Source: a virus (Duplodnaviria > Heunggongvirae > Uroviricota > Caudoviricetes). Taken from it: a stretch of 9,268 nucleotides of DNA. The notes beneath the pieces were generated by a model, which was not told the DNA's origin, did no database searches, and saw only the letters and a list, made by a program, of their open reading frames with translations. Where the stretch lies: IMG/VR virus record IMGVR_UViG_2740892422_000004, positions 1 through 9,268 of that record, one strand, 5' to 3'. Numbering within the stretch: position 1 is the stretch's first letter; the number at the start of each line of letters is the position of its first letter. This document shows positions 1 to 9,268 of the stretch, piece after piece. The position numbers were made by a program, and so were the translations under genes.

Positions 1-89
1 AACAGGAGGGACAGCTGATAGAAACAGAAGCCACTGGAGCACCTCAAAAACACCATCATACACTAAATCAGTAAGTTGGCAGCATCACC
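1..89 (-). mobile_element. IS1 left-end fragment (IRL plus start of insA), element body extends leftward beyond the window
   Basis: Positions 1-89 are the exact reverse complement of 9180-9268 and match, from memory, the IS1 left end GGTGATGCTGCCAACTTACTGAT... The outermost IS1 base is at 89. The insA start (GTG GCT TCT GTT TCT ATC AGC TGT CCC..., MASVSISCP) reads on the minus strand from position 38 leftward. Confidence 0.9.
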
Positions 90-91
90 GA

Positions 92-238
92 TTAAAAAGA
101 GAATATCACATTGCTGAGGCTCGTTACTGGCGTAAAGCGGGAGATAAATCAAAGAAACAACTTTGTTTATGGCAAGCACAAAGAGAGCGCATGAATGAGC
201 GCGAATTTCTTTCCACCCCATCCGAATTACCATTCTGA
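92..238 (+). pseudogene. 3' remnant of a prophage ORF truncated by the left IS1 copy
   Basis: An open frame runs out of the IS1 end without a stop and continues to TGA at 236-238 (...LKREYHIAEARYWRKAGDKSKKQLCLWQAQRERMNEREFLSTPSELPF*), ending 9 nt before the next gene's start. No start codon or ribosome-binding site lies inside the non-IS1 part. Confidence 0.3.
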
Positions 239-246
239 GGCAAATT

Positions 247-927
247 ATGGGAACTGCGACATTAATACTCGGTGAATCTGGCACCGGAAAATCAACCAGC
301 ATGAGAAATATCAATCCAGAGGAAGCAATACTTATAAAACCAATAGGCAAGCCGCTGCCATTTAAATCAAAAGACTGGTTTGCATGGGATACCAGAGCAA
401 AAAAAGGAACCGTAGTTACCACTGACAAATGGGACGTAATAGTTGCCGTAATTAAACGTGCTCACGAATACGGGAAAAGAATCGTTATTGTTGATGACTT
501 CCAGTATGTGATGAGCAATGAGTTTATGCGCCGCTCAGAAGAAAAATCGTTTGATAAGTTTACTGAGATAGGCCGCCACGCATGGGAGGTCATTAAGGCT
601 GCGCAGGATGCGCCTGATGACCTGAGAGTCTATTTTCTTGCGCACACCGAAGAAACTCCTATGGGGCGTGTGAAAATGAAGACTATCGGCAAAATGCTGG
701 ACGAGAAAATCACTGTCGAAGGCATGTTTACTATAGTTCTTCGCACCCTTACCCGTGATGACCAGTTCTTTTTCACCACAAAAAACAACGGTGCAGACAC
801 TGTTAAATCCCCAATGGGAATGTTTGATTCCAATGAGATTGATAACGATCTCTCTTTCGTCGATGCCACTGTTTGTGATTACTACGGCATCAATAATGTT
901 CATCAAATTAAGGAAAACGCCGCATGA
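247..927 (+). CDS. Sak4-like phage recombination ATPase (RecA-like core, AAA_24-type)
   Basis: 226 aa. Walker A GESGTGKST near the N-terminus, Walker B RIVIVDD around residue 80. Size and motif layout fit phage Sak4 single-strand annealing ATPases. Shine-Dalgarno-like tgagg 8 nt upstream of ATG 247. Sits where lambda carries exo/bet in the early-left operon. Confidence 0.75.
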   Translation: MGTATLILGESGTGKSTSMRNINPEEAILIKPIGKPLPFKSKDWFAWDTRAKKGTVVTTDKWDVIVAVIKRAHEYGKRIVIVDDFQYVMSNEFMRRSEEKSFDKFTEIGRHAWEVIKAAQDAPDDLRVYFLAHTEETPMGRVKMKTIGKMLDEKITVEGMFTIVLRTLTRDDQFFFTTKNNGADTVKSPMGMFDSNEIDNDLSFVDATVCDYYGINNVHQIKENAA

Positions 928-1511
928 GCAACGTAATTTTTACTTATAACGAAGAAGCAGCACTGACCGCAGGGCAAGGTGGTTTTATTAACGAAACTGG
1001 CGCTCATATCATTACCATTACTGAAGCAGAACTAAAGCAATCAGAAAAAGGCGCAAAATTTATTGGATTTTCTGGCGAATCCGACGACGGACGTAAAATC
1101 CAATATCTTAGCGTTTGTGTTCAGAAAAATGACGGCACGGAAAATAAATTTGGCGCAAATGTCGTTCACGCCATGATGGGGTGTGCCGGGATTGGACAAT
1201 TAACGCAACATATGGTTTCCACCAGTAAATTTGTTGCACCTGAATTTCATGGAAAGAAAATCGGGTTAGTGCTCCAGAAAGTATTAACCACAAACAAAAA
1301 GACTGGCGCAGACAGCTACCAGATGGAAATACGCATCCCGTTTATTGCACAAACAGGTCAAACCCTTAAAGAAAAGGCGGAAGGCAAGCAACCAGAAACT
1401 ATCGCCAACATGGTTGCCAGCCTCAAAGATAAAGACAATCGCTCTAAAAACGTAAGCCATAATCATGCAGATGATTATGGTTACAGCCAGAACGATTACC
1501 CTCCTTTCTGA
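924..1511 (+). CDS. Sak4-associated putative ssDNA-binding protein with SSB-like C-terminal tip
   Basis: 195 aa. Start ATG overlaps the upstream stop (ATGA), indicating translational coupling. The C-terminus ...HNHADDYGYSQNDYPPF resembles the acidic/aromatic SSB tail (canonical ...DDDIPF). The N-terminal part does not look like a canonical SSB OB-fold by eye, so the function is inferred mainly from context and the tail. Confidence 0.45.
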   Translation: MSNVIFTYNEEAALTAGQGGFINETGAHIITITEAELKQSEKGAKFIGFSGESDDGRKIQYLSVCVQKNDGTENKFGANVVHAMMGCAGIGQLTQHMVSTSKFVAPEFHGKKIGLVLQKVLTTNKKTGADSYQMEIRIPFIAQTGQTLKEKAEGKQPETIANMVASLKDKDNRSKNVSHNHADDYGYSQNDYPPF

Positions 1512-1534
1512 TTACTGAAAATAAGGCTCCCATT

Positions 1535-1831
1535 ATGCCAGCGCCTCTGTATGGTGCGGATGACCCGCGCAACTGCTCCGGTAGCTCCAAGGCGGAGGTG
1601 CTGGAAAATATCAAAAACAATTTCGACGCGTTTCTTGCTCTGACACCAGAAACAAAAGCAGAACGGATGTACCGACGCTATATACAACTCGCGCTAAAAC
1701 AGGAGAAGGACCGAACAAACGAAACAGCAATGAGACCGTTGCGAAAAGCGACAATAGACAAATTCCCTGAATATATCGACCCGCGCCTGCGTAATTACCG
1801 CTCACGCTATGGCGCTATCAGTAATGACTGA
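1535..1831 (+). CDS. hypothetical prophage early-left protein (98 aa)
   Basis: Long ORF in the same orientation as its neighbours, with a charged, non-repetitive composition. The ribosome-binding site is weak (aagg), so the start is uncertain. Confidence 0.45.
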
Positions 1832-1841
1832 GGAATTTACC

Positions 1842-2006
1842 ATGAGAGGACTTGCCTACAATCCCGGCATTCTTCCGGCAGAAATGATTATTCGCCAACG
1901 CGTAAAGCCAATGCCATCGAGAGAGGAATTGCTTAAGAGAAATTCTTTTCCATCAGTGAATCAAAACAAATATCTGAATGCGATGTTGCGGAGTGGGAAG
2001 AAATGA
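1842..2006 (+). CDS. hypothetical small prophage protein (54 aa from ATG 1842; the track ORF starts at 1809)
   Basis: gagg lies 7-8 nt upstream of ATG 1842. Its stop overlaps the next gene's start (ATGA at 2003-2006). Confidence 0.4.
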
Positions 2007-2479
2007 AACAAATGTCACTAATTGAGATGGATGGATTCCTGAAAGGTAAATGCATCCCCCGAGATTTAAAGGTTAACGAAACAAACGCTGAATACCTTGT
2101 CCGTAAGTTCGGTGAACTTGAATCAAAACTGGAAACGGCGTTGCGGGAGTGTCGTTCTGCTGGAATCACGATTGATAACCTTGAGGCTAAATGCGCGAAG
2201 ATGGCTGCTGAAAATACCTCACTTAAGCAATCTGAGAAGGAATTTAATGACTTTTGTCGTGAGGAGTTTAGCGAATGGGAAGATGATGTTACTGAAACCC
2301 CAGCTACCGATGCTTTTCTGGCTGAAATTCGTGCGCAGGGCGTGGATATGGCTCGTAACGCGATGATTGATTTTGTTGATGGTGAAGTTGGGCCAAACAA
2401 GAACGTTCCGGGGCTGATTAGAGGCGCAGAGATATGCGTAAGTATTGCTGAACAGCTTCGCAAAGGAGGCAACCAGTGA
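2003..2479 (+). CDS. hypothetical coiled-coil phage protein (158 aa), possibly Ead/Ea22-like
   Basis: Translationally coupled on both sides (ATGA upstream, GTGA downstream). Acidic, helix-rich composition ([10 protein letters not shown]..., [18 protein letters not shown]). Confidence 0.5.
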
Positions 2480-2919
2480 GCAAGATTGATTATCAAAAGC
2501 TTCGTGAAATCGCTGAAAAAACAAAAATTGCTGGTGAAGCACCTGTAATGCCTTTCGATCAGCGAATTAATGCGCTTAACGATTTTATGAAGCATTTTTC
2601 GCCAGATATCGCGCTGGCATTGTTGGATGAACGGGAAAGAAACCTGCAATACATCAAAAGCCGCGATCAGGAGAACGAGGATATTGCGCTAACGGTAGGG
2701 AAGTGGCGCGTTGAGCTTGAGGCAGAAAAACAGCGGGCAAAGGATCTGTTTATGGAAAATGCTCGGCTTAAGTCAGGCATAGCCGGTCTGATACACCTCG
2801 GTATTCGATATGCAGATGTTGAGGTCATGAGAATTGCTGGAGATGCCCAGCTTTCTACCCCATGCACTGACAGCATCATAAACAGCATTGCAACAGGCAT
2901 TCGCATCAAAGGAGAGTGA
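2476..2919 (+). CDS. Ea22-like protein (147 aa)
   Basis: GTG start at 2476 preceded by aaaggagg. Segments LREIAEK..., ALALLDERERNLQYIKSRDQENEDIALTVGK.RVELE and the C-terminal GIRIKGE match my recollection of lambda Ea22 and the Ead/Ea22-like prophage family. It is shorter than lambda Ea22 (182 aa, from memory). Confidence 0.6.
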   Translation: MSKIDYQKLREIAEKTKIAGEAPVMPFDQRINALNDFMKHFSPDIALALLDERERNLQYIKSRDQENEDIALTVGKWRVELEAEKQRAKDLFMENARLKSGIAGLIHLGIRYADVEVMRIAGDAQLSTPCTDSIINSIATGIRIKGE

Positions 2920-2920
2920 T

Positions 2921-3409
2921 ATGAGCGCTATAACCAAAGAACGTATCAAATTATTCATTAAAAATCCGCTTGATAACGGACTTACTCGTGGCGAACAAAT
3001 GGAACTGGCACGAATTGCACTGGCATCGCTGGAAGCAGAGCCGGTGGCGTGGAAGGTAACATTCACGCAAATTGACCGTGAATATAACACGTTCACTGCT
3101 ATGTATTCTGACAAAGCAGAAGTCGAACGGTGGGTGCGACTGCATGAAGTAGGTGACTTTCGGGCAGATATAACACCGCTTTATACCGCCCAGCCAGCGC
3201 CGGTAATTCCGGATGGTTGGATAAGCTGTAGTGAGCGAATGCCCGCTCAAGATGATTGGATTTTAATTTATTCAAAGCACGGTGAGTATATGGCAGGACA
3301 GGTGCAAGGGGAATACGTGGAGTTGAGCGATGGCACTTTATCGTGGTTAGGGAGCGCCTTGTTCTGGATGCCGCTACCAGAACCGCCGCAGGAGGTTAAC
3401 CGTGGCTAA
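2921..3409 (+). CDS. DUF551-like prophage protein (162 aa from ATG 2921; the track ORF starts in frame at 2888)
   Basis: Strong ribosome-binding site aaaggagag ends 4 nt before ATG 2921, and the upstream gene's stop is at 2917-2919. The C-terminal region DGWISCSERMPAQDDWILIY...WMPLPEPP matches the DUF551 signature as I remember it. Confidence 0.55.
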   Translation: MSAITKERIKLFIKNPLDNGLTRGEQMELARIALASLEAEPVAWKVTFTQIDREYNTFTAMYSDKAEVERWVRLHEVGDFRADITPLYTAQPAPVIPDGWISCSERMPAQDDWILIYSKHGEYMAGQVQGEYVELSDGTLSWLGSALFWMPLPEPPQEVNRG

Positions 3410-3508
3410 CCTGCAACTTGCCGTCAAAGGTGAATAACAATCCTCGCACTCGCGGGGATTTCTTTTATCTGAACTCTCTACGGCGGTTTTTGTTTTATGG
3501 AGATGATT

Positions 3509-3808
3509 ATGATCTGTTCAACATTCAACCATCTAACGTTACAGAAATACCAGCCGGACCCTGAAGATTTATGCTCACTGTGTGGAGTAAATCATGGTAA
3601 AGCCGCCATGATCGAATGTAAGGACAAAATCCACATTTGCCTTAATTGCGTTGATGTCCTCGTTGATATCAAAAATGAGAGAGAAGATAAAAAGCGTAGC
3701 GAGGCTGTTCGCGCCTTAGATTCATGGATGCGAGATGGGTATAGTGCTGCGCAAATTTATGACTTAGCAATATCAAAAGGCGAAATACCAGGAGTGCGCA
3801 TCGAATAA
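3509..3808 (+). CDS. small zinc-ribbon-like protein (CxxC...CxxC), possible regulator (99 aa from ATG 3509)
   Basis: ggag at 3499-3502 lies 6 nt upstream of ATG 3509. Two CxxC pairs (CSLCG ... CLNC) about 25 residues apart; the C-terminal SAAQIYDLAISKGEIPGVRIE looks helix-turn-helix-like. In-frame ATGs at 3497 and 3503 are alternative starts. Confidence 0.5.
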   Translation: MICSTFNHLTLQKYQPDPEDLCSLCGVNHGKAAMIECKDKIHICLNCVDVLVDIKNEREDKKRSEAVRALDSWMRDGYSAAQIYDLAISKGEIPGVRIE

Positions 3809-3850
3809 GACGTAACCAATATTCGAATTGAAGAACTGAAAGAACACCAA

Positions 3851-3872
3851 GCCGCCTGATGGCGGTTTTTTA
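3851..3872 (+). terminator. intrinsic terminator-like hairpin
   Basis: gccgcc-tgat-ggcgg stem-loop (5-6 bp GC stem, 4-nt loop) followed by ttttttatt, 43 nt after the stop of the zinc-ribbon gene and directly before the ribosome-binding site of the next gene. Confidence 0.55.
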
Positions 3873-3885
3873 TTGGAGACAAGAA

Positions 3886-4230
3886 ATGTCAGATTTGGCT
3901 ATGAAGGTTTTGAAATGGCAATCGACTGGCGATGTTGGCATCAGTAGCGCAACTCTTGCCTCAATCGCATGTGGACTGAAAAAGAATATCTATGGTCATC
4001 ACTTCGGCGCTCCACATGACGCAGCAGACTTCCGGCGATGCGTTGCACTTGTTGAGCAGATTCCAGAAATCAGAGCTTCATTCGACAAAGTTGCAAAGCG
4101 CGTTCCTGCATTCAAAGGAATCCTCAACGAATGGGATTCCCTCGTTGCTCTGTTGAAGTCTGAAATGAAGATACACGGAAACAAAGCACCAGAGACTTAC
4201 AGAAGAATCAGCGAGCTACGCAAGGACTAA
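3886..4230 (+). CDS. hypothetical prophage protein (114 aa from ATG 3886; the track ORF starts at 3859 inside the hairpin)
   Basis: ggag at 3875-3878 lies 7 nt upstream of ATG 3886. Begins MSDLAMKVLKWQSTGDV...; no motif I recognise. Confidence 0.5.
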   Translation: MSDLAMKVLKWQSTGDVGISSATLASIACGLKKNIYGHHFGAPHDAADFRRCVALVEQIPEIRASFDKVAKRVPAFKGILNEWDSLVALLKSEMKIHGNKAPETYRRISELRKD

Positions 4231-4289
4231 CCACAGCCTCACACTCGATGAGGCCTGTTCATTTCTCAATGATATCCAGACCTACCATC

Positions 4290-4312
4290 GCCGCATCAAT
4301 GCGGCTTTTCTT
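4290..4312 (+). terminator. intrinsic terminator-like hairpin upstream of xis
   Basis: gccgc-atcaat-gcggc stem-loop followed by ttttctt. A second hairpin, gcctca-cactcga-tgaggc at 4236-4254, follows the upstream stop codon. Confidence 0.45.
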
Positions 4313-4336
4313 GCGTGTAATTGCGGAGACTTTGCG

Positions 4337-4555
4337 ATGTACTTGACACTTCAGGAGTGGAACGCTCGCCAGCGACGCCCAAGAAGCCTTGAAACAGTTC
4401 GTCGATGGGTGCGCGAATGCAGGATATTCCCTCCTCCTGTTAAGGATGGAAGAGAATATCTGTTCCACGAATCAGCGGTAAAGGTTGACTTAAATCGACC
4501 AGTAACAGGTAGCCTTTTGAAGAGGATCAGAAATGGGAAGAAGGCGAAGTCATGA
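4337..4555 (+). CDS. xis: excisionase Xis (lambda-type)
   Basis: 72 aa, MYLTLQEWNARQRRPRSLETVRRWVRECRIFPPPVKDGREYLFHESAVKVDLNRPV..., essentially the lambda Xis sequence as I recall it. Its 3' end overlaps the int start, as in lambda. Confidence 0.93.
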   Translation: MYLTLQEWNARQRRPRSLETVRRWVRECRIFPPPVKDGREYLFHESAVKVDLNRPVTGSLLKRIRNGKKAKS

Positions 4556-5603
4556 GCGCCGGGATTTACCCCCTAACCTTTATATAAGAAACAATGGATA
4601 TTACTGCTACAGGGACCCAAGGACGGGTAAAGAGTTCGGATTAGGCAGAGACAGGAGGATAGCAATCACTGAAGCAATACATGCCAACATTGAGTTATTT
4701 TCAGGACACAAACACAAGCCTCTGACAGCGAGAATCAACAGTGATAATTCTGTTACGTTACATTCATGGCTTGATCGCTACGAAAAAATCCTCGCCAGCA
4801 GAGGAATCAAGCAGAAGACACTCATAAATTACATGAGCAAAATTAAAGCAATAAGGAGGGGGCTGCCTGATGCTCCACTTGAAGACATCACCACAAAAGA
4901 AATTGCGGCAATGCTCAATGGATACATAGACGAGGGCAAGGCTGCGTCAGCCAAGTTAATCAGATCAACACTGAGCGATGCATTCCGAGAGGCTATAGCT
5001 GAAGGCCATATAACAACAAACCCGGTCGCAGCCACTCGCGCAGCAAAATCAGAGGTAAGGAGATCAAGACTTACGGCTGACGAATACCTGAAAATTTATC
5101 AAGCAGCAGAATCATCACCATGTTGGCTAAGACTTGCAATGGAACTGGCTGTTGTTACCGGGCAGCGAGTTGGGGATTTATGCGAAATGAAATGGTCTGA
5201 TATCGTAGATGGATATCTTTATGTCGAGCAAAGCAAAACAGGCGTAAAAATTGCCATCCCTACAACGTTGCATGTTGATGTTCTCGGAATATCAATGAAG
5301 GAAACACTTGATAAATGCAAAGAGATTCTTGGCGGAGAAACCATAATTGCATCTACTCGTCGCGAACCGCTTTCATCCGGCACAGTATCAAGGTATTTTA
5401 TGCGCGCACGAAAAGCATCAGGTCTTTCCTTCGAAGGGGATCCGCCTACCTTTCACGAGTTGCGCAGTTTGTCTGCAAGACTCTATGAGAAGCAGATAAG
5501 CGATAAGTTTGCTCAACATCTTCTCGGGCATAAGTCGGACACCATGGCATCACAGTATCGTGATGACAGAGGCAGGGAGTGGGACAAAATTGAAATCAAA
5601 TAA
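4533..5603 (+). CDS. int: tyrosine integrase Int (lambda-type)
   Basis: 356 aa, MGRRRSHERRDLPPNLYIRNNGYYCYRDPRTGKEFGLGRDRRIAITEA...HELRSLSARLYEKQISDKFAQHLLGHKSDTMASQYRDDRGREWDKIEIK, near-identical to lambda Int from memory with a few substitutions. Lies adjacent to the att site. Confidence 0.96.
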   Translation: MGRRRSHERRDLPPNLYIRNNGYYCYRDPRTGKEFGLGRDRRIAITEAIHANIELFSGHKHKPLTARINSDNSVTLHSWLDRYEKILASRGIKQKTLINYMSKIKAIRRGLPDAPLEDITTKEIAAMLNGYIDEGKAASAKLIRSTLSDAFREAIAEGHITTNPVAATRAAKSEVRRSRLTADEYLKIYQAAESSPCWLRLAMELAVVTGQRVGDLCEMKWSDIVDGYLYVEQSKTGVKIAIPTTLHVDVLGISMKETLDKCKEILGGETIIASTRREPLSSGTVSRYFMRARKASGLSFEGDPPTFHELRSLSARLYEKQISDKFAQHLLGHKSDTMASQYRDDRGREWDKIEIK

Positions 5604-5700
5604 TGATTTTATTTTGACTGATAGTGACCTGTTCGTTGCAACAAATTGATAAGCAATGCTTTTTTATAATGCCAACTTAGTATAAAAAAGCAGGCTTCAA
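5604..5700 (-). other. prophage attachment junction attL (B-O-P'), lambda att core on the minus strand
   Basis: 5604-5676 matches the lambda P' arm (ttgataagcaatgcttttttataatgccaactt, read on the opposite strand). The core TTAGTATAAAAAAGC at 5677-5691 is the reverse complement of GCTTTTTTATACTAA. The sequence after the core (aggcttca...) matches the attB bacterial arm, not attP. Confidence 0.9.
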
Positions 5701-5737
5701 CGGATTCATTTTTCTATTTCATAGCCCGGAGCAACCT

Positions 5738-7021
5738 GTGAACACATTTTCAGTTTCCCGTCTGGCGCTGGCATTGGCTTTTGGCGTGACGCTGACCGCC
5801 TGTAGCTCAACCCCGCCCGATCAACGTCCTTCTGATCAAACCGCGCCTGGTACCTCTTCTCGCCCGATTCTGTCGGCAAAAGAAGCGCAGAATTTCGATG
5901 CTCAACACTATTTTGCATCCCTGACACCAGGTGCTGCAGCGTGGAATCCTTCCCCGATTACCCTGCCTGCGCAACCTGACTTTGTTGTCGGCCCGGCGGG
6001 CACTCAAGGTGTAACGCATACCACGATTCAGGCGGCGGTAGATGCGGCAATTATCAAGCGTACCAACAAGCGCCAGTATATTGCCGTGATGCCTGGTGAG
6101 TATCAGGGAACGGTATATGTCCCTGCCGCTCCGGGTGGAATTACTCTGTACGGTACAGGTGAAAAACCGATTGATGTGAAGATTGGGCTTTCCCTTGATG
6201 GTGGCATGAGCCCTGCCGACTGGCGTCACGACGTCAACCCGCGCGGCAAATATATGCCAGGTAAACCAGCGTGGTATATGTACGATAGCTGCCAGAGCAA
6301 ACGCAGCGACAGTATCGGTGTTCTCTGCTCTGCGGTCTTCTGGTCACAAAACAATGGCCTGCAACTGCAAAATCTGACCATCGAAAACACGCTGGGCGAT
6401 AGCGTAGATGCAGGTAACCATCCGGCGGTGGCACTGCGTACTGATGGTGACCAGGTACAGATTAACAACGTTAACATTCTCGGTCGTCAGAACACCTTCT
6501 TTGTCACCAACAGCGGTGTGCAGAACCGTCTGGAAACGAATCGTCAGCCGCGTACGCTGGTGACCAACAGCTACATTGAAGGGGATGTGGATATCGTTTC
6601 TGGTCGCGGCGCAGTGGTGTTCGATAACACCGAATTCCGCGTGGTGAACTCACGTACTCAGCAAGAAGCGTATGTGTTTGCACCGGCTACGCTGTCCAAC
6701 ATTTACTACGGTTTCCTCGCCGTAAACAGCCGTTTCAATGCTTTCGGTGATGGTGTGGCGCAACTGGGCCGCTCGCTGGATGTTGATGCCAATACCAACG
6801 GTCAGGTGGTGATCCGTGATAGCGCCATCAACGAAGGTTTTAACACGGCTAAACCGTGGGCCGATGCGGTGATCTCTAATCGTCCGTTTGCGGGTAATAC
6901 CGGCAGCGTAGATGATAACGACGAAATACAGCGCAATCTGAATGACACTAACTACAACCGCATGTGGGAATACAATAACCGCGGCGTGGGTAGTAAAGTG
7001 GTTGCAGAGGCGAAGAAGTAA
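5738..7021 (+). CDS. ybhC: YbhC lipoprotein (pectinesterase-fold putative acyl-CoA thioesterase)
   Basis: 427 aa with GTG start. Signal peptide plus lipobox MNTFSVSRLALALAFGVTLTAC. Matches the E. coli gene flanking the lambda attB site as I recall it. ggag lies 8 nt upstream of the start. Confidence 0.88.
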   Translation: MNTFSVSRLALALAFGVTLTACSSTPPDQRPSDQTAPGTSSRPILSAKEAQNFDAQHYFASLTPGAAAWNPSPITLPAQPDFVVGPAGTQGVTHTTIQAAVDAAIIKRTNKRQYIAVMPGEYQGTVYVPAAPGGITLYGTGEKPIDVKIGLSLDGGMSPADWRHDVNPRGKYMPGKPAWYMYDSCQSKRSDSIGVLCSAVFWSQNNGLQLQNLTIENTLGDSVDAGNHPAVALRTDGDQVQINNVNILGRQNTFFVTNSGVQNRLETNRQPRTLVTNSYIEGDVDIVSGRGAVVFDNTEFRVVNSRTQQEAYVFAPATLSNIYYGFLAVNSRFNAFGDGVAQLGRSLDVDANTNGQVVIRDSAINEGFNTAKPWADAVISNRPFAGNTGSVDDNDEIQRNLNDTNYNRMWEYNNRGVGSKVVAEAKK

Positions 7022-7029
7022 GAGCAATT

Positions 7030-7245
<216 letters not shown>

Positions 7246-7254
7246 TGGCGCTTT

Positions 7255-9175
7255 TTACATCTGACGGTTTTTATTGAAGTTAATCAAACTACCCGCCTTG
7301 ATAATCTCGCGCTCTTCAGCAGTCAGACTTTCCATATAGAGCGTAATTTCCGTTACCGGCGCATCTTCATGGATCACATAACCTTTAAACGTCGTACCCG
7401 GATTATCCAGCGCCGCTTTAATGCCAGGGATGTAAATGTAATCCCCCACTTCAAAGGTTGGTACTTCCGCCATTTGCAGCGGTAACATCCCCCAGTTGAT
7501 GACGTTAGAACGATAGCGTTTAGTCGCGTACTCCTCGGCAATATTCGCCAGACCGCCAATCACACGCTGGCAGCTCGCCGCCTGTTCACGCGCAGAACCA
7601 TCGCCTGGTTTCACCGCATAGACCATGCTGCCAATTTCAGTTTGCAGCGGATCAATATGCTCCTGACCAGCAATCTGCTTAATGCGCGCAAACACCTCTG
7701 TCAGCTCGCTGACATTCCCCGCCAGACGCTGATTTTCCAGCTCAGCAGTCGCTTTACTTCTGCTAACATAACCGGGATCGCGGCGAGACAGGGTAAACTC
7801 CGCCAGACCAATCGGATTTGAACGATAAGAAGAGGTTTCACCGGAAGGAATCAGTTCGTCGGTGGTGGTCACTTCGTCGAGGATCTTCGAGCACACTTTC
7901 AGGACGATATTGTCAGTCAGCGCACCCAATTCCGGCCAGTCTTTAATGTTCGGCCCGTAAATCAGCGGTTGCTGAGTTGCCCCTTTCACAAAGCCCTGAT
8001 AAACACGGTTTTTATACGGCGTTACATCGAAGGCGTACTCCGGCACGTTGTCCCAGCAATCAAGTTCGCTGGCAGAGGTTAAATAGCCACCGTTTGCCGC
8101 AGTCGCAGCGATAGAACGAGCGTCCATCAACGCCACCGCTGACATCTGCCCATTAGCTGGCTTAGAGCCTTCGCGGTTCGGGAAGTTACGCGTGGTGTGG
8201 CGAATACTCAAACCGTTGTTGATTGGCGTATCGCCCGCGCCAAAGCATGGGCCGCAGAACGCGGTTCTGATGATTGCGCCTGCGCCAATCAAATCTGCTA
8301 CCACACCTTTTTTGGCGAGATCCATAAACACCGGCTGTGATGACGGGTAAACTGCCAGCGAGAAGGTGTCATTGCCACAGGATTGACCGCGCAGTGCATT
8401 CGCCGCCGCGATGACGTTTTCGTAGTTACCGCCAGAACAGCCCGCGATAATCCCCTGCTGCACTTTCAGGCGACCATTTTCCACTTTATCCAGCAGCGAG
8501 AGTTTGGCTTTACCGTGCGCCACGCGTTCGGACTCAATTTCAATCTCACGCAGAATGTCGGTCAGGTTCTGGTTCAGTGTGTCGATTTCATACACGTTGC
8601 TCGGGTGGAACGGCAGCGCAATCATTGGTTTGATGGCGCTTAAATCAACGCTGATGCAGCCATCGTAGTACGCCATCGGTTGAGGGTTAAGCTGGCAGTA
8701 ATCCTGGCCGCGACCGTGCAGCGCCAGCCAGTTATGGACTTCTTCATCGGTTTGCCAGACAGAACTTAAACAGGTCGTTTCAGTGGTCATCACGTCAACG
8801 CTGTTACGGAAATCGGTAGAGAGCGCGCTAACGCCCGGTCCAACGAACTCCATGACTTTGTTTTTGACGTAACCGTTTTTGAACACCGCGCCAATGATAG
8901 CCAGCGCCACATCCTGTGGCCCCACATACGGCGCAGGTTTTCCGGTCAGATGCACCGCAACCACGCCCGGATAGTCGATATCCCAGGTGTCATTAAGCAG
9001 CTGTTTTACCAACTCACCGCCGCCCTCACCGACTGCCATTGTCCCTAATGCACCGTAACGGGTGTGGCTGTCTGACCCGAGGATCATTTTGCCGCCGCCT
9101 GCCATCATCTCACGCATATATTGATGGATGACCGCAATATGCGGAGGCACAAAAATACCGCCATAACGCTGGGCC
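7255..9175 (-). pseudogene. ybhJ: ybhJ (aconitase-family putative hydratase), 3' portion only, interrupted by IS1
   Basis: Minus-strand ORF with the aconitase-type GSDSHT motif. Its reading frame runs straight into the IS1 end at 9176, so the first codons of the track ORF (MAAS) are IS1-derived and the native N-terminal part is absent from the window. Confidence 0.75.
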
Positions 9176-9268
9176 GGTGATGCTGCCAACTTACTGATTT
9201 AGTGTATGATGGTGTTTTTGAGGTGCTCCAGTGGCTTCTGTTTCTATCAGCTGTCCCTCCTGTTCAGC
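9176..9268 (+). mobile_element. IS1 left-end fragment (IRL plus start of insA), element body extends rightward beyond the window
   Basis: ggtgatgctgccaacttactgatttagtgtatgatggtgtttttgaggtgctccagtggcttctgtttctatcagctgtccctcctgttcagc matches the IS1 left end from memory. The insA GTG start is at 9231. The exact first base is uncertain by 1-2 nt because of the flanking g-run. Confidence 0.92.

Follow-up and report, generated by a model that had tools for sequence, protein, structure and literature searches.

The DNA stretch analysed here (the window, a complete 9,268-bp draft contig; JRGC01000069.1, GCA_000754855.1) very probably carries an HK620-type Rec module, sak4-ssb-abc2, within a lambdoid prophage at the E. 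coli lambda attachment site, and this module very probably works as it does in coliphage HK620. It appears to occupy the place in the early left operon where lambda has exo, bet and gam, and no homologue of these three genes was found with Pfam or PHROGs among the ten ORFs between IS1 and int. The initial annotation had proposed a recombination module other than Red at this position; sak4 and ssb do lie there, together with a third gene, abc2, that its description had not included.

Because the mechanism has been shown for HK620 proteins that are 98–99% identical to those of the window, we infer the same steps here. The SSB, reported to be a tetramer, would coat single-stranded DNA (ssDNA) and leave its C-terminal NDYPPF tip exposed, and Sak4, a monomer consisting of a RecA core only, would need both ATP and the tip to bind the SSB-coated ssDNA, and would anneal complementary strands. 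The SSB would in this way serve as a platform for loading Sak4 instead of obstructing it. Abc2 would bind RecC and modify host RecBCD, leaving the host enzyme to provide the end resection that lambda assigns to its own Exo (PMC5928155, PMC12315714); resection supplied in this way would explain why the module encodes no nuclease.

Table 1 Features of the window that bear on the Rec module, its surroundings and its integration site
Feature	Coordinates	Strand	Evidence or description
IS1 terminal ~89 bp, inverted repeat and beginning of insA, which runs out over the left edge	1..89	-	Comparison with CE10 IS1 and InsA
hkaM-like gene, 3' part	89..238	+	48/49 residues identical to HK620 HkaM residues 14-62
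sak4 (hkaL homologue)	247..927	+	Putative 226-aa core-only RecA/Rad51-like ATP-dependent ssDNA annealase; PHROGs, Pfam, HK620 identity
Walker A of sak4	271-294	+	GESGTGKS, residues 9-16, from translation
Walker B of sak4	481-498	+	IVIVDD, residues 79-84, from translation
AGGA	911..914	+	Nine bases 5' of the ssb ATG; from sequence
sak4 stop/ssb start overlap, ATGA	924..927	+	From sequence
ssb (hkaK homologue, 'SSB-2' in PMC12315714)	924..1511	+	Putative 195-aa divergent OB-fold ssDNA-binding protein with disordered tail
C-terminal tip codons, NDYPPF, Sak4-recruiting motif	1491..1508	+	Same as in HK620
abc2, P22-type anti-RecBCD, third Rec-module gene	1535..1831	+	PF11043 E=9e-36; phrog_656 E=5e-45
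xis, lambda-type excisionase	4337..4555	+	PF07825 E=4e-41; 97.7-98.8% DNA identity to lambda, HK97 and 434
int, lambda-type tyrosine integrase	4533..5603	+	DNA identity; Pfam Arm-DNA-bind_1 and Phage_integrase
lambda att core GCTTTTTTATACTAA, prophage/host junction by ybhC	5677..5691	-	One exact match against 0 expected
Right IS1 end, truncating ybhJ	9177..9268		Same IS1 terminus, inverted

The closest characterized relatives of the gene pair are those of HK620, to whose hkaL/hkaK the 1,265-bp sak4-ssb stretch is 97.9% identical at the DNA level. Sak4 shares 223 of 226 residues (99%) with HK620 Sak4 (NP_112045), from which it differs by E43D, L45F and A48T with both Walker motifs unchanged. 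The SSB shares 191 of 195 residues (98%) with SSB_HK620; the substitutions are E48G, A100T, V153E and Q179H, and its C terminus, ...DDYGYSQNDYPPF, keeps the NDYPPF tip of the HK620 protein, bearing out the SSB-like tip that the initial annotation had noticed. In PHROGs the 226-aa protein matches phrog_2872, 'Sak4-like ssDNA annealing protein' (E=6e-108; residues 1-220 of 226 against profile positions 1-218 of 219), and the 195-aa protein matches phrog_743, 'single strand DNA binding protein' (E=4e-66). Given these matches and the DNA identity to HK620, we take neither gene to be a chance ORF. The ORFs, Walker motifs and 4-bp overlap are as first described, and the ATGA overlap, which probably couples translation of the two genes, recurs in HK620 and in a Proteus prophage, where Sak4 and SSB have 64% and 57% identity to the window proteins. 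HK620 shares the gene order (hkaL/hkaK/hkaJ) and the protein lengths as well (226, 195 and 98 aa).

Both HK620 proteins, Sak4 and HkaK, were purified by Hutinet et al. in 2018 (PMC5928155). Sak4 was a monomer that bound ssDNA only with ATP and that, alone, was a weak ATP-dependent annealase. HkaK (SSB_HK620) eluted at ~95 kDa, was reported as a tetramer, shifted ssDNA as E. coli SSB does with a 4-fold lower affinity, and, like E. coli SSB, blocked RecA-mediated annealing. HkaK strongly stimulated annealing by Sak4, an effect that required the six C-terminal residues of HkaK; HkaK lacking the tip still bound ssDNA and became a barrier to Sak4. A Sak4/SSB/ssDNA ternary complex required ATP and the last six SSB residues, NDYPPF, and direct contact between Sak4 and SSB was never seen in solution. 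In vivo, recombineering rose over background 15-fold with sak4 alone and 210-fold with sak4 and ssb; deletion of the tip lowered it ~10-fold, and abc2 added nothing in the same assay (all PMC5928155). The recombineering and tip-deletion experiments that the initial annotation had proposed were thus already published for the HK620 pair. A 2025 survey sorted 325 lambdoid phages into 13 Rec module types, the HK620 module (Sak4, 'SSB-2' and Abc2) among them (PMC12315714). At 99% identity, the Sak4 of the window would be expected to bind and anneal ssDNA in an ATP-dependent manner, and its SSB, 98% identical to the HK620 protein, would be expected to bind ssDNA and to stimulate Sak4 through the tip.

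The genes may be rightly identified and nevertheless form an inert remnant in this contig, the operon being cut by IS1, the rest of the prophage possibly gone and the module unexpressed or unused; we consider this somewhat unlikely. It draws on the IS1 end that lies inside the hkaM-like gene, on the second IS1 that truncates ybhJ, on a contig without prophage DNA beyond IS1, and on a glycine at a conserved glutamate position of the SSB. The left IS1, 158 bp upstream of sak4, has cost the hkaM-like gene its start codon and first 13 codons, and HK620 homology begins only at base 89. Positions 3-85 are 88% identical to the 5' end of the annotated IS1 of CE10, and the minus strand from 34 to 1 reads VASVSISCPSC, against VASISIRCPSC... 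in CE10 InsA; positions 67-89 presumably hold the IS1 terminal repeat. In CE10 the annotated IS1 is located in ybhJ, not upstream of sak4. The IS1/hkaM junction had 0 exact matches in a search of one genome per species, and none among complete E. coli genomes either.

Against an inert remnant, every ORF in the run from sak4 through int is unbroken, with 96-99% identity to its counterpart in functional phages. The contig stops at IS1 because the assembly broke at this repeat, an artefact that is no evidence for loss of the remaining prophage. The upstream IS1 may block or alter sak4-ssb expression; however, N-antiterminated transcription from pL can read through IS polarity. As for the SSB, residue 48 (codons 47-48 at 1063-1068) is Glu in 39 of 40 close and 78 of 104 distant relatives, and no other aligned sequence has Gly. 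The identical G48 protein is nevertheless encoded by P22-like prophages that look complete and are integrated at a different site, and we therefore rejected E48G as a private damaging mutation.

The contig begins and ends with one and the same IS1 terminus, the two copies being inverted relative to each other and matching at 100% over 90 bp. The 9.1-kb segment between the inverted copies resembles a composite transposon, and two independent insertions are equally possible. A sigma-70-like site (TTGGCA-17-GAGAAT, 76..104, + strand) spans the IS1/phage junction, points toward sak4 and could be a hybrid promoter. We make no promoter claim for it, because shuffled sequence yields such sites at least as often as the window does (3.7 expected, 2 observed). 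Between ybhC and ybhJ lie two tandem ~92-bp palindromic repeat units of the REP/BIME type (7037-7231), which together with the IS1 ends explain the ~196,000 places in E. coli genomes that match the window.

The partner protein had been described as unlike a canonical SSB, which holds at the sequence level. Pfam and NCBIfam gave no match to the 195-aa protein, even at E<=10, so that neither the Pfam SSB profile nor DUF669 (PF05037) was matched; PDB sequence searches with the single protein and with 41- and 105-sequence profiles gave no meaningful match. DUF669 is weakly matched by 8 of 41 close relatives (best E 0.003) and 2 of 105 distant ones (best E 0.001), many relatives carry the DUF669 name at NCBI, and HkaK has been equated with DUF669 (PMC5928155). 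In a confident AlphaFold2 model built with 41 homologues (pLDDT 83.8, pTM 0.73), residues 26-140 form a core rich in beta structure and residues 177-195 a disordered tail (pLDDT <50). Foldseek of this model against the PDB returned PrgE of pCF10 first (E=5.6e-5), followed by many SsbA, SSB and PriB chains. The model thus supports an OB fold whose structural neighbours are ssDNA-binding proteins. In hhalign, the 105-sequence family profile aligned with E. coli SSB at 86% probability over 23 columns only, residues 117-140 of the window protein facing 84-106 of E. coli SSB, which we take to be the beta4-beta5 hairpin. Since Pfam DUF669 and Pfam SSB were not reached, we would place the protein in the SSB superfamily on its predicted structure and on the published biochemistry. 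With E. coli SSB it would share the predicted OB fold, a disordered linker and an acidic/aromatic partner-recruiting tip ending in PF.

The initial annotation had left room for a distinct SSB-like protein or an adaptor. The first part stands, given the modelled OB fold and the ssDNA binding of the HK620 homologue; the second is not needed. An adaptor that is not an SSB and that mimics the SSB tip to recruit host SSB-interacting proteins, or Sak4, might be read from the missing Pfam and PDB sequence matches. It is nonetheless very improbable, for the HK620 homologue, at 98% identity, gives gel shifts with ssDNA, prevents annealing by RecA and binds ssDNA without its tip (PMC5928155), and both the modelled fold with its ssDNA-binding neighbours and the short alignment to E. 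coli SSB (86% probability, 23 columns) point to an SSB.

An exhaustive profile search gave at least 689 representatives of the HkaK/'SSB-2' family at 50% identity clustering. A set of 105 diverse, full-length members contains 60 that finish with PF and 43 that finish with D[ILVM]PF, so that the family consensus tip, FDDDIPF, is that of E. coli SSB. An ssb adjoining sak4 has been reported for ~80% of sak4 genes, and the adjacency is kept in HK620, JEP4, Lc-Nu and prophages of Proteus and Photorhabdus; judging from these comparisons, sak4 and ssb appear to be a conserved unit whose members move together. In the Proteus and Photorhabdus prophages (Sak4 64-67% and SSB 54-57% identical to the window proteins), the pair comes after an exonuclease gene (RNase_T/ExoX-like or DNA_pol_B_exo2) and is not followed by abc2; the exonuclease is a different route to end resection. 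In the representative library, a 5,242-aa protein matches SSB-profile positions 14-61 in 25 separate stretches (E=1e-23), and may be a giant protein made of repeated beta-hairpins like that of the SSB, or the match may be an artefact of composition.

The Lactobacillus phage Lc-Nu has, as the window does, an adjoining sak4-ssb pair in its recombination module, but its proteins fall more clearly into the Pfam families. Its SSB is a clear DUF669 member (44 bits) whereas the window SSB scores nothing, and its Sak4 scores 135 bits with AAA_24 against 31 bits for the window Sak4. Hutinet et al. linked HkaK to the Lc-Nu SSB by HHsearch (PMC5928155); with hhalign, the HkaK-family profile reached the Lc-Nu SSB at a probability of only 19%.

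The one lead that goes mildly beyond the published literature is that PrgE, from the Enterococcus plasmid pCF10 (PDB 8s4s/8s4t), would be the nearest solved structure to this SSB family. PrgE is 13% identical to the window SSB. It binds ssDNA and dsDNA equally, like beads on a string, via its N-terminal tail; its authors could identify no close homologue by structure, and speculated that it came from a phage (PMC11137577). SSB_HK620, unlike PrgE, is reported to be a tetramer that behaves like E. coli SSB. No sequence-level link between PrgE and the SSB was found in PDB searches with the 41- and 105-sequence profiles or by way of Lc-Nu, and we dropped the Lc-Nu SSB as a bridge, as it gave no phmmer match to PrgE and reached only the 19% probability given above with the HkaK profile. 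That the HkaK/'SSB-2' family is the phage family from which PrgE derives is rather unlikely. Should homology hold, the family would gain its first solved template in PrgE, and the phage SSBs might form PrgE-like filaments via their conserved N-terminal MSNVIFTYNEE... rather than wrap ssDNA as E. coli SSB does, which would change the picture of Sak4 loading.

The initial annotation had assigned the 226-aa ATPase to the Sak4 family, and this is supported by the full-length phrog_2872 match, by Pfam AAA_24 (31.1 bits, just over the cutoff of 27) and by the identity to the characterized HK620 Sak4. Generic AAA_22 and ABC P-loop models match too, all P-loop models falling at residues 2-24. Such generic matches, the narrow AAA_24 score, a RefSeq name that reads merely 'ATP-binding protein' and a PADLOC mad8 match (E=2e-5) could be taken to indicate a defence, abortive-infection or other non-recombination ATPase, a reading with hardly any probability at all, which we rejected because the PADLOC match is confined to the P-loop region (residues 1-23, with no single stretch significant by itself), while the full-length Sak4 PHROG match, the 99% identity to a protein with proven annealase and recombineering activity and the conserved linkage to ssb and an anti-RecBCD or exonuclease gene all speak for Sak4.

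The third gene of the HK620-type module, abc2, encodes a protein that scores 122 bits with PF11043 against a cutoff of 25 and is 61% identical to HK620 Abc2, and is thus a different allele. Because Sak4 and SSB are 98-99% identical to their HK620 counterparts and the adjoining Abc2 only 61%, a sharp mosaic boundary can be placed after ssb, between 1511 and 1535, and the pair would seem to move as a unit. Downstream, between the DUF551 gene and xis, lie two conserved phage ORFs (3497-3808 and 3859-4230) of unassigned function, one matching phrog_3680 (E=8e-68), with a weak ClpX-type zinc-finger-like CxxC...CxxC, and the other phrog_1229 (E=4e-51). Phage homology stops at 5691, beyond which come the host genes ybhC and then ybhJ.

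Modular mosaicism, as first suggested from the pairing with lambda-type integration genes, is borne out, and the same combination already exists in the phages HK629 and JEP4. The int/xis genes had been called lambda-identical; they are of lambda type but not identical, with 97.7% DNA identity to lambda and 98.8% to HK97. The integrase of HK620, by contrast, is of the IntS type. HK629 (NC_019711) and JEP4 (MT740315) have the Sak4-SSB-Abc2 module, lambda-type int/xis and the lambda att core, as in the window. JEP4 covers 71% of window positions 89-5691 at 97.8% identity and HK629 65% at 95.6%; both phages depart patchily from the window in the ea-region genes that lie between abc2 and xis, and, unlike the window, neither contains an IS1.

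The module is present in 195 of 5,426 complete E. coli genomes, and 66 phage records carry it at >=95% identity; 59 of the 71 matching records are Stx-converting phages. PGAP names near-identical copies of the SSB inconsistently, as 'hypothetical protein' or 'DUF669 domain-containing protein', and in RefSeq/PGAP Sak4 is only an 'ATP-binding protein', whereas the curated HK620 RefSeq record has functional names. The correct labels are Sak4 annealase and cognate SSB. Since the module is common, and its high-identity phage records belong mainly to Stx-converting phages, proper labelling would aid work on prophage recombination and mosaicism. Beyond annotation the finding has little significance, since the system is known in detail and publications already cover how it works, its dependence on the tip and its modular exchange with lambda Red.

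The lambda Red system likewise lies in the early left operon, between cIII/kil and xis/int, and serves the same task, single-strand annealing recombination together with control of RecBCD, but its proteins are unrelated to those of the Sak4 module. Sak4 is built on a RecA-like ATPase core and depends on ATP; lambda Beta, by contrast, is Rad52-like and ATP-independent. Unlike lambda Red, the Sak4 module has no exonuclease and requires a dedicated SSB, and where lambda Gam blocks RecBCD, Abc2 redirects it (PMC5928155; PMC12315714).

Follow-up and report, generated by a model that had tools for sequence, protein, structure and literature searches.

A reshuffled P22/HK022-type accessory gene block in a lambdoid E. 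coli prophage inserted at the lambda attachment site

Gene content and organization of the locus

The window analyzed here, meaning the whole 9,268-nt stretch of DNA, is a lambdoid prophage that occupies the lambda attachment site of E. coli. A recombination module (247-1511, a context also supported by Pfam PF13479) lies at one end, xis, int and the att core lie at the other, and between them seven ORFs that we have labeled O1-O7 follow one another on the + strand (Table 1). In uninterrupted relatives, cIII, kil, Sak4 and SSB stand upstream of this block. Here the pL operon is interrupted upstream of the block by an IS1 end, which may lower the transcription that reaches the block.

Table 1. 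Coordinates and assignments of the features in and around the block
Feature	Position	Strand	Length (aa)	Assignment
IS1 end	1-88			Insertion sequence end
Sak4-like ATPase	247-927	+		Recombination module, 5' of Abc2; phrog_2872, E 6e-108
SSB-like protein	924-1511	+		Recombination module, 5' of Abc2; phrog_743, E 4e-66
O1	1535-1831	+	98	Abc2, anti-RecBCD protein 2 (RecC-binding RecBCD hijacker); PF11043
O2	1842-2006	+	54	DUF2737 protein, P22 orf56 / HK022 gp38 / HK446 gp28 type
O3	2003-2479	+	158	EaE/Oad2-family protein, full-length
O4	2476-2919	+	147	Ead/Ea22-family coiled-coil protein, EaD type
O5	2921-3409	+	162	Shortened EaA-type protein: EaA N-terminal module (aa 1-49), C-terminal DUF551
T1	3439-3460	+		Terminator-like hairpin, O5-O6 gap; 9-bp stem and T tract; fold -13.7 kcal/mol
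O6	3509-3808	+	99	933W L0063-type protein
orf55 remnant	3815-3859	+		45-nt 3' remnant of a lambda orf55 / HK022 gp33-type gene, ending in DVTNIRIEELKEHQAA and a stop; translation and blastn
T2	3849-3868	+		Terminator-like hairpin; T tract abuts the O7 ribosome-binding site
O7	3886-4230	+	114	HK022 gp32-type protein, predicted seven-helix domain
T3	4290-4305	+		Terminator-like hairpin 5' of xis; conserved in HK022 and Gally
xis	4337-4555	+		PF07825, E 4e-41
int	4533-5603	+		Lambda-type integrase gene; annotated relatives
att core	5677-5691			Exact lambda att core, followed by host ybhC

All seven ORFs match PHROG families (E 1e-37 to 1e-68) and have homologues in sequenced phages at 55-100% identity, and on these matches we consider them real genes; antisense and alternative-frame ORFs had no matches. 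All seven frames are intact, their ribosome-binding sites are plausible, and their junctions are coupled. A sequence-only reading of this DNA had placed the seven same-strand ORFs exactly, in length as well as position, and was equally exact on the junctions: the O2 stop and the O3 start overlap as ATGA at 2003, a GTGA overlap follows at 2476, and at 2920 there is a gap of 1 nt. The tight packing that it described holds for the first five ORFs but gives way at O6, O7 and xis, which are preceded by gaps of 99, 77 and 106 nt. It had also found five of the proteins unnameable, which remains true of O6 and O7, the only truly uncharacterized members; the 98-, 54- and 158-aa proteins are Abc2, a DUF2737 protein and an EaE/Oad2-family protein. 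With the Ea22-like and DUF551-like assignments, called weak at the time but both above their Pfam cut-offs (E 6.4e-21 and 5.7e-10), five of the seven genes belong to named phage families, and O2-O5 are the P22/HK-type orf56, EaE, EaD/Ea22 and EaA rather than an uncharacterized set. Searches of O1-O7 with Pfam, further profiles and PADLOC returned no nuclease, helicase or other enzyme domain, as that reading had anticipated, and the PADLOC component models matched none of the seven at E<=0.01.

Mapped gene by gene to P22, HK022, Gally, lambda, 933W, HK446 and HK75, the block is a P22/HK022-type "ea" (exo-xis) accessory region, heavily reshuffled and an ordinary mosaic. It shares with the P22 ea and HK022-HK97 nonessential early-left regions its position, its orientation, its stop-start coupling and the order abc2-orf56-eaE-eaD-eaA, followed by single genes and xis-int. 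It departs from these regions in its upstream recombinase module (Sak4-like and SSB-like in place of Erf/Abc1), in a halved EaA, in lacking the P22 genes eaF, orf45, eaI, eaG and eaC, and in an O6 that comes from the 933W lineage. [quoted passage not shown] Unlike those regions, the block has no homologue of the core genes orf60a, orf63 and orf61 or of ea8.5: none of O1-O7 matched lambda orf55, ea8.5, orf61, orf63 or orf60a by blastp at E<=0.01.

Parts of the block turn up in 67% of complete E. coli genomes (3,637 of 5,426) and in 548 phage records, but the exact combination occurs in no record of the phage and complete E. coli collections, none of which holds >=80% of the block. The main gain is one of annotation, with seven apparent unknowns becoming a standard, reshuffled lambdoid accessory region; current understanding is not overturned, and two modest leads emerge.

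O1 as the Abc2 of a Sak4-type recombination module

O1 is covered from end to end by Pfam PF11043 (residues 1-98 of 98, E 8.8e-36, 122.4 bits against a cut-off of 25) and by PDB 8b1t_A/8b1u (residues 1-98, E 2.4e-32), matches phrog_656 (E 5e-45), and is 61% identical to P22 Abc2 along its entire length by blastp. It keeps Pro68 (R-P-L at 67-69), the proline through which P22 Abc2 engages host PpiB (PMC9836394). Judged from sequence together with the published structures, in which Abc2 binds RecC and hijacks RecBCD (PMC9836394), the membership of O1 in the family and the mechanism of that family can be regarded as shown. In this prophage, O1 would then bind RecC, alter the Chi response of RecBCD and make this nuclease, which otherwise destroys phage DNA, an engine of resection for the phage annealing system, which here would be the Sak4-like and SSB-like pair and not Erf. 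Its place directly after the annealing-protein module is that of P22 Abc2 (8B1T/8B1U), while its pairing with a Sak4-type instead of an Erf-type recombinase is not, and no homologue of Abc1 or Arf is visible within the window. Since O1 is Abc2, it is functionally part of the recombination module; the earlier placement of the block in the lambdoid early-left (pL-side) region between that module and xis stands, but O1 does not lie beyond the module in function.

The DUF2737-EaE pair

O2 matches PF10930 over profile positions 1-53 of 53 (E 6.5e-32, 109.6 bits, cut-off 25), is 98% identical to HK022 gp38 and 77% to P22 orf56, and has homologues in 292 phage records. A DUF2737 gene lies directly 5' of an EaE-family gene in all seven phage genomes that we inspected (P22, HK022, HK446, HK75 and 720R6, with HK97 and HK620 taken from listed features), and two E. 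coli prophages that we also examined, L001 and L018, show the same order.

The downstream partner, O3, combines a conserved N-terminal module (aa 1-70, predicted coiled coil) with a motif, a variable region and the tail QLRKGGNQ; the module, the motif and the RKGG tail are shared in the family alignment, which has invariant columns. It matches phrog_614 (E 6e-59), is 71.3% identical to HK75 gp28 and 55.3% to HK446 gp27 (Oad2, over 158/175 aa) by full-length blastp, and reaches 64% identity to P22 EaE over aa 60-113, the motif region. Its slot, behind a DUF2737 gene and downstream of Abc2, is the one occupied in HK446, HK75, HK022, P22 and 720R6.

OLD is triggered when a phage disables RecBCD. 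The P2 OLD ATPase-nuclease is an abortive-infection tRNase, and Oad2 inhibits it directly by binding it and blocking its activation, an inhibition not seen with the HK75 homologue, which is 54% identical to Oad2 (preprint, bioRxiv 10.64898/2026.07.10.737580). Our own value of 53.9% for HK446 gp27 against HK75 gp28 matches the preprint's figure, which indicates that the right proteins were compared. As O3 is nearer to the HK75 homologue (71%) than to Oad2 (55%), its activity against P2 OLD is doubtful, and P2 OLD itself is probably not its target. O3 would bind and inhibit a sensor of the OLD type or one similar to it, the variable region (aa 70-150) determining its specificity. Its N-terminal 70 aa are nearly identical to those of Oad2, with which it also shares the motif and the tail; the central and C-terminal region of aa 70-150 differs. 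O3 represents a third allele class in this just-described family, and its divergent region could assist in mapping specificity. That it adjoins a RecBCD manipulator is what would be expected if anti-OLD-type inhibitors accompany the triggers for which they compensate.

O4 and O5 as modular Ea proteins

O4 matches PF13935 through an N-terminal segment and the central coiled-coil signature (E 6.4e-21, 75.8 bits, cut-off 27) and is 64% identical to Gally EaD over its full length by blastp. Identity to lambda Ea22 (54%, with aa 1-78 of the lambda protein) is confined to aa 1-87, where blastp similarity ends, so the lambda-type Ea22 C-terminal domain, solved by NMR as a dimer, was rejected for O4, whose own C-terminal domain differs; O4 had no PDB match at E<=1. 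O5, which matches phrog_60 (E 2.7e-58), is 71% identical to aa 1-49 and 42% identical to aa 249-316 of the 317-aa P22 EaA, the middle ~200 aa of which are missing. Its DUF551 match (PF04448, E 5.7e-10, 40.3 bits, cut-off 22) lies at about aa 99-157, having been computed on a 173-aa ORF (2888-3409) at aa 110-168 of that frame. Both proteins are modular, a coiled coil or N-terminal module carrying a swappable C-terminal domain. In lambda and in Stx phages, Ea22 acts in favor of lysogeny (PMC10834534), and by analogy O4 and O5 may modulate the lysis-lysogeny balance.

Terminator-like hairpins and a cassette junction

Each of the three gaps that precede O6, O7 and xis contains a terminator-like hairpin. 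The scan found seven such hairpins against 3.1 +/- 2.0 expected, with T1-T3 falling exactly in the gaps; these are pattern matches, not mapped terminators, and the same scan returned no consensus promoter. Around T1, the sequence of 3431-3507 shares 92-97% identity with lambda, HK022, Gally, 720R6 and 933W, and T2 is conserved in HK022, Gally and 720R6. In Mannheimia phage 1152AP2, a hairpin, T tract and ribosome-binding site are arranged in the same way before the O7 homologue, with a different sequence and an annotated terminator. Because hairpins precede both O6 and O7, expression of the two genes is expected mainly under antitermination, and each would constitute a single-gene cassette behind its own hairpin. 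Over window positions 3808-3900, identity with lambda, HK022, Gally and 720R6 is 98.5-99%, but the body of O6 is absent from those phages. By these alignments, O6 sits where lambda has orf55 and has replaced it there, and the orf55 remnant marks the junction of the cassette swap.

O7, at the far side of this junction, belongs to a family that counts at least 2,848 clusters and ranges from enterobacterial to actinobacterial phages, with a homologue in 1152AP2 that is 33% identical, and it carries an invariant S-S/P-D-D-R-C cluster. Its model is confident and all-helical, and comparison with the structure libraries searched gave no informative match. The model suggests a conserved helical domain that resembles no solved structure, and the family, very large as it is, still lacks a Pfam match.

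A zinc ribbon in O6 that resembles ClpX

O6 (103 aa if the alternative start at 3497 is used; a GGAG lies 6 nt 5' of the ATG at 3509) consists of a C4 zinc ribbon (C22, C25, C44, C47), a long helix and a variable C-terminus. It matches phrog_3680 (E 8e-68), is 97% identical to 933W ST933Wp03, and belongs to a family of 34 clusters in which all named members, and apparently the whole family, are enterobacterial; the four cysteines are invariant in 21 members. O6 is widespread in Shiga-toxin phages (933W, VT2-Sakai). Among the zinc domains compared, the Ea8.5 zinc finger had no similarity to O6, and a TraR/Orf73-type finger was rejected by hhalign (probability 7.5%).

By profile comparison, the ribbon appears to resemble only the N-terminal zinc-binding domain of ClpX (PF06689; PDB 1OVX, 2DS5-8), through matches that are sub-threshold (Pfam E 0.01, NCBIfam zinc finger E 0.002, PDB at best E 0.03). 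The two share the order of beta-hairpin then helix, the spacing CxxC-x18-CxxC (C14/C17/C36/C39 in ClpX) and the helix motif IC-ECVDL--I--E. Unlike ClpX, O6 is a free-standing 99-aa protein without an AAA+ module, its N-terminal segment YQPDPEDL differs, and its helical tail is variable.

We would put at even odds a reading that makes O6 a generic zinc-ribbon protein, either nucleic-acid-binding or regulatory, its likeness to ClpX being convergent or merely that of a shared treble-clef scaffold. All ClpX matches fall under family thresholds (PF06689 scores 16.2 bits where the Pfam cut-off is 27; PDB E 0.03-0.8), the AF2 model has a pLDDT of just 66.6, Foldseek of that model gave no significant match (all E >0.6) with RING and ribosomal zinc ribbons scoring similarly, and a basic stretch follows the ribbon. 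Against a generic ribbon, all five matches of the family profile to PDB at E<=10 are ClpX chains, and hhalign gives 91.9% for the ClpX domain as opposed to the 7.5% of the TraR control; the identical cysteine spacing, the common helix motif and the dissimilarity of the Ea8.5 finger point the same way.

Role of the block

The explanation that we favor, at a probability of about 0.75, is that the block is a P22/HK022-type early-left accessory region of an attB-lambda prophage, carried on the pL transcript and made up of small, non-enzymatic binders assembled by cassettes. It would be read on the + strand within the pL delayed-early transcript that runs from the recombination genes to xis and int, and its proteins, brought together through cassette exchange, would bind proteins of the host or of rival elements. 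For O2, O4, O5, O6 and O7, functions are suggested by family membership or fold alone. The earlier expectation that regions of this kind carry host-takeover or anti-defence functions was sound, Abc2 being one such function and O3 belonging to the family of the OLD inhibitor Oad2. Since the seven ORFs do not all fall into well-characterized housekeeping families, that interpretation is not refuted.

A more doubtful, minority reading would have the block consist mainly of lysis-lysogeny and host-physiology modulators of the lambda/Stx exo-xis kind, not anti-defence proteins, with O3-O7 tuning prophage induction and host stress responses via transcription or proteolysis factors. The Ead_Ea22 signature of O4 is consistent with this in view of the pro-lysogenic Ea22, as is the fact that O6 fills the position of lambda orf55, a protein modelled in a review as T7 Gp2-like; a ClpX-type domain in O6 would suit control of protein stability, and O7-type genes stand directly 5' of xis-int in two distant phages. 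Yet the lambda core genes orf60a, orf63 and orf61 are without homologues here by blastp, and the only demonstrated targets, RecBCD for Abc2 and OLD for Oad2, are both counter-defence. Modulator and anti-defence roles are not mutually exclusive.

Beyond the accessory-region reading as such, we regard as unlikely a more novel reading in which O6 would serve as a free-standing mimic of the zinc-binding domain at the ClpX N-terminus; separately, O7 would be the first member of its family to be studied. If O6 were such a mimic, it would dimerize with ClpX N-domains or soak up docking ligands such as SspB, RssB, trigger factor or lambda O-type or MuA-type degrons, and the phage would in this way re-program the substrate choice of ClpXP early in infection. 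The literature searched contained no phage-encoded decoy of the ClpX docking domain, and 'ClpX' does not occur in the 2021 exo-xis modelling review; a ClpX-type zinc domain in O6, unmentioned in the exo-xis literature searched, would offer a concrete partner hypothesis in medically relevant phages.

That the block is instead the decaying cargo of a defective prophage, its genes hitch-hiking without current function, is very unlikely: the upstream IS1 in the pL operon, an O5 half the length of P22 EaA, the 45-nt orf55-type remnant and pseudogenized Ea22 fragments in related prophages would fit decay, but the seven frames are intact, with coupled junctions and plausible ribosome-binding sites, and so are int, xis and the att core; plaque-forming phages (Huey, HK022, 933W, CurroJimenez) carry genes 97-100% identical to O2, O6 and O7, and short EaA-type variants also occur in viable phages (HK022 gp35/gp36).

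Gene content and setting of the block

A lambdoid prophage occupies the lambda attachment site of E. coli, and the window covers its left arm, with an exact lambda att core marking the prophage-host junction and the host genes ybhC and then ybhJ lying beyond it. Between these two genes, at 7024-7252, are three REP-type elements (Rfam naRNA4/CssrE), the one at 7090-7160 scoring above the Rfam gathering score; they are ordinary host intergenic repeat DNA. N, cIII and kil precede the Sak4-like and SSB-like genes in uninterrupted relatives and xis and int follow the block of seven ORFs (O1 to O7, 1535-4230), and the plus strand of the block therefore runs the same way as the early-left transcript from pL. 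The description of the block as an early-left accessory region, placed between the recombination module and xis, was broadly sound.

Features of the prophage arm (all ORFs on the plus strand)
Feature	Position	Remarks
Sak4-like ATPase	247-927	upstream of block
SSB-like protein	924-1511	upstream of block
O1	1535-1831	98 aa
O2	1842-2006	54 aa
O3	2003-2479	158 aa
O4	2476-2919	147 aa
O5	2921-3409	162 aa
T1, terminator-like hairpin	3439-3460	before O6
O6	3509-3808	99 aa
orf55/HK022 gp33-type 3' remnant, ending in DVTNIRIEELKEHQAA and a stop codon	3815-3859	45 nt, just after O6; stop codon in T2 loop
T2, terminator-like hairpin	3849-3868	before O7
O7	3886-4230	114 aa
T3, terminator-like hairpin	4290-4305	before xis
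xis, lambda-type	4337-4555	
int, lambda-type	4533-5603	
att core, exact lambda, GCTTTTTTATACTAA	5677-5691	74 nt beyond int stop codon

All seven ORFs listed in the sequence-only reading are present at the lengths it gave, and the ATGA overlap at 2003, the GTGA overlap at 2476 and the 1-nt gap at 2920 are exact. The close packing that it ascribed to the whole set holds for O1 to O5 but not for O6 and O7, which stand behind gaps of 99 and 77 nt, with another 106 nt before xis. Each of O1 to O7 matches a PHROG family (E 1e-37 to 1e-68) and has close homologues in sequenced phages, and antisense and out-of-frame ORFs across the block have no PHROG match, so the seven are real genes. A 238-aa antisense ORF (1933-2649, minus strand, opposite O3 and O4), likewise without a PHROG match, was treated as spurious and is taken as a by-product of coding strand composition. 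Most of the proteins had been listed as matching nothing nameable; five of the seven genes have names, and the region is of a known kind. The observation that none shows an enzymatic motif was borne out in Pfam, NCBIfam and PADLOC searches, which found no defence-system domains either; NCBIfam and PADLOC gave nothing useful for the block ORFs, and Rfam had no match inside the block.

In the block, known cassettes are joined in a new combination. None of the lambda exo-xis core genes that were compared (orf60a, orf63, orf61, orf55 and ea8.5) is present, and the block represents the P22/HK-type "ea" version of the region rather than the lambda exo-xis core. Pieces of the block are carried by 3,637 of the 5,426 complete E. 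coli genomes and by 548 phage records; no E. coli or phage record has as much as 80% of it at a single locus. Our reading of its function as a whole is a computational one, built from sequence comparison and predicted models, and the leads it offers are modest: O3 as an allele of the Oad2 family, O6 as a ClpX-ZBD-like protein, and O7 as a member of a large family that matches nothing in Pfam and nothing informative by fold.

Transcription and mosaic junctions

The gaps before O6, O7 and xis each hold a plus-strand GC-rich hairpin with a T tract (T1 to T3), and a hairpin scan recorded 7 sites against 3.1 +/- 2.0 in shuffled sequence. Consensus sigma-70 promoters are absent from 1400-4600, so a reading of O6 and O7 as independently transcribed morons is unsupported. 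We propose instead that the block is transcribed from pL, that O1 to O5 would be produced as a translationally coupled set, and that O6, O7 and then xis/int would follow, with read-through of T1 to T3 depending on antitermination.

The window opens inside an IS1 copy, the end of which takes up positions 1-88 (outer boundary at about 88); matches from most related genomes begin at 89, and IS1-bearing records match from 3. The element has inserted into a 62-aa ORF, located in uninterrupted relatives between kil and the Sak4-like gene; this places it in the pL operon ahead of the block, whose expression in this strain may be affected. The interrupted ORF was considered as a counterpart of the OLD trigger HK75 gp33 and rejected, since it resembles HK022 gp42 instead.

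Gene ends within the coupled set look like exchange points, or recombination junctions, judging from two tails that do double duty. The O3 tail QLRKGGNQ (2455-2479) contains an RKG that is invariant in all EaE-family variants, and RKGG encodes the AAGGAGG site for O4; the O4 tail GIRIKGE (2895-2920) encodes the ribosome-binding site for O5, and also ends HK022 gp37, a protein whose C-terminus is otherwise unrelated to that of O4.

Abc2 and the ea-type genes

O1 is assigned as Abc2 from its matches to Pfam PF11043 (E 8.8e-36) and, end to end, to PDB 8b1t (E 2.4e-32), and from 61% identity with the P22 protein. Abc2 is thought to hijack RecBCD on behalf of the phage recombinase, and its Pro68 occupies the active site of host PpiB (PMC9836394); Pro68 is retained in O1. 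With this assignment, O1 would thus be functionally part of the recombination module, which is here of the Sak4/SSB type, as in HK75.

O2 belongs to DUF2737 (E 6.5e-32) and is a homologue of P22 orf56 and HK022 gp38. In every phage inspected (P22, HK022, HK97, HK446, HK75, HK620 and 720R6), the DUF2737 gene lies directly 5' of an EaE-family gene; the two overlap wherever the junction was read, and they occur in nearly equal numbers of phage records (292 and 286). This suggests that they form a functional pair, an idea qualified by the finding that the EaE-family protein Oad2 of HK446 is by itself sufficient (bioRxiv 10.64898/2026.07.10.737580). A literature search returned no functional studies of DUF2737 or of P22 EaA, EaD or EaE beyond that preprint.

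O4 is a member of the Ead/Ea22 family (PF13935, E 6.4e-21), 64% identical over its full length to Gally EaD; its likeness to lambda Ea22 is limited to the N-terminal and coiled-coil part (aa 1-87), and it has no match among solved structures. O5 is a shortened EaA, its N-terminus corresponding to the N-terminal 49 aa of P22 EaA (71%) and its C-terminus to a DUF551 domain (E 5.7e-10), with the middle ~200 aa of the P22 protein missing.

O3 and the OLD inhibitor Oad2

O3 is, by its alignments, an EaE-family protein, and a July 2026 preprint gives this family a possible role. P2 OLD is an abortive-infection tRNase that fires once phage proteins disable RecBCD; HK446 gp27 (Oad2) directly binds OLD and blocks its activation; P22 EaE is a relative of Oad2, which is at times fused to EaD/Ea22 or HNH modules; and P2 OLD is not inhibited by the HK75 homologue, which is 54% identical to Oad2 (bioRxiv 10.64898/2026.07.10.737580). 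Recomputed from both loci, the identity of HK446 gp27 and HK75 gp28 is 53.9%, which reproduces the preprint's figure. For O3, full-length identity is 55.3% with Oad2 and 71.3% with HK75 gp28. In the alignment, the N-terminal 70 aa of the three proteins are almost identical, a motif ending (I/V)RAQ and the tail QLRKGGNQ are common to all, and the sequences between these elements diverge.

We propose that O3 acts like Oad2, as a stoichiometric binder of an ATPase-nuclease sensor, with the variable region setting target specificity, and its target is probably not P2 OLD itself. The order Abc2, an optional gene, DUF2737 and EaE-type gene is the same in HK446, HK75, HK022, P22 and 720R6, and the occurrence of O3 together with Abc2 agrees with the suggestion in the preprint that inhibitors gather near the RecBCD manipulators by which such sensors are set off.

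P1-like phage-plasmids (MH422554, 2501-2797 of the locus analysed) also have, near RecT and EaA genes, an unannotated stretch with 86% identity to the C-terminal two-thirds of O3 (aa 60-158); these modules therefore circulate outside lambdoid phages too.

O6, a ClpX-like zinc ribbon at the orf55 locus

P22, lambda, HK022, Gally and 720R6 all lack a homologue of O6. Its 97%-identical counterpart is ST933Wp03 (L0063) of 933W, the product of a gene found just upstream of xis in many Stx phages. The sequences on either side of O6 (3431-3507 and 3808-3900) are 92-99% identical to those of lambda, HK022, Gally and 720R6, where the same flanks enclose orf55/gp33 and the coding body alone differs, and 933W matches contiguously across 3431-3874 at 97%. 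This makes O6 an allelic cassette of the orf55 locus, one that reuses the orf55 ribosome-binding site and hairpins, and the orf55 remnant behind it shows that it replaced orf55 by a cassette swap between the conserved flanks.

The O6 family is small (34 clusters, apparently all enterobacterial, as was every named hit), with an invariant core YQPDPEDLCSLCG...HIC-x2-C and a C-terminus that varies up to its conserved final IP-IRI(D/E). It shares with the N-terminal zinc-binding domain (ZBD) of ClpX the same cysteine spacing (CxxC-18-CxxC) and the same next helix (IC-ECVDL--I--E). Against all PDB sequences the family profile returns ClpX chains only (best E 0.03), and the single sequence places three ClpX ZBD entries on top, followed by weaker non-ClpX hits; E is 0.01 for Pfam zf-C4_ClpX and 0.002 for NCBIfam clpX, and hhalign gives 91.9% probability with E. 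coli ClpX 1-70, all of these scores falling under curated thresholds. The AlphaFold2 model is of modest confidence (pLDDT 66.6; hairpin 32-44, helix 45-75), and Foldseek found nothing significant for it, the top matches being ClpG N1, ClpX chains and also RING fingers. With sub-threshold scores, a modest model and no significant Foldseek match, we therefore describe O6 as "ClpX-ZBD-like" rather than as a family member. Two other zinc-finger assignments were rejected: a TraR/Orf73 type, at 7.5% by hhalign against the TraR zinc finger that served as control and with a model without the N-terminal helix, and an Ea8.5 type, whose entries (2M7A/2M7B) are absent among PDB hits at E<=10.

In ClpX, this domain forms a dimer on which SspB, RssB, trigger factor, lambda O and MuA dock (PMC7804408). 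By analogy, a free copy of such a domain could hypothetically act as a decoy or a heterodimerising partner.

The O7 family

HK022 gp32, Gally gp20 and the homologue in 720R6 share 97-98% identity with O7, and each is the last gene before xis in its phage. A profile search of 1.84 billion representatives recovered at least 2,848 clusters (E<=1e-3), 646 of them at E<=1e-10, with homologues in lambdoid, P22-like, N15-like, Mu-like, Vibrio, Mannheimia, Arthrobacter and Clavibacter phages, annotated as hypothetical in every case; the genomic context of distant relatives comes from contigs of 0.6-2.5 kb only. Among 70 diverse members there was no recurrent Pfam match, even at E<=1. The AlphaFold2 model of O7 is confident (pLDDT 93.5, pTM 0.87) and has seven helices, and the invariant residues of the family (S20, P43, D45, D48, R51, C52 and W83) suggest a specific binding or catalytic site.

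A homologue with 33% identity, in Mannheimia phage vB_MhS_1152AP2 (2444-2909 of the locus analysed), likewise lies immediately upstream of xis-int between annotated rho-independent terminators, and its ribosome-binding site directly adjoins a hairpin and T tract, as in the window. The PY54 and SuMu homologues are found amid early recombination and anti-nuclease genes. Our best guess is that O7 is a binder of a host or defence protein.

Fusions were considered as a clue to O7 function and rejected as too thin. Those to ERF, Kil, Ea22 and PF04447 are mostly in very small clusters of 1-3 member sequences and are probably recombinants or mis-calls, and a tandem duplication was seen once. A single 1.9-kb contig (Logan SRR30503383) encodes a 558-aa protein in which a CCA-adding enzyme, with PolyA_pol head, RNA-binding and HD domains, is followed by a C-terminal O7-like domain.

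Follow-up and report, generated by a model that had tools for sequence, protein, structure and literature searches.

Layout of the region upstream of xis and int

The window analysed here, a stretch of 9,268 nucleotides (positions 1 to 9,268 of IMG/VR virus record IMGVR_UViG_2740892422_000004), carries upstream of xis and int two co-oriented genes, one encoding a 99-aa zinc-ribbon protein and the other a 114-aa protein, with hairpins before, between and after them. The features are listed below; z is the deviation of a fold energy from shuffled controls.

3439-3469, plus strand: hairpin 1, AATCCTCGC-ACTC-GCGGGGATT (3439-3460), with T-rich tail TCTTTTAT; -13.1 kcal/mol, z -5.0
3471-3497, plus strand: degenerate second hairpin of the tL4-type linker, counterpart of lambda t4, GAACTCGC-TACG-GCGGGTTTTGTTTT; -1.1 kcal/mol, z +0.9
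3509-3808, plus strand: gene for the 99-aa zinc-ribbon protein (phrog_3680), with homologues 933W L0063/ST933Wp03, Sf6 gp19 and one in VT2-Sakai; in the slot of lambda orf55
3809-3859, plus strand: 3' remnant of lambda orf55 (last 16 codons and TGA), in frame directly behind the zinc-ribbon TAA
3849-3874, plus strand: hairpin 2, AAGCCGCC-TGAT-GGCGGTTT (3849-3868), with U-tract TTTATT; t'I of the lambda/P22 type
3886-4230, plus strand: 114-aa gene, equivalent to 434 ORF114 and HK022 gp32 (phrog_1229); all-alpha protein; an indel relative to lambda
4236-4254, plus strand: hairpin 3, GCCTCA-CACTCGA-TGAGGC, in the 3' untranslated region of the ORF114 module; -10.3 kcal/mol, z -2.9
4290-4312, plus strand: hairpin 4, GCCGCA-TCAA-TGCGGC (4290-4305), with TTTTCTT; t'I of the 434 type; -10.5 kcal/mol, z -2.4
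4311-4324, plus strand: CII-binding tetrad repeat TTGC-N6-TTGC of the pI (int) promoter; annotated pI/CII in 434, identical in lambda
4337-4555 and 4533-5603, plus strand: xis and int, of the lambda type (Pfam Exc, E 3.9e-41), a module preceded by the t'I hairpins
5677-5691, minus strand: lambda att core GCTTTTTTATACTAA, the prophage/host junction beside ybhC; 0 expected by chance

Read from 5' to 3', the layout is a tL4-type linker, a first gene slot (A), the lambda/P22-type t'I, a second slot (B), the 434-type t'I, and then CII-dependent pI, xis and int. Slot A holds orf55 in lambda, 434 and HK022, and the zinc-ribbon gene in the window, 933W and Sf6; slot B is empty in lambda, and is occupied by eaC in P22 and by ORF114 in the window, 434 and HK022. 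By sequence comparison, both the layout and its hairpins are already known, namely catalogued phage genes between what are predicted to be conserved lambdoid terminators (tL4 and t'I). The host flank at att consists of ybhC and ybhJ, and in a related prophage at the same attB the order runs from cI, N, cIII and kil to ORF114, xis and int, all co-oriented. The region probably belongs to a lambda-like prophage at lambda attB and forms the promoter-distal end of its delayed-early leftward (pL) operon, known as the exo-xis region.

The two genes and their relatives

A preliminary description of the window had placed both genes at these coordinates, and the analysis confirms them. The zinc-ribbon gene has GGAG at 3499-3502, 6 nt before its ATG, and the PHROG and homologue alignments begin at the same Met; for ORF114, GGAG lies at 3875-3878. 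In the DNA alignment, the linker and ribbon gene RBS are the same as those upstream of orf55. The remnant behind the gene translates to DVTNIRIEELKEHQAA followed by a stop, identical to the C-terminus of lambda Orf55; lambda, 434 and Sf6 share its DNA without a difference. Its TGA falls in the loop of hairpin 2. A partial orf55 close to xis has been described in 933W (Donaldson 2021). The 933W (L0063, ST933Wp03), Sf6 (gp19) and VT2-Sakai homologues are 96-97% identical to the zinc-ribbon protein of the window and have the same linker upstream, with hairpin 2 then following in Sf6. Unlike in the window, the next element is xis in 933W and a pI-like promoter in Sf6, both phages being without ORF114.

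The CxxC...CxxC pattern noticed earlier in the first protein proved to be C22-x2-C25 ... C44-x2-C47, with all four cysteines invariant in 18 homologues. The helix-turn-helix-like C-terminus proposed with it was not recovered: no helix-turn-helix family in Pfam matches the protein even at E<=10, and the AF2 model (pLDDT 67) renders the C-terminal part, which is the variable region of the family, as a long helix at 45-75 and a short one at 80-88. Two other assignments were rejected. Lambda Ea8.5, a homeodomain/zinc-finger hybrid, is a zinc-finger protein encoded near xis; homology with it received an hhalign probability of 0.5%, and no Ea8.5-type chain occurs among the PDB matches, all of which are ClpX, RING finger protein Z, PvuRts1I or prolyl-tRNA synthetase. 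Nor does the gene occupy the ea8.5 slot; in the DNA alignment it takes the place of orf55, behind the tL4 linker. The label 'Lar-like restriction alleviation protein', carried by a feature under the Sf6 RefSeq match, was dropped; it probably belongs to the other gene under the match, because Sf6 RefSeq names the zinc-ribbon gene 'gene 19 protein' only.

ORF114 is 96.5% identical to the 434 protein. Its block (about 3873-4308) is a clean indel versus lambda in the DNA alignment, edged by two similar hairpin and T-run elements; no long direct repeats flank it, and what the 3' arms of the hairpins and their T-runs share is just a short similarity. The family is very large (at least 2,833 clusters at 50% identity), with no Pfam entry, no solved-fold relative and no match in PADLOC or NCBIfam. 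An attempt to read its function from domain fusions was abandoned as too thin, with known domains (CCA-adding enzyme) in one of ten long relatives (P0205), and a literature search on phage 434 ORF114 returned nothing usable. The preliminary description had raised the question of whether the two proteins match known lambdoid proteins of defined function: both do have known lambdoid counterparts, but no function has been defined for these.

Hairpins and predicted terminators

Fold energies were compared with those of shuffled controls, and terminator-like sites were scanned over positions 2800-5800, where seven were found versus 2.5 +/- 1.5 in shuffles. The four G+C-rich hairpins are more stable than shuffles, with z from -5.0 to -2.4. 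Three of them had been listed before, and their fold energies (-13.4, -10.3 and -10.5 kcal/mol for hairpins 2, 3 and 4) all fall below those of the shuffles. A fourth, at 3439-3460 upstream of the first gene, was absent from that list.

A U-tract lies directly 3' of the stem in hairpins 1, 2 and 4, and these three are predicted intrinsic terminators; homologous sites are annotated as terminators in M60848, OL657226 and AF527608. Hairpin 2, which forms 8 pairs with the tail TTTTTTATT (-13.4 kcal/mol, z -3.2), indeed stands with its T-run before the ribosome-binding site of the 114-aa gene, as had been claimed. The two terminator-like hairpins proposed before xis fared differently: both fold, and the one at 4290-4305 is terminator-like, whereas the one at 4236-4254 has no U-tract (tail CTGTTCATTT) and therefore does not qualify as a canonical intrinsic terminator.

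Each hairpin has counterparts in other phages. Hairpin 1 opens the tL4-type linker, and its homologue precedes orf55 in lambda and 434 in the DNA alignment; the counterpart is annotated t-L4 in the 434 record M60848 and corresponds to lambda t3 of Bloch 2014 (t3_lambda in Table 4, PMC4195576). The linker is also present in Sf6, HK022, SPN9CC and ES18. Its second hairpin is intact in lambda, HK022, SPN9CC and Sf6 and broken in the window, t4_lambda being among the listed lambda terminators (PMC4195576). We found nothing usable in the literature on tL4.

For hairpin 2, the 65-bp block 3808-3872 is base-for-base identical in lambda, 434 and Sf6 in the DNA alignment, the lambda match taking in the orf55 tail, stem, loop and six Ts, and P22 is 98.8% identical to the window over 3812-3892. 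The counterpart is t5_lambda (PMC4195576), and in P22-pbi (AF527608) it is labelled both terminator t'I and 3' end of aI RNA. The lambda copy is fused straight to the pI CII box in the DNA alignment; in the window, hairpin 2 sits about 440 bp upstream of that box, because the ORF114 block intervenes. Enterobacter prophages have a diverged copy (same stem, U-tract and ATTGGAG) 3' of a zinc-ribbon homologue with 49% protein identity.

Hairpin 3 is kept in 434 (identical) and HK022, while HK542 and HK75 match the window at 4182-4286 only, that is, the 3' end of ORF114 and hairpin 3. At the position homologous to hairpin 4, M60848 carries the annotation t'-I and OL657226 the annotation 'terminator PMID:6305007'. 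In the DNA alignment, hairpin 4 and the CII box match the annotated t'I/pI of 434 base for base, and the T-run (4306-4312) overlaps the CII box. Benedik, Mascarenhas and Campbell reportedly carried out experimental work on t'I in 1983.

Individual hairpins are clearly dispensable, since the second tL4 hairpin is broken in the window and hairpin 2 is weakened in 434 (-7.4 kcal/mol). In a Citrobacter prophage, the ORF114 homologue is separated from int by a terminator-like hairpin of unrelated sequence, which speaks for selection acting on function. Enterobacter prophages likewise have a terminator-like hairpin just upstream of xis/int, with the same stem and another loop; in the Citrobacter and Enterobacter prophages in which a hairpin recurs before xis/int, the proteins are only 49-59% identical. 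An Rfam scan of 3300-4600 gave nothing real, the best match being RsmY at E 0.68.

Expected expression from pL and pI

In the lambda pL operon, the tL terminators are read through into xis-int by N-modified RNA polymerase, and pI, inside xis, yields Int without Xis (PMC2951348); the distal exo-xis genes of lambda have predicted terminators and lower transcript levels (PMC4195576). The preliminary description had taken a terminator between co-oriented genes to imply either antiterminated read-through or differential expression of the downstream gene; read-through agrees with this pL logic (PMC2951348), with the t-L4 and t'I annotations and with the co-oriented relative prophage. We infer read-through from that relative, because the window does not extend to the antiterminator or to any nut (or put) site.

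By analogy with lambda, antiterminated pL RNA polymerase would pass all the hairpins after induction or infection, so that both genes would be expressed in the delayed-early phase along with xis-int. Unmodified polymerase would halt at the hairpins, and xis-int would thus be shielded from stray upstream transcription. CII-activated pI, with its start inside xis, would yield Int without Xis, as it does in lambda. Both genes would be silent in the repressed prophage. The zinc-ribbon protein and ORF114 would then act as independent accessory early proteins.

Linkers as possible seams for gene exchange

Across 405-452 phage records, the endpoints of BLAST matches fall at hairpin edges (3431-3433, 3808-3812, 3875, 4266, 4286 and 4309). 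Some part of 3400-4340 is present in 2,863 E. coli genomes. In P22, the same linker of hairpin, ribosome-binding site and ATGTCAG precedes a different gene, eaC, and in Enterobacter prophages the terminator and RBS linker precedes a 54-aa ORF. These linkers of hairpin, U-tract and RBS are near-identical across otherwise different phages and therefore appear to serve also as homology patches for the exchange of accessory genes; such exchange would account for the cassette-like look of the region. That the linkers are so nearly identical from phage to phage could stem from recent exchange and not from selection for termination.

Another role for the hairpins was weighed, in which they are not mainly pL terminators but act only as recombination boundary sequences, stabilise the 3' ends of processed mRNAs or, in the case of hairpin 2, terminate an antisense RNA. 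The clustering of match endpoints at the hairpins fits this role, as do the 'boundary sequence' annotated in Sf6 as starting right after hairpin 2, the P22-pbi annotation of the hairpin 2 counterpart as the 3' end of an antisense aI RNA, and the missing U-tract of hairpin 3. The minus strand of hairpin 2 can also form a hairpin, but a weaker one (-9.4 kcal/mol, z -1.5) whose T-run is poor, and no CII box for an antisense promoter, analogous to that of the P22 aI RNA, was found in ORF114. Against such roles stand as well the canonical plus-strand U-tracts of hairpins 1, 2 and 4 and the unrelated terminator-like hairpin of the Citrobacter prophage. We regard it as unlikely that these are the main roles of the hairpins; they are, in any case, compatible with terminator function.

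The moron-like look that the preliminary description attributed to the last gene, insulated on both sides, did not hold up. Morons, as Juhala et al. are said to have defined them in 2000, are inserted extra genes with their own promoter and a downstream terminator. If ORF114 were one, it would be expressed autonomously to the benefit of the lysogen. It is indeed inserted between elements that are adjacent in lambda, and a terminator (hairpin 4, the 434 t'I) lies downstream of it. However, no sigma70-like promoter was detected near either gene, including in or near 3809-3885, in agreement with the earlier failure to find a convincing one for the 114-aa gene; the 3 kb scanned contain a single promoter-like site, at 5563, versus 5.2 expected. 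G+C content shows no shift in composition (0.45-0.47 across ORF114 and 0.42-0.51 in the neighbours). What lies upstream of ORF114 is the terminator and RBS linker that stands elsewhere before eaC and the 54-aa ORF. Moreover, homologues occur in virulent phages, in one of which the gene overlaps the upstream gene inside an operon, and more distant homologues have no upstream hairpin. A moron is quite improbable here.

Least credible of all, and in our judgement barely so, is a co-acting insulated pair of the toxin/antitoxin or defence/counter-defence kind: the two genes are adjacent, co-oriented and bracketed by hairpins in the window, but a terminator separates them, PADLOC gives no match, the zinc ribbon occurs without ORF114 in 933W and Sf6 and ORF114 with orf55 in its place in 434 and HK022, the two families are alternatives in the same slot in Enterobacter and Citrobacter prophages, and the combination is rare, a single match covering at least 80% of 3400-4340 being found in 0 phage records and 42 of 5,426 E. 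coli genomes. The two-gene unit of the preliminary description accordingly gives way to genes that assort independently.

Resemblance of the zinc-ribbon protein to the ClpX N-terminal domain

The N-terminal domain of the zinc-ribbon protein resembles, below curated thresholds, the N-terminal C4 zinc-binding domain of ClpX (PF06689). E. coli ClpX has the same C-x2-C-x18-C-x2-C spacing, and the signature residues CS[FL]CG ... ICxECVDL are shared. All 18 of the 18 family members match Pfam zf-C4_ClpX weakly (best E 0.0013; 16.2 bits versus a cut-off of 27), and the NCBIfam ClpX model matches the protein at E 0.0017, also below its cut-off. When the PDB was searched by phmmer and hmmsearch, every match at E<=1 was ClpX (E 0.023-0.42 in the profile search), and hhalign gave 92% with E 5.7e-7. 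Foldseek with the weak AF2 model (pLDDT 67) returned generic zinc fingers only, at E>1.

Unlike ClpX, the protein is free-standing and has no AAA+ module: its conserved domain (residues 14-62) is followed by a linker that varies and by a C-terminal peptide that is again conserved, G-[KE]-I-P-x-x-R-[IF]-[DE]-COOH. SspB and other ClpX adaptors are built in a similar way, with a flexible linker between a folded domain and a C-terminal ClpX-docking peptide. One speculative reading, which we consider rather unlikely, is that the 99-aa protein imitates the N-terminal zinc-binding domain of ClpX as a free-standing unit. If it were true, an early phage protein could pair or compete with the zinc-binding domain of ClpX, and the degradation of phage or host substrates by ClpXP would be altered, for example that of the lambdoid O replication protein, the recognition of which involves the ClpX zinc-binding domain. 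We know of no phage-encoded decoy of the ClpX N-domain, and a literature search on zf-C4_ClpX in phages yielded nothing usable.

Significance and comparison with known systems

Taken together, the region would be a textbook case of a lambdoid early operon punctuated by terminators that only antiterminated polymerase passes, and its terminator and RBS linkers may also be the places at which accessory genes are exchanged by recombination. In practical terms, an annotator can name the hairpins tL4 and t'I, enter the 51 bp behind the zinc-ribbon gene as an orf55 remnant, and split the apparent unit into two independent cassettes. Two modest leads emerge as well. ORF114 represents a very large phage protein family that awaits a Pfam entry and a solved-fold relative, and the zinc-ribbon protein of Stx phages (933W, VT2-Sakai) may be a look-alike of the ClpX N-domain, which, if true, would constitute a new route of phage interference with host proteolysis.

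Among named systems, the t'I of lambda and P22 (GCCGCCTGATGGCGG and U-tract, immediately upstream of pI in lambda) has the same sequence as hairpin 2. Unlike in lambda, hairpin 2 of the window stands away from pI, as in 434 and HK022, and is a predicted internal operon terminator before ORF114. Phage 434 (M60848; OL657226) shares with the window ORF114, hairpins 3 and 4, the pI box and the tL4-type linker upstream; it differs in that the body of ORF55 is replaced in the window by the zinc-ribbon gene, in that hairpin 2 is mismatched in 434 (-7.4 kcal/mol) but intact in the window (-13.4 kcal/mol), and in that the second tL4 hairpin is degenerate in the window. With the lambdoid morons of the HK97/HK022 type, ORF114 has in common its presence or absence between otherwise adjacent elements and a downstream terminator; unlike them, it lies inside an early operon, with no promoter of its own and no difference in composition. 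Finally, the Sf6 'boundary sequences' (AF547987) and other mosaic linkers are, like the linkers of the window, short, highly conserved intergenic blocks at which phage homology starts and stops, whereas those of the window are specifically units of terminator hairpin, U-tract and RBS, in some cases with the start codon.

Genomic setting

A lambda-like prophage occupies the lambda attachment site, and the window covers its int-proximal end, with the following features:

3809-3859, remnant of orf55 (last 16 codons plus stop), in frame directly behind the TAA of the zinc-ribbon gene
4337-4555, xis, lambda-type
4533-5603, int, lambda-type
5677-5691, exact 15-bp lambda att core, 74 bp past the int stop

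The att core is followed by the host genes ybhC and ybhJ. Genes for Sak4, SSB, Abc2, an Ea22-like protein and a DUF551 protein lie upstream, all on the plus strand. Given these upstream genes and the xis-int/att context, the zinc-ribbon gene and the 114-aa gene (ORF114) belong to the 'exo-xis region', where the leftward early operon is farthest from its promoter. Inserted at the same site in E. coli NT1F31, a close relative of this prophage is arranged cI - N - cIII - kil - Sak4 - ... - ORF114 - xis - int - ybhC, all co-oriented; the antiterminator is located outside the window.

The recombination module (247-1831) is of the Sak4 - SSB - Abc2 (anti-RecBCD) type and not lambda exo-bet-gam, and its joining to lambda-type xis-int is a further sign of mosaicism. 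Once a lambda-type phage is integrated, its sib/tI retroregulation site would sit at the opposite prophage end, so that xis-int transcripts here run into host DNA towards ybhC. Between ybhC and ybhJ (7037-7231) there is a composite REP-like repeat in two tandem copies (units of 35 nt and 65 nt, 89-97% identity), with spurious ORFs on both strands.

ORFs and hairpins of the region

The observation made in the preliminary description is essentially correct. Both ORFs are present: the zinc-ribbon ORF (3509-3808, 99 aa) is preceded by GGAG at 3499-3502, and its homologues and the PHROG profile begin at the same Met, while ORF114 (3886-4230) has its GGAG at 3875-3878. A longer ORF of 123 aa from 3859 was rejected, as its start falls inside a hairpin loop and finds no support in the family alignment.

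A consensus scan of 2800-5800 yields 7 terminator-like sites versus 2.5 +/- 1.5 in shuffles. The hairpin between the two genes (hairpin 2, 3849-3868; -13.4 kcal/mol, tail TTTTTTATT) and the one nearest xis (hairpin 4, 4290-4305; -10.5 kcal/mol, tail TTTTCTT) are as had been described. Hairpin 3 (4236-4254) folds at -10.3 kcal/mol and has no U-tract. Another hairpin, overlooked earlier, precedes the zinc-ribbon gene (hairpin 1, 3439-3460; -13.1 kcal/mol, z -5.0).

Identity of the DNA elements

The anatomy was settled by a four-way alignment of the window, lambda, 434 and Sf6, in which 3808-3872 is identical throughout. In lambda and 434, its counterpart consists of the last 16 orf55 codons and then the hairpin, with the orf55 TGA in the loop, as it is in the loop of hairpin 2. 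The remnant translates as DVTNIRIEELKEHQAA*, the C-terminus of lambda Orf55, and read-through of the zinc-ribbon TAA would append this tail to the protein. The zinc-ribbon gene also has its upstream linker and RBS (…TTTTATGGAGATGAT…ATG) in common with orf55. Hairpin 1 and a degenerate hairpin at 3471-3497 are the counterparts of lambda 't3/t4' and 434 't-L4'; since these lie in lambda between ea8.5 and orf55, the zinc-ribbon gene replaces the orf55 body precisely. The 't4' element, the second tL4-type hairpin, is degenerate in the window (-1.1 kcal/mol) and intact in lambda, HK022, SPN9CC and Sf6, the last with a G-to-A change by which a T.G wobble becomes T-A.

In lambda, hairpin 2 and six Ts run straight into CTTGCGTGTAATTGC, the CII box of the int promoter pI, and the hairpin is the predicted terminator 't5' (Bloch et al., PMC4195576). 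The P22-pbi record labels it t'I, and identity to P22 over window 3812-3892 amounts to 98.8%. The window, 434 and HK022 share an insert of ~435 bp (~3873-4308) between hairpin 2 and pI, comprising ORF114, hairpin 3 and hairpin 4. The latter, GCCGCATCAATGCGGC followed by TTTT, is similar in design to hairpin 2 and is labelled t'I in both 434 records. Hairpin 2 is intact in the window but mismatched in 434 (-7.4 kcal/mol).

Past the hairpin-2 linker, P22 matches the window in its RBS and in the first bases as well (ATTGGAGACAA.AAATGTCAG), after which another gene, eaC, follows; one slot can thus hold either ORF114 or eaC. In P22-pbi (locus L006, 1238-1258), hairpin 2 is also labelled as the 3' end of the antisense 'aI RNA', which originates from a C1-activated promoter within eaC, implying that it also serves as a terminator for transcription coming the other way. 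On the minus strand of the window, the hairpin (3852-3865) is weaker, at -9.4 kcal/mol, and ORF114 contains no CII-type box.

The moron-like look previously ascribed to ORF114 does not hold up. As a moron would be, ORF114 is present as an indel in comparison with lambda and has a terminator after it; however, it has no promoter, its composition is no different, the element upstream is a shared terminator and RBS linker, and homologues also occur inside operons of virulent phages, all of which makes a moron very unlikely.

Mosaicism and occurrence

Among 405-452 phage records, BLAST match ends coincide with hairpin edges (3431-3433, 3808-3812, 3875, 4266, 4286, 4309), and linkers are found alone elsewhere: hairpin 1 in ES18, a tL4-type linker in SPN9CC, and hairpin 2 in P22, ST64T and HK633. 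Stx2 phage 86 retains the 5' half of ORF114 as a remnant. Matches in HK542 and HK75 are limited to 4182-4286, the ORF114 3' end with hairpin 3 (no U-tract); if this is a deletion remnant, the hairpin was kept there without the remainder of the gene.

Among the phage records, 52 carry the zinc ribbon (933W, VT2-Sakai, Min27 and Sf6 are examples), and 58 carry ORF114 with 90% identity or more. A single match spanning at least 80% of 3400-4340 is absent from the phage records and is found in just 42 of 5,426 complete E. coli genomes (2,863 have some part). The proposed two-gene unit does not hold; the two genes are independent cassettes, and their pairing is a rare recombinant.

In more distant prophages, the two families alternate in the same slot (L011 3790-4531 and L015 3797-4375, both loci among Enterobacter/Citrobacter prophages), Enterobacter prophages carrying the zinc ribbon (49% identity) and Citrobacter prophages an ORF114 homologue (59% identity). 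The slot comes right after a 64-66-aa ORF, just upstream of xis/int; that ORF is itself downstream of TraR/orf73-like and DUF4222 genes. The Enterobacter prophages have a hairpin directly 3' of the zinc ribbon, with the same stem, U-tract and ATTGGAG and a different loop. One Citrobacter prophage has an unrelated terminator-like hairpin between the ORF114 homologue and int, and none upstream of the homologue. The recurrent feature is hence a terminator before the recombination module, not two-sided insulation of ORF114.

The encoded proteins

The ORF114 protein belongs to phrog_1229, together with 434 ORF114 and HK022 gp32, labelled 'N15 early protein homolog'. Its AF2 model has seven helices (pLDDT 93.6), and searches of Pfam, NCBIfam and PADLOC gave no match. 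An exhaustive profile search recovers 2,833 clusters at 50% identity, 642 of them at E<=1e-10, mostly free-standing proteins of 105-135 aa with the signature W-x3-G-x-[VT]-G-x-S-S ... P-x-D-P-[SA]-D-F-x-R-C ... P-E-[IL]. One relative (P0101) is a tandem duplication and another (P0205), a single case, is fused to a CCA-adding enzyme; tblastn adds homologues in Vibrio, Arthrobacter, Haemophilus (SuMu) and 9NA-like phages.

The zinc-ribbon family (phrog_3680; 34 clusters) is restricted to enterobacterial prophages. Its CxxC...CxxC motif is real and invariant. The helix-turn-helix-like C-terminus suggested earlier finds no support: even at E<=10 there is no match to an HTH family, a zinc-ribbon hairpin is accompanied in the AF2 model by one long and one short helix, and the stretch concerned is the family's variable region. 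The protein is unrelated to lambda Ea8.5.

The ClpX N-terminal C4 zinc-binding domain provides the sole similarity found, and the protein shares its C-x2-C-x18-C-x2-C spacing and flanking signature residues. A PDB profile search returns ClpX only (E 0.023-0.42), Pfam zf-C4_ClpX is matched below threshold by 18/18 members, NCBIfam ClpX scores E 0.0017, and hhalign against the ClpX zinc domain reaches 92%, E 5.7e-7; the AF2 model (pLDDT 67) is too weak to confirm the fold. The family layout of conserved N-domain, variable linker and conserved C-terminal peptide is typical of proteins docking via a terminal peptide. Residues 86-99, after the highly variable linker, form the conserved end peptide G-[KE]-I-P-x-x-R-[IF]-[DE], which may loosely resemble the hydrophobic-R-hydrophobic ClpX-binding tail of SspB. 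A ClpX N-domain look-alike is unlikely, and is the single reading meriting a bench test.

Proposed working and comparison with known phages

The most likely working is by antitermination, the textbook interpretation. By analogy with lambda, antiterminated polymerase would pass tL4 and both t'I hairpins into xis-int, and both accessory genes would be expressed by this read-through as delayed-early genes; unmodified polymerase would halt, keeping stray transcription out of xis-int. In a lysogen, the zinc-ribbon gene and ORF114 should be silent. The experimental basis of t'I reportedly goes back to Benedik, Mascarenhas and Campbell in Virology in 1983; a 434 record cites PMID 6305007, probably the same paper. 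During establishment of lysogeny, CII-activated pI, inside xis, yields Int without Xis (PMC2951348), and qPCR in lambda found lower transcript levels for the distal exo-xis genes, which come after a predicted terminator (PMC4195576).

Both genes and the hairpins share at least 95% identity with deposited elements of lambda, 434, HK022, P22, Sf6 and 933W, and the hairpins already bear the labels t-L4 and t'I in those phage records.
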